Source: Tricharina praecox
Taxonomy: Eukaryota
Direction: 5' to 3'
Assembly: GCF_024521635.1 (NCBI RefSeq)
Contig: NW_026250418.1
Coordinates: 248,001 to 312,000, forward strand
Length of the DNA: 64,000 nt
Shown: piece after piece, positions 1 to 64,000 of the stretch
How the letters are laid out: the number at the start of each line of letters is the position of its first letter
How positions within the stretch are numbered: position 1 is the first letter of the stretch
Translations under genes and position numbers: made by a program
The notes under the pieces: generated by a model
The model's database searches: none
What the model was told of the DNA's origin: nothing
The model's input: only the letters and a program-made list of their open reading frames with translations

Positions 1-150
1 CGGGAGCTCGCTGCCATCCGGGCGCTGGTGCCCGGTGAAATGGCTGCGGGAGGCGATCAGCGCTCCCACTCCGAGGCGGGCTGTTGCGGGCTGGCTCTGG
101 ACAATTGCCCGGGTCAGGGCACGAGCCGTGGTGGTGAGCTGGGGAGGCAT
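1..150 (-). CDS. 5' end of a divergently transcribed gene running off the window; N-terminus resembles a mitochondrial presequence
   Basis: ATG at 150 opens a stop-free frame to position 1: MPPQLTTTARALTRAIVQSQPATARLGVGALIASRSHF..., Arg/Ala/Thr-rich with no acidic residues early. Head-to-head with NOT4. Confidence 0.45.
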   Translation of the reverse strand, partial: MPPQLTTTARALTRAIVQSQPATARLGVGALIASRSHFTGHQRPDGSELP

Positions 151-738
151 TGTGGTGATGCGGTCGGGTGGGGTGGGGTGGCGGTGGTGGGGGTGGACGA
201 GATGGTGAGGGTGAATGCGGGTTGGCCGGGTGTTGCGGTTCAGATGATGGTCGTGAAGTCACCACACCTCCAATTGGACGCGGGGTGGTGGCACTCGAAA
301 GAGGAGAATCGTAATTGGCTGTTAGTAATCTCGCCCACCGTCTTGGCGGAAAGCAAGACAGACTTCACTTCACCGCTTTTGCAGCTTACCCTCCGAACCG
401 CAACTACAACCCGCCCCCGGAAGACCAGAACGGCCCGCCAACGAACAAACAACTTTATCCTCCCGCCTTCCCTCCCTCCTTCTGCATACATCAATCCCAT
501 CCTCCGTCCCCACTACTACCACCGCTACTACTCCCCACGTACCTACACTTACCACCACCCTCCCACCCACCTCCCATCCCCCCTCCTCCCCCACACACTT
601 ACTAAGAAGGTTTTTGTCCTACTACCTACACCACACCGGTCGACATCACCTCTAATACTACCGACCTTACCTCCCTCAACCATACCTACCACCACCGCCC
701 GCACCACCTCCCCACTTCCTACGCAAGCACCACAAGCA

Positions 739-3511
739 ATGTCGCGACTACAGCAAGACACCTTCATTGACGAAGAGGAAGAATACTGGTTTGCCTTTGC
801 CCTCCCTCCCCGCCATGCTATCCTTTTCCCCGCCAAACTCTCTAATCGCGCCCCGCTCGGTATAGTCCTCTTTGCGTGGAGGAGTTTGACGTCCAAGATC
901 GTAACTTCAAACCGTGCCCCTGCGGCTATCAGGTATAGCTCCCTGCTGTTGAATCTGGAGGACGACATGGGAGAATGTGTGTTGATGTGTAGCTGCCTGC
1001 GAACATAGATTTGCCAGTTTTGCTTCAACAATATCAGGACCAACCTCAACGGCCTCTGTCCGGCGTGCCGGAGGGAGTACCGCGAGGAGACGATTGAGTA
1101 CAAGGCGATCACTGCGGAGGAGTATGATGTCCTTGTCGATTGAAGGGGCGAAGTGGGGTGGGTGATTTATGGGCTAATGCTGGCGTAGATTGAAAGCTGA
1201 AGACAGCAAGAAGAAACGCCTCGCTAGCGAGAAACGAAAGCACGAAGCACAGAAACGCGAGATCGAAGCGCTCAACCGCAAACATCTCTCTGGCCTCCGA
1301 GTGATCCAGCGGAATCTGGTATATGTTACTGGACTCAACCCCCGGATCCGCGAGGAAGAGCTGCTTGCGACGCTGCGCGGCGATCAGTACTTCGGACAGT
1401 ACGGGAAGATCCTCAAGATCGTCGTCAACAAGCGGACTGCTCAGGGGAGTCCTGGGCAGGTGCACCACAGCTCGCATCAGGACTCTCAGGGATTGGGTGT
1501 CTACGTCACGTTCTCGAATAAAAATGAGGCGGAGAAGTGCATTGCTGCTGTCGACGGTAGTGAGAATGGTGACCGCACCCTGAGGGCTACCTACGGCACT
1601 ACGAAGTACTGCTCGGCCTACCTTCGGAATGAAACTTGTCCAAATAAGAATTGCATGTTTCTACACGAACCGGGCGAGGAAGCAGAGTCATTTAGCAGGA
1701 TGGAGCTGTCTACGGCCAACTCGAGGCAGAACAATCAGGGGAAGGAGCAGCTGCAGCAGCTGCAGCAGCACAGTGCGTATGGTCACCAGCCGCAGCCTTC
1801 GAGACCGCCCCAGAGAGAACATCATCCGACAGCGCCGCATCACGAAATGGCAAGGACGAACTCCCACGTAGGGTCCGCTGCTGGGGATGCCGATGGAGCA
1901 TCGGCGTTGCCCTCGACGGCGAATTGGGCTAAGAACCCCCCTACCCCGGCGTCTCGTCCAGCTTCTCTGGTGCACTCGATTGCAAGCAACCAGATGCCTT
2001 CGAAGGTTTCCACGCCTAGTCCGAAGGATATACCGGCTTCGCCGCTGGCTCTGGCACAGCACGTCCTGAGTGCCCGAGATCGGGAAAATGGAAAGAAGGC
2101 GCCGGATCGCACGAAACCATCGGTACCGTCTCCTACGATGTCTACTTCCTCGGGTGTATCAAACGCGAACGGGAAATCGGTGGGAGTCATAGGACAGCCC
2201 GTACCGGCCCCCGTTACGAAACCACCAACCCCAGCACCAGCTCCACCCCCGGTCGTGGTGGCTAAGCCGAAAGCACCAGCAGTGCAGGCGATTCCTACTG
2301 CCTTGGTGGAGCAGATGCAACGAATGCAACGGATGCAGCGGGCTATCACCAATCCGAATTTCAGGTTTGTGCTGTCGCCGACGGCCTTTTCGGCCGAGGA
2401 ATTCGAGCAGTTGTGCAAGTTCCCGCCCATGTTCGACAAACACGGTGGTAGGCGAAGACGGGAAGTCATGGAGAAGATGAAGAAGCAGGCGGTAGAGTCC
2501 GGAGGCGAGAAAGTGGCTCAGCAGTCTCCTGCCGGGACGGCCGCCGCCCCTCCACCCATGGGATTGCCGTTGCGGGGGCTCACTCCGCTGCAGCAACAGC
2601 AGCATCGTGATGTCAGTGGACAGCAGTTGCAGAACCTCCAGGGCCTCGGTGCTCTTCAGCAGGAGTCTTTACTGCAACAACAGCAACACCAGCAGCAACA
2701 CCAGCAGCAGCAGCAATCCGCGCTTCGAACCCAAACTCCTCAGAGCCTCCTGCAGCAAGCTAGTGGTCAACAAGGCTTCAGTGGTGCTTTCCAGGGTCAA
2801 GGTCAAGGACCTATGGGTCCGCCGCACCAGGGTGGTGGTCACACTCGGCAGTCATCCAGGTATACTTTCGCAAACGACAACCCTCTGACGGCCGGAACGA
2901 GTGTCAATGCTCGCAGTAACGCCGCACATATGGCCGAGCAGATCCGCATGATGCCTCCCCAGCAACAGCAGCAGATGCCCCACCAACAGCAACTCGCACA
3001 GATGTACGGTAGTGCGCCTAGTCTCGGCGGTTCTCTGTTGGGGTCTGTCCAGCAGCCGCCTCCAGGGCTCAAGAACGCGCCAACTCCACCTGCACCCGGC
3101 CTCGGTGGTATTCCCATGGGCAACATCCCTGGCCTCGGACAGTTCTCTGGCATGGGATTGGGTGGCCATCACGGAAAGAGCGAGGGCGAGAACCTGCTGC
3201 TTCGGGAGCTGCTGGCTGGAAACGGTGCTCCGCGCCTGGGTGGTGCGTCGAGTACGTCCCTGACGAGGGGTGGTGACGGGAAGCGTAATGTCCCGTTATC
3301 CACAGGAGGAAGACCTGGATTTACTGACCGGCGCGGCATAGTTGATCTTGGAGACCCCAGCATCCTTCAGGCGCGAGTTGCCCAACCCCATCACCAGATG
3401 CAACAGCAACAGCAGCAACACCAGGGGCTTCAAGCCGCAGGACAGGGCCAACAAGGTGGGTACAATCCCATGAACTATTACGCTAGCGCGCAGGCCGCTG
3501 GTAGATGGTAG
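739..3511 (+). CDS. NOT4: CCR4-NOT E3 ubiquitin ligase Not4/Mot2, short isoform (RING + RRM + CCCH + Q-rich tail)
   Basis: Exons 739-788, 866-932, 1009-1121, 1189-3284, 3342-3511; the 57-nt in-frame intron 3285-3341 is probable. Spliced RING reads CPLCVEEFDVQDRNFKPCPCGYQICQFC...CPACR. RRM RVIQRNLVYVTGL...YFGQYGKI; YGTTKYCSAYLRNETCPNKNCMFLHE. Confidence 0.95.
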
Positions 3512-4472
3512 TTCGGACAGGCAGGCAGACAGGCAGGCACAGGACACACGCAGAGATGATACGATCAATTGGACCATGCAATGCTTTCCTTTTTCCACAC
3601 GCGCGGACTAATCATGATTCTTCTTCCTTTCCTTCCTTTATTCGGCGTCTTCTACTCTATATGGGGAGTGTGGTTTTTGTTCATTACTTCTTTTGCTTTC
3701 GACTTTATGGGTTGTAAGTTCGTCTGCTTCTGCTTCTGCTTTGTTTTGTTATTGATTCAAAGGTTTCCTTCTCCTTTTCCCATTCCTTGTCTTTTGCTGT
3801 GCTTGTGTTTGGAGGGGGTAAATACCTGACAGACATGTTTTACCGGGAGGGTTTGACTTTCTAGTGATTGTTTTTCGTTTTCTTTTTGGGTCTACGTTTG
3901 TCCGACTACTCTTGTTTTCCTTTTTCGTCTATCCTCATGGGATGTTTCTTTTTTGGCATTCGGGGTCGGTATGTATATGGGAGGTCAAGGAGTACGACCC
4001 GGCGGCAGTCATCACCAAGAAATGGGTTACGGGGGCGTTACATACCATACTAACTTTCATGTACGTTGTCTATACCTCTTTTTCTCCTTTTTTTTTTTTT
4101 TTTTTTTTTGCAGAGAGCGTCGTCATTACTTCTATTATACTTTGTGGGACGGTGGAGCGGGGGAATGCAACACAATATTTTTTCTCTGCAACAAAGCAAT
4201 AACTGATGGTGCTTCGCGCTGCGTGATTACTTTTTGTAGGGTTGCTGTCCTTCCTTCCTTCCTTCCTTTCACCTTCGTCTGCGTTCATTCTGTCTGCTGC
4301 GTACTATCTCTACTAACCACCAAGACGTGTTCATCTGCTGCTGCTTGTCCGACTACTACTAACTAACCTCCACGACCTGCCTGCCTGTCTGCCTCCCGGA
4401 CTACTAACTACCGTTTGCGTGATTTTGAGTTGATGTGGAAGGGATGGAAATGCTAAGGGGTATTTGTAGCAG

Positions 4473-5854
4473 ATTTCGGACCTCTCATTCCTACGGGACC
4501 GAGGATTCGTGTGCCCGCTCCTGCGCCCGCCACTACTACTACTACGCCTGCAGCTGCGACTCCGGTGCCCGTTACGCCGATCGTGAGTGACGAGGATTTC
4601 CCGGCTCTTGCGCCGCCGCAGGCTGCTGTGGGCACCGGAGTGTTGATCGGGAAGAAGGAGAAGAAGGAGCGGAAGAGAAGGGAGAAGAAGGAGGGGAGAG
4701 ATGGTAAGGAGGAGGAGACTGAGGAGGTGAAGGATGGAGTGGAGAAGACGGCGGAGGTGGAGAAATTGGTGGAAGTCGTGGAGAAGAAGGAGATCAAGAC
4801 GGCGAAGGTCGAGGAGACGCTCCCTATGGTCGTCGAGATCTCGGCCACTCCCGGTCCTTCCAAAGGCACAGAGAAGGAGGAGAGAAAGCCTCCAGCTTCA
4901 GCCTTCGAGCCCTCGGAGCCCTCCACCAAGCGCCAGGGCCCCCTGATGATGCGCATCCTCTCCAAAGATTCCCTACGTTCGGTCCCCTCGACTGTCTCCG
5001 ACATGACCGAGAGTCGTCCTTCCACGCCCCTCATCAACAAGCCGATCACTGGCCCTGCGCTGGCGGATATGCCTCTGGTAGTGACCAAGACCAAGAGCGC
5101 CTTGAAGAAGGAGCGGCTTGCTGCTCTGAAAGAGAAGGAGCGCTTCGAGGCCGAGGCTCTCGCCGCCGCGCGGGCAAATGATGTTCAAGCTCCCCTCGTG
5201 GGCCGGATGAAGAAGAAAAAAGAGGCGAAGCTTTCCGCCAGGAAAACTTCCGACAAGTCTACTGTCGGCGACACGGAGGACACAGCCTCGGAGCGCCCGA
5301 CCTCCGACACCGTCTCGGTAGCCGACACCACCGACCTCCCGCTCCCCCTCCCGCGCCCCGCGGAGCCAGAGCACAAAACCCCCATCCAGCTAATCTCGGA
5401 GATCCTCTATTCCCACTCCTCGCTGCTCCGCTATGAAATGTTCAAGCCCCATCTGCCAGGCCTGAAGTGGGAATCGATGATTTCGCCCGAAGACCTGCTG
5501 CTGCTCCGCAGCACCGCGGCGAACTCGCTCACCACCGCCGCCATGCCGCTCTCGCTCTTCGAGTCCCGCATCTTTGTGTCCCCCGCGGGCAGCACGCTCC
5601 ACGGCTTGAGCGCGGAACAGGAGGAGCGCTACGTGCAGCTCGAGAAGGAGCAGAAGTTCAAGGACGGCCGCATCAACCGCGAGGGCATAGACGCGCTGTG
5701 GAAGCCGAGCGTACCCGAGATGGAAGCGCGAGGCGAGAAGTCCGCCAAGGAACTTGAGGCCGCCGTCAAGGAGAGCAGGAAGATCGCTGAGGGATACGAG
5801 AAGAAGTGCGAGAAACTCGCCAAGAGGAATCGTAAAATCATGGGCTTGGTTTGA
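4473..5854 (+). CDS. NOT4: Probable alternative terminal exon of NOT4 (long isoform): Lys/Glu-rich, DEDFPAL motif, C-terminal coiled coil
   Basis: The frame lacks a 5' ATG but is preceded by branch GCTAAG and a TAGCAG acceptor (AG 4471-4472). The acceptor is phase 1, matching the phase-1 donor AAG|GTGGGT at 3456. Confidence 0.7.
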
Positions 5855-7251
5855 CTTATTACCTGCCTGTGTGGCCTCTGGTGCTGGTTTTTTTTTCTGG
5901 GCCTGGCTTTGGCGCTGGCCTGCTGCTTTGAGCGATTCGATGGGCATGGATGGGCGCTTGTTGTACTTTTACTTTTACTTTTGCTGCGCGCGCGGTTGAC
6001 TGATGACTGATGCATGACTGATGGATGGCTAGACGTGTGTGTCGCCTGTTAATTGTTGGGAAGGGGAGAGGGATACCCATTACCTACATACCTCGGTGCT
6101 TTGCTTTGCTTTGCTTGGTGATAGCGATCGAGAAAATGAATATGCGATTAGATGCGATTAGATGTGTGCATGATAATGATACTAGTACTGTGATGCGCTG
6201 TGCTGTCAACAAGCGATCGATGTGAAGCCGTTGAGTGTTCCGGGGAGGGAGATGGTATGGTATAGGTACTCATCCCAATCATCCCAATCATGTAGCGCGG
6301 TGTTTGTGCTTTTTTTTTTATGGGAATTGGCGAAGGAGCGCTTGAAGATTCAATGGATAGATATTTTACACTGGGTACTACTGTGTTGATACTGCGGTGG
6401 ATAGGTACCTGATACGATCACGCAGCTGTGCCAGTACCAGTACCAGTGACAGCAGTGCGTAGAGTAGTTGGTCCGGACTCGTATGATACCGGAATCCGGC
6501 GTCGGCATCGGCCTCATTTTATATACCAGTTCTTGGAGTGGAATGAGCCCCTCACTCTCAGGTCTGCTCGAACCATCCATCAGTCTTGCGTGCCTACCTT
6601 TTTTTTTTTTGGTTTCTTCGTACCTATTCACTCTTCAGTAAGATCTTCGCACTGTATGAGCAACCACCTACGAGTACATTACCCACCATCAACTTCAGCA
6701 TTCCCCCTCCCCTTCCCACACCACATCACAAGACATCACTCGACTTTACCGCAGGTACGGCACTCAAGAAGTAGAAACAATGGCCATTCCATTCCGCACC
6801 CTCCCCACAAACCGTGCGGCATATCAATTGATCAAGCAACACAACACGACACAACACGACACAACGAAAGCAAAGAAGAACGCAGGGGAAAAACGCTATT
6901 CCGAATTATCAAAAAGAGAAGGAAAAAAAAAGAAAGAAAAAAGAAAAAAAAACAACACACTAAATGCCATACAATTCCCATCATCATTCCCTTATCATCC
7001 CTTATTCCATTCAAAGTGTAGAAAGTAACTATCAAGGCAAGAGTAAGGTAAGGTAACACGCCGAAGAAAAAGAACGAAGAAAAAAAACGCAAGGAAAAAA
7101 GTATTCAATCATTTTCCAATGTAGATGGATAGGATAGGATCACCTTCATCCATCCACCAATACAATAAATCTGATCGAGTACTACTGCTGCTGCTGTAGC
7201 ACAGCCATCTTCATCCTCTCACTGCGAGTAGCGTCCGTGCTTGACCAAGTG

Positions 7252-9879
7252 CTATTCGGTCTGTGCAGGTGCACCACCGCCCTCTCCGCCCTCTCCGAAC
7301 CGTCCCCCACGCTTGCCACCGCCACCGCCACGACCACCACGACCAACACCTCTCTCGAAGCCTTGGCCTCGCGGCTTCCCTCCCCTGCCGCCGCCGAAGC
7401 CGCCACGCCTGTAGCCGGGACCTGAGTTGTCGCTCTCGCTAGTGTTACCTCCTATGGCTTGGCCTCTGCTCCACTTGCTCGAGTCGATGCCTCCGCCGCG
7501 GCTGACGCGGTGCTCCGGGTGTCCCCGTCGATTGGGGCCCATGTCCAGGGGCTTGAAGTGAACCCTGGTGTCATCTCGGTCGAAGTTGCGGGTGGTAAGT
7601 TCTTTGGGAAGCTTGTTGAGGATCTCACGTGCCTGCTCATCCGTCTCGGTGTATAACAAGTGGTACAACCCCCCGGTCTTGCTGGTCTTCTCCTGAATAT
7701 CGACAATGTACTTGCGGACGTCTTCCGAGATCAGTTCCTTGACGGCAGTGACTGTCGCAGCGTTCTGAACGTGGAGGCCGTACTTGCTCCTGTAATTCGG
7801 TCCCTCGGCAACCGGGGTAGCTGGGTTCGAAGAATGGCCAGTCGAGGGGACCAACGGCTCGCGTGTGTCTTCCTCCTGAGCTCCGTTGCTGTTCCCGGGT
7901 TTCTGCTCCTCCGGCGATGATGGCTCCGGGGCGGCGGCGGGAGTGGGGGCCCTATTGGCCACAGCAGGGGCCGGACGGGGGGTCGCAGGCTTCACTGCCG
8001 GAACAGCGGGCTCGATTCTTGGAGATGGGCCTGTGGGCGGCGGGGGCGAGGTCCTGGCGGGATTCGACACGTTCTTCCTCGGGCCCAACGGAACAGCCGG
8101 GGCGATTGGCGTCTGTGCGGTTGGAGCAGGTGGGGGTGCAACCGGCTGCGATGGCGGAAGAGCCTGCTGGTAACCGGGGTGCGGGATCTTGCCTCCTCTG
8201 TGAGAGAAGTTGAATCCTTGAGCCTTCATCTCCGTACCGATCCTACCACCCTCGATTTCCAAAATGAGCCAGCCAAAGGCGGCATCAGCCAAGTTAAAGT
8301 TCCACATGTTCTTGAAAGCCGATTCGTCCACCTGGCCAGCTCCGGGGGCATTGCTAGCGGATGGACCACCGAAGGGGTTGCCACCGTTAGCGCTAGTCGG
8401 CATCTTTTCGATAAACGCTAACGCATTCTCAAGAAGTCGTTGCTGCCGCGCGCTCTGCTCGACGGCTGGTTGAACCTCTCCCTTAACGGTTTCCCAGACA
8501 TCATTGAACGAGGCTTTCGACGACGCAAGCTTGCCGCGGTAGTAGTCGAGACTGGGGTTGACGCTGAACTCGTTGTAGGAGCTTCCGTAACGGAAATGGA
8601 GACCTGCAGAGATCGAGAAATCCGCTTTCAGGGTTACGGAGAGCTGGTTGAGCAAGCCTTCCCTCGCCGGGGAATTGTGGGTGATGAAGATTCTGGTTTC
8701 CGCGGGATCGTAGACGCGAGTCGCAGTGTCGATGAGATCTCCCATCTGCAGGAGGGTGGTCCACATAGTTCCTTGGCCACCGGCGATTGTAGTCTTTCCC
8801 TCACCATTGTCAAATAGTTTGTGCATGACAACAGCACCACCGAGACCCAGTAACCGAAGCTTGACTCCACCGACATCTAGAAGGCGCGAAGAAGCCTCGT
8901 CGATGATGTGAAGGTTTGGAACCTTGTATTCGCCGGAACGGAATCTCTCCAGAACACGGACATCCTCGCACGCACCCCACACGGTGTAGACAGGGACATC
9001 GAGGGAGTAAGTTCCGTTCAGGAACAGAGGTAGCTCGGACAGCGCATGTGGTACCTGCTGGACGAGTGACTTGATATTCTGGGGTCCGGGAGCCTGGACC
9101 TGTTTCTTGAGCGAATCCTCGAGGAGGGGTGAGTACTGAACCACATGGCGCAGGGTCCTGTTTTACGAAAACGGCAGGTGTCAGCTAGCTGTTCTGTTCC
9201 GGTGTGGTTTTTTTTTCTTTTTCCGACAAGCGCGAAAAATAGCTGGCAAGCACGGGCGGGGAGAAAACAAACTTGTCAGCGATCCTCTCGAGAGAGCTGT
9301 CGTCGTAGAATCCGAAATCACCGGTGTGGATGATGTAGTCGGCATTCGCCTTCTTGGCCAGCTCGTTCAGAGTTCGGAGATGACCTGGAGAAGAATTCCG
9401 GGTCAGTACGATCGCCACCATTTCCACAGGCTACCGGCCGAACACACGACACGACATGGGGTGCCGTGTGTGTGGGATGGAGGAAGCGAACAAACCTCTA
9501 ACATCAGCGACACATAGGACTCTAGCACCGCTCTTCTCGATTATCTTCGTGTTTGGAGGGAGGCCAGCAACACCGAGGGGCTGTGGCATTCCGGTGACGG
9601 ATCCATTTGGCAGATATTGCTGATGAACACTGCCGAACTGGGGCGGGGTGCGATGCTGCGGTGGTAACTGTGAGGTGGCAGAAAGGTCAGTTCGAACGAC
9701 TCCATCGGTCGGCCGCGATGGACGGAGCTAGAGGGGGAGCAGAGGAAGGGCAGGAAGTGGAGGAGGAGGAGAAGAAGGCATAATATTGAATGACAGGTGT
9801 GAGGTGATGATGGAAGACTGCCTGACTGGGTGGGGGGAGGGGGGTTGCAGCGGAAGGTACAGGAACTTACAGTAGTCAT
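7252..9879 (-). CDS. Calcineurin-like metallophosphoesterase family protein (DUF2433-type) with Pro-rich region and RGG-rich C-terminus
   Basis: Micro first exon ATG ACT ACT|GTAAGT at 9879. Spliced motifs RVLCVADVRG, IIHTGDFGFYD, VYTVWGACED, FITHNSPAREG, SAGLHFRYG. Stop at 7252-7254. Confidence 0.85.
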
Positions 9880-10886
9880 CTGGCTGTGGTGGGATGTGTA
9901 TTAAAGTGTTACGGGGAACAACAGAGTAAGAAGGAGAAGTCGCGCGTGGATCAGGCTGCTTCGGGTGACCCAAGGCGGTGTGTAGATTCGTGCTTTGGTG
10001 GAGGAGTTGTGGAAAGTAGAGGTGGTGGTGGAGGTGGTAGGGCGTAAGGTGGGAGGATGAGGTGGAGGGTTTCGGTGGTTGTTGTTGTTGGTGTTGGGGT
10101 GGTGAAAGCGGTGGACTCTGGAGGGGGCTTGAAAACTGGCGATTGACGACGAGGCGCGCTGAACGATGGGAAGGACGGGGAAGCGAAGCACTTACTGTAA
10201 AGTAGGATGCGGCTACTAACTACTGCTAACTACTCTACATATCGCACAACGCATTCGGGAGTGTACGACCACCACTCTCCACGTAGGTAGGGCAAAGAAT
10301 GACCAGCTAAGAAAATCTCAAGGCTTAAGAAGAACCTAAAACAAGAGGAACTTCTTGCAGACGAGAGTCTATAGCTTTTGCGGACTCGTTCACTCGAGAA
10401 CACTCGGCTCGGAGACCCGGTCCAACAGGAGAAAGCAAGTGAGTCGAGCTGTCTGAATCTCCTCTTTGCTTTTCACCGTGTCCACGGCATTCCAGCCCTT
10501 CAGGAATGTCTTCGCACAGTGAGCTCTCGTATCACGAGTGCGGACTTACCACGGGACCAACCCGAGCACAATAAAGCAAACAAATTTTCCGTTTTTAATA
10601 TCGCTTAATCCGACCCTGCGTCACCTCATAGTATAAGGGTTCTATGGTCTGTATATCACTCGATGCTCCTTGCTTTGGCGGGAGTGATCTGCGATGTGCA
10701 AATTCGTAGACTTGATCGATGATAGATATAGGAAACCGCTATGGTAAACAGGCTTCTTGGCTCGTGAGGTATGTACATCGTACCAGCAATACTCATACAA
10801 GTAATACTCATACAAGTAATACCCGTGGGGGGATTTGGAGTGGAAGTCTGACGTGAGATTCCACGTTGCACGGCACGGCACCATTT

Positions 10887-11671
10887 CTACTTCTTCTCCA
10901 GCCCCAACTCCACAATCTCCGCCTGACCCATAACCCAGACCTTCCCGCCATTCTTCCCCTCCTTCGTTTGTCTCCCGGTCCAGACATCCTCCTCCAGGGC
11001 GGCCCTCACCGCCGCACGGGCAATGGTGCCCGCATCCTGCGCCCAACAGTTCTTCATAGCGGGACTCAACCAACCCATAAAGTTGGCAACCGAATGCAGC
11101 GGCTGCTCAAGGGTCCTCTTGCTCTCCCTCTCGCCGACGATCAATCCCGGGCGGAGGAGCACACATTTTTCGAATCCCAGCGCCGACACCTCGTCCTCGA
11201 GCTCCCCCTTCATCGCGGCGTAGCCGACCATGCTCTGCGCATGCGCCCCACCGCTTGAGATCAGCACGTACGTTGTCACGCCGGCGGCCTTGGCCGCCTT
11301 CGCCACCGCAAGGTTCAGGTCGAAGTCGACCTTTCTGCGGGCTTCGGCGGAGCCGGCGGCCGCGAGCGTGGTGCCGAGGCCCGAGAAGAGGATGTGGCTG
11401 GAGGTCGAGGAGAGGATCCCAGGTAGCTCGGAGGCCCACGTTTCGTTGGAGGGGGAGACGGTGGTGCGGAGTTTGTTGGAGGGATCGGCGATGGGTTGCG
11501 GAGGCGAGCGCCGGAGGAGTGTGGCGACGGTGCTGATTTGAGGGTGCGCGAGGAGCTGCGAGAGGATGTGCGAGCCCTGTGATCGTCAGTTCAACTGCTC
11601 TGTGCGCCGAAGCTGGAGCTCCATACCACCAGCCCGGTGCTCCCGACTACGGCGGCGGAGGTTGCGGTCAT
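10887..11671 (-). CDS. FMP52: FMP52-like NAD(P)-binding Rossmann protein (TIP30/HTATIP2-like)
   Basis: MTATSAAVVGSTGLV|intron|GSHILSQLL..., FSGLGTTLAAAGS..QRKVDFDLNL, YVLISSGGA, YAAMKGELE, LRPGLIVGER. Confidence 0.9.
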
Positions 11672-11777
11672 TGCTTTGTGGTTGTTGGGTAAGTTGGAGA
11701 CGGAATAGCTCCGAAGTTGGAAGGCTATGTGACGAAGTCTTGCTTCTTATCGCTGTGGGTTTCCCGGGGCGGGGCTA

Positions 11778-12072
11778 TCCCTTTGGTCGTTTCCACGGCC
11801 CCGAGCTACGGCACCAGCGGTGGGGGGATGGGTGGGTGGAGGCGACTAGTGTGTAAGTTATTATGTCAGGCGATGTCAAGTGGTATGGTGAGGCGACTGT
11901 GCGGCTGACTAAGGGATCCTTCGCCGCCGCCGCACCACCTATGCCAGCACCACAAGCCAGCCTTCTTCAGCCGGCTGATGGGCTGTTACTTGCTAGTAAT
12001 CAAATTCGGACTACCTCCAGTGTCCCCCACTTGCCCCCCGTTGCCGTGAAATATTTTTGACGAGGGAAGGGA
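11778..12072. mobile_element. ~295-bp dispersed repeat, copy 1 (MITE-like, short TIR, TA flanks)
   Basis: Clearly similar to 23057-23353. Ends are TA|TCCCTT...AAGGGA|TA, with an imperfect TIR TCCCTTnnnTCGT. Confidence 0.7.
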
Positions 12073-13354
12073 TATACGCAATATCCGTTCTAGAGTCCAG
12101 CGTGGGACTCCGAGGTCAGGGTACGGTATTGACTACTGACGAGACGTCGACTTATTGGTTTGATTGCCGTTGTCACAACGTAGGATATAGTAGTCGCGGT
12201 TCCGCTCAAACGCCTGGCAAATATTTCTAGAGACATGAGACATCGGTTTAAATCTTACCTCGGATTGATGGCTTCCACGGACTTTAACTAGTCATTCGGG
12301 TCGTTGATTATTCGTATCATACAGTGCAGGACAAGCGGGGATATTCAATTAAGCAGCAAACGTACTGAAGTGCCGTTACGATATCAGTAAGATCTAGGCA
12401 TATAAATCGCCCAAGTCACGGCCATCAGTACACTTACATACACGTAAGAAGTGTGCAAGTGCTGGGGTGATGAAGGGCATGGGATAGACACATCACACGC
12501 CATCACTCAGCCAAACAAATAGGAAGTCCTTGAATAGAAACACAAAGATCACCTAGGGGTCAACAATACAAGGATGGGCTCGTATCTGGCCTCTTGATAT
12601 ACTGGCCTACCTTGGCACGATGAGCGCGCGCATCGGTGGATGCACGAAATTGAAGTACGGTATCAGCACGTTGGACGGATCCGTGGTTCGCGATACTCCC
12701 ACACTCAGCCATGATCATAACTCCTCTAGGGCAATCGACCGTTCGTCCCTCATCATTCCTCGCCCCATTCTTTCCCGTAGATATGAATCAAAACTTCTCC
12801 GGATCCTACGCAATAAACGGCCGTTGATAAGCTACGCCACCCGTCTGCCTATCTAGTCTCACTTCTTGCACCTGTTTGTGCACTTTCCTGCGACCCTGCG
12901 GCCCTGCGGCATTTTCGACGCCACATCAAACACTCGAACATTCGAGAAAACCACAGAAGCAAACAAACTAGTGAGAACGGAGATTAGCCACCGAGAGTAA
13001 CCTCCTCTTTCAAAATCCAAGCTTTTGATTTCCAGACATGCGTTTCTAGGGTGGGGGGGCACACGCGGGCAATAGGGCTGGGAAGGTTGATGTTATCCGC
13101 ATGAATCTGGGACAAGGCTGGGTAACCTCGTAACATGGTTGAACTGCTGCAGCCCTTGGATATGTGCTCGATGGATGGATGAACGGGTATGTAGCCATGA
13201 TGGTTGGACATGGCCGGTCGGCCGTTAATAGCGACATTGATCGGGCATGTACTTCAGCTCCGGAATCGGTTCTTTCGCCGTAGAGAAAAGAATTGATATC
13301 ATTCCGCATTCCCGCATCGCACATCGAGCACCCCCCTCGCTCAATCTCACTGGC

Positions 13355-13825
13355 CTAGAGGTCCGCGACCAAAGTCTTCCGTCCATCCTCGATCGCCTTG
13401 CGTGCCTTCCCCTTGTTGGCCTCGGGCTCCACGTCGGCCGCGGCGTCCTATATACATTAGGATCTTCAACTCCACACACACACACACACCGCAACAGATT
13501 CACTTACAAGTTGTCCTTCTAGCACCTCCACGGCAGCAAGCAACTTCTCCCTAAGCGCAGGGACAACGCCCTTTGTCTCCTCGACGACTTTGGTCTATTC
13601 GTCGTGAATGTCAGCCCTCCGTCACCCCTTCCACCACGTATCCGTCGATCCATCCATCTGTATGCATACCTGCTGTTTGATGGCGTACTCATCGCTCTCT
13701 CCGTCGGCCTCCATCTTTGCCAACCGGTTCTTCTCGAGGACGAGCTCTTTGTGGTACATAGACTCTTCCTTTATTAACCGCATGACCGCGGAGGTTTTGA
13801 TCGCGAGGGCGGTAGGGGGTGCCAT
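13355..13825 (-). CDS. RBL2: Tubulin-binding cofactor A (Rbl2/Alp31/TBCA)
   Basis: Three exons: MAPPTALAIKTSAVMRLIKEESMYHKE...DEYAIKQQ / TKVVEETKGVVPALREKL...GQL / DAAADVEPEANKGKARKAIEDGRKTLVADL*. Confidence 0.9.
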
Positions 13826-16254
13826 TTTTTCTGCTGTGTAGTGAAATGCGTGGTGGTGGTGGTGGTGGTGGGGATGAGCTTGTGGTGGTGGTGGAGTTGG
13901 ATAGAGGGGTGGCGACGAGCTGGGGTAAGTTGGTTTGCTACTGGGTAGGAGCTAGTTAGCAGTCGGGCAGTCGGGCAGTCTATCTATGCTAGCACGTGTT
14001 GGGTCGTCACGCGTTTTTTGGCTTTTTGCCCTGCGCTAATGGGAGCTGTGGGGAAACGCGAATATAAACGCGAAAGTATCGCTGTTAACCTTCACCACTT
14101 CTAATTGCTCTACCTGTGTGCGAATCACGATAAAGTTTCGTGGTTGGTTTAAATACAACTCACCAGAAGGAGCCCATCAGAGCTCCTTCCCGTCGAGCTA
14201 AGCTCCAACCCCCACGAAGCCGGTTCTCCGTCTCGTGACTCGTCGGCCGGATATGCACAGTCTCCCGGGACTCATTTCTCCCGAGTCTCCGGGTGGGGGT
14301 AGAGCACGGTGTCAGCCTTCAGGACGATACAATTTCGGGCCTCAGTGGGCGAGAGCGGTCATTGCGTCTCGTTTAGAAGCTGTTAGAGCTGCTTCTAGGG
14401 CTGAAATTGTTTCTGGAAGCAGTGGAGCTGCTGTTGTGGAGGAGACTGGGGAGCTCAGGGGGCGCTTGGTCGAATAACGGTGCTGTCGGCCGGTCAGCCA
14501 GACGGCCGTTGAGGATACGGTCTAACAGTCCGGTCCGATGAGCTACACTCCTGATCAGTACCTCCAGGCAAAGAATCAGGAATCGAATACCTATGGAACA
14601 AACTAGGTGGGTAAATCAGCCTGCTCGTGAACCAGTGCTAAGCATTGTCGGAGAATTGTGGATCGGGAACTTCGCTCGCTTCTCACGAGATATGGACGTT
14701 AAGGGTCTCGTGTTGGTGGGTGCATAACTGTGCACGTGGAGAGGTCCATCGCTGTGTCATTCAAAGGTCGTCTGGTGATGGTAGCTGCGAATCCGTGATC
14801 GAGATGAGGAGGAAAGGCGACGGCGCTTTCTAGTGTTTGTGGGGAGGTTGAAAGAGAGTGAGTTGCAGCTTTTAATAGAAACATGCAGCCAGCAGTTAGC
14901 TGCGATGCCACAGTCAGTAGCTATTCTACATCAGACAAAGATCATCGTGAATCGTGAATATTGGGGAATGTCATCGAGAAGAAGTGGGATGTGAATTTGG
15001 TCATATTTTGAGAGTACGAACGCAGAGTCTGGACAGGAAAATGAGTTTTAAAGGACATCGTCAGGTCTCACAGCTATTTGGCTATACCAGCCGTTGTTTA
15101 CTCTACCTGGGGCTCCGGAGTCCGGATAATAGAGGTATCGTCATGCTTCAGTAACAGTACCGTAGCTGAGTACCTACCCAATTCTCCAAGATACCCTACC
15201 AATACCATCATCATCATCAACATCCCTCCTCCCTGCTTCTCCGCTCCTCCTTTACTTTCCCATATCCCTCGTTACCCCTGTGCCTGAATGACCCTTCCGT
15301 CTTCTTCTTCACCCATCTGTCCTTACTATCGCATCCCCCACAAATCTTGCATACCGCTGCCGCTATTCCACCGGCGCATCGAATAGCTTCCCCAAGAGCT
15401 GTCACCGGTGGCATCAACTCATCTTCCTGCCGTGTCCATCGTTCTGCACTCCCTTGTCCTGTCCTGTCAGTCTCGCCGACATCGACGCTGCTAGCCCATC
15501 GTTGGCTCGCATAGGTATATATTCATCTGCATCTACGCGCCACACTCCCACGCACTGCTGCCCCTTGTTATCAGCTCCCCCGCCTTGCCACTTTTCGCTG
15601 TTGCGGCGGCAGTACGTCCGTAGCGGTGGTTCACACCTATCCGTCCCTCCCTCGTCCCACCACCAACCACCGAGGACACACAACACCTCAACAAACAACC
15701 CCCTCAGTCTACGTACCCATCAATAGAATAGAGTGACAACTACTCCGAACTCTCATTCTCCTTCACTGCCTGGTCTTTGTGGTCTACCACATAAAAATAC
15801 CTTCCTGGACCCCTCACGAACAACTCAAAAATAGAGCCAACCTCCCTTCGAGTTCAGTTCCACCCTACATACAACAAACCCCTCTAAAAACGTCATCAGA
15901 TGATCCGAACCCGGAGAAATTTGGCCTGATTCCACCGACCTCCCTCGACCCCCCGAGCGGCCGTATCCAGCCAGACAAGAGAGACGCACCTCGCCCTGCC
16001 CTGCTTGGAGACTGACCTTGCCGCAAGAAGATTTACATACCACTTACCTACTTGCTGTGCCTTACTTTGTCAAGAACACAAACTCCACTTGCATCTGCAT
16101 CTGTCCCGGCATAACATCCCCATCCACCAGTCTCTCTTTCCCACCACATACCACCACATACCACCGCTATTGCTGTCTACTACCATCCGCCGTTCGCCTT
16201 TCGATATTCCGCGATCAATCTACCGCGCATCTTCCGTACCTCCTCCGGATCTCA

Positions 16255-19200
16255 ATGAAGGTGTGTGTGATACCCCCACCCCCGCCATCCCCGCCCTCGT
16301 CTTGAAAGGAACTGCAAAGGGTCGAAGCAAAGATGAAGGCGGTTTCATCTGCTTGCATAGATCCTAGTTCCGTGGTACGACGCTGGGTCGCATCACCGCG
16401 GTAACTGACATTCGAAACGACGATTCCACAAACAAACAAACAACGGACGCTGACGTAGTGAACAATCTAATCGTAGGCAGCACCGCGGCCACGCGACACT
16501 AGAGGCTTCTCACACAGCCCCGGCTCACGGTTATCGATCGACCCAAATCACCATGTTACCGAGGCGATCGGGGATATGTACGGCGACTACGAAACAGAGG
16601 ATAGGGGCAGTCGATACAGCTTCGTTTCGTCGGCTCCCGGTGGCGGTGGCAACAGCGAGCCATCTCGAGCGGTGAAGCGGCAATCCACACTCTCGGTTCC
16701 GGGGTTGCACGGTAGAGGTCTTGGTGGGGGTAGTGGCGGTCTTGGTGGGGGCTTCGGAGGTGCGGGTGGAGGGGTACCAAGTAACAGCCAAGGCTCGTCA
16801 ACAACTCCACCATCCTCGGTCAGATCCGCGAGTCCTTCGCCAGGCGAGGCTGTTTACCCCCTCAATGACATCGATTACGAATCCGATCCCGTCGCGGTAG
16901 CTCAGGAGATTAGTAACCTTCAGGCGCTACGGAGAATGTCGATGGACGTTTCGTCTGCGGCGGATCCGGACCTGCCGTCGTTCAACAGTTTCGTGCCTTC
17001 GACGCCCCCCGACGATGGGGATCCCGGGAGCATCTTCTGGGTTCCCGCACGGCTACACCCCGAACTCGCGCCGCAGGAGTTCAGTGCTTTCTTGGAAGCG
17101 AAGAAGAACGAGATACGAAGGCCACAAAGCGCAGGAGGAGGTGGAGGCTCGTTGTCTCCGGACGGGGCGCATTCCGGGGGTCCAAGCTTGAGGCGAAAGA
17201 AGTCTATGCTTTCGCGTCAGATCGATGCGGACTCGGCAAGAAACTACCGCGACGGCGCTGATCGGCTAGAAAAGCGAAAGTCACTCCTCACCGACGGAAA
17301 TGCGGCGCCGGCGATTCAATTGGACGACCTCATGAAGGACCCAGAAGCTCTGATGCACCGGCTCAGCGCGGATTCGAGACGGAGAACCGAAGAAGGTAGG
17401 GGAATGAGACATCTCTCGGATGCCCTCCTCCCACTATGTAGCTTTACTAAGAAGTTCCAGGTGACCAAGCCGACGATCCGATAATATTCGCTCCCAAAGT
17501 GGGGCTTAAACGGTCGACGGCCACACACTACCGTCGGGGCAGTACGAGAAGAGACCGGGTGGGATCGAAGCGCGGGGGCAAGATTGCGGAAACAGACACT
17601 GAGGATTACGGACCCGACGCACCCCGCGGATTTAAGCTGGACCGAGCGTCGACAGAACCTGTCATCCGAGGGCCCTCATCTAGGGAGATTGACGAACCAA
17701 AGCAACGACAAGGCCGCAGGTCACCGCCAGATTCGACAAGTCCATCCACGTCGTTCGATGATTTGATGTCCAAGACAGTGCCAGTAGGAACAGCTTCGTC
17801 CACCCCCGGTGCAACACAGGAGAAGCACAAATCTGCCCCTGCTAAGGCCAGGCGCTCAAGCTCTCCGAGAGGGACAGCGCGGGGTACAAGATCTAGCGAA
17901 CCGGTACCACCTGTTCCAAAAATCGTCGAGACTCCGCCCCCGCCCTCTACTCTGCCGATAATCGAGCTTCCCGAACGACACTCTTCGTTCGAGCCGCCCA
18001 ACTCCTCCGGATCTCAGAAGAAGCCACGTCCGCCCGTTACCAACCGTCTGTCGGATTCGGCGATCGATACTAGCCCCTCAGCGGGTAAAGCAGCAGACCA
18101 TATGACAGTTCCGGATGCAAAGGGAGACAAGCGGGATAGGAAACGGCCGGAATCGTCGGGCAGCACCACGGGCAAGGACCGGAAAACAAGCTGGGGGTGG
18201 CTTCTCGGCGATTCGGACAAAGCCAAAGAGAGGGAAGAAGCGAAGGAGCGGGAACGAGAGGAGAGGCTCAAGGCTAAGAAGGAAAAGCGACCAAAATCCG
18301 CCGACAAGTCCTCGGAAAAGTACGACAATACCCGTCTGGACGTCTTGCAGAAATCCATCGAGCTCGGGAATACCGGGAAAGTGGTCGCTGCCGATCCCGT
18401 CGTACCTGCGGCCATCCTCGTCGTTGAACCTCCCAGCAGAACAGACTCGAGAGAATCGAGGAAATCACGTGGCGAGGATAAGAAGGAGAAAGAGAAAGAC
18501 TCGGGATTCTTGTCCTTCTTCGGAGGCTCAAAGAAGAAATCTGGCAGTGAGCACCAGACTGACGATAAGAAGAGCGGAAGCGGCGGTCGCTCGCGTGGCA
18601 CATCTCCCGACCCCGCCACCGAATCACGGCCCAAATTTTACTACACCCGCTTCCCCATCCATATTGAACGCGCAATCTACCGTCTCTCGCACCTAAAACT
18701 TGCCAACCCACGCCGTCCACTCCACCAACAGGTGCTCCTGAGTAATTTTATGTACTCGTACCTGGCACTCGTACAGCAGACGCAGCCGCATTTGATCCAG
18801 CAGCAGCAGGCAAGCTCTTCGCAGCAGCAGAAGCAGCAAGCTGCCGAACAGCAGAGGCTACAGGAGCAGCAACGGTGGCAGCAACGGCAGGAAGAGGAGG
18901 CCAGGTTGCAGCAACAACAACAGCGGCAACATCATGATGATGTAGGCACTCGTCTTGTATAATAATAACGACGTAACTAACCGATTAGGGCGCGAGAGAT
19001 TCGGATGGGTATGTTGATGACTCCCAGGGTTACGATGAGTACTCCGACGACGAAACTCAAGTTAGCGGTAATCACGACGACTACTACGAAAACGATCGAG
19101 ATGGTGGTGGTGGTGGCAATACATATTACGATCAACAGCAGCATCAGCAGCAACAGCACCAGCAGCAGCAGCAACAGCACCAGCAGCAGCAGCAACAGCA

Positions 19201-19312
19201 CCAGCAGCAGCAGCAACAGCACCAGCAGCAGCAGCAACAGCACCAGCACCAGCAGCAACAGCACCAGCAGCAGCAACAACAGCAACAGGATGAACGAGAC
19301 GACATGTGGTAG
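16255..19312 (+). CDS. ZDS1: Zds1 family PP2A-Cdc55 regulator / telomere-silencing protein
   Basis: Micro first exon ATG AAG|GTGTGT. HHVTEAIGDMY; FWVPARLHPELAPQEF; Zds_C domain YYTRFPIHIERAIYRLSHLKLANPRRPLHQQVLLSNFMYSYL. Last exon is polyQ and ends DERDDMW*. Confidence 0.92.
19133..19288 (+). repeat. Coding CAG/CAA/CAC repeat (polyQ with periodic His) in ZDS1 last exon
   Basis: Near-perfect 21-bp unit CAGCAGCAGCAGCAACAGCAC repeated several times. Confidence 0.9.
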
Positions 19313-19538
19313 GCCGCGGGGCGGAGGAGTGTACACATTAGCATAGCGAATAGGCCTTTTTCAGTTTCTTTTTTCTTTTTTTTCAGTCTCTTTTTACCGG
19401 GTAGTTTGGGATCTTAGGTTTTCTTGTTCTGTTGACGGGCGGGCAGGCGGAGTTTAGTTTGATATTTCTTTGATGCGGTCCACAGTGGAATTAGGGGAAA
19501 ATAGGGAATCACAAATGCTGAGAATCTTCATCATACAA

Positions 19539-19625
19539 GGTCGCTTAGCTCAGTTGGTTAGAGCGTGGTGCTAATATCGAAAGATGTATACGCCAAGGTC
19601 ACAGGTTCGACCCCTGTAGTGATCA
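19539..19625 (+). tRNA. tRNA-Ile(AAT) with 13-nt intron, copy 1
   Basis: GGTCGCT/AGTGATC acceptor stem, TAGCTCAGTTGG A box, anticodon arm TGGTG-CTAATA[intron TCGAAAGATGTAT]A-CGCCA, GGTTCGACCC B box, followed by TTTT. Confidence 0.95.
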
Positions 19626-20456
19626 TTTTGTCTCTGTCCGCGGCCTCTGTCGTGCTCGCGGGCCTTGTTTTTGTTTGATCATCAATTGCATTCGACTTGG
19701 CTCGTGGCCGTGTGAAGCTAGATGAGAAAAGGTAGAATGAAGCGAGTGAGCGGTGGTGATGCATTATTGCCCACCCCGAGTGCCGTGCCATGGTTAACGA
19801 ATGAACCGCCGTGATACCTATTCCCAACCAGCCTCCAAGATCCCATGCAACCAGAACTCCTTACCAGGCCCATCCCACATCCTACCATACATCCTCTTAC
19901 CTTCTACTCCCCTCCTCCCATCCAGCCTAATTTCCCCCAGCACCCAACTACTTCCCCACCTCGACCGCTCTCTTATACGGTAGATGCGGCGGTGCGGTGG
20001 ACGGCTGCACAGGATCGATACTCCCCTCCCCCGTCCCTCCCGGCAGTCCCTACGTCGCATCAGAATCCAGCTCATCCAAATCTCCACAAGCCGCAAACTC
20101 CACCACCGCCCTATTTTCTCCGCAGCCCTCGCCGGTGAGGCTCCCGCGCCCAGCGTCAGGAGCCTCTCCAAGCTCCCCACCATCCTGTGCGGCGGAGCGA
20201 ATCATCATAGGAGTCGCGTTTGTCTTTGAAGGTGTCGGGTGGGTGCGTGGAGACGTCGTGGTATGTAAGAATTGAGGTGGTGCGGAAGGGTGGTGATGGT
20301 TGAAGGGGTCAAAATGAATGGTCGGTGTAAGGCTGAAGCCACCCCGCCAACTGCAAAAACACGGCTGCGCTGCAGCCCTGCGGCGGTCTGCCAGCGCCTA
20401 TTTACGGCCTTGCGGCTCGCTGCCGCTGGTGAATGGTGACTGGTCCCAGGGCAAAA

Positions 20457-20543
20457 TGATCACTACAGGGGTCGAACCTGTGACCTTGGCGTTGCATAGA
20501 AGATCTATTAGCACCACGCTCTAACCAACTGAGCTAAGCGACC
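20457..20543 (-). tRNA. tRNA-Ile(AAT) with 13-nt intron, copy 2
   Basis: Exons identical to copy 1; intron GATCTTCTATGCA; TTTT terminator. Confidence 0.95.
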
Positions 20544-21169
20544 GCTGATTAGTAGATGGAGCCATGTGTGCTTATGGAGTTAGGAAATGTTGGTGTTGAG
20601 GTCAAGATGGTAGATTTGTATCTACCGGCTGCAAAAGTGGTGTGTTGTTGTGTGAATGGGATAAGTGGGTGGTATGGAGGGGTGAAAGCATGGAAGCTTG
20701 GAGTTCCGGAGAGAGCTCGAAAGCTTGGAACCTATCAGTCGTCCCCACAACTGACATCTCCAATCACCTCACAACACCCACCTCGTCCTTTACCCTTCCT
20801 CCCGATTTAGCCTCCTCTTCGACCTCAAATTCAGAACGAGCTATGGAGGGTACGGGATCCACACAAAGTTCCTTCTCTTCTCCGCTTTTACTTTTTTGCA
20901 CATCGTGTGTCCTATGTCAGAGTGCACCGATCGACTTGTGCGGGGAGTCTGGCCTATCCTCAATCAGCATGTTGTAGGAGGCCCAGTCCTGAATCGCAGT
21001 TCATCGAAAGGAGGTTGGAGCTGGTGACACTGCCACTGTGTCTACGGTGGATGAGACAGGCAAGGCGAATAGCACCATCCAGACGTCCTCGTCGGAATGG
21101 GCCGAGTGATTACTGGTGCACACGGCACTGGAAAATGCTATAAATAACAATTCAAACGAAGAATCCGGC

Positions 21170-21485
21170 ACTGGGAGAGGATGTTGCAGGACTTAAAGAG
21201 GAGAACATAGCACTGAAGTCCGAAGTCGAGGTGCTCAATCGGAAAATCCAACAACTGACGAATCAAACCAATCATTATCGATCTACGAGGATGTTCTTTC
21301 TTTTAACATACAAGCGAGAAAAATGCGTGTGGATACAGTGGAAGGCATGATTATGCTCCTGAATTATGAACCTATAGGTGACGCACTCGCAGACGCTGAG
21401 CTTTATGCCAACAATGAAAGGAAGGATGATCATGTATACGAGGAGTTTTATGGTCTCCGTTGGGCAAGAGTTCTACGGCTACATG
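21170..21485 (+). pseudogene. Decayed ORF: coiled coil followed, after a frameshift, by a GDALADAELY...FYGL segment
   Basis: The frame EDVAGLKEENIALKSEVEVLNRKIQQL...YKREK shifts at an A5 run (~21319-21323) into MRVDTVEG...IGDALADAELYANNERKDDHVYEEFYGL. It resembles, from memory only, a multi-copy fungal hypothetical family. Confidence 0.35.
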
Positions 21486-21780
21486 AGTCGGTATCTGCTT
21501 GGCACACTTATCACTCGTCATCTAACATCAGATCATGCCAAGACAGAGGTCATACTAAGTGCACACTTGCAACATCTAGTACTCATGGTCACCCCCGTTC
21601 CCCACCCAGGCTAACCGAGTCGTTTATGTTTAGCCTTAACATAGCTCTCTACATAGCGCCGTATTCTACCCAGTATATACATCTTGGATTTAAACCGTCT
21701 GGACCCAAACTGTGCTTTCTGAGCTCTCGTGCAAGTACCAAAGTTAGCGGGTTTTGTGGTCAAAAATTTCCCTTTATGTA

Positions 21781-21913
21781 GAGAGGTGGCTTGCCTGTGG
21801 AATTGGCCTACCTGTCGAACCTGCGCAGACGCTAACCAATCATCCATAAACTCCTCTCCTAAAGTCTGAGCGGGTTCGACAGGCAGGCCAATTCCACAGG
21901 CAAGCCACCTCTC
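21781..21913. mobile_element. 133-bp hairpin MITE with 50-bp TIRs and TA target-site duplication (Tc1/mariner-type)
   Basis: 21781-21830 is the reverse complement of 21864-21913 at 47/50 positions. TA at 21779-21780 and 21914-21915. Confidence 0.8.
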
Positions 21914-22649
21914 TAAGTGTACGATACGACTCCCCACACACGTATCGTATATTCACAGATTATCACTCGACTATAATTTATAATTCTAGATTTATCTGTA
22001 TGTATACTTCGCTCCACCACGGCCACAGTTTAGCCAACGGGAGTTACTCGGGTTCCATGTTTTGAACCTATGCAAGCCCGGTTTCACAAATAAACTTGGA
22101 CAGAAAGGAAGATGTTGGGGCGGGTATGTGTGCCACACAAAGACAGCTTGAATGGCCTTGAAGCCGTGAACTCGTATGCCACGGCAAGTTAGTAGCGGAC
22201 GTGTGTGTAAACTTGGCTGCCAACACAACACGCAACGGGTGCCGTCTTCTGCCTGATCCCGTGCCTGCTCTAATGGTGTGCGCTGGTGTGGCGTCCTCCA
22301 TCAGAACCAAGAAGGTGCCTGTCCAGGATATCCCCTCTAACATGCTTCGCATCGATCTTTAGTGAACAGGCCAGGAAACTAGTTCGCTAATTGGGCGGTT
22401 TGATGAATGTGCCAGAAAATCAGAGAATACGGTCACAGAGAAAATGGAGAAGAATGACTGCGCAGCTCAACTTCGTGGTGCAAGCAACGCCCCAAGCGTT
22501 GACCTCCCCCACGCCTCGCTCCTTCATTCTGTCCGTCATTCACCCGTCAAGCCTCCACCGAACCCACCATTTGCACCGCCCTCTCTACTCGATCCGACTC
22601 AATTCACTGAGATTTCAGATCAGCTAAGTCTACTCAACCCTCAATCAGA

Positions 22650-22736
22650 GGTCGCTTAGCTCAGTTGGTTAGAGCGTGGTGCTAATAGATCTTCTATGCA
22701 ACGCCAAGGTCACAGGTTCGACCCCTGTAGTGATCA
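22650..22736 (+). tRNA. tRNA-Ile(AAT) with 13-nt intron, copy 3
   Basis: Identical to copy 2, including the intron GATCTTCTATGCA; TTTT terminator. Confidence 0.95.
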
Positions 22737-23056
22737 TTTTGCCCGGGGACCAGCGGCGGTGGGGCAGACCGCCGCAGGCATTCTTTTGCTCCTGTCACGG
22801 AGGACTAGAATGAAGCTTGGAAAGGTTGGCGAACGAAGGGGTGGGCTGGCTGTTGGTCTATCGGCGTATCCAGATTGTGTTGGTTTGATGATGGTTTCTA
22901 TAAATCGGTGAAAACCCTGGTTAGTGCTTCATAGTCAAGAATTCACACTTGCACGCTCTCTCAGAAACATGGCTTCCGATTGCCATTCTATACGGTAGCG
23001 CACCCACAGTCATTAGGAATTCCCTTCTTAGTTCTGTCATTCTGTACCGGGACTTA

Positions 23057-23353
23057 TCCCTTTGATTGTTTCCAGTGCCCCGAGCTACGGCACGGGGGGG
23101 TGGAGAGACAGGTGGGTGGAGGCAACCAGTGTGTAGGTTATGATGTCGGGCTGATGTCAAGTGGTATGGTGAGGCGACTGTGTGGCCGACTAAGAGCTCC
23201 CTCGCCGCCGCCGCACCACCTATGCCCGCACCACAAGCCAGCCTTCTTCAGCTGGCTGATGGGAGGTTACTTGCTAGTAACCAGATTCGGACTACCCCCT
23301 GTGTTCCCCACTCGCACCCCGTTGCCTTGAAATATTTTTGACGAGGGAAAGGA
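23057..23353. mobile_element. ~297-bp dispersed repeat, copy 2
   Basis: Same orientation as 11778-12072, sharing blocks such as GATGTCAAGTGGTATGGTGAGGCGACTGTG, CACCACAAGCCAGCCTTCTTCAGC and TGAAATATTTTTGACGAGGGAA. Confidence 0.7.
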
Positions 23354-23693
23354 TGGCAGTGAGTCTTCGGTAGCTTCGACGACGGACTGAACTGCCGCTG
23401 GGAATCCTGCCTGAAAAACTCTTTTGATTGGCGTCCAAGGTACTACCTATGATAGATGTGTGAAGTGGAACTTGACTATCGGTACCACCGTTGCAGAGCA
23501 GATCACCACTGTGGGCAGACCTTCGGTCGTTCTCTGGAGATCTACTGGCCTTCACCGTACCAAAGTTTGGCCTTCGACCATGGTGATGTGATGTGGCGAT
23601 TGAAGGGTTGTCCAGTCACGTGGAACATGAGCCACACAATACCTATGTTGACTACGTCTGTCCCGCTATCACTCGCTCACGTGCTGTGGGGAT

Positions 23694-23877
23694 CCACGCT
23701 ACTGTATTCCACGCTACTGTATTGTACGCTACTGTAATATACGCTACTGTATGCTAAGCCCTATCTCCGCTAGCGTGCGAGGTCAACCTTTCCTGTTAGA
23801 TAGAGTTGTACTTCACCGTTTGGGCATTCCTCTTCCTCTTCCTCTTCCTCTTCCTCTTCCTCTTCCTCTTCCTCTTC
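23694..23877. repeat. 15-bp minisatellite (ACGCTACTGTA core x4) and (CTCTTC)n microsatellite
   Basis: Seen directly at 23694-23752 and 23829-23877. Confidence 0.85.
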
Positions 23878-25954
23878 ATCTACCAATCAACCCAATCTTC
23901 AACATTCACTCCCTTGTGGGGTCTGCCTTCTCTTTTAAAGAAAGTTGTGCTTCGATGTCTGGGACTTTCTCTTCCACCACCAATAACACCAACCTTCGAC
24001 GTACACTCCTTTTTGGAGAAAAACCACCTCACCTTCGATGAGGCCACCACGGCCGGACTAGAGGGATGCGACGCGGGGAGAAAGAAGGGGAGGCGAGGAG
24101 TCGGAGAAGAGATGATCCGACTGGGGTTGGTGCGACATACCAGCGATACCAATACCGAAACCGGATTCGACTACGAGATGGTGAGATGGGACATCACCGC
24201 CGACCGAGCTCACTCACGCCGACTACTGGAGAGCTGTTCCGACCAGAATATCCCCGGGGATACATCCCCCTACGCGAAATGCGCTCGGGGCCGTTGATCT
24301 GGAGGATCTACTTGAAGCTGGCTTCGGGGGAGTGTCGCGAAGCGGTTGGCGTCCACGATGGACGTTGGCCGCATCGAGGGAGGGGCGAACTGGTTCGCTG
24401 CCTCCCTCTTTGTTCGGTGACGGGAGTGGAGGGAGGAGATGACGACTATTTCGCCGTGCTGGATACCGACCAGACAGAGTTGCTGGTCCAGCCGTCTCCG
24501 AACTAGGTACTACAATCCACGACACTCCTACATTTTCGTGCTGGAGTAGTTCATGACGGCTAATATGGAGACAAGCAGAGACGCGCTCGTCGACTGAGTA
24601 CATCATCCCGGAATTTGTATCATACAAATATCTGATGACGAATCTTACCGGTCTAAGATCCGAACTTCCGCAGTGGTAAGCCTCATATATCCTTTCGGTT
24701 GCATTAGTGATCACTAAATTCTAACTTTTCACGATAGCTCTCCATCGGCCTCAAGACAATCTTGATTCATCGAACGAAGAGACAGAGGGTAGGTGGGAAG
24801 AGTGAGCGAGTCAGCCCATAGGAGAGAGAGGAGAGAGGGGTGGAAACGGGGGGGAGGGGAGGGTGAACGGGTGATATTGCCATGATCTAGATAGGTTGCA
24901 TGCAATTACTGATTAAACCAAATTTTTTTTCTTGATACATCGAAAAGATGATGAGCTGCTGGCAAGCTGCCGATTTTTTTTTTCGGGCGTGCTATGCGCC
25001 GCCATCCCCAGACTTCCACCGTCAACGGTTCTGCTGTTCGGATCCTGCCAGACTTTAACGGCGGCGGAGTCGACTTGTCCCCAAATACTTCTGGAATACT
25101 CTAGCCTTGGGGTTCAATCAACCGTTTGACCTAGCTTAGATGGGAACCACAGTGAAGTATTCACAATCGATACGGTTGAGCAACTGCTTGTTTTTGTCAC
25201 CTTATCCAAGCGTTCCTCTGGACGAACTGGTCCGTCCCGTTCTGATACTGGAACGACGAGTGTTCTGTGGAAGCGTCTTTTGTGGAAGTAAACTTATAAA
25301 TGGATGTCCATGATGGTTTCGTTGAAAGCAGCGATCATGCTTCCGGTCATGGGTGCGGAGGGTAGGACCTAGGGAACTCTCATGATCATGGATATATCGG
25401 AAAACTGTAGCCTAACACGTCCATAGCTCGTCTAATAAGGCCGTATGCGACAATAAATTGATGTTCTCTCTCCCATCCGTCCATAGGTCTTCATCGCTCA
25501 TCCGTATTTGTCTGGGAATGATTGACGGAAATATCCGCTGCATGCAGACCACAGGTCAAAGTTCGCGGAATCCTCGTGGCAGCGGGAAGCCAAGCGGCGT
25601 GTGTGCTGGCTCGCTTTCCACAAAAGGGTCCGTACGGTTTACTCACCATTATTGATCTACCTGAGTCCCATTTCTGAACCATACGTACGGGTCCATCCTC
25701 ATGTCAACGATAGATACATGATTGGTGAGTACCATACCCACTTTTTGTGGCATCCAATCCGAACCGCATGGTTATGCGGCTATATAGGCGGGTGTGATCT
25801 TCGTGTAACGTCACTAAAATAACTTATGCTCGAACCGTCGAACGTTCCACGAGCTCCAACTCCATTCCATTCGTTGCGCGTTAAGCTGGCGGACCTCCTA
25901 GGTTCATAAACCATTCATTCTCCCACACGCCGTCTCCCGACACTCCGCCACGCG

Positions 25955-27002
25955 ATGTCGCACTCTAACAACTGGCAGAACGACGACAACTCCGACGCAG
26001 CCGGTAGCCCGGAGCACAACTACGATACGCCCGCCGACAGCAGCGACTCCGACAGCGACGATGGCGCAATAGTCCTGAAGGCGCGGATCACGGCGCTGCG
26101 TATCGAACTCAACATTCTGGAGCAGCAGCTAGACAAAAGGAAGAGGAAGAAGGCTCGTGGGATTGCTTCTGGGATTGCGAAGAAGGCGTGTACACTCACG
26201 CGCGCAGGTCTCGACGCTTGGCTGACGGAAGGAACAGACTCCGAGTCATCGCGTTCCCTTACCCGTGAAGGCAAAATCCCCAGAACCAGAGCCCGAGCAA
26301 GAGCCCGAACCAGAACCCGAGCCTGAGCTGGAGCTTGAGTCAGAGTCCCACATGCCCAGCTTCCTCGCCGGGCTGGTCGCAGCTTCGTCTTCGACACCCA
26401 CACCCCCAGCTCACATCACTCCCGCACCGCCGGCCCCACAATTTACCCCCACCAACATTCGCGCCCCCAAGACCCGGGGCCGCGGGCGCCGCACCACCCT
26501 CGCCGTCTCTCCAAACCGTCCGGCGACAACCCCCGCTCCACCATCCATAAACCGGCTGCTTGAAACCGTCCAAGCTCCCCAGTCGCTGATCAAAGAACGC
26601 GGGGTGGGGAAGGGCACGCTTCTACGGCGGCGACTGGGGATCTCGGAGATGAACAAAGCCGACCAGACCTCTGCCACGATATACTTCTACCGTGAAGCGA
26701 GACGGCATTGCGGACAGGATCTTTCGCATCCGTGGACTTGGTATGTGGAACAGAGATTGGCGGGGGAGATGGTTGCCAGTAAGTTCTCCCTCTTGACGAG
26801 GGGGAATAATCGCTCACAGATTTTAGATGTGGTGGAGGGCATGAAGAAATTCGGATGGGATGAGGGGCTGGCAAAAGATATACTTATGAGTTCGGCGCAG
26901 AGGAGGGTGCAAAATAGCAGGCGCCAGATAAATAAGGATATCAAGGCTAGAGGCGGCCATATACCGCGCGGGAGGCCACCGAAATCGCGGGCGCAGGAGT
27001 AG
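25955..27002 (+). CDS. Hypothetical protein: acidic N-terminus, coiled coil + NLS-like basic stretch, PE repeats, AT-hook-like motifs
   Basis: Two ORFs joined in frame by a putative GC-AG intron 26186-26237. Motifs KRKRKK, TRGRGRR and C-terminal PRGRPPK. Confidence 0.55.
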
Positions 27003-27338
27003 CCATGTGGAGAGTTGAGGCGTTTAGCAGGATTTTTTGCATGTTTAATTCAACAAGTGTTTGTAAGTCAATGGATTTGTTTTTCGGGAATACATGCTGT
27101 ATCATACAGTTGGAGGGAGGGGAAAAGATTGTGGTAGTGCTACCGCATCTATAAAATGGTAGTGATATGGTATCAGTATGGTCAAAATACCTGCTGCAAT
27201 TATCCCGCTTAGAGACCAGCATACATCAAATCATGCCCCAATGTGCCCGGAGGGAGAGAATTTTCGTGATTCCACAGCACAATCGAGCTCTTCCCACAGA
27301 ATCCATTACAATATGTAAAAAAATCTAACTAAAACTAC

Positions 27339-28309
27339 CTATTGTAAGTGCCAAATAAAATCGTATTCAATACCATCACCTTCATCATCGTCACTGCTGC
27401 CGATTGCATCCTCATCATCATCCTCGATCTCACTATCCTCATCCTCATCCTCATCCTCATCCGCAATGCCACCTTTAGTGTCGGTAATTTGCGGGGGAGG
27501 AATGACAGGGCTGGGAGGGCTAGGTTGAGGTTGAGCTTTCCCTCCCGGCCTAGCACTTCGCCGAGTTCCTGCTGCTGGAGGGGCAACCGGGGCTCGACAG
27601 GCAACCGGAGCTTTAGGGACAACCGGAGCTTTAGGGACAACCGGAGCTGGAGGGACAACCGGTGCTGCTAGGTCTTGAGCTGAGAGCGAATCGTCACCCA
27701 TGACCGGAGCGTTGGGAGGTGCTACACCCTTGCCACGGCCGCGGCCAGCGGTTGCCTCAGCCGCTGCCGCTGGAAGTTGTTTCTCGCCATCTTTCCGCCA
27801 AGGGTTGCTGCGCCGTATGCGGTGTATCTGTTTATTTGCTTGAAGCAATTTCTCTTCGTCCTAACGGGTAAGCTCGATTAGTAACTTTACAAATTATAGG
27901 TCTATAGTGGTGGTGTGGTCTTGGAGCATACCTTCTTCCACTTGTTGACTTGGTTCTTCTGCTTGAGCCCGAACCGTACGCGTACCTCCTCCCTGGTGGG
28001 CTTCCGCTTCCCACCTCGTCCATCATCCACCTGCCCGTGCTCTGCCCAGTGTAATACTTCGAGCTTGAACTTGACTGTTCTACTTACCTTAGCTTTGGAA
28101 GCGGTGGCCGCTGGCGGAGAAGCTGAGCTTGAGGCCACAGCAATGGGCGGCTCAGCGTGGAGCTCTAGCTGGTGTTCAGTAGTCTTAATCGCCGGTGCAC
28201 GCGTGCAAGCTGACTGAGGCGGATCAGTAGATAGCTGTAAGGAAGCTTGCGAGAATTTCGTTGCGAGGGTTTCTACTGGCTGTGCAGAGTCCGATACTTG
28301 ATCGTTCAT
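27339..28309 (-). CDS. Hypothetical protein with Brinker/pogo-like HTH DNA-binding domain and acidic tail
   Basis: The spliced (AAG|GTATGC...TTAG) sequence RTVKFKLEVLHWAE...PTREEVRVRFGLKQKNQVNKWKKDEEKLL fits the Brinker/pogo N-terminal HTH pattern. Also 18-bp PKAPVV repeats and a DEDEDE tail. Confidence 0.55.
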
Positions 28310-29534
28310 GGTGATCGATAGCTGTATTGTATGGTTCTTCTAAGTTGTGGGGATACTATGTAGTAGGTAGTTGACGATAGTTACTGCCAGCTGTGTCGTG
28401 GGTTCAGCTGTGTGGACATTTGTACCTCCTGAACTGATCCCCTTACGTTGGAAGTTGCTCGGCACGCTAACCATAGACAGTGCGTACCTATATCAGGAGT
28501 GTTTATAGGGTACCTCTCACGAGAAATAATACGATGTGTGTGAAGTGAATTGAAAATTTGGATAACTTAAGTACAGCAGTGAATGAAAAGGCACAAGAAT
28601 CTCGTCTATATCCCTCTGGATAAGCTTATCGTCACGCTTCGTGCCCTACTCGCGTAACATACTTTCCACCATAGGTACATAGAAGGGACATGGTGCCTGG
28701 TCCACCGCACGAACCACCTTGACCCATCCCATTACACACCCACTGTTGACAGCGAGTTTCCGCCAAGTCTCCACTTCCTTCACAGGCTTGTAGGACGAGA
28801 GTATTCCCACGAGAAAGCGACACGGCACACGTAGGGACCTGGCCTGACGCCCTTTTCGATGCTCCATCGAGGGACGGGCCTTGCAAACCCAGAAGCCCGA
28901 CTCGACATGCCTCCGAGGGCTGAGAGGGTGATGTGTTTCGTCCATGCGAGTGCTGTTTGATATATGATCAGTTGGTGTCGGGCTAGAAGATACCATCCAA
29001 CTGATGTCGTAGGGAGTTCTCGACCCCAGTGACACGACAGAAATGAGAGACCTACACAGACAGCCTGTTCACACCAGAGGGCTGTCCATCTCTTTCCCGA
29101 GACCATGTAGCGATCTGAGAGGCAAATGATTCATAGGATCTCACTCATTTGAGGTCTCGATATGCACCACCATGTCACTGTCAAGTACCATGTACTCTTA
29201 TCCACTGCATTCCCGTCGATCTAGACAGCCAGCATGTACTCTACATATCAACGATTAAACAAAGCACATTCGCGTTGATGTAGCGCATGTCACACACTCT
29301 CGCCAGTCCGGCCAATCACCGTACGGTACCGAATTAGCAGATACGAGATGCCTGTCTTCAGCCGCACCATCAGGCACAACATGCACAGTTCGAAAGCGGA
29401 GACTCGGAGAGCCGCTGCAAGCCTCAAAGAGGGGAGGGGAACCTATTTATCCACGCCATGGCTGGAGCTTGACCTCAAACCTGAAGAAAATCTACAATCT
29501 TTCCTGTGTCTGTTATTGCTCTTGCTTCACTAAA

Positions 29535-32500
29535 ATGTCACACTGGCCCCCAGCGCAGCCTCAATATCCGAACAATCAGTTCGGGGAGCAGCAACAGCAA
29601 CAGCAGCAGCAGCAGCAGCAGCAACCGCCACAGCAACAGCAACAGCCTGCTTACATGAACCTGCAGTACATACCACCACCTCCCGAAGCTCCAAAGCCGA
29701 CAGGCGGTAGCTTGATGAAGACTCTGAACTTCTTCTCCTCAAAGCCGTCCTACGCGCCTTCCTCGCCGCAGCCCCAACCTCCTACCTCACCGTCCTACGT
29801 GACCAGTCCTCCATCGTACGGTCCACCACAGAACCAATGGAACCAGTCGCCAACACAATATCAATCCCCATACCAGTCCTATGATACGTACCAAAATCCA
29901 CCTCCGCCGCAGGTTCCATCGGCATATCCTCAGCCGCTGCCAACCCCAATACCTCAATATGTCCCATCGCAACCGCCACCGCCCACACCGGCTCCATACA
30001 TCCCTCCAGTCTCCGCCGCAACCCCAATACCTCATTATGTCCCATCACAACCGCCGCCGCCGCCATCACCGGCTCCATATATCCCTCCGATCTCTACACC
30101 GGCTCCACACATCCCTCCGGTTTCCACACCGGCTCCATACATCCCTCCGGTTTCCACACCGGCTCCATACATCCCTCCGGTCTCCACCCCAGCCCCTCAC
30201 GTCTCCCAAGCCTTTACCCCCGCATCACCACATGCCGACAACAGCCCAGAGATCGAGCGTCTCCGCCGGTCAATGACCGAGCTAGAAGTGAACTACACGC
30301 AGAAAACCAACGAGTGCCACAGCGTACGTACTGACATCAGCAAATTCATGCGGATCATCGATGAGAAAGACACCGAAGTTGCACGCTTGAATCGAGAGCT
30401 TGCCACTCTACCAGCTGAGGTTGAGAATCTCCGGAAGCGGATGGTCGAGAAAGACCAGGAAGTGGTGCGGGCAATGGATGAGGCAACGCAGTTGAAGGAG
30501 CAGATCGATGCCGTTCGGAGACAGTCGCAGCAGCAGATCCAATTGGCACAGCAGGATGCACAACAGCTCAGGGCCAATGCGGAATTGAATCATAAATTGG
30601 CGGTTGAGACGGGTGAAGAGCTAGCGAAGGTCCGTAGGGAGGTGGCGGATATGCAGGCGGCAGCACGGTTACAGACGGAGGAGATCGAAAATGCGAGGCA
30701 ATCGGCCGGAGAACTGAGGCAGCAATTGCAGCAGCAGGGAACCTCTGAGGAGGCGTATCAGAAGATGTGGCAAGAGCTTTATGAGCTGAAGCAGACGCTA
30801 GCGAAGAAGGACGCTGAGATTGCGGGGCTTAAAACGAACCAGCCCATCCAGCCAATGCCGCCTGGCCAGACACCGACTGTATGGACGCAACCTACGGGAG
30901 TCCCGTCCCAGAACAGCTATTATACTGCTGGTAATACGAGTATGCCCGAGGAACCATCGTTTACTCCATACATTCTTCCTCAGCAGTCCCCAGTGCCCGG
31001 ACTCTCATCGTACCCACCTTACGTACCTCCGACACCCGAACAGCCATCTTACAATCCCCATGGGCCTCCCACACAGCCCTTACAACCTCACGGGAAGCCT
31101 CGGGAAGACGTTGTCTTCACTACGCCAGACTACGGAAAGCCTAGCGAATATCAACCGCCAGTAGATCCGGAAGCACTGCCTGAGGCAACCCCTTCCGAGA
31201 AGGAATGGGAGCGACAGAAGCAACAGGAGGGAGCCCAAAACAACCTCCTGGATGTACTCATGACCGAAGTGACTGGTCTGGATCTTGTCAAGGCCCACTT
31301 CTTGCGGGTCAAGGGAAAGATTGATACTGCACAGCGGCAAGGAGTCCCGCTCCAGGGAGAGAGATTTGATGTTGCGATTCTGGGCAATCCAGGCACTGGT
31401 ATAAAACCATTCTCCTCCTCGTATAGGTAGGTGTCAATTTCCTCGCTGACCGGTTACCCAGGAAAAACCACCGTTGCAAGGATCTACGGTTACTTCTTAT
31501 CCACCATTGGAGGAGTTGTGGCAACCGACAATATAGTCGACCTCACCGGTACCCAGCTGCTAGCCGCCGACGGTGCCGCAACCGCAACGGATCTAATCGA
31601 CAACCTCGCGGAGGCCGGCGGCGGCATCTTCTTCCTCGACGATGTCCAAGTGCTCACCGACTGCCAGAGCGTCCCCGGACAAGCCTTTGGAGCCCACGTT
31701 CTCAACACCATACTCGGACTGATCGAGAAGTACATCGGCACGATCATCTTCATCTTCTCTGGTCATAAATCAGCGATAGAGGAACATGCTGGTCTGGCCA
31801 ATAAGGTGGCCTGCAAGTTGGTGCTGGATGATTTCACGGACGCCGAGCTCCTATTAATGCTGCGCCGGTCGATCACGACGAGGTACAGTGGGAAAATGGC
31901 GGTTGAGGGCGGCATGGGTGGCCTTTATATGCGGGTTGCTATTCGCCGTATCGGGAGAAGTCGCGGCAGCCCTAGCTTCGGAAACGCAAGGGACCTCGAT
32001 AAGTTATTCACGCGGATGATAGAGCGGCAAGAGGACCGCATGACGCGCATGCGCCAGGAAGGTCTCAGCCCGAATGATTTCTGGTTCTCTGCGGAAGACA
32101 TTATCGGCCCGAACCCGTCCGAGGCCATCCAAAAGAGCGTGGCATGGAAGAAGTTGCAGGAATTTGTTGGACTGACTGCCGTTAAGCAGTCTGTGAGATC
32201 TATGATCGACATGATCGAGACGAATTACCACAGGGAGTTGCAGGAGAAACCGCCGATGGCTATATCGCTCAATCGTGTATTCTTAGGTTCGCCGGGAACG
32301 GGAAAGAGCTCTGTGGCGAAGCTGTATGGTAAAATATTGGCAGACCTGGGGCTGCTTAGTAGTGGCGAAGGTCTGTCACTCGTAAAGAACTCACCCTTCG
32401 GACAACTGACAATTATCCAACAGTTCTCGTGAAGAACCCAGCAGACTTTGTCGGGGCAGTACTAGGAGAGACCGAGCAAAAGACGAAAGCAATTCTGGCT

Positions 32501-34028
32501 GCGGCGGTCGGAAAAGTCCTCATCATCGATGAAGCTTACATGCTCTATCCAGGTGGCAAAGGTGGCACCATCGGCGGTGGGGACAGCGACATCTACAAGA
32601 TGGCGGTGGTGGATACTCTGGTCGCGGAAGTGCAATCCACACCCGGCGAGGACAGATGTGTCCTGCTCTTGGGATACGAAGACAAGTACGTCCTGCCATC
32701 CCCTCATGTCCCTTACAGCTACTGACAGACCTAGAATGCGCAACATGTTCCAAAATGTCAACCCAGGCCTCGCACGCCGCTTCGCAATTGAAGACGCATT
32801 CCGCTTCGAAGAGTTCACCGAAGCCGAGCTGCGCAAGATCCTCGAGCTGAAGTTGCACGAGCAAGGTCTCCATGCCACCGACGCCGCAAAAGACGTCGCC
32901 AGCGAGGTTCTGAACCGTGCTCGTATGCGACCTAATTTTGGAAACGCCGGCGAAGTCGAGAATATGCTGTCTCAAGCCAAAGTCCGCTACCAAAGCCGGA
33001 TCAGCATGGTCCCACCGCACCTGCGGCCAATGACGGGTGATGTAGTCTTCGAACCCGTCGATATCGATCTTGAGTTCGCCCGCGGCACCACCGCAGCTCT
33101 CAACTGCCGCACCCTCTTCTCCGACACCGTCGGTTGCGAAGGCATCATCTCCAAGCTAGAAGGCTACCTCCGCATCGCAGCCAACGCCAAAACCGCGGGC
33201 ATCCCCCTCCACGAGCTGATCCCCACCAATTTTCTCTTCAAAGGCCCTCCTGGCACCGGTAAAACCATGACCGCCCGCAAAATGGGACAGGTATACTACA
33301 ACATGGGCTTTCTTTCCTCACCAAACGTGATCGAATGCTCAGCCACCGACTTGATCGGCCAATACCTCGGGCAAACCGGGCCCAAAACCCAAAAACTCGT
33401 CGAATCCGCGCGCGGCTCGGTGCTATTCATCGATGAAGCCTACCGTCTAGCCGAAGGCGAGTACGCAGCCGAAGCTTTGAATGAGCTAGTCGACATCCTG
33501 ACGAAGCCCTTGTTCCTCGGCAAGATCGTCGTGATCCTCGCAGGCTACGACGACGACATCAACCGGCTCCTGTCGCGAAACTCGGGGCTGTCGTCCCGCT
33601 TCCCGGAGGAAATCGCGTTCGCAAACATGTCCCCCGCCGAGTGCGTCGAGGTCCTGGCCCGCGACGTCGAGACGAAAAAGATTGCCGCCCCGTGGCTCCG
33701 CGATACCGCCGCTCGAACGTATAGGGACCTCGCGGAACAGATCGTATTGGTTAGTAGGCTGCCTGGCTGGGGGAACGCGAGGGATATGAAAACCCTCGCG
33801 AAGAACCTCGTCGGTACCGTGTATAGAGATAGTCCGGACCTGGTGCTGCGCCCGGAGACGGCGGTGCAGGCGGTAAGGACCATGCTGGGCGAGCGCCAGG
33901 CGAGGGCGGATAGTGTTGCTGCGGGCGGCGTGAAGGGTATGGGCGCGGATGGAAGGCGGGAAAAGATGGGAGGAGGAGGAGGAGGAGGGGCGTCGGGAAT
34001 TATGGCGTGGAGGCCGCAGGGGCTGTAG
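29535..34028 (+). CDS. Triple CbxX/SpoVK-like AAA+ ATPase with Pro/Gln/Tyr-rich N-terminus and coiled coil
   Basis: Exons 29535-31398, 31462-32370, 32424-32685, 32735-34028. Walker A GNPGTGKT, GSPGTGKS, GPPGTGKT; Walker B FFLDD, LIIDEAY, LFIDEAY; GNAR/GNAG sensor motifs. Confidence 0.88.
30065..30200 (+). repeat. 30-bp coding tandem repeat (PAPYIPPVST x~4)
   Basis: CACACCGGCTCCATACATCCCTCCGGTTTC repeated. Confidence 0.9.
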
Positions 34029-34871
34029 ACGTAGGGGGATATAAGATCGCAAGACCGCTCTTTTTTTTCTGTCATCATATTGCATTCGATCTCCGATCAT
34101 GGTACATTGAGGTGGTAGGTTGAAGCTTTGTGCACGGATAGGAATATGAATGGCCACTTCAAGGCTGGATTCGAGGCTGGATTCGAGGCTGGATTCGAGT
34201 CATGAACGGTGAAGGAGTGATTCCTCACGACCAAACATCATACTTCAAGTTAAGCCCCGTTGGTCCAAGCACTTTTGTGTCTGGTGTCTGGTGGGATTAG
34301 GAAACGGAATGTATACTTGAACTGTCATTCAGACTCGGCCAGATACTGAATGATGGAACAAAAAACCAACACAACGAAAATCACGACCAACATCAGAGCT
34401 TCACGAGTCACGCCTCATTACCCCCCACCCCACCCCCACCATTAACCCTTAACCCACCCTCCCCACGTAAGTCTGTGATCAATCTGAAAACTTCCATTCG
34501 TCCACCCTATCCTACTTACTTCCGTAAGGTATCATACTAATCTACCAGGTAGGTATACCACGGCCCCACAGTCCCCCAGTACCCGCCAACCGTTCCAACC
34601 ACCACCCATCCCAGACATCTTTTAACAAGTTGAAACAAAAACAGAACCATAAAACCATAAAACTTTTGATATAACAACGAAATAAGCCTCAAACACAATC
34701 ATCACAATCATCAAAAGCACGAACAAACACCCCAAGCAAGCATCCCACGCCCATCCCATACCCACACCCATCCGATCCGTCTAAAACAAAAGAAAAACAT
34801 CACCCCTCTGAACTCCCTACTCCATTTAATTTACCCCCCCGTACCAAGCTCAGCACCTAGCTACCCGAGGT

Positions 34872-37800
34872 CTACTGCTGCTGAACCAACTGCAACAGCG
34901 CCGGGAAATTCTGCACCAGCGCGGGCTCCTTACTATGGAGGAACTTGACGAGCTCGACCAGTTCGGCGCGGGTCTCGTCGTTGAGCTGGTCCTCTGGCGG
35001 AGTCAGGACCTGCGAGAAGATGGGCACGAACTGCTGGGTCATGCCGAAGACGGTTGCGTTCGAGGCTTGGTCTGGGAGGGAGAGCATTAGTCACTGCGGT
35101 GGTGGAAAGTGTTTGCGAGGGGGGGCTTACAAAGCTTGACGAGCATCTTGTAGACGGGCTCGTTCTCCTCGTAGTCCTCGGTGAGCGGGAGGACGCTGGC
35201 GAGGGCGGGGAGGACCTCGGCGAGCGGGACGTTCATGGGCGAGGCCATGATCATGCGCGCGATGCAGCCAGCAGCGTTGTCGAGGAGCCTGGGGTTGTCG
35301 CTGGCGTTGCGGGCCAGGAAGCGCTCGAGCTTCTGGAGGATCTTGGGGTACTCCTTCTCGATGAAGGTCTTATCCTCAGTGAAGTAGCACAGCAGACCCA
35401 TGGCGTAGGCAGCGTTGGCCTTGGTGTCCTGGTCCTCGTCGGTGATGCGGTGCGACAACAGCTGGAACAATTTCTGCAATCGGTCAGTATCCACTATTCG
35501 ACCAAATCAACGAGTCTTCCTTACCGGAGTGTAAGTGGTGACGGCACTCTCCATGAACTTGATGCTGTCGGCGATGGCACCGACACTAACGGCCCTCTCG
35601 CGGGGATCGCTCGAGCCCGCGTACTTGTAGAGATGAGTAGAGACTATCTCCCAGATCTTTCCGTACTGCGGTCCCAAAGCGACGGCGAGACCAACGAGGA
35701 CATCCATAGCGGACTCAACAAGCAGCCAGTCGTACTCGGAGGACTCCTGGAGCTCAGGAAGGTCCAGCTCATCCTCGACGTCCTCAAGCTGGGAGGGGTG
35801 CTGCTTCATGAGCACGAGAACCAGCTGGGTGGTGAGCTCAAGGATGGTGGTACCATCGCTATCGGCGAGAATAGCGGGACCACAGATCTTGAGCGTTTCG
35901 CAGACGTTCTGGAAGATAGTGGTGACAGTGGACCTAACGTGGCACGAGTTAGCATGCACGCCTTCCCATCATCCCAAACCACAACCATCCAGCAAGAGAT
36001 CAAAAAGAATAGTCAGAAGTAGATTCGTGTTCACAGCATTCGCCAAATAGGCGTCAAAGTGAGCTGGGTAACGAAGTGTACTCATCATTCCGTGCAAACA
36101 CAAAAACACCAGGAGAAAATGCTCGGGGGTACAAACCTATCCGTCTCGGTCTTCAAGTTCTCGAGGGTGACCTGAGCCACTACCTGTCCCAGCTTCATGA
36201 GCTCATCGGTGGGCACGACATGGAGCGGGATTCCCGGCTGCCACTTTGCCATACCCTGGCCCTCGCAGACCTGCCAGAGCGTGGCGTAGGCGCGCCAGAG
36301 CGTGGAGATGGCGGCCTTGCGGATGCCCTCGTAGTGGTGATCGGCCATTGCGCGCAGGATCTCGACCGTCCTCTCGAGGTACGGCAGGAACGCGTGCTTG
36401 CAGTGGCTGAGGATCTCTCCGAGCGTCTCGGCGGCAACCTCCTTCTCGAAGGCGACGGCGCCGACCGCGGTCAGGTCGTCCCAGTTGTCTTCGTTGTCCT
36501 CGTCATCGTCATCGCCGTTCGCTGTGACGATGGTACCAGAGACGGCAGAGCCGCCAACATTAACGACGTTCAGCTCCAGCTCGCCCTCCTCGCCATCCTC
36601 CGTCTCGCCCTGGGTCAAACTGTCGAACAGAGCCTTGGTGGTTCCGTCAAGGAAGGGCTTGAACTCCTCTCCGTAGATCTTGGCAATGGTAGAAAAGAAC
36701 ATGAAGGCGGTCTCCTTCATCCTGGGGTGGCCGAGGTGAAGGGACTCGTCGGCGGCGTGCATGAGCGGCTCGACGTACGGGGTGAAGGCCTGGAGACCAA
36801 CAGCCTCGGCGATGGAGCCCATGCAGTCGATGACGATACCGCGAAGATCGAGTTCCTCCTCCGAGTGCTTGAGCGAAACGTAGGGAGAAAGTCCCTGCAT
36901 CATGTCCTGGAAGTAAGGGGTGAAGCTGGTGCTAGCAGCGATCGCAGTAGAGCCAATGGCGCCGACGGAGGCAGCCTTGAGCTTGAAGTCGCCCTGCTCG
37001 AAAATGGCGAAGAGCTTGGGGACAAGCGTGGGAAGGTAATCCTCGACATCCGCCTGGTCAACTCCGACAAGGACGGCATCGATGGCGTTACAAGCGCGTC
37101 TCCAGATCTCAGGGCCGTCGTTCGAGTTCATCATGTTGATAAGGATGGGAATCAACTGAGCATGCTCCTTTCCGAGCTGCTCGTGCAGATCATCGGCAAG
37201 CTGCATGAGCGCCTCGAGGGCAGCCTGACGGACACGGGCCTCGGGGTCACCGAGGAGACGCAGGACAATGGGGAAGATGGAGTCGAGCTGCGTGACAATG
37301 AAGTCGGGAGCACCCTCAACACAGTGTCCCAGCGCTAAGATACCAGCCTTCCTGTACTCGGGGTCAGGGCTGCTGGTGTATCCGGGCAAGGCGTTGAGCA
37401 TGGGCACAACCACCATACTCGGGGGGAGAGCGGCGGCCATGAAATCCAGCATCTGCAGAGCCGATCTCGAGGGGGTCATCTCGTCGTCATCGGCGATGTC
37501 CTGGAACTCGGTAACAATCTGCATGGCCCTCTCCGTCAGGGTCTGCCCGACCTTCAGCGCCTGAATCTTCAGCTTCTTGTAGCGGATGCAAGACAGGAGG
37601 AACGACAAGGCTTTCGTGCGGACGTCGTCATCGAGCTCCTTGTTGATCGACATGTCGGAGAAGAACTGGACCAAGTCACGGAAATGGCTCGAGGTGAATG
37701 CCGGATCGACGATCAACAGCATCTGGAAGACCTCAAACGCCGAGTTCGACTTCTCCTCATCACCATCCTCAGCAACCTGCTTGAGCACCGAGACCATAGC

Positions 37801-38532
37801 GGGGATGAGCTGGCGCACAGCCTCCACGGCCGCCGAATGCTCGTCTGAGTTCAGAACCTCAGTCAACTTTCCCAGCGCCAGCAGGGTGTTCAACCGCACG
37901 GACATGCTCTCGGGGTCATTGATAGTCTGAGCAAACAGCTGGACAAACTCCTGCCAGCTGCTGGCCATCTCGTCCTCGAGGGTATCCAGCAGGGTAAAGA
38001 GGACATACGTGGCGACCTCGCGATCGTCCTTCTTCTGGGAGCGGGCGGCCTGGATCAGGGTGGCGGGCAGATCCAGCCAGAGTCCGTTCGGGATCTCGAT
38101 TCTAGCGATAGCCGACACGACGCGGGCGGCGGAGTGCCGGACGATTGGCACCTCGTCCTGGGTCGCCGACAGCAGCAGCGACTCCTTGATCTGCTGTTTC
38201 ACGTCGTCAGGCACCTTGGCCGACGAGTTGTTCTTAATTCCCCAGAACTTGGGCACCAGCGTGCGCGCCTCCACCGCCGCCAGCTGCCGCAGCGCCTTGT
38301 CGGGGTGCCCCCGCACAATCTGGATCAGTATTGGCAGCGACTCTGGCATCTTGTAGTACTCCTTCTGCAGCTTCGTCGTCGCCTTGAGCAAAGTATTGTT
38401 GTCCGCTATTTCCACACAAGACCGTCAGCTCCGCAATAACACAATAACATTTTACCCAGAAGGCAGTAAGAAACAGAATCACTCACGCGCCAATACAGAC
38501 ATCAGAGTCTGAACGAAGGCCTGTTCATCCAT
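34872..38532 (-). CDS. KAP123: Importin beta-4 / karyopherin Kap123
   Basis: MDEQAFVQTL..., LRQLAAVEARTLV, HEAT repeats, RKAGILALGHCVEGAPDF, AVAFEKEVAAETLG, LLDNAAGCIARM, LPLTEDYEENEPVY; several introns. Confidence 0.92.
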
Positions 38533-39803
38533 CGCAGCAGGAGGTATTAGGTATACGGTATAGAGAAGGTGTGTGTGTGTATCTAGACAGAACGTATGTC
38601 CCGGATCAAAAGAAAACGAGCTTTTAAAGAGGGAGGAGGAAATTCGTAAATTGGTTCGTATATGTAGACGGTAGGTGGGGCGTGGAGCGTGGGGCGTTCT
38701 TCTTCGGGGAAGAAATAGAAGGTGGGGCCGTTGGAGTCGTTTAAGGATTTTTTTTTGGAGGGGCAACAGACGGACAGCCAGACAGGTCGCAGTTAGTCCC
38801 GTGAAACCCAAAATTTCTTGTCACGCCAAGCACCGAGCGCCGCTTGCAGGGTGGGTCAGGGTACCGCAGCCTTGTGGGAGCAGGGTGCTCCCCCGTGTGG
38901 CCCGGCCCCGTGCGGCGTCGGTTAGTTATGGTTTTATGGTTGCTCACTGCTCACTCGACGTCTACGGTCTAGCACCTCGAGAGTCGAGACCGAGACCATC
39001 GTGGAAGGAAGAAATAGAATTTCGAGTGCTACATAGAGTATGATACGCAATAAAGCGATGACATCAACAGGACGAAAAGAAAAGAAAAGAAAAGAAAAGA
39101 AAAAGACTTCCGAGAAAGAAAAAAAGAAAAAAGAACCTCAAGTCCAGTCCACTCCCGAGTCCCATCTCGAGTCCCATCTCGAGCTCACCTCACAGTTCAT
39201 CACCCGCAGGCCTTATCGAACCGCCCAACGAGTGCCGCCTCCGAATCAACGCCAATATCTATATGGTATATAACTCTCTCCATTCTCTTCCATTCCATTC
39301 ACCACAATCGATGGATGAAAAAATATCTCCAGCAAAAAAAAAAAAACGAATACAAGTATCATAAATCGATCACCAGCATCACCAGCATCACCAGCACCAG
39401 CACCAGCATCACCATTTGAGCAAAAAAAAAATCAGACTAAGTAAGTAGAGTATACCACCGAGCACAATACCATAATCATCACCCAAAGACAGACATCAAC
39501 ACCATCAATCAACACGCACGATACGAGTAAAGTAAAGGAAGCAAAAAAAAGCAGCAGCAGCACAGCGGGTAAGGTAACGGGATGATCAAAAAAAAATAAG
39601 CCCCGATATAAAAAAAACCCCTCGACGAAGATAAATAAAACGCAACGCAGAAAATAAACCACACGCAGAAAAAGAAAAGAATAAGCAAAACGCAAACACT
39701 TATCATACATCCATAAGAGAGTAAATAAATAGAAAAAAAAGCGCCGAATGGAATCGCCCTGCAGCTCGGTCCACCGCTGATATCCCCTCCTCCTCCTCCT
39801 GCT

Positions 39804-42800
39804 CTACCAGCCACCTCTCCCGTTCCCACCGCGGCTCCTACGTCTACCCGAGCCAGCACTCGCAGGCGAATCGGGCTTGTCCCCCTCCAGACTCCTCCTC
39901 GAGTGCTGCTGCTGTGCAAAGATCTCATCGCTCATGGCAAACAACAGCTCGTCCTCGTCCTGGCCGCGGGAGCAGCTCGAGGTTCTACCTCCGGGCATGC
40001 CAGGCCTAGTAGCACTGCTCATGTTCCTGTCCAAGCCCGTAGTCGAACCCATCGGTGGTGTGTTTCCGCGGCCGCGCATGGAAGGACGACTGCTACCGCG
40101 GTAGGATGACCCTGACGATGACAGTCCGTTCCCTCGGTGGAACTGGTACTGAAATCTCGGTGCCTCCTCGCCGACGCTGTCCATCGATGGTGGCGGGATC
40201 GCGGGCCCAAATGCAAGAGTATCATCTTCCTCGTCGTCATGGCGACGCGATGCAGCTTCGGCCTCTTCTCTTCCTGGAAGCGCAGACTCCGAGGCGTTGT
40301 GAAGATCTTGTAGTCGGCTGTTGCTCAAGGGTGCGTTGTCAACACTTGAGAGACTGACGCTTTGTCGGACATTCTCGTATGGTACGATGGGGCCAAAGTC
40401 AATCGTATGGTTTCCGGCGGCCGGTTCATGATGCTGCTGCGACATGGAGTTCGCTCGGCGGGGTCCCATGAACCTGGGGGATACAGGTATGTCCAAGGGC
40501 GAAGTTGTTGCCGCACTTCCATTCCCTCCTCCGCTCGCCTCCCGTCGATGGCTACTCTCATTGTCGTTTCCCACCACTGGCGAGGGCCTACCCGGGCGCC
40601 GATGCTGTTCGTACTGCGCAGTGAGATTTTCACTCAGCCTCGAAGGCACAGCCGGTGTATGCGGAGTATGTGGCGACAGCGGCTTCCCTGGCGACGACGA
40701 AGAAGAAAAAGTCGTTGAAGGAACCATCCCGGGCACACTGGAGAGGTTGCGGCTGGATGTTGACGGTGATCCCGGTGTCGGTAATAACAGCGACGAAGAC
40801 AGGGAATCGGCCAGAGCACTGTGCGAATCCTTCATCTTCTGAAACTTGGACAGCGGAGCGATCCTACTAGATTCTGCAGCCGGTGCGCCGAAACTCTTGA
40901 GACTCGTCTTCTGACCGTCAGCCAGCATCGACATGAAATCCCGGATCTGAAGATCCTCTTCGTACGAGCTAGTTCCAGCAGCCGTGTACAGTCCCGACCC
41001 GGGAGCCGCCATAGAAGACGTGTAACTAGCCTGCCCACTGCTATTATCGTCGTCGGCCCTGGTCACACTAGCCGCGGACGAGATCCGTGGTCGGCGCGAA
41101 CCAAAACTACTCGCTATCCGGGTCATGGGTTGCGGCATCGGCGAGTTATTTATTATTGGTATCGGGGCTTGGCTCGAAGAAGTCTCTCCAGGTGCTGTAG
41201 CAGGCGTGGATTGAGCTGATTTGTACGATGAGGGTGATATCGCCCCAATGCTAGGCCGGGTCCTGTGAACGTAAGCACCACCAGGTGTGCTGATCCGACC
41301 CAACGATGACGGCTGGTATGTCGGCTCGGAGGTAGCAGGGGACGCCGAAAGAGACGGTGATTTGAACGGCTGGAATGATATTGAACCCCTGCGGCTCACT
41401 GACGGAATATCGGTTCCTCTCAAAGATGCTCTAGATCCTTGAATGGACCGTAAGCCTGTCGAGGGGCGATCGGCCGGCGAGCTGCCCGAAGCCACCCTAT
41501 CCATAGGAGTTCCACGCAATGCCGATATCGGGCTCGCACCATGCGGGCTCATAGCCTGATGGTACGACGATAAGCTGCCGTTTGCGGGAACATATTCGGG
41601 CCGTTGCGGCAAGGTCGACACCGTGGTCGGTATGGATCCCTGTTCCACTCCCCGGGCAGCAGCGAGGTTGTACGGCTGAGAAGTTGTCCGCTGATGTGAC
41701 GACGGCCGAAAGTAGTGTTCATCCAGGTTGATGAAATGCGAACTCAACAACGACTCGGAATCGTCGACCCTGAAATCACAGTTTTTCCGGAAAGAGACGG
41801 TAATGTTGAAGCAGCCCGCGGGACTCTCCACTTTTCCAAAAGAAAACTCGTCCGTGACTCGCTCGTCACCCGGATACAACGGTATCTGCAACCCATCCCA
41901 CCGCCGCGCCAATCTCGCGAAGTCGTCGCCACTTTGAACCCTGCATCCAATCTTCAACGCACTGCTCTGCAACTTCAGTTTTGCCAACCGTCGCCTAAAC
42001 TTCCAAGTTGGCATCAACGAAAGGTACGAGTACAGGGCTCGAAATAGTATGATGCCCTTCTTGTAAACAACCGGAAGCTCCTGTCCTTGAGGAATGTCGA
42101 ATGGGTGACTGCACACAAGGATGAGTCGTTAGCCATGAATCCTAGCAGCCTCACTCCCCCGGGTTCATACGTCAGTTCGATCTTCCACCTCTCCAGCACG
42201 ATCTGTTGCGCCTTCGCAGGGCCTCTCTCGCCTCTTCTGATACCCGCATTGAGACCGGCCCTATTCGCAGCGTTCTCCAGCGCTTCGGTAACATTCCACC
42301 TCTTCTCGTTGCTATCCAGGACCACCAGCGCCTGCGTGGGCGTGAGATCGGCGGTGTCGAGATACGTCTCGATGATGAGCGGTGGTGGTCGGGGATCAAA
42401 TGAGTCTCCGATCCTCCAGGGTCTTATTTCTTCTCGAAAAGTCTCCATCTCGTCAAGTTCTATGTTAAACTATTGCTATCGTCAGCCTTCGCCCCTCGGA
42501 TTTCCCACTATCGCCGCACGCCTGGAATTCCATACCCATTTGTTCGTCTTCTTCTCCCCGGTTTTCATCGCCACAATAGGTACAGTTGGAATTCTGGACT
42601 GCACGATGACCATAGCCGCCTTCCAAAAGAAGGCCTGAACGATCTGATTAACCTTTTCCCTCTGTGATTTCTCGGCAGGCGTATCGCCGGTATTCGCCGA
42701 TCTCGAGTGTCCCCCACCGCCACCGCCGCCGCCTGCTCTGGGGACTTGTGTGAACCCGCCAGACGACGACTCCGATCCTTCCAAGCCGTAGTAGTTCACA

Positions 42801-42913
42801 CCGGATGTGAAGCGTTGCGTGGAGTTCGTCGGCGCGTCAGGCTCCTCGGCGGTCGAGCGGCGACGGCTCGGGGAGGCGCCCCATGCGAGGTTGGTCTTAT
42901 CGGTGCCGTACAT
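39804..42913 (-). CDS. ATG13: Autophagy-related protein 13 (N-terminal HORMA, long Ser/Pro-rich disordered region)
   Basis: KVNQIVQAFFWKAAMVIVQSR, NKW|FNIELDE, PPPLIIETYLD, IVLERWKIEL, LPVVYKKGIILFRALYS, FRKNCDFRVDDSESLLS, C-terminal DELLFAMS. Confidence 0.92.
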
Positions 42914-42914
42914 A

Positions 42915-43012
42915 GTGTGTGTATGTGTGTATGTGTGTGTGTATGTGTGTATGTGTGTGTGTATGTGTGTATGTGTGTGTGTATGTGTGTATGTGTGTGT
43001 ATGTGTGTGTGT
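42915..43012. repeat. Compound (GT)n/GTAT microsatellite immediately upstream of the ATG13 start
   Basis: GTGTGTGTAT-type repeats seen directly. Confidence 0.9.
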
Positions 43013-44118
43013 GGGTGTCGAGTTGTAACTAGCGATGTGTATAGAAGGTGGGTTGACGGGTGTCGCTCGTTCGCTCGCCGGAGTGTATTTGGCGACCGAT
43101 CCGTCGGTGGGAGCGGATTGTTCGCTCTCGTTCGTGTTCGTGTGATTCGGTTCGTTGCTTGTTGTTAGGCGGTGATGATGGCGATAGTAACAGTGACGGT
43201 GGCGTAGTTGGTTGAGAAGTGCTCGTACTCGGCAGCCATTACATTTGTCTATCTATACGATTTTCGGGGTGTTGAAGTATAAAGTAGAGCAGTTGGTCTA
43301 GTTGTCTGCCAGCTCTCGCTCTCTGTCGGAGTGTGTCGGTCGTCGTGGTGAGCTCGATTGGATGTGACGGGTACTGCAGGCAGGGTAGAGTAGCAGTAGC
43401 AGCAGGTAGAGTGGGTAGCTCTCTATGACTGGAAGACGCAGCAGACGAGACGCAGAGGTCGACGATTATCTAACCACAAGAACTTCTAGAGTGGTTCAGG
43501 GATGTTGACTGATGTGCAGCTGAGAGATGAGAGCGACACGGAGTGGGAGTGGGAGTGATGGTGGTGGTGGTGGTGGTGGTGGTGGTATCGCGAATCCCAG
43601 TGTATGCGTGTCGCAGAACGAGAGAGTAGGAAGCTTCGACGAGCACTAGTATCGAGTAGTGGGTGTCGAGGATGGGAGCGAACGAGCCAGTCGCTTGCGG
43701 TTTCAAGCTCGACGGAAGCGTTGATTTGAGTTCACTCACTGCACTGCAGGCACCGTTCGGTTTTAGTCAAGGCACGGCCAGATCCTCGCAACGATAGAGT
43801 TCCGCAACGCAAGCAAGGCTTCAACGGACAGACAGGAAAAAAGGGCAGCGCACGCCAGGTACGAGACGAAGCGGGCAGGCGGGCGGGGCAGGCGGACGGG
43901 CGGACAGGCGGATAAAAGGGATTATGAGAAGCGAACGGGATCAGGTCGGATGGGATGGGATGGGATGTGACCAGCAGACGAGGCGGAATAAGCAAACAAA
44001 AGGGGAGATGATGATTGATGATGATGGTGGTGATGGTGGTGGTGGTGACGATGATGACATACACACACAGACAGACGGCGCGCGACGATTCCTCTATCGG
44101 TTCCGTAGAGAACGATAA

Positions 44119-44155
<37 letters not shown>

Positions 44156-47100
44156 ATAGAAGCAGGTTGTTGTCACTGGAATCCTCCTTCACCGCCGCCA
44201 GGTCCTCGTGTCGATGCGTGATGTACGGACGACGACCAGGCCTTCCTTACAGATCGGCCGACGCGACGACTGGGTGGATGGGGGGAGGGAGAGGACGTGC
44301 GATGACACCAGCGGACGCCCACCTGACTGACTCAACCCGAATGAAAACGAAGAAACAACTGCGGATTCACCACCGGCAACGACAGGGACAACAACACTCG
44401 CACGCACACACGCAGGCAAACCCCGGATATTCTCGCAGCGGTTGGATGGGTGGGTGGGTGGATGCAGGACACGAACGGAGGAGGAGGGGGGGGTTACCAG
44501 AGAACAGCCGTTTCGAGGCGAGGGAGATATTAAAGATAACCGTACCGTGAGTGAGCGAAGGCAGGAGTGGAGGTGAGTCGCACAGGAAGGAGCGCACAGT
44601 GTCGAGTACTCCACTCCAGTGACTCCGCCAGCTGTGGAATGGCTGTAGATACCTTCCTGCGGCCTGCGGCCTGCGCTCCCCCCCTAGCAAACGCGCAACG
44701 CAACAGTTGTAGGCTATATGGGCAGCAGCAGCCTACTTACGTCTCGTCTCGTCTCTCGCTCGCGTGGATAGCTAACGAGTAGAGTTGAGTCCGGGGGTGA
44801 GCAAGGCAGTGACGGGCGGTGATGAAGCGGTCGAGCAGCAGTGAGTCAGGTCGGTGCAGTACGGTGCGGAGCGATGGAACGGGTTGCTATTCGTTCGCCA
44901 GTTTTTATTTCAAATGCGGCGATTGCGGTGGGGGAGAGAGGAGGGGGATGAGGAGCGAACGAGTGTCGAGTGGGGCGAGGATCCTTTCGTTTCGACTCGG
45001 GTCCGCAGGAGGGCGGGTGCCGTGCTTTGTTCGTTCTTTCGTTCTTTCGTTCTGTCGAGGAGGTGTGGGAGTGTTCGGAATCGGAGGGGGCGGGGTGGGG
45101 GGAGGGGGGTGGGTTGCGGTGAAGTGTTCTTGCGTGCTGCCCCGATCTGTCAGTGTTCCGGTGGTGTGGGTGAGGGAACGAGAGCTGGGCGTTCTGGGCG
45201 TTCTGGGCGTGAGCTATCTGGAGTACCTCTTCCATACATACGACGACACCGTCTGGAGTGCGCGGTTTCCCAGGTAACGGATGCATGTGATGATCCTCCA
45301 AGGAGGCTCAGAGTTGGAGCACCGACAGCCAGTCAACTTTGATCCACATCGAAGAAGTGGCAAGTACTCTTGAATAGTACCTGTCATCGCCAGCCCACGA
45401 TATAGCAGGTACCGTGAGGTGGTCACGGCTCAAACTATGTGGTTACTGCGCACCTTCCATCGGCATGTGACCGAACACACAGTACTATGGTACCCCCGTC
45501 GAACTCTACCTACCTCTGATAATCTAGAGTATATACCTGAGCAACAGCAAGCCTTTGTCCGGGATGGAGTCAGATATGTGCGTACCGAAAAGCGGGAGGC
45601 AATCTGCCGTATGCGCATAGCAATTCTTCCGAGATAACGCGATATCATATCACCAGCGTAGGTAGTACAGCTACATACATGAGCACTCTGCACTCCGCAA
45701 GCCCCGTTTCGTCCCATGGGATGGTATGGTATGGCATGGGAACGAATGGACAGATAAACATCTTTTATGCTGCACAAAGCGTCTTGAACCTTGATCGGAA
45801 GTGGGCCGGCCCATGGGGAACTTTACACGTACTACATAAATTCGGGATCGGCCTCAAAGCGCAGCCCTTCCGATCATCACATGATCACCGTATAATTCCA
45901 GATATACGCCCTGGCGCTTGACCGCCTGCAATTATGATGCATGATAAATATACCTATCCTTCAATGAAGCTTCATCCTCACGGTGACGACGACAGCAATT
46001 ACCCATCGAATTTGCAGGCTCTCAAGTTCCGGAACTTCTGGATGGATACGCCAGTGGGATCACCCGGGCCATCATCGTCGTCTTGCTCGAGTTCCTCAAC
46101 ATTACGGTACTGGAGCCGGCCGGCGGGTAGACGCAATATTGCAGCGGTTGGCTGGTTGTAAATACATGGCTCGGGGGTCCGAGTCCGAGTCCAAGTAACA
46201 CTTCCCGATTTACCATCTGGTAATCCGTTGGGGAATCCCCTGGAATCCTCGTGAAATCACCGTAGCTGAACTGTACAACAAAGATCTCCGGACGGTGCTG
46301 TTTTTAGTCGGGACTCGGGCTGGTGGAGCTGGAGGGAGGATTTGAGGGTGGGTTTGAGGGTGTAGCGGAGGATGGAGGGAGCACCTGGATGAGGCGTGGT
46401 GGATAACGCTGATAGCCTGAGGGAGGAGGTTGGTGGAGAGGAGCAGGGAATAGACTGAGGCGGGTGTAGGTAGTAGTGAGTGGGTTTTTGGGGGGGTTTT
46501 TTGGGGTTTTTGGAGGATATGGAGCAGGAGGTTGTTGATGCTGCACATGCTATTATATATGCCAGACTATATGCCTAAGATACCTCCTATGTAATTATGT
46601 CAGACCATTGTGTACATTGTACGTACTGTATATACTTGATTGAGGTAGATTCCTGGAACCACACTGTTCACACAATTATATATCTATGATACGTCCAAGT
46701 GTTCACAAAGCGTAGCGTTTTTCATGTTAAGCTTAAGCTTAAGCTGCATCCAGAGTTGTGCGTAATATCACCACGCTTTGGCAGACGTTATGGGCACCTG
46801 TGCTGAAGATGAAGGAACCAGTGTCTTGTCTTTCCCCCCACTGTGTGGAACGATTCACCCGTTGCGAGTCCTAGGGGACATGAGTATTCTCCATTGCTCG
46901 CATGTATGTAAAACTGCATATGCAGGTTATGACAAGCCTCTAATTGCCTACAGCCTGCAGGATTGAAAACGGCCCGGCGGGCGGGTGTTTTGACTGCGAG
47001 TGGTGAACGATGAAGCAAGTGGTTGCCGTAGTGGCCGTTACGATGAAACCTCTACTCTAGAATAGATATCGCCACAACCGTGCCTTACCTACGAATGGGA

Positions 47101-47895
47101 AGTCTGGAAATGCAAGTCCCATTCCAGCTGCTCGGACTGCCTACCCAGTCGACTGTCCGGTCGCCTCGATGCGTTGAAGCGAGTCCAGATATGATACCCA
47201 CAACGTTACCCACGTCCACGTACATTGACAGTGGTATTGATAGCTTTTTCCATTACATTCCCAGGATGAGGCGCACATACCACACACGACCAAGGCCCAA
47301 CTTCTAAGGCCCCAGGGTCGTTGAGTTTTACCGGTCAGGACTCGGACTCAGACTCGGTCGTGATGGATGATGGATGATGGATCCTTGTCAACGCTGAACG
47401 CTGTGGTCTGCTTTACACCCCCCAATAGACGCACGTGGCAGTTCGAGCAGCGATCCTTCCGGTATATACAGTATGTACTATACTCTACTCGAGTAGGCAG
47501 CAACAATCAAGCAATCAATCAATCAAGCAATAACGGCAGCCTTGTCAGCGACTCAGCGCAATCGAGCGTCCCCCTCCTCCACCTCCACGTCGTCCGCGGA
47601 TTATTATTAGAAAGATCGTCTCCTGAGTCCTGGCCCTCATTGAGCCCTCCCCTCCAGAGTCCACCCCCCTCCACCCCGTGCCGCGCATGCAGCCGCCCAC
47701 GTGGAGCCTGCAGGCCCGCAGCGCAGCTGTGACTTGGACTGCGCAACTTTTCATTTACATATAACTCCCTACATACCCGCCGCGCATCACCACCATCATC
47801 ATCAGCATCGCCAACGCCAACGCTACTAGTATGTAACACGTGTAGCGAACTCGCGGCGGGCGTTGTTTCGTGAGTCAGGCCTCAAGATCCTCGGA

Positions 47896-47927
<32 letters not shown>

Positions 47928-50418
47928 GTGGTTCAAGGCAACCGCAGGAGCTGGAGCTGGAGCTGCATGGTCCATGGCCCATGGGCGACCCCTCACAAAA
48001 GCACAAAAGCAACGCTGGAAATAAAAAAGAAAAAAAGAAAAAAACGATGAGAAAAAAGAAGGAAGGGAAGGGAAAATAGGAAGGAAGAAGACGTCAATAA
48101 TGCGGGGTAGAAATGCTAATAGGATTCGATGATGGCCTGGACTAGAGAGGGGGAAAAACAAAAGGAAAAAGGAAAAAGACTCATCACTGCTGCTGATAAG
48201 CTGGGATTGTATCTAGGTGTGCACCCCTCCCCAGCAGAGTGCTGGTGTCAGAGGAGTAATCGAATAGACTCCAGCCCGGAGATATTAGAAGCGTTGGAAT
48301 CGAATCGAATCGAATCGTAAAACATATCATATCATACAAGTTACAACCAACGGGCTCCAGTCCCACAAGCCAGCTGTCCGGTATACCTAGTGCTCTATGT
48401 AGGGTTGGAGTGAAATTCCCAGAATTCTTCCCCCCGCCGTCACCTTCACTTCAGGGCCCCAAACCGGCAAAGAAAGTGACTCGAACCCGAGGAGCCAGCA
48501 CCAACCAACAATCTGAGTACTTACTCCAATCCCATATAACTTTGTATCCAAACATTTCTTGGTCCTGCACCGGTGTATTAGGAAGCCTTGCCCCCACTAC
48601 GAATAACAGTGCACTGAACTTTGATTCGAGATCACTACGCCAAGACACTCTGAGTGAGCGCTGGTGACTGTTTTATGGTGGAGAACGTTTTGTCCATATT
48701 TGTCACGCCTTCACGCTGCTCTCCCAGTACATCTGGCCTGCCTACCTACATAACGTACCGATAGACATGTCTTGCGGCGGTGACGGTCCATAAAGGTGGG
48801 TTCGAGCAGTTGCCTACCTAATAGCTAAAACCTGTCACCAAGTGGTAAATATGATACTATTAACTGAGCTCTACATACCACTTGTGTTGCACACGATACG
48901 ACGTTAACTAATCCTCACCATCTCAGCCCCTCAGCGGCATGTTCCTTCCTCCAGCGGTCACTTCCCACGCATACAGCTCAGGCTAGTCGTTTTGCCGTGA
49001 ATTTCTCTGCCGGATAAGGGTGGTGGTGGTGGTGGTCGTTCAATCCACCGTTTTGGTAGAGCATGTAGTTGCTTCTTCGCCTTCATTGCACAGACATAGG
49101 CCGTTAACGTCTATGTAATAGCAACAAACCCACCACCCAACCTAATTATTCCTTCTAGAGTCCATCTAGAAGTCGGCCGTGAATGCATAGCTCCTGCATT
49201 ATCGCAATGCCTAGCCTTTCCAACCTTGGGAATCAGATTCATCCACTTTGATCGTCGACCATCCTGCGCTTTGGATTCAATTTTCGAGGCAGAAGTCTAG
49301 ATCGATTGATGTGACGAACTGTTGGGCCGATTGCAGTACGGTGTGTATTGTATCCAGCCCACGCTGAAAGGAGAAAAGCTTCGTCTCTGTTCCGATCGGC
49401 TATTTAGAGAGTTCGTGCGCGGTTACTACCGGAAGCTTATCGGGCTTGCGGTCCAGCGTTATATGATGTACCTCCATTGCGTTTGTACACCACTCTAGTG
49501 AAAAAGCTCGAAAGTCTGAAGGTCCGAAAGCAATACTGTGAAAAATCAGAGAAATGGTCGGCCACAAGCGGGTGAATTGAAAGAAAGCAAACATTTGAAG
49601 AAGAAGAAGGATGATGCTGATTATTCTTATATTCCTTTGTTTCAAGTTCTGGCCAGAAGCCAGGAGCATACATGCGTTTGCTGGAATCATCGTCTCGCAG
49701 TCCGACACGCCCAACCTTATATGCTAGAAACGAGCCTGAATGCTCCGACTCAGCACGCCCGATGCACTGGTGGAGGAAGGCTTAATTTATCCTCAAAATC
49801 CGAGTTATGGATCGCGAAGCGATAAGTTGAGTGAACCCCGCTGAAGTGGGGGCCAGTCCAGTCCCGTCTTCCTGTGGCCGTGACTAACCACCGGTACTTA
49901 GCATCGTCGAGCGTGAAATCAAAAAATGGAGGATCTCCGTACGAATCAAAGTGCAAATAATCAGCCCGAATCGTCAGTTCGACCTTCAGCTTGTCCTCTT
50001 CCGTTCTCCCTTCCCTCGTGATTGTGTTCGATGATGAAGTTACCACTCCACTTCCAAAGCTCGAAGCGAGCCGGCGAGCACAGCGGTACCGTAGTTAGAC
50101 GAGAATAGGAACCTCCCTCTTACTAAACAATCTTCACCGCGGGGCAAGCGAGAAGAAAGGCATGTACTCACAAGTTACAACCCCTCCAAAACATCACCCG
50201 ACACATGACGAACGGTGGCGAGTGACTTGAGTATCACGCCAGTTGCCAGGGCTGCATCATGTGGCGGCGCCAAGTCACTCGCGCGGGGTGTTCTCGAGGA
50301 ACCCCATAAGACGTCATTAAAACACCCTTCGCAACCCTTTACCTACCACCCATCACCCCAGCCCGACTCGCAGTAAATAAACACAACATCCACACCACCC
50401 ACTGCCCCACCGACCGCC

Positions 50419-51787
50419 ATGTCAAAAGACCTCGCGAGCTTCCACGAGGCTCTCCTGCAGTCCAAGCGTGTCCTTGCGGTCTGCGGCGCCGGTCTCTCCG
50501 CTAGCTCGGGTATCCCCACCTTCCGCGGCGCAGGCGGTGTTTGTCCCCATCTCCCCCTCCAAGCCTTCCCCGCCTTGTCCCCGCCCCCTCCCCCCACCTC
50601 CCCGCCCGTCACCCAACGTCCACTGACCCAGCTATGGCCGCCGTCCACAGATGTGGCGTAAACATAACGCGCTCGAACTCGCGACTCCCGAAGCATTTCG
50701 CAAAGACCCAGGATTAGTGTGGCAGGCATCACCTCCCTTCCACCCCGCACAACCGTGTGCTTGTTGCCCGCTTTCCCCCGCCACTAGGACTATCAAAATA
50801 ACACCGTTTTCTTCAGTTTTACTCATTGCGCCGCCACAACGCCCTCAAGGCGGCACCGAACGCGGCCCATTACGCACTCGCAGAGTTTGCGCGACAACGA
50901 CCTTTCCCAGAGTTCTTGACGTTGACCCAGAACGTCGATGGACTCTCTGAAGGTGCCGGGCACAAAGGGAAGAGCGTCGAATTCTTGCATGGAAGTCTGT
51001 TCCGTGTCCGGTGCGCCCGTTCCTGGTGTAGGTATGAACGCTTCGATATCAGCGACCCGATAACCCCCGCGCTAGCCGTGCCGGAGGGGGAGGAGGACGG
51101 CGCGTGGAGAGATGTTCCGATCGAGGGTTTACCGAAGTGTCCTGAGTGTAGTTACCCCTAGACTTCCGAGGTGGTGATGGGGGTGATGGCCGCGGTGATG
51201 GTGGTGGTGGTGGTTGTGGCGAGTGCTGACCGGGCGGGGTAATCAGGTAGGACCGGATTATTGCGGCCGGCGGTCGTATGGTTCGGCGAGGAACTCGACT
51301 CCCAGATGTTGAAGCGTATACAGCAGCACATCGCACGCGACCCAGTGGATCTCTGTATCGTCATTGGAACAAGCGGGACCGTGTATCCGGCTGCTGGGTA
51401 TGTCGTGACCTTCCATAATGTTTTCATTCATATGCTGATGTCGAATTAGCTATGCTAGCCAGGTCAAGGCGCAGGGCGGCAAGGTAGCCATCGTGGATAT
51501 CGATTGCAGTGTGAGGGGCGACGACGCGGACTGGCTGTTTGAGGGCGATGCGGCGAGGGTACTCTATTTATCCACCTTCCCTCTTTCTGACACGTGCTGA
51601 CCGCGACGGATAGCTGGTCCCCGAGATGCTCCGGCCGATAATCGGAGAAGTGTGCGTGCCGCCGGAACACCCAACGGTGCGGCAATGCCTGGAGGAACAG
51701 ATAAGGATAGCACAGAGCAGCCCGCCGAGCCCACAAAGCCCGCAGAGTCCGGTCATGACCCCGAGCTGGACCTCAACCCTTGTATAG
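50419..51787 (+). CDS. Class III sirtuin (CobB/SIRT5-like NAD-dependent deacylase)
   Basis: [33 protein letters not shown] (Y..R acyl-pocket pair), TQNVDGL, LHGSL, Zn-binding cysteines, [21 protein letters not shown]; multiple introns. Confidence 0.9.
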
Positions 51788-53735
51788 GGAGGGCATCGGG
51801 CGAAAACCGCATATCAAATTTTCATGATACTCATGGCTTTTTTTTTTCGTCCTCCACTTTTTTTGTTCTCTTCTGTGGGTGGTGAGTGATGGGGTGGGTT
51901 ATACTGGTTCCTATTTGTCTCGCAACTGGGTTCTGGTTTGACTTGGTTTTGGTTTTTGGTTTTGGTTTTGGTTTTTTGGGGGCATATTGAAGGCGCCTGC
52001 GTCTGTCTACACTACTATCGAAATATCTATCATATGGGGTTTCCACGCTATTCCTTATAGGGGTAAAATTACTGGGTTATTTGTTTCGGATTTAGTTTTC
52101 TACTCTACTGTCCGCTGAGTGAGGCCGCCGCCTTGGCCGTAGGTGGTGTAAGATTGCTCAGATAAAGGATCTAAAGTCGAATCGGAAGCTGAAGTCTGGC
52201 CGTTCTACCAACTCTGGGGATTTCGTTTTTCGGCGGCGATGAGGCTCAAGCCCGGAGTCTGTCTGTTCCTGGGCTACATACTATGATTGAATCGAGTACC
52301 CGTCGTTGTGACTGATGGCGTATTTTTTCGAGAGCGAATGCGGGTCGCAAAAGCTTATGAATGGCAATCATAGGGCGAGGTCGAGGGGCTAGTAATGCTA
52401 ACTATCACTCGGCGTCATTCACGAGTCGCGACGATTGCGGCAACTCGTTTCCTTCCCCCTCGTGTCTCTCTTGGAAGTTTGGGGTTTAAGTCGTCCAGGA
52501 ACGATTAGCAACCAAGTGTACTGGTGGACCGAGTCTCCACCTCCTTTCGGCTGTGGCAGTGTGGAGACGAGTTCTCACGGACTCGAGAGTCGAAACTGGA
52601 AACGCCGTTTGGGTGCGGAAAGCGAAGGCCAGTCGGCACTTTCACAGGTGATAAATATCTTAACCACTGGTACAGGCCATGATGGCCATGACGGCCACAC
52701 AGTCTTCCTTCCGATGATGTTGATACACACTACGGTAGTCCGTAACACTCACGCCTCAGTGCGGTGAACTCGATGTGAAATACCGAACTATTGGAGACGA
52801 GGGAGTATATAGATTTGGAAGTGGAGAATACAGGTAGGTATTCCGCTTAGTCGATTCGCTTTAGTAGTAATGTATGATAGTGTAAGGATTTGAACTGGTC
52901 CACCTGGTAGTTACTCTATCCCATAGATCGTAGCGCGCTGGAGTTCCGAAATCGCCTCCAAAATGCTTGTATCTCCGCGACCCATGATGACCACGGAAAT
53001 TTAACCAGCAAGACTTTGACTCGCCAGGTGGTTTCTCCAGTTATTGGGAAAGCACTTTATCCATTGACTTCGTGTTTTGATGTTGGTTTAAAGATGTAGG
53101 TACAGTTCCCATGCAGAAGTGCATATTCGCGTGATTCACACAGCTTTCCGCGAACATACTCGGCCACCACTACATGATATTTTGTTTGAAACTTCTAATG
53201 CTCGTAGATTTTGATGAAGAGGCATCTAGAGCCGCTATGATCTGGCGGCGTCCTCCAGAACGTACGGTACTATTGTGTTTTGGGCACAAATGTCGGCATT
53301 TTCACCCTTCTCAAGATGAGGCCAATTTTTGTCCGGTGAGCTACGTCTTCGAAATTGTGGTATCCAAGGAGCGTTGTAAGTTAGGTTGTCTATTATAGCA
53401 GTATCGAAGGCTATGAAACTCTCAGAGGCAAATAAGGAAAAATGAAAATGGTGACTACCTACTCGAGGCTTTGAATTTTGAGAAGAATCTGGGCAACTGG
53501 ACCACTTCTATGACTTCCCACGACAGGACAGTTGGCGAGGTGACGTTTGGAATGCAATATAGTAGTGTCGTAAAGTAAAATTGCTGAAATATAGGCTTCC
53601 GTGACTTGTTTTGAGACGTCAGGGTGTGATTTATGCGTCTACCAGGTTTAAGCGAGTGATAGACCGTGCGGCAGCATTTATTCATTGGTGCTTTGTCTTG
53701 TGGAGGGTTGGTGACCGTCACGGGCTTTTAATATA

Positions 53736-54956
53736 CGGCTTTTTACCCTCGTGTACCCCTCCAGCGTTGAAATTACGCCCATGGACCCCCATTACCTCGA
53801 TGTACCCCACACAGAATTTTATAATTAAAGTACGGTAATTGTTTACCACAACAAAACAAATTTATTCCTCCACCACCACCAAAACCCAGATTTTAGTTCA
53901 ATTAAAGTACGGCAATTCTTCATCACAACAAAACAAATTTTATTTCTCAATCACAACAAAACAGATTTATTTCTCCACCACCAAAAGCCAGATTGTAGTT
54001 CTACCCACCAGAATCACGTATGTAGCAGCGTTTTTTCTTTTTTCAGTTTTTCAATAATTGCTTACCTGTGTGGCTGCCTACATTTAGGCGCATAGTGACC
54101 AACACCAGTGCAGATGCTACAGCGTGGCGGAGGTTTATTAGACACGTCCGGCAGACTAGGTCCACCATTGCTAGGAGTGTACCCCTTCCTCCGCATGTCG
54201 TCCTTCTGTACTCGTTTTTTTGCCGGTCTACCCCGCGGTATCTTGGTCAATGGCCCTAGGGTACAGGGAATGGGACGAGGCCCCTTTAGTTGAATGCGAG
54301 TCTGCATGTAAACTGGCTATTAGCACAAAGTGCGGCTCCTTTGCACTGGTAATTCAGGCTTCTGCCAGTAAGTTGGCCTTTTCTCCTCATAGGGCACAAG
54401 CTGTCATGTTTATTTGGGCGGAGCCGAGTTAATGGGCGGTTAGTAGTAATTGCAGGCCAGTTTGCGATGGTCATTTTGGGCGAAGCCCAGTAAATAGCCG
54501 GTTGGTAGTAATTGCGGCCAGTTTACAATCGTCAAATTGGGCTCTTGTACTTAATTTGGCTGTCAATACTCAATGTGTCGAATGGACAGAAGCCTGATTT
54601 GGCGTTAAGGTGTAAACTGGCGATTGGCAGTAAATGCAATGTCTCTCCACCACTCTGTTCGGGCAACCGTTGGTAAAACGATACCTTACCGCTCATTAGG
54701 CTTTCGGCTTGAGTGATGAATAGGCTTCGATTTATAAATGGAGCATCATCTCCTTATTCAGCCGACCCCGCCATGCCCCCCGCCATGCCTACCAACGTTG
54801 ATGCCCACTACTAACCACATTCGTTTTCTCCCACCGACAGCTCCACCATCACTTCCTCATCTCGCTGACAGCTCCTTCTCTTGCATGCAGCTTCTCCTTC
54901 CCTTCCTTCTCACGCCGCAACTCCTTCTCCCGCGAACATCTCCTCCTTCACGTCCT

Positions 54957-54987
<31 letters not shown>

Positions 54988-56298
54988 CAGCTATTCCATC
55001 ACTTCACCCTGCTCGCACCCACAGCTCCTGCATCACTTCTTCTTCTCGCTGACAGGCTACAGCTCCCCCATCAGTCCGCCCCACAGTATTCCCCCTCGCC
55101 GCCGCTCGCTCTTTGACAGTCCCTGATCTTCTTACAGCAGGTACGCATCATGCTCCTATGCTATCCTACACACCTGCTTCGCTGCGGATACCCCACTGTC
55201 AGCGCCGCTGATAGCGCTCTGTCCTCGTCCTCCTTTACTGTCTAACAGCACCTGGCCCTCTTGCCACCAGTACGTCTTCTCCTCCTATGCCATCCTACAG
55301 TATCATGCCTGACTCGCTCGCGGCTGCGGATACTGGCAGGCAGTCTATTGAGCACGCCGGTCATGTTGAATGTGTGTTAAGATGACGGGGTGGGAGCCGG
55401 CGAGCGAGGGAGAGCGGGGGACAAGCAGGGTTCGGTTTGCTTGGGCGTGGACGGGAGGATATATATTGGGCGAGCAGCAGTAGCTAGAATCACAGCAATC
55501 TGAAGCAGCAGATTTCACTCGTATAATTGTTCAATATCAGCCATATGAACTCCTAAAAGCCATTTATTATCAACGCCAGTTGAGCAACTGTGCCCTTTTC
55601 TAGTCGTATGTACTAGGTATCGCCCTTTATACCTTACAGCCTTTTTAATCTTTCAAGCCTAAATACAGCCTTTTCACAGCCTTTTCACAACCTTTTCACA
55701 GCTAAATAGAGGCTAATTACAGCCAGAAAAAATATTGGAAGCCGATTTAAATGCGTGCCCATTCAACAAAACGGGCCCTGTCCCATTACCTGTACCATAG
55801 GGATGGTTGCTTGCAGGATTGAAGCTGAAGTTCGTTCTCTCCAGTCTCATCTGCCTGGCGTGGAGAGTCTGAGCCCGAATCCTCCTTGATAATTTTCTTG
55901 AAGCCCTTCTAGTCGAACGGTGTCATAGCCGCTTTGTAGATTCCGGCCCATTTGCCACAATAAAGGGCCTCAGGGATGTAATCAATTCGAGGCCGTTCTT
56001 TGAGCTGATGTATAGTTGAAATTGCGTGACCACATAGAACTCCTGTGGCCTGGTAACGGATGCAAGAGCAAGTAGACTGTCAAATCCGAAACGAAATTGA
56101 TTTTGTTGTGGCGAAGAATTGCCGTACTTTAATTGAAATAAAATCTGGTTTTTGGTGGTGGTGGAGGAATAAATTTGTTTTGTTGTGGTAAACAATTACC
56201 GTACTTTAATTATAAAATTTTGTGTGGGGTACATCGAAGTAATGGGGGTCCATGGGCGTAGTTTCAGCGCTGGAGGGGTACACGAGGGTAAAACGCCG
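53736..56298. mobile_element. Non-autonomous Mutator-like element (MULE), ~210-bp TIRs, 9-bp TSD
   Basis: ~53736-53946 is an inverted repeat of ~56088-56298. Flanks TTTAATATA (53727-53735) and TTTAATAAA (56299-56307) match at 8/9. Confidence 0.85.
54062..54307 (-). pseudogene. C-terminal remnant of a MULE transposase
   Basis: PRGRPAKKR followed by the CCHC knuckle CSICTGVGHYAPKC, typical of MULE transposase C-termini; no DDE domain visible. Confidence 0.75.
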
Positions 56299-59200
56299 TT
56301 TAATAAATCACGTCTTTGGTCTCTGAGGTGGTCATTATGTAAATGACGATTTTCGTGCTGAACAAGGCAGGTTTGTATCTTAAATTGCGGCTTGCCAGAT
56401 GGTGAAGATCTCTCATGCCTCTTCTCATTTAGAACCTTAAACACAAGCGTGAAGATTTCCAAATTCCACTAAATCATACCCAGGGGCCAAGAGAAAAACT
56501 CTCTCCGTAAATTCTCTAGGCTTATATGGCCTACTTTTGGAGATGTTCCGGGTTGAGTAAATTTGCGTAGTCATTTTGGGACTCTAAGTTTAAACTTACG
56601 ATCCATGGGATAGCGTTGACGATGGACGCATACTTGTTTACTACGAGGTCTCAGTAGTGACGCACTGCGAATACATCACCAACCCAATCAAGAGTTGACT
56701 TTACCCCCCTTATTCTATGGTAAGCACCTCCGGAAGATAGCAGATCGGCGGGGAGATATAACTATAACCCAGCCTATAGAGATATTCAAATCATTATCAG
56801 CGATATAGCATACCTAGCATATCTCATCTACACGCACGATCGGTGAAAATCCCCTTATGGAATGAAATGGTGGATTCCGTATGAAAATCAACTGCGAACG
56901 ATGGTCGAGTGCAACGAGCTCGAAAGTCGAAACCGTGGTCCGTGGCTGATCCGCTCCCCAGAATTGAGTTGAACCCGAAGACCGAAGAATCCGAGTTCAA
57001 GTGAATCTTCATCCGTACCCGGCCGACGGCCGACTTATCATCCCCCAACCGCATCCGATACCGATCGAGAGTCTGTGAGTAAATATGTAGTGCCTAGCAG
57101 CAGCGGCCGAACTGCTCTTGCTCTTATTAAACATCCGGGAAGAAAAAAAAGCGCAATAGTTACGCTGCATAGTAGAACCCGTGTACCAAGTTCGCCACTA
57201 CTAGTAACTAGCGGGTGGGACCTCGAAATCACCGGTAATTGTAATCTGCGCATAGGTATTCGGAGGGTCACTCGTCTGATGGATATGTATGTACAAAGAA
57301 CAGGTGTGTTCTGGTATCGGCCTGTGTTGAAGAAGCGCAAGCCAGCACCGCCGCTGCCCCAATACAGTAGATGCGTTACGTTCCGCTGGTTGATTCTCCG
57401 CTGCTGCGGTGTTCGTGGTTGCATCTCCGATTATCACACGAGTTCGAGTTCGAGACGTGCATTTCTGGGATTCGGAATGGTCAGCCTGTTCCGCAGAGCT
57501 TCCTGGCGAAAGCTATGGCTTTACCAAGTGTTCGTTTTCCATACATTGCCTTTTGTTTCTCGGAGGGAAGTAGGTAGGTAGGTAAGATGTATGATAATTA
57601 TTTCCAAATCTCAACGGTGACAATACCTAGAGCGCGCATCATCCTGGAAATAAGACCTCACTCTCACGAGTCACGCATCCCTTCTGCAGCCGGCCCACCA
57701 TTACACCATTACCCAGAGTCTTAGCCTTAACCACGGAATTGAAAAACCATAGCCAAGTAGGAACGGCCTCAACACCGCTCCCCCCACCACCACGCTCACC
57801 TCCCTACCCCCAACGGCCCCACAAACCTCAAAACCGCCCACACACCCACACGCCCACACGCCCACGAAGCACCCACACCGTACACGGCAGCATTCTCGTC
57901 TCGGCTCCTGCGTCCACCTATAGTAGCGGTGTACCAGTGCTCGACACAGTGCTGGTGAGTCCGGTGGTTGCACACCGTCATGATCGTGATGAACTCCGTC
58001 TTTGGACTTCCGTGTGAGTGTTCCGGGGCGAGGTAGACGAGGCGGGTGACGCTGGCGAGTGATGTGCAATGGTACACTGATACTGGTTGGCAGGTGGGTG
58101 TTGAGGGGGACGTGGTTTAGATGGGGGGTGGAAGAGGAGGATTGGGATGGGAAAGAGAGGGTTACTAGACGGGAGTAGGGAGGACTGTATGTGGTTTGTA
58201 CGGATGGAGGGGGATCATGATGAACGGCCTACGGGACAGTGAGGGCTTTGGGGAGGCAGATAGGGGCTGCCGTCTTGAGTTGGAGGCGCTGAAGCATCCA
58301 CGAAGAAATTACGTGAATTTTTTTGAAAGATGGGTGACGTCAACTAGACTTCCGGTCCTCGAGGCTCAAGAACGTCTTTTCGGTTGGTAACGGCGTCGAC
58401 CGGCGACTCGAGTACCGAGTGATTGGACATGAACATGATGGCTTCTTTTTCTTTTGCATCTGGGGGTTGCGCCTTGGTCGTACGCAGCGAACCGTTCGCT
58501 CGGACGACTCATTGGTGCTGTCTAGCAACCAAAAGAACCCTCCCGTCCGCCTTTCCATCACTGCATAAGTTAAGCGCTCCGCTCCCGTTGGGCGGTCCGC
58601 CCAGCGCATGCATATAATATACCCCTCCGCAGTCCGCACAATCTCCAGGTAAATGATTAATTCGCAGACGATCTCGACCGCTCGCACACCAGCGGGCGGA
58701 GTATTCGTGATTCACTATATGTTCCGCACCTAGCATGCACGGTAGGCGTCTATGCTTGTGGTTGGGGGCGCCGGCCATGGTCCACCGAGCTGCGAATGTA
58801 ACGCGCGGGTATCGGTATGCGGCCAGTGAGATATTGTTTACCATTCCGCTCGTGTTAGGGATGCAACGGAACAAAACCCTTCATTAGGTGGAATGTAACG
58901 TTCCCGTGGCTACGCACACCATGCCGAGTCTCGAATCATGTGGTTAATGTTCCTGCATGATCGATGGTTCATGCAAATGTGGCGTTGCGGCACAGGAGAA
59001 TGTGGAGTACCTAGGTGCATATTTGGACAATTATTTGCTACATATGATACTAGTAGTCTGTAACGAATAGAGTTGACGAGAAACGCTTGGCCGAATCGAT
59101 GGCGGAGGTATGTAGGGGCTTCGTTTGACATGGAATGGAATGGGGGCGGAGACGACGTCCGAAGTTGAAGAATTACGGAGACAAGGGACACACTGCGGTC

Positions 59201-60224
59201 TGCCTCTCTCCTGGCTATGCCATGCGTTCGGCGTCTCGCACGGCGCCTCCGGCCGCATTCTCCGGATCGGAACTCGGCAATGCTTGGCCATCGTTACTTA
59301 GTCAAGGAGAAGGCCCGAGGGAGGCGCCGGTTGGACGGTCTAAGCCGAACGGCAATGTCGTCGTGATGTTCCCCAACAGCCTTCGTCGATTCCTGGAAGC
59401 TGAAGCAAGCACAAGTTACATCAGGAAAGATTGCCTGTTGGAAAGCGGCAAATCCCTCTCCGGCCTACCTATTCAGTCGGCTGGTAACAAGCATCATTGA
59501 GGTGCCAGAAACATGAGTAATGTGCTGAAAGCCGAGTGCGCAATTGCCGCAGAATTCCGCACTTTCGTCGTAGGCGCCAGCACTCTGCGTTTTTGCTTTC
59601 TTTCGGAATGCCGCGATGGTACTCTACTCTACACACCTGTTCGCAGGGGGATTCCGGAGTTTTGTTCCTCACCCCAGAGAGCAGGTGGGAGCAGGCCAGG
59701 AATGGCAATCAGCCCTGCCGATAGCTATGGCCTGGATGGGATGGAGACAGTCGACGCAATAGAGACTGATCCCTGTGCGGATGCGCCAACTGGCACCTGG
59801 CACATATTGCCGGCCCGTCTTTCTGGAGACGAAGGACCTCCTGCGGCTACTGTGATGTGGCGAGGAAGCGACCCATGTTGGTAGCACAGCGAAGAAGCCC
59901 GCCCCCCTTGCCCGCCCCCCTCCCTTCTCCCCCCCGGCCATTACTGCCATCTCATCCATCCCACGGAATCTCCCACAAGCCACCACGCCCACCAGCCCTT
60001 AGCATGGTATTTCAGCCCTGGAAAAGACACGGGATCCCTCCTCTCTTCCCTCCTTCAAACGCACCCACCCTTCCAATCTTCGATGAGCAATTAAGTACCC
60101 GTCGTCAACGCTCCCACGGTCCGGACGACAGATAAACAGACAGACAGACAGACAGATAGACGGACAACACAGCACAGCACGACAGGGAGAAAAAAAATCA
60201 CCTGGATCCACCGACAAATTCGAA

Positions 60225-61386
60225 ATGCTTTCTTCGTGGGCCGTCTGCGTTGCGCTCTGGACTCTGAGCATCCAATCCGTACGGGCGGCGGCGCCGGACA
60301 ACACCAGCAGCACCTGGGTTCCGTTGGAAAACGTCAAGAACATCTGCGGGCGGGACGATAGCTATTCGAGTGGGGTTTACACCTGTGAGTCAACCACGCA
60401 CACCGTCCGGAGGAATAAACCTCATTCTGACTTGTGGGGTCCGTGAAGTTTCGACGAACCGTCTTGAGCCGCAGGGAGCCGTCGGTTGGCAATGTATGGA
60501 AGTGAGTGAAGCCTGCCGTCTCCTGCTTCGTCGCCGTCGTCGTTGCGTTGTTCATTCGATGCTAACCATCATCGTCCAATAGGTAGGAGATGCTCCACAT
60601 CGCTTCAATAACGAGAGTGCCTGGGCGGTATCGTGGATGTGGGAAGACGACTCGGCGACGACATTACATGGCTTCCCGAATGCCAGAATCAACCACACCG
60701 TACTGCCGACCCGGATTTCGGGTATCAACACGTTGTGGTTATACGCGATATGGACCTATGTCGCGGGCAACGGCACTGCGAAGGCCATAGACGGGGTCAT
60801 CAACGTGGACATGGCTGCCAATGTGGTGTTGGATATCTTCATCGACTCGGACCCTCAAAAAGCCGGCTCTCCGACGGAGGCGAAGCACGAGCTGATGGTA
60901 TGGCTGGGGGCGTACGGAGGCGTGCTGCCGATAGGCTACAAGAGCACGCCTGTCAAGAAGAGAACCGTGGGGAAAGTGAATTTGTGAGCCCTTCCGTGCC
61001 ACCTCGCAGCAGCGATTCGAGACTGACGGATCCTTAGCAACCTCTACGAAGGTACGAACGAGCGGGGGCAACATGTGTACTCTTGGATGGCGGACACAAA
61101 CACTACGACGTTCTTCTCAGACATCTCGGCCCTGGTACAAAGCCTTGCGAAGGACAGTGGAGATGGCTTCAGCGATGACGATTACATTGGTCTCGTGCGA
61201 TTAGGCACACAGACATATCACACGAAATCAAATTCGTCGGTGACCTTCACCGCTCAAGTGATGAAGCTGGAGGTGATACCGGGAATACCAAAGCCTTTGG
61301 ATTCCGGCGTGGGGAGTCTGCGAGTCGGGTTCGGATCGATTCTGCTTCCCGTAGGAGTCGGTTTGGCAGCCATTTTTTTCGGATGA
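60225..61386 (+). CDS. Secreted glycoside hydrolase family 12 protein with putative GPI-anchor signal
   Basis: Exons 60225-60384, 60449-60501, 60583-60983, 61038-61386. Signal peptide; LHGFPNA, ANVVLDIF, HELMVWLGAYGGVLPIG; hydrophobic C-terminus. Confidence 0.85.
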
Positions 61387-63037
61387 TTTTTGTTTCCTTT
61401 GTTTATTTTGCCGGTAACGGCACGGGGTGGGGGCGTTTTTCTTTTGTGACCATCGCTTTTGGACGCTATCTATGGGACTGGACATGTTTTTCTTTTTCTT
61501 TTTCCTTCTTTTTCTCTTCTTTTCCTCCTTGTGATTATTTAATTGTACATTGATACGGAGACTCTGGCAACACACGGCCACACGAATAAAAAATGACTGG
61601 CACGACAGGCGTCCAAGATGTTTCACGGTGCTTTCTCCTTTTTTTGCGACTCCTCTCTCTCTCTCCCTTGCACGGGGATGCCCAACGGGTTTGTTGAGAT
61701 GACAGCTCCGCTCCTCGATGCGGGTTACTCCGCTTTCGCTCTGAATCAACCATGCATCCCGGTCGCAGCCACACAGCAAGCTTGCAGCCAACAGCCGCCA
61801 ACCAACGTGAGGGGTTAGTTAGTTAGATGGTTATCCGTTGTGAGTGGACCAGCCCGTCCCCGGAGATCTTGGGCTGGGGGGACGGCTGCCAATTGGAATT
61901 TGGCGCTGCATGCTCAGGCTTCAGCCATGCCATGGCTACATAGAGGAAACCTCGCACTGTTCACTCACATAGAAAAAGGAAAAGGAAAAGGAAGTGGAAG
62001 TGGTTTACCCCTCCCTCCCAACACCCATTTCCACACAGGAATCCCCACACAGCAATCCCCCTTCCCTCCTCCCCCCTCCCCCCTCGGCGCTCGCTCTCTC
62101 GCTGTTGCAACTTCATCGGTCTCTTCGGAGGAGCGAGGGAGCGGGGGATCCACATCTTGGCGAATCCGTCTCCGGCGTCTCTCATTCGACGGGTTGCCAT
62201 ATGCATGCACGCGACCCAGGGTTGTGCCATCTCCGAGACAAAACGAGTTACGAGACTGGGTGGATGGGTGACTGGGTGACACATGTGTGCATGGGATGGG
62301 AGGGGGGCAGTGGGACTGTGGGAGGCGGTCAGGTGAAGTCAAGCGAACAGGACAAGAGGTTCGGCAGATATCCGCGGCGGAGGGGGAGGCGGTATTGGAC
62401 TTCGCTCTGGAGGGTATCTGGGTGTCTATCTCGCACGGTGGGGATTGGAGGGGGGGATTGGGGGAGGGAGGCTGGCAGTGGTAACAAAGTAGAGTGGAGT
62501 ACTCTATGTAATCGGATGCACCTCCCCCCCGGCACGCAACAACGCTTGGCATTTCGCTAAAAGGCTTGTGTTGTTGGTATGTAGCGTTCCCAGGCTCCCA
62601 GCTAGGAGGTGCTATATGTTAGAGTAACTACATGCGCACATAGAGTGCTCTACATGACTACATGGCTACATGGCTACATGGCTACATGGCTATCGCGTTG
62701 CCGCGATCGGCAACAAGGTGCGTCGGTGCGTACCGTATCGAACATCGATGTGTCAAGGGCGGCTTGCGTGCGGCTTGCCGAGCGGTCCGGTCCGGGTCCG
62801 AGTGACGATGTTTCCACCAACAATCTTTGTTCCGTTGGCGGTGGTGGATGTGAGAGTTGGTGCTGGTACATTCGTATGCAGGCGAGAAGATGTGGTTGCA
62901 GTTGTCTTGAAGGCTCTGCAGCCCGCGGCCCCGCGGGCGAGGGTTGTATGTATCGTACATAACTTGTGCATCATCACGTAAGTATGGTACAAGTTATGCA
63001 CGCTCGCTCGAGAGTGCGGCGGTTAGAGAGGATAGGG

Positions 63038-63105
63038 ATGTACCGTACTCTATGTACCGTACTCTATGTACCGCACTCTATGTACCGTACTCTATGTACC
63101 GTACT
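63038..63105. repeat. 14-bp minisatellite ATGTACCGTACTCT x~4.5 (with an 8-bp TACATGGC array at ~62659-62690)
   Basis: Seen directly. Confidence 0.85.
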
Positions 63106-64000
63106 CGTCGCATGTATGCGACTGCTTCGCCGTGCGCTCGGCCCGGCGGTGTGATGGCCAGTACTGCATACTACCTACCGGTACTAGTTACCCATCATAC
63201 ATATCATATGCGGTCCAGAGTCACCACCGGTGTGAGGCCCGAGGGGCTGAGAACCTGAGAAGCAGGCAGCGGACGGACAGTCACACCCAAGTGGTCGACA
63301 CGCGGACGATCGTTGAATGCCTAGAGCTTCTTCTTTCCCTCTTCCGGATCCAGCTTGCTTTTCTTTGCTTTTCTTTCCCGGGCGCGTATCGGGAGTCCGT
63401 ATGCACTCGCAGCCGGAAGACGACGACGACGACGACGCGAAAAGCAAAGAAAGGAAAGGGATATCTTCGATCCAGATGACGCTGTTCGTTTGTTGCCGTA
63501 ACATGTGGGTCGTTGGGTGGGTACTCGTATGTAGATGGGCGGTGGAAAACCTCCGTCGCGAAAGGGCGAGACAGATACCGTAGGTAAAGCATGTTGGATA
63601 TGTATCAAATATCGACCAACGGGAACGTTGACTGGTCCGCAGATTTCCGGTATCATCCTCCGCCCCCGGTTCGTTAGGTTAGCAAGTACGAATGACGAGC
63701 CCGTGGAGTCGGCCGCGCCCACACCGCCGCCGCCGGATCGAGCCTGGATACGATACAGCCAGCCAACTAACCAACCGGCCGTGGGATCCCCCCCTCCCCC
63801 TCCCCCCCCCAAAGGGCTCTGGAGTCTGGGAATCGGGACCCGTGCAAAGCACATCTGTGCGGAATTGTGTATGTACGGGAACGATCGTTTTGGATTCGAG
63901 ATTTGGGGTTCGAGATTTTGGGATTCGGACGTCGGTCTGCTTTTGGCTTCCGTGGTACAGTACCGTACGTGCGTGCACCGGGAACCGGGACATCGACTGG

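Follow-up and report, generated by a model that had tools for sequence, protein, structure and literature searches.

Does the NOT4 locus of Tricharina praecox encode a single Not4 protein, two forms of it that differ at the C-terminus, or two separate genes? The window, by which we mean the whole 64,000-nucleotide stretch of DNA that was analysed, had been proposed in a sequence-only reading to hold a NOT4 gene with two mutually exclusive C-termini, chosen through an alternative intron of about 1 kb. This proposal is well supported, and we consider it highly probable that the gene has a composite terminal exon with alternative C-termini. The part of the gene that precedes the choice is organized as follows.

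739..788, + strand: NOT4 exon 1, with the ATG at 739; the model translation is the N-terminus of the public protein.
789..1188, + strand: introns 1–3 (789–865, 933–1008 and 1122–1188; 67–77 nt) and exons 2–3.
1189..3284, + strand: exon 4, with the RRM, a low-complexity region and PPGL at residue 701; common to all forms.
3285..3341, + strand: intron 4 (57 nt, in frame, stop-free), spliced in RNA runs X1 and X2.
3342..3455, + strand: shared part of exon 5, with the DPSILQAR motif.

The domain content, as read from the sequence, identifies the product as a Not4/CNOT4 E3 ligase. The region 789–1188 encodes the N-terminal C4C4 RING, which matches 1e4u (E 3.6e-21) and 5aie (E 5.2e-21) and is recognized as PF14570 on the public protein P0001; behind it lies an RRM (PF00076, E 3.4e-6, and a match to 2cpi). 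A PPPG-phi motif in the C-terminal region is described as a feature of Not4/CNOT4 (PMC6362812), and PPGL at residue 701 corresponds to it; PPG[FLIM] recurs in the shared region of all 70 long proteins compared. The 60-residue candidate for a yeast-like Not1-binding segment has no PDB match at E≤10. Introns 1–3 are all removed in the RNA contigs of X1 and X2, and at intron 4 an 11-letter loose end in X3, a small-share RNA run that contributes this end only, corresponds to 3342–3352. Our comparison loci are metagenome contigs found by one motif and related by descent (at least 114 stretches, with full flanks for 80); L024 and L112 (chance matches) and L102 (aberrant frame) are left out of all counts, and L114 (cut) out of the donor-codon and acceptor counts. 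Intron 2 is missing from six of 53 loci, one of them (L079) a long contig, and its lack alone is no proof that a contig is a transcript. In most relatives intron 4 encodes a basic motif, which we take to be a putative NLS-like element.

The signals at which the two forms would part lie at and beyond the end of exon 5.

3456..3511, + strand: internal donor D5 (AAG/GTGGGT), overlapping the 18-residue short tail and its stop.
3456..4469, + strand: alternative long intron, 1014 nt, the 5′ part of which is 3′ UTR of the short mRNA.
4452..4472, + strand: branch-like site and tandem TAG/CAG acceptor, of which the first AG (4469) fits the data.
4470..5854, + strand: distal coding exon, the 461-residue extension of the long form.
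5855..6168, + strand: 3′ UTR of the distal exon, to the extent covered by an RNA contig (X1 record 4).

The donor at 3456 is in phase with the distal open reading frame, as had been claimed, and so is D4, the donor of intron 4 at 3285; both are in phase with both distal acceptors (4469 and 4472). The roles assigned to the donors need one amendment, namely that in the RNA of X1 and X2 the 3285 donor is joined to the local acceptor at 3341. With D5 unused, the frame runs through 18 further residues to a TAG at 3509–3511, so that the predicted short protein of about 830 residues is one of 831 aa ending in RW. With the intron 3285–3341 removed, joining 3456 to the first distal acceptor gives 1274 aa, close to the 1270 or so expected, and joining it to the second gives 1273 aa; 3285 joined straight to these acceptors gives 1236 or 1235 aa. 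An internal donor, an in-frame stop soon after it and an in-phase distal exon are together the arrangement of a composite terminal exon. The distal frame (4457–5854) indeed lacks a 5′ ATG behind its acceptor, the first ATG lying only at 4826 (residue 124). The branch-like GCTAAG at 4452–4457 is off consensus at its last base, and the tandem AGs postulated there are present (TAG/CAG at 4467–4472), of which 4469 fits both the public protein and an RNA contig start, and 4472 does not. A joint from 3456 to 4113 (842 aa) was considered and is without support, and the donor-like sites at 3714 and 3969 are left unspliced in the X1 and X2 contigs.

The short form is present in processed RNA of two studies. 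RNA contigs of X1 and X2 carry the joint 3284^3342, pass 3456 without splicing and reach 4074 (X1) and 3986 (X2), with introns 1–3 spliced in other contigs of the same runs; these spliced contigs, in continuing past 3456, place the 3′ UTR of the short form inside the intron, where it had been predicted. We strongly infer the long form from three sources: the public protein, an indirect RNA signal, and conservation across classes. P0001 is identical, letter for letter, to the 1274-aa model with the joint 3455^4470. The alignment of one RNA contig, X1 record 4, begins at 4468 and leaves another 11 letters unplaced, and among 10 donor–acceptor pairs tried only 3456/4469 predicts a contig start at 4468. 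Among the RNA contig joints listed there is no 3455^4470 or 3455^4473; of the junctions proposed, 3455^4470 is the one that fits the contig start. The short-form contig is unbroken at 3455, where a well-covered branch might break a contig. In a relative, P0050 (a 1477-aa call with an intact RING, from a 5163-nt contig) reads as a transcript of the D4-to-distal joint. RNA contig depths are about 144–157 in the proximal part, 37–60 in the distal part and 3 at 4121–4350, values that cannot rank the parts of the gene; 4351–4467 is without a listed RNA contig, and such a hole proves nothing.

The long intron has an internal organization of its own.

4061..4113, + strand: predicted mini-intron of 53 nt nested in the long intron, with a GTACGT donor, a T-run, a CAG and a weak branch site.
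3520..3539, + strand: 5′ arm (20 nt) of a long-range helix, with 95% complementarity to 4378–4397 (z 5.6).
4378..4397, + strand: 3′ arm of the helix, about 55 nt before the branch site.

Of 32 introns compared, 31 contain a nested donor; shuffled sequences give a mean of 2.4 (maximum 8), and the reverse strand gives 0. This donor is located 292–690 nt after D5 and 222–440 nt before the acceptor. The nested intron is removed exactly in L046 and L039, contigs of two relatives, its homologue thus being absent from these and present in L025 and L080; no splicing of the mini-intron is seen in the T. praecox contigs. In a stwintron an inner intron interrupts the donor, branch site or acceptor of an outer one. 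The NOT4 mini-intron is not of this kind, as its donor is far from the outer signals and its removal does not rebuild one of them; an AG is re-formed on removal in the window and in some loci, but not in others. End-to-end pairing at z>3 occurs in only 9 of 32 introns, and a stem flanking the nested intron in 26 of 48 loci, the window (z −1.2) not among them. An alignment of 36 of the 41 candidate segments (L008, L042, L049, L054, L077 and the window were left out), with the stem taken from L022, gave 10 pairs changed on both sides against 9.6 in the control, and RNAalifold predicted no pairs on the MAFFT alignment. A search of seven loci, including the window, against Rfam gave a single match (E 0.1), outside the intron and below the gathering score.

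If both proteins are real, the short one could nonetheless arise mainly by plain retention of the long intron in RNAs that end at the distal poly(A) site, with intronic polyadenylation a minor event and the nested intron acting as a 3′ UTR intron that tunes decay; we regard this account as possible but unlikely. In its favor is L046, from which the RING introns and the mini-intron are removed while the long intron is kept, and which extends past the distal acceptor, without splicing, as far as the distal exon; in this relative retention is a real alternative to polyadenylation. Also in its favor are L009, in which intron 4 is missing and the long intron is complete and followed by the distal frame, a small X1 contig covering 4121–4350, and two Logan contigs of 5.8 and 7.7 kb with spliced short ORFs. 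However, overlapping isoforms can be merged during assembly, and L009 may be a genomic contig that has lost an intron. Two weak hints point the other way: the spliced contigs L012, L029, L039 and L042 end 431–636 nt beyond the stop codon, and the stretch 3970–4063 contains UGUA/UAUGUA-like words. The choice may be a race between splicing and intronic polyadenylation, as had been proposed, but 3′ ends are not visible in assembled contigs.

Conservation bears on whether the short tail matters at all. The best 120 homologues fall into 60 of at most 900 aa and 60 of at least 1250 aa, with none between, although the long and short annotations are predicted gene models, which flip even in one strain, as in Sclerotinia sclerotiorum 1980, where the gene is annotated both fused and split. 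The 160 long proteins, classed by regular expression, break at D5 (114), have the D4-to-distal joint (33) or keep part of the tail (13). The codons at the donor are biased beyond chance: of 79 distinct exon-5 peptides, 75 use CAA for Gln (background 44%), 72 use GGT for the first Gly (background 32%), and 62 have GGG as the next codon (14% of Gly codons). To judge by this codon usage, CAAG/GTGGGT is under synonymous constraint, which bears out the conserved donor position anticipated for Pezizomycotina NOT4 loci. Downstream, the first branch site with AG keeps the phase in 34 of 42 loci and breaks it in three, none being found in the other five, and the long intron measures 546–1029 nt in 32 loci. 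The same splice signals recur in numerous distantly related filamentous fungi of several classes, and these fungi probably make two Not4 forms. It is very improbable that only the long protein matters and the short form is slowly spliced pre-mRNA or noise. The weak signals of the long intron (GTGGGT donor, GCTAAG branch) would suit such an interpretation, as would the study of Aspergillus fumigatus Not4 as one long protein (PMC7773993); but the tail is kept as protein, with an RW ending in 52 of the 60 short homologues and tails of about 13–25 residues recurring in the 79 peptides, and the almost normal growth reported with A. fumigatus Not4(1–693) implies that an extension-less form works (PMC7773993).

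The extension itself is charged (33% K/R/D/E), as foreseen, and ends in a confidently modelled helix; two features stand out.

4595..4609, + strand: acidic FPxL motif (DFPAL), a candidate RACK1-interacting motif, upstream of the first Met.
5744..5839, + strand: conserved C-terminal helix (model residues 131–162; 10-residue blocks average pLDDT 93–97 over 131–160).

Of 160 long proteins, 135 carry a [DE]FPxL motif in their distal part, where 1.1 would be expected; FPxL is absent from 15 of 39 distal frames, and 17 of the 60 short proteins have an FPxL-type word in the region common to both forms. Searching the genome for WD40 proteins gave no usable RACK1. The extension has no convincing Pfam family and no atlas hit, and its predicted fold (pTM 0.29) matches nothing at E≤0.001, the best Z of 4.5 involving the end helix only, which is no proof of a new fold. 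That the distal frame is instead a separate gene or transcript starting inside the intron, fused to NOT4 by gene finders, is very improbable: it has its own RNA contig in both X1 and X2, a pyrimidine-rich, promoter-like stretch at 4250–4410, and stand-alone calls of 363–718 aa in 13 of the 14 representatives matched, some genomes annotating two genes, but the conserved DFPAL block (residue 47) precedes the first Met (124), the position of that Met varies from residue 1 to residue 497 among the loci, the phase of the branch site and acceptor is maintained, 116 of the 120 long domain matches listed are Not4 proteins, P0050 reads as a fused transcript, and the frame has one genome match, at the NOT4 locus.

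Conserved protein-changing alternative splicing is regarded as rare in ascomycetes. In the composite (bleeding) terminal exons of animals and plants, splicing from an internal 5′ splice site is in competition with read-through, which leads to a stop and a 3′ end close by; the NOT4 long intron differs in holding a mini-intron of its own, and its proximal poly(A) site is a presumed one. Plant THIC has a 3′ UTR intron switch. Zhang and Sachs (2015), as cited in PMC7746235 and PMC9801653, reportedly described 3′ UTR introns that trigger NMD in Neurospora. These share with NOT4 an intron 3′ of the stop whose splicing can decide mRNA stability, but the NOT4 intron is nested in an alternative coding intron, and no significant Rfam family was found in the seven loci. 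Neurospora ck-1a, the gene for casein kinase I, is similar: in this filamentous ascomycete, too, isoforms with a short or a long C-terminus occur naturally, an intron lies close to the stop, the 3′ UTR is long, and NMD exerts control (PMC7746235). It encodes a different protein, and NOT4 adds two nested donors, the nested mini-intron and conservation across several classes. The A. fumigatus Not4 resembles the T. praecox long form in its RING, RRM and a C-terminal region absent from yeast, and its truncation was more abundant and differently localised (2020, PMC7773993). It was handled as one protein, the string 'splic' occurring 0 times in the main text of that study (PMC7773993), whereas the T. 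praecox extension is an optional exon, to which the short tail is a natural alternative. We found no report of alternative NOT4 splicing in filamentous fungi in the accessible literature searched; supplements of fungal splicing surveys may list the event. FPxL RACK1-interacting motifs are described in ZAK, SERBP1, LARP4 and RNF10 (PMC12823453), and a predicted one is named in human CNOT4 (bioRxiv 10.64898/2026.08.26.747346). Like these ribosome-associated factors, NOT4 has conserved an FPxL within a disordered region; unlike them, its motif is absent from some lineages and sits in an optional exon, and binding to RACK1 blades 2–3 is putative.

The mechanism that we propose would begin after exon 4, with two phase-1 donors (3285 and 3456) facing two acceptors (3341 and 4469). 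When D5 is idle, translation would pass 18 codons into the intron and stop, giving the 831-aa Not4 with an intronic 3′ UTR; when 3456 is joined to 4469, the tail would be replaced by the 461-residue extension, for 1274 aa, and in some lineages a 3285-type donor would join the distal acceptor instead. The helix would place the 3456 donor close to the branch site, both of them weak, and should favor the long splice. The fate of transcripts that skip this splice would most likely be set by the strong nested 4061 donor and its mini-intron: left unspliced, the RNA would end in or near the intron as a stable short mRNA; spliced, it would read on, carrying an intron mark more than 500 nt downstream of the stop codon, which in Neurospora signals NMD. 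The likeliest effect on the protein is that the extension adds a candidate ribosome (RACK1) contact and lowers Not4 abundance, the RING and RRM being common to both forms. More speculatively, and we put this forward as a doubtful extrapolation, filamentous ascomycetes may share an ancient self-regulating NOT4 splice module of two nested donors, the basic-motif intron and a structured mini-intron, yielding up to five Not4 forms that differ in whether they have a predicted nuclear signal and whether they have the helix-ended extension, which would dock on RACK1; Not4/Ccr4-Not activity would set their ratio via the mini-intron and NMD, splitting nuclear from ribosome-collision duties.

Through a single event the E3 ligase of Ccr4-Not would exchange an 18-residue tail for several hundred residues, and the signals for this event are found in several fungal classes. 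The alternative tail would explain why database entries give the protein about 800 or about 1500 residues, or appear as two genes. A tag at the annotated C-terminus would report the long form only. The two forms offer a natural reading of the published A. fumigatus truncation result, and isoform-locked alleles would be a direct test of the role of this fungus-specific domain.

The gene is NOT4, the E3 ligase of Ccr4-Not: structure and domain comparison matches its RING to solved Not4 domains and finds an RRM in addition. The sequence-only reading had given it two C-termini, of about 830 and 1270 aa in all, through an alternative intron of about 1 kb, and this observation is confirmed, at 831 and 1274 aa. 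Four introns are spliced in the RNA contigs of two studies, X1 and X2:

789-865, + strand, NOT4 intron 1
933-1008, + strand, NOT4 intron 2
1122-1188, + strand, NOT4 intron 3
3285-3341, + strand, NOT4 intron 4

Translation from the ATG at 739, with introns 1–4 out and the internal donor at 3456 (D5) unused, gives 831 aa. Additional removal of 3456-4469 gives 1274 aa (1273 aa with 3456-4472), and if the intron 4 donor at 3285 (D4) is spliced to a distal acceptor instead, the product has 1236 or 1235 aa. The sole long match to the distal ORF in a protein search is labelled Tricharina praecox and is exactly the 3456-4469 model; this public protein is itself a gene model and not a measurement.

Assembled RNA contigs do not reveal ends, strand or levels. 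In X1 and in X2 one contig has intron 4 removed and runs unspliced through 3456 and the stop into a 3′ UTR, reaching 4074 (X1) or 3986 (X2); the distal exon has a contig of its own (X1 4468-6168, X2 4554-5955), and no splice joint into it appears among the alignments listed for these contigs. The X1 distal contig is 1712 letters long with 1701 aligned, so 11 unplaced letters remain ahead of 4468. Since exon and intron both end in AG, 3456/4469 is the only one of ten donor-acceptor pairs tried that would put the alignment start at 4468; in principle eight GT sites within 1190-4420, 3456 among them, could give such a start. This start is good indirect support for the 3456/4469 splice, with the counter-point that the short-form contig shows no break at 3455. 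A putative neighbouring gene converges on NOT4:

7252-9162, − strand, 636-codon open frame ending ~1.1 kb beyond the distal 3′ UTR

The two lengths recur among homologous proteins. Of the best 120 of 2244 homologues (length window 700–2230), 60 have at most 900 aa, 60 have at least 1250 aa, and none falls between; those named belong to the Pezizo-, Orbilio-, Geoglosso-, Xylono-, Leotio-, Dothideo- and Lecanoromycetes. A separate search of the distal domain found long forms from Sordariomycetes, and Eurotiomycetes are absent from the named matches listed. Short forms share the tail pattern GG[YF]...RW, with the RW end in 52/60. The shared sequence of 160 long forms is left at D5 in 114 and at D4 in 33, while 13 keep part of the tail. 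A single species or strain may be annotated as short, long or split depending on the annotation; this is evidence of inconsistent gene prediction and not of splicing.

The expectation of a conserved donor position across Pezizomycotina is borne out in DNA. Scanning metagenome contigs for one motif yielded at least 114 loci, which are thus selected by that motif and are related by descent. First, with the window counted and four loci left out, there are 79 distinct exon-5 peptides. The codons flanking the donor are CAA in 75 of them (background 44%), GGT in 72 (32%) and GGG in 62 (14%), and AAG|GTGGGT is present in 61; this codon choice is synonymous constraint for a splice site within coding sequence. 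Second, 42 loci have an open frame of 300 or more codons downstream, and there the first branch-plus-AG keeps the phase in 34 and breaks it in 3; in the other 5 none was found, the window counting among these because its branch site reads GCTAAG. Third, the long intron measures 546–1029 nt (median 639, 32 loci) versus 57–77 nt for other introns of the gene.

D4 is likewise retained, in 46/54 distinct loci (GTGAGT in 44). Intron 4 is frame-preserving and stop-free in 46/46, encodes a lysine-rich motif in 44 and keeps both branch site and acceptor in 32. Among contigs whose RING introns are spliced out it is retained in L012, L029, L046 and L078 and removed in L042; L029, L046 and L078 have lost the local acceptor, and retention there is therefore not a choice. 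D5 is non-consensus in 8/13 loci with the acceptor lost versus 2/32 otherwise, a pattern that fits lineages joining D4 straight to the distal exon. The homologue P0050 carries such a joint and reads as a transcript; it is a call of 1477 aa, its RING intact, from a contig of 5163 nt. In the window, intron 4 has only 57 nt and no basic motif. In relatives (e.g. L003, L005, L022) it is mostly ~190 nt with an NLS-like lysine-rich motif, and the branch site of the intron also encodes Ala-Asn. L016, L025, L029, L033, L039, L046, L074, L076 and L080 have lost the intron-4 acceptor and kept D4, with D5 weakened in most. Annotated long forms of Alternaria and Parastagonospora use the D4 position.

Within the long intron, TGTAYGT occurs in 31/32 copies (on average 2.4 and at most 8 in 500 shuffles; none on the reverse strand) and in 53/57 distinct loci. 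It is the donor of a nested mini-intron, because L046 and L039 lack exactly the 51–56-nt stretch held by the near-identical L025, L080, L029 and L074. The window copy is:

4061-4113, + strand, predicted mini-intron, entered unspliced by the X1 contig

A perfect TACTAAC (4048-4054) lies just ahead of its donor; removal of the mini-intron would place an AG soon after it, a possible new acceptor in the window that is not general across loci. A 20-nt hairpin stem (4097-4116/4183-4202, 80% complementary) covers the T-run and acceptor. Several TACTAAC/ACTAAC copies in ACT repeats at 4300-4410, most without a suitable AG downstream, could be decoys for the branch site or just simple repeats.

A stem around the mini-intron has z>3 in 26/48 loci (window z −1.2, stem absent). 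Across 36 aligned segments the share of cells that pair is 72.8%, versus 67.0% after shuffling and 28–62% after sliding; pairs changed on both sides number 10 versus 9.6 in the control, no excess, and RNAalifold predicted no pairs on the aligned segments. At larger scale, a pairing search finds 3520-3539 complementary to 4378-4397 (z 5.6), and a long helix is predicted to close the intron in minimum-energy and centroid folds alike. End-to-end pairing has z>3 in 9/32 introns, and 13/32 exceed the best of 32 cross-species controls. An Rfam search of seven loci gave no relevant match.

The nested intron may set apart a short mRNA that ends proximally from one that reads through. L046 has RING introns and mini-intron removed, yet runs on unspliced over the distal acceptor; L009, which may be genomic, holds the whole long intron and distal frame, and four other spliced contigs end 431–636 nt past the stop codon. 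Read-through RNA would have an intron well downstream of its stop and could be degraded by NMD, as Neurospora can do with such introns according to PMC7746235, which cites Zhang and Sachs (2015).

Composite terminal exons and the long domain of Not4 are already known. The C-termini of human Not4 differ. A human 'isoform e' is named in PMC7615087 and PMC5442456. Our literature search, of incomplete coverage, found no conserved NOT4 switch that combines a nested intron with an in-frame one; the available portion of a CCR4-NOT heterogeneity review (PMC12746107) has no fungal Not4 isoforms, the main text of an Aspergillus fumigatus Not4 study (PMC7773993) does not mention splicing, and 'not4' is absent from the main text of PMC9801653. 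The PPPG-phi motif definition comes from PMC6362812.

Contigs C23, C39, C44 and C61 of genome G000 (L116-L145) carry several long open frames whose tandem WD40 repeats are nearly identical and spaced by 126 nt. These resemble fungal HNWD/NWD repeat genes.

The 461-residue extension is 33% charged and combines conserved blocks with a predicted terminal helix; family, atlas and fold searches gave no family or fold match. [DE]FPxL occurs in the distal part of 135/160 long proteins (1.1 expected) and in 24/39 distal frames. ZAK and SERBP1 bind RACK1 through FPxL (PMC12823453), and such a motif is predicted for human CNOT4 (bioRxiv 10.64898/2026.08.26.747346); by its motif, the extension is a candidate RACK1 contact. 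The putative parts are the polyadenylation step, feedback and the RACK1 contact; the two-tail architecture of NOT4 itself is very likely real and old.
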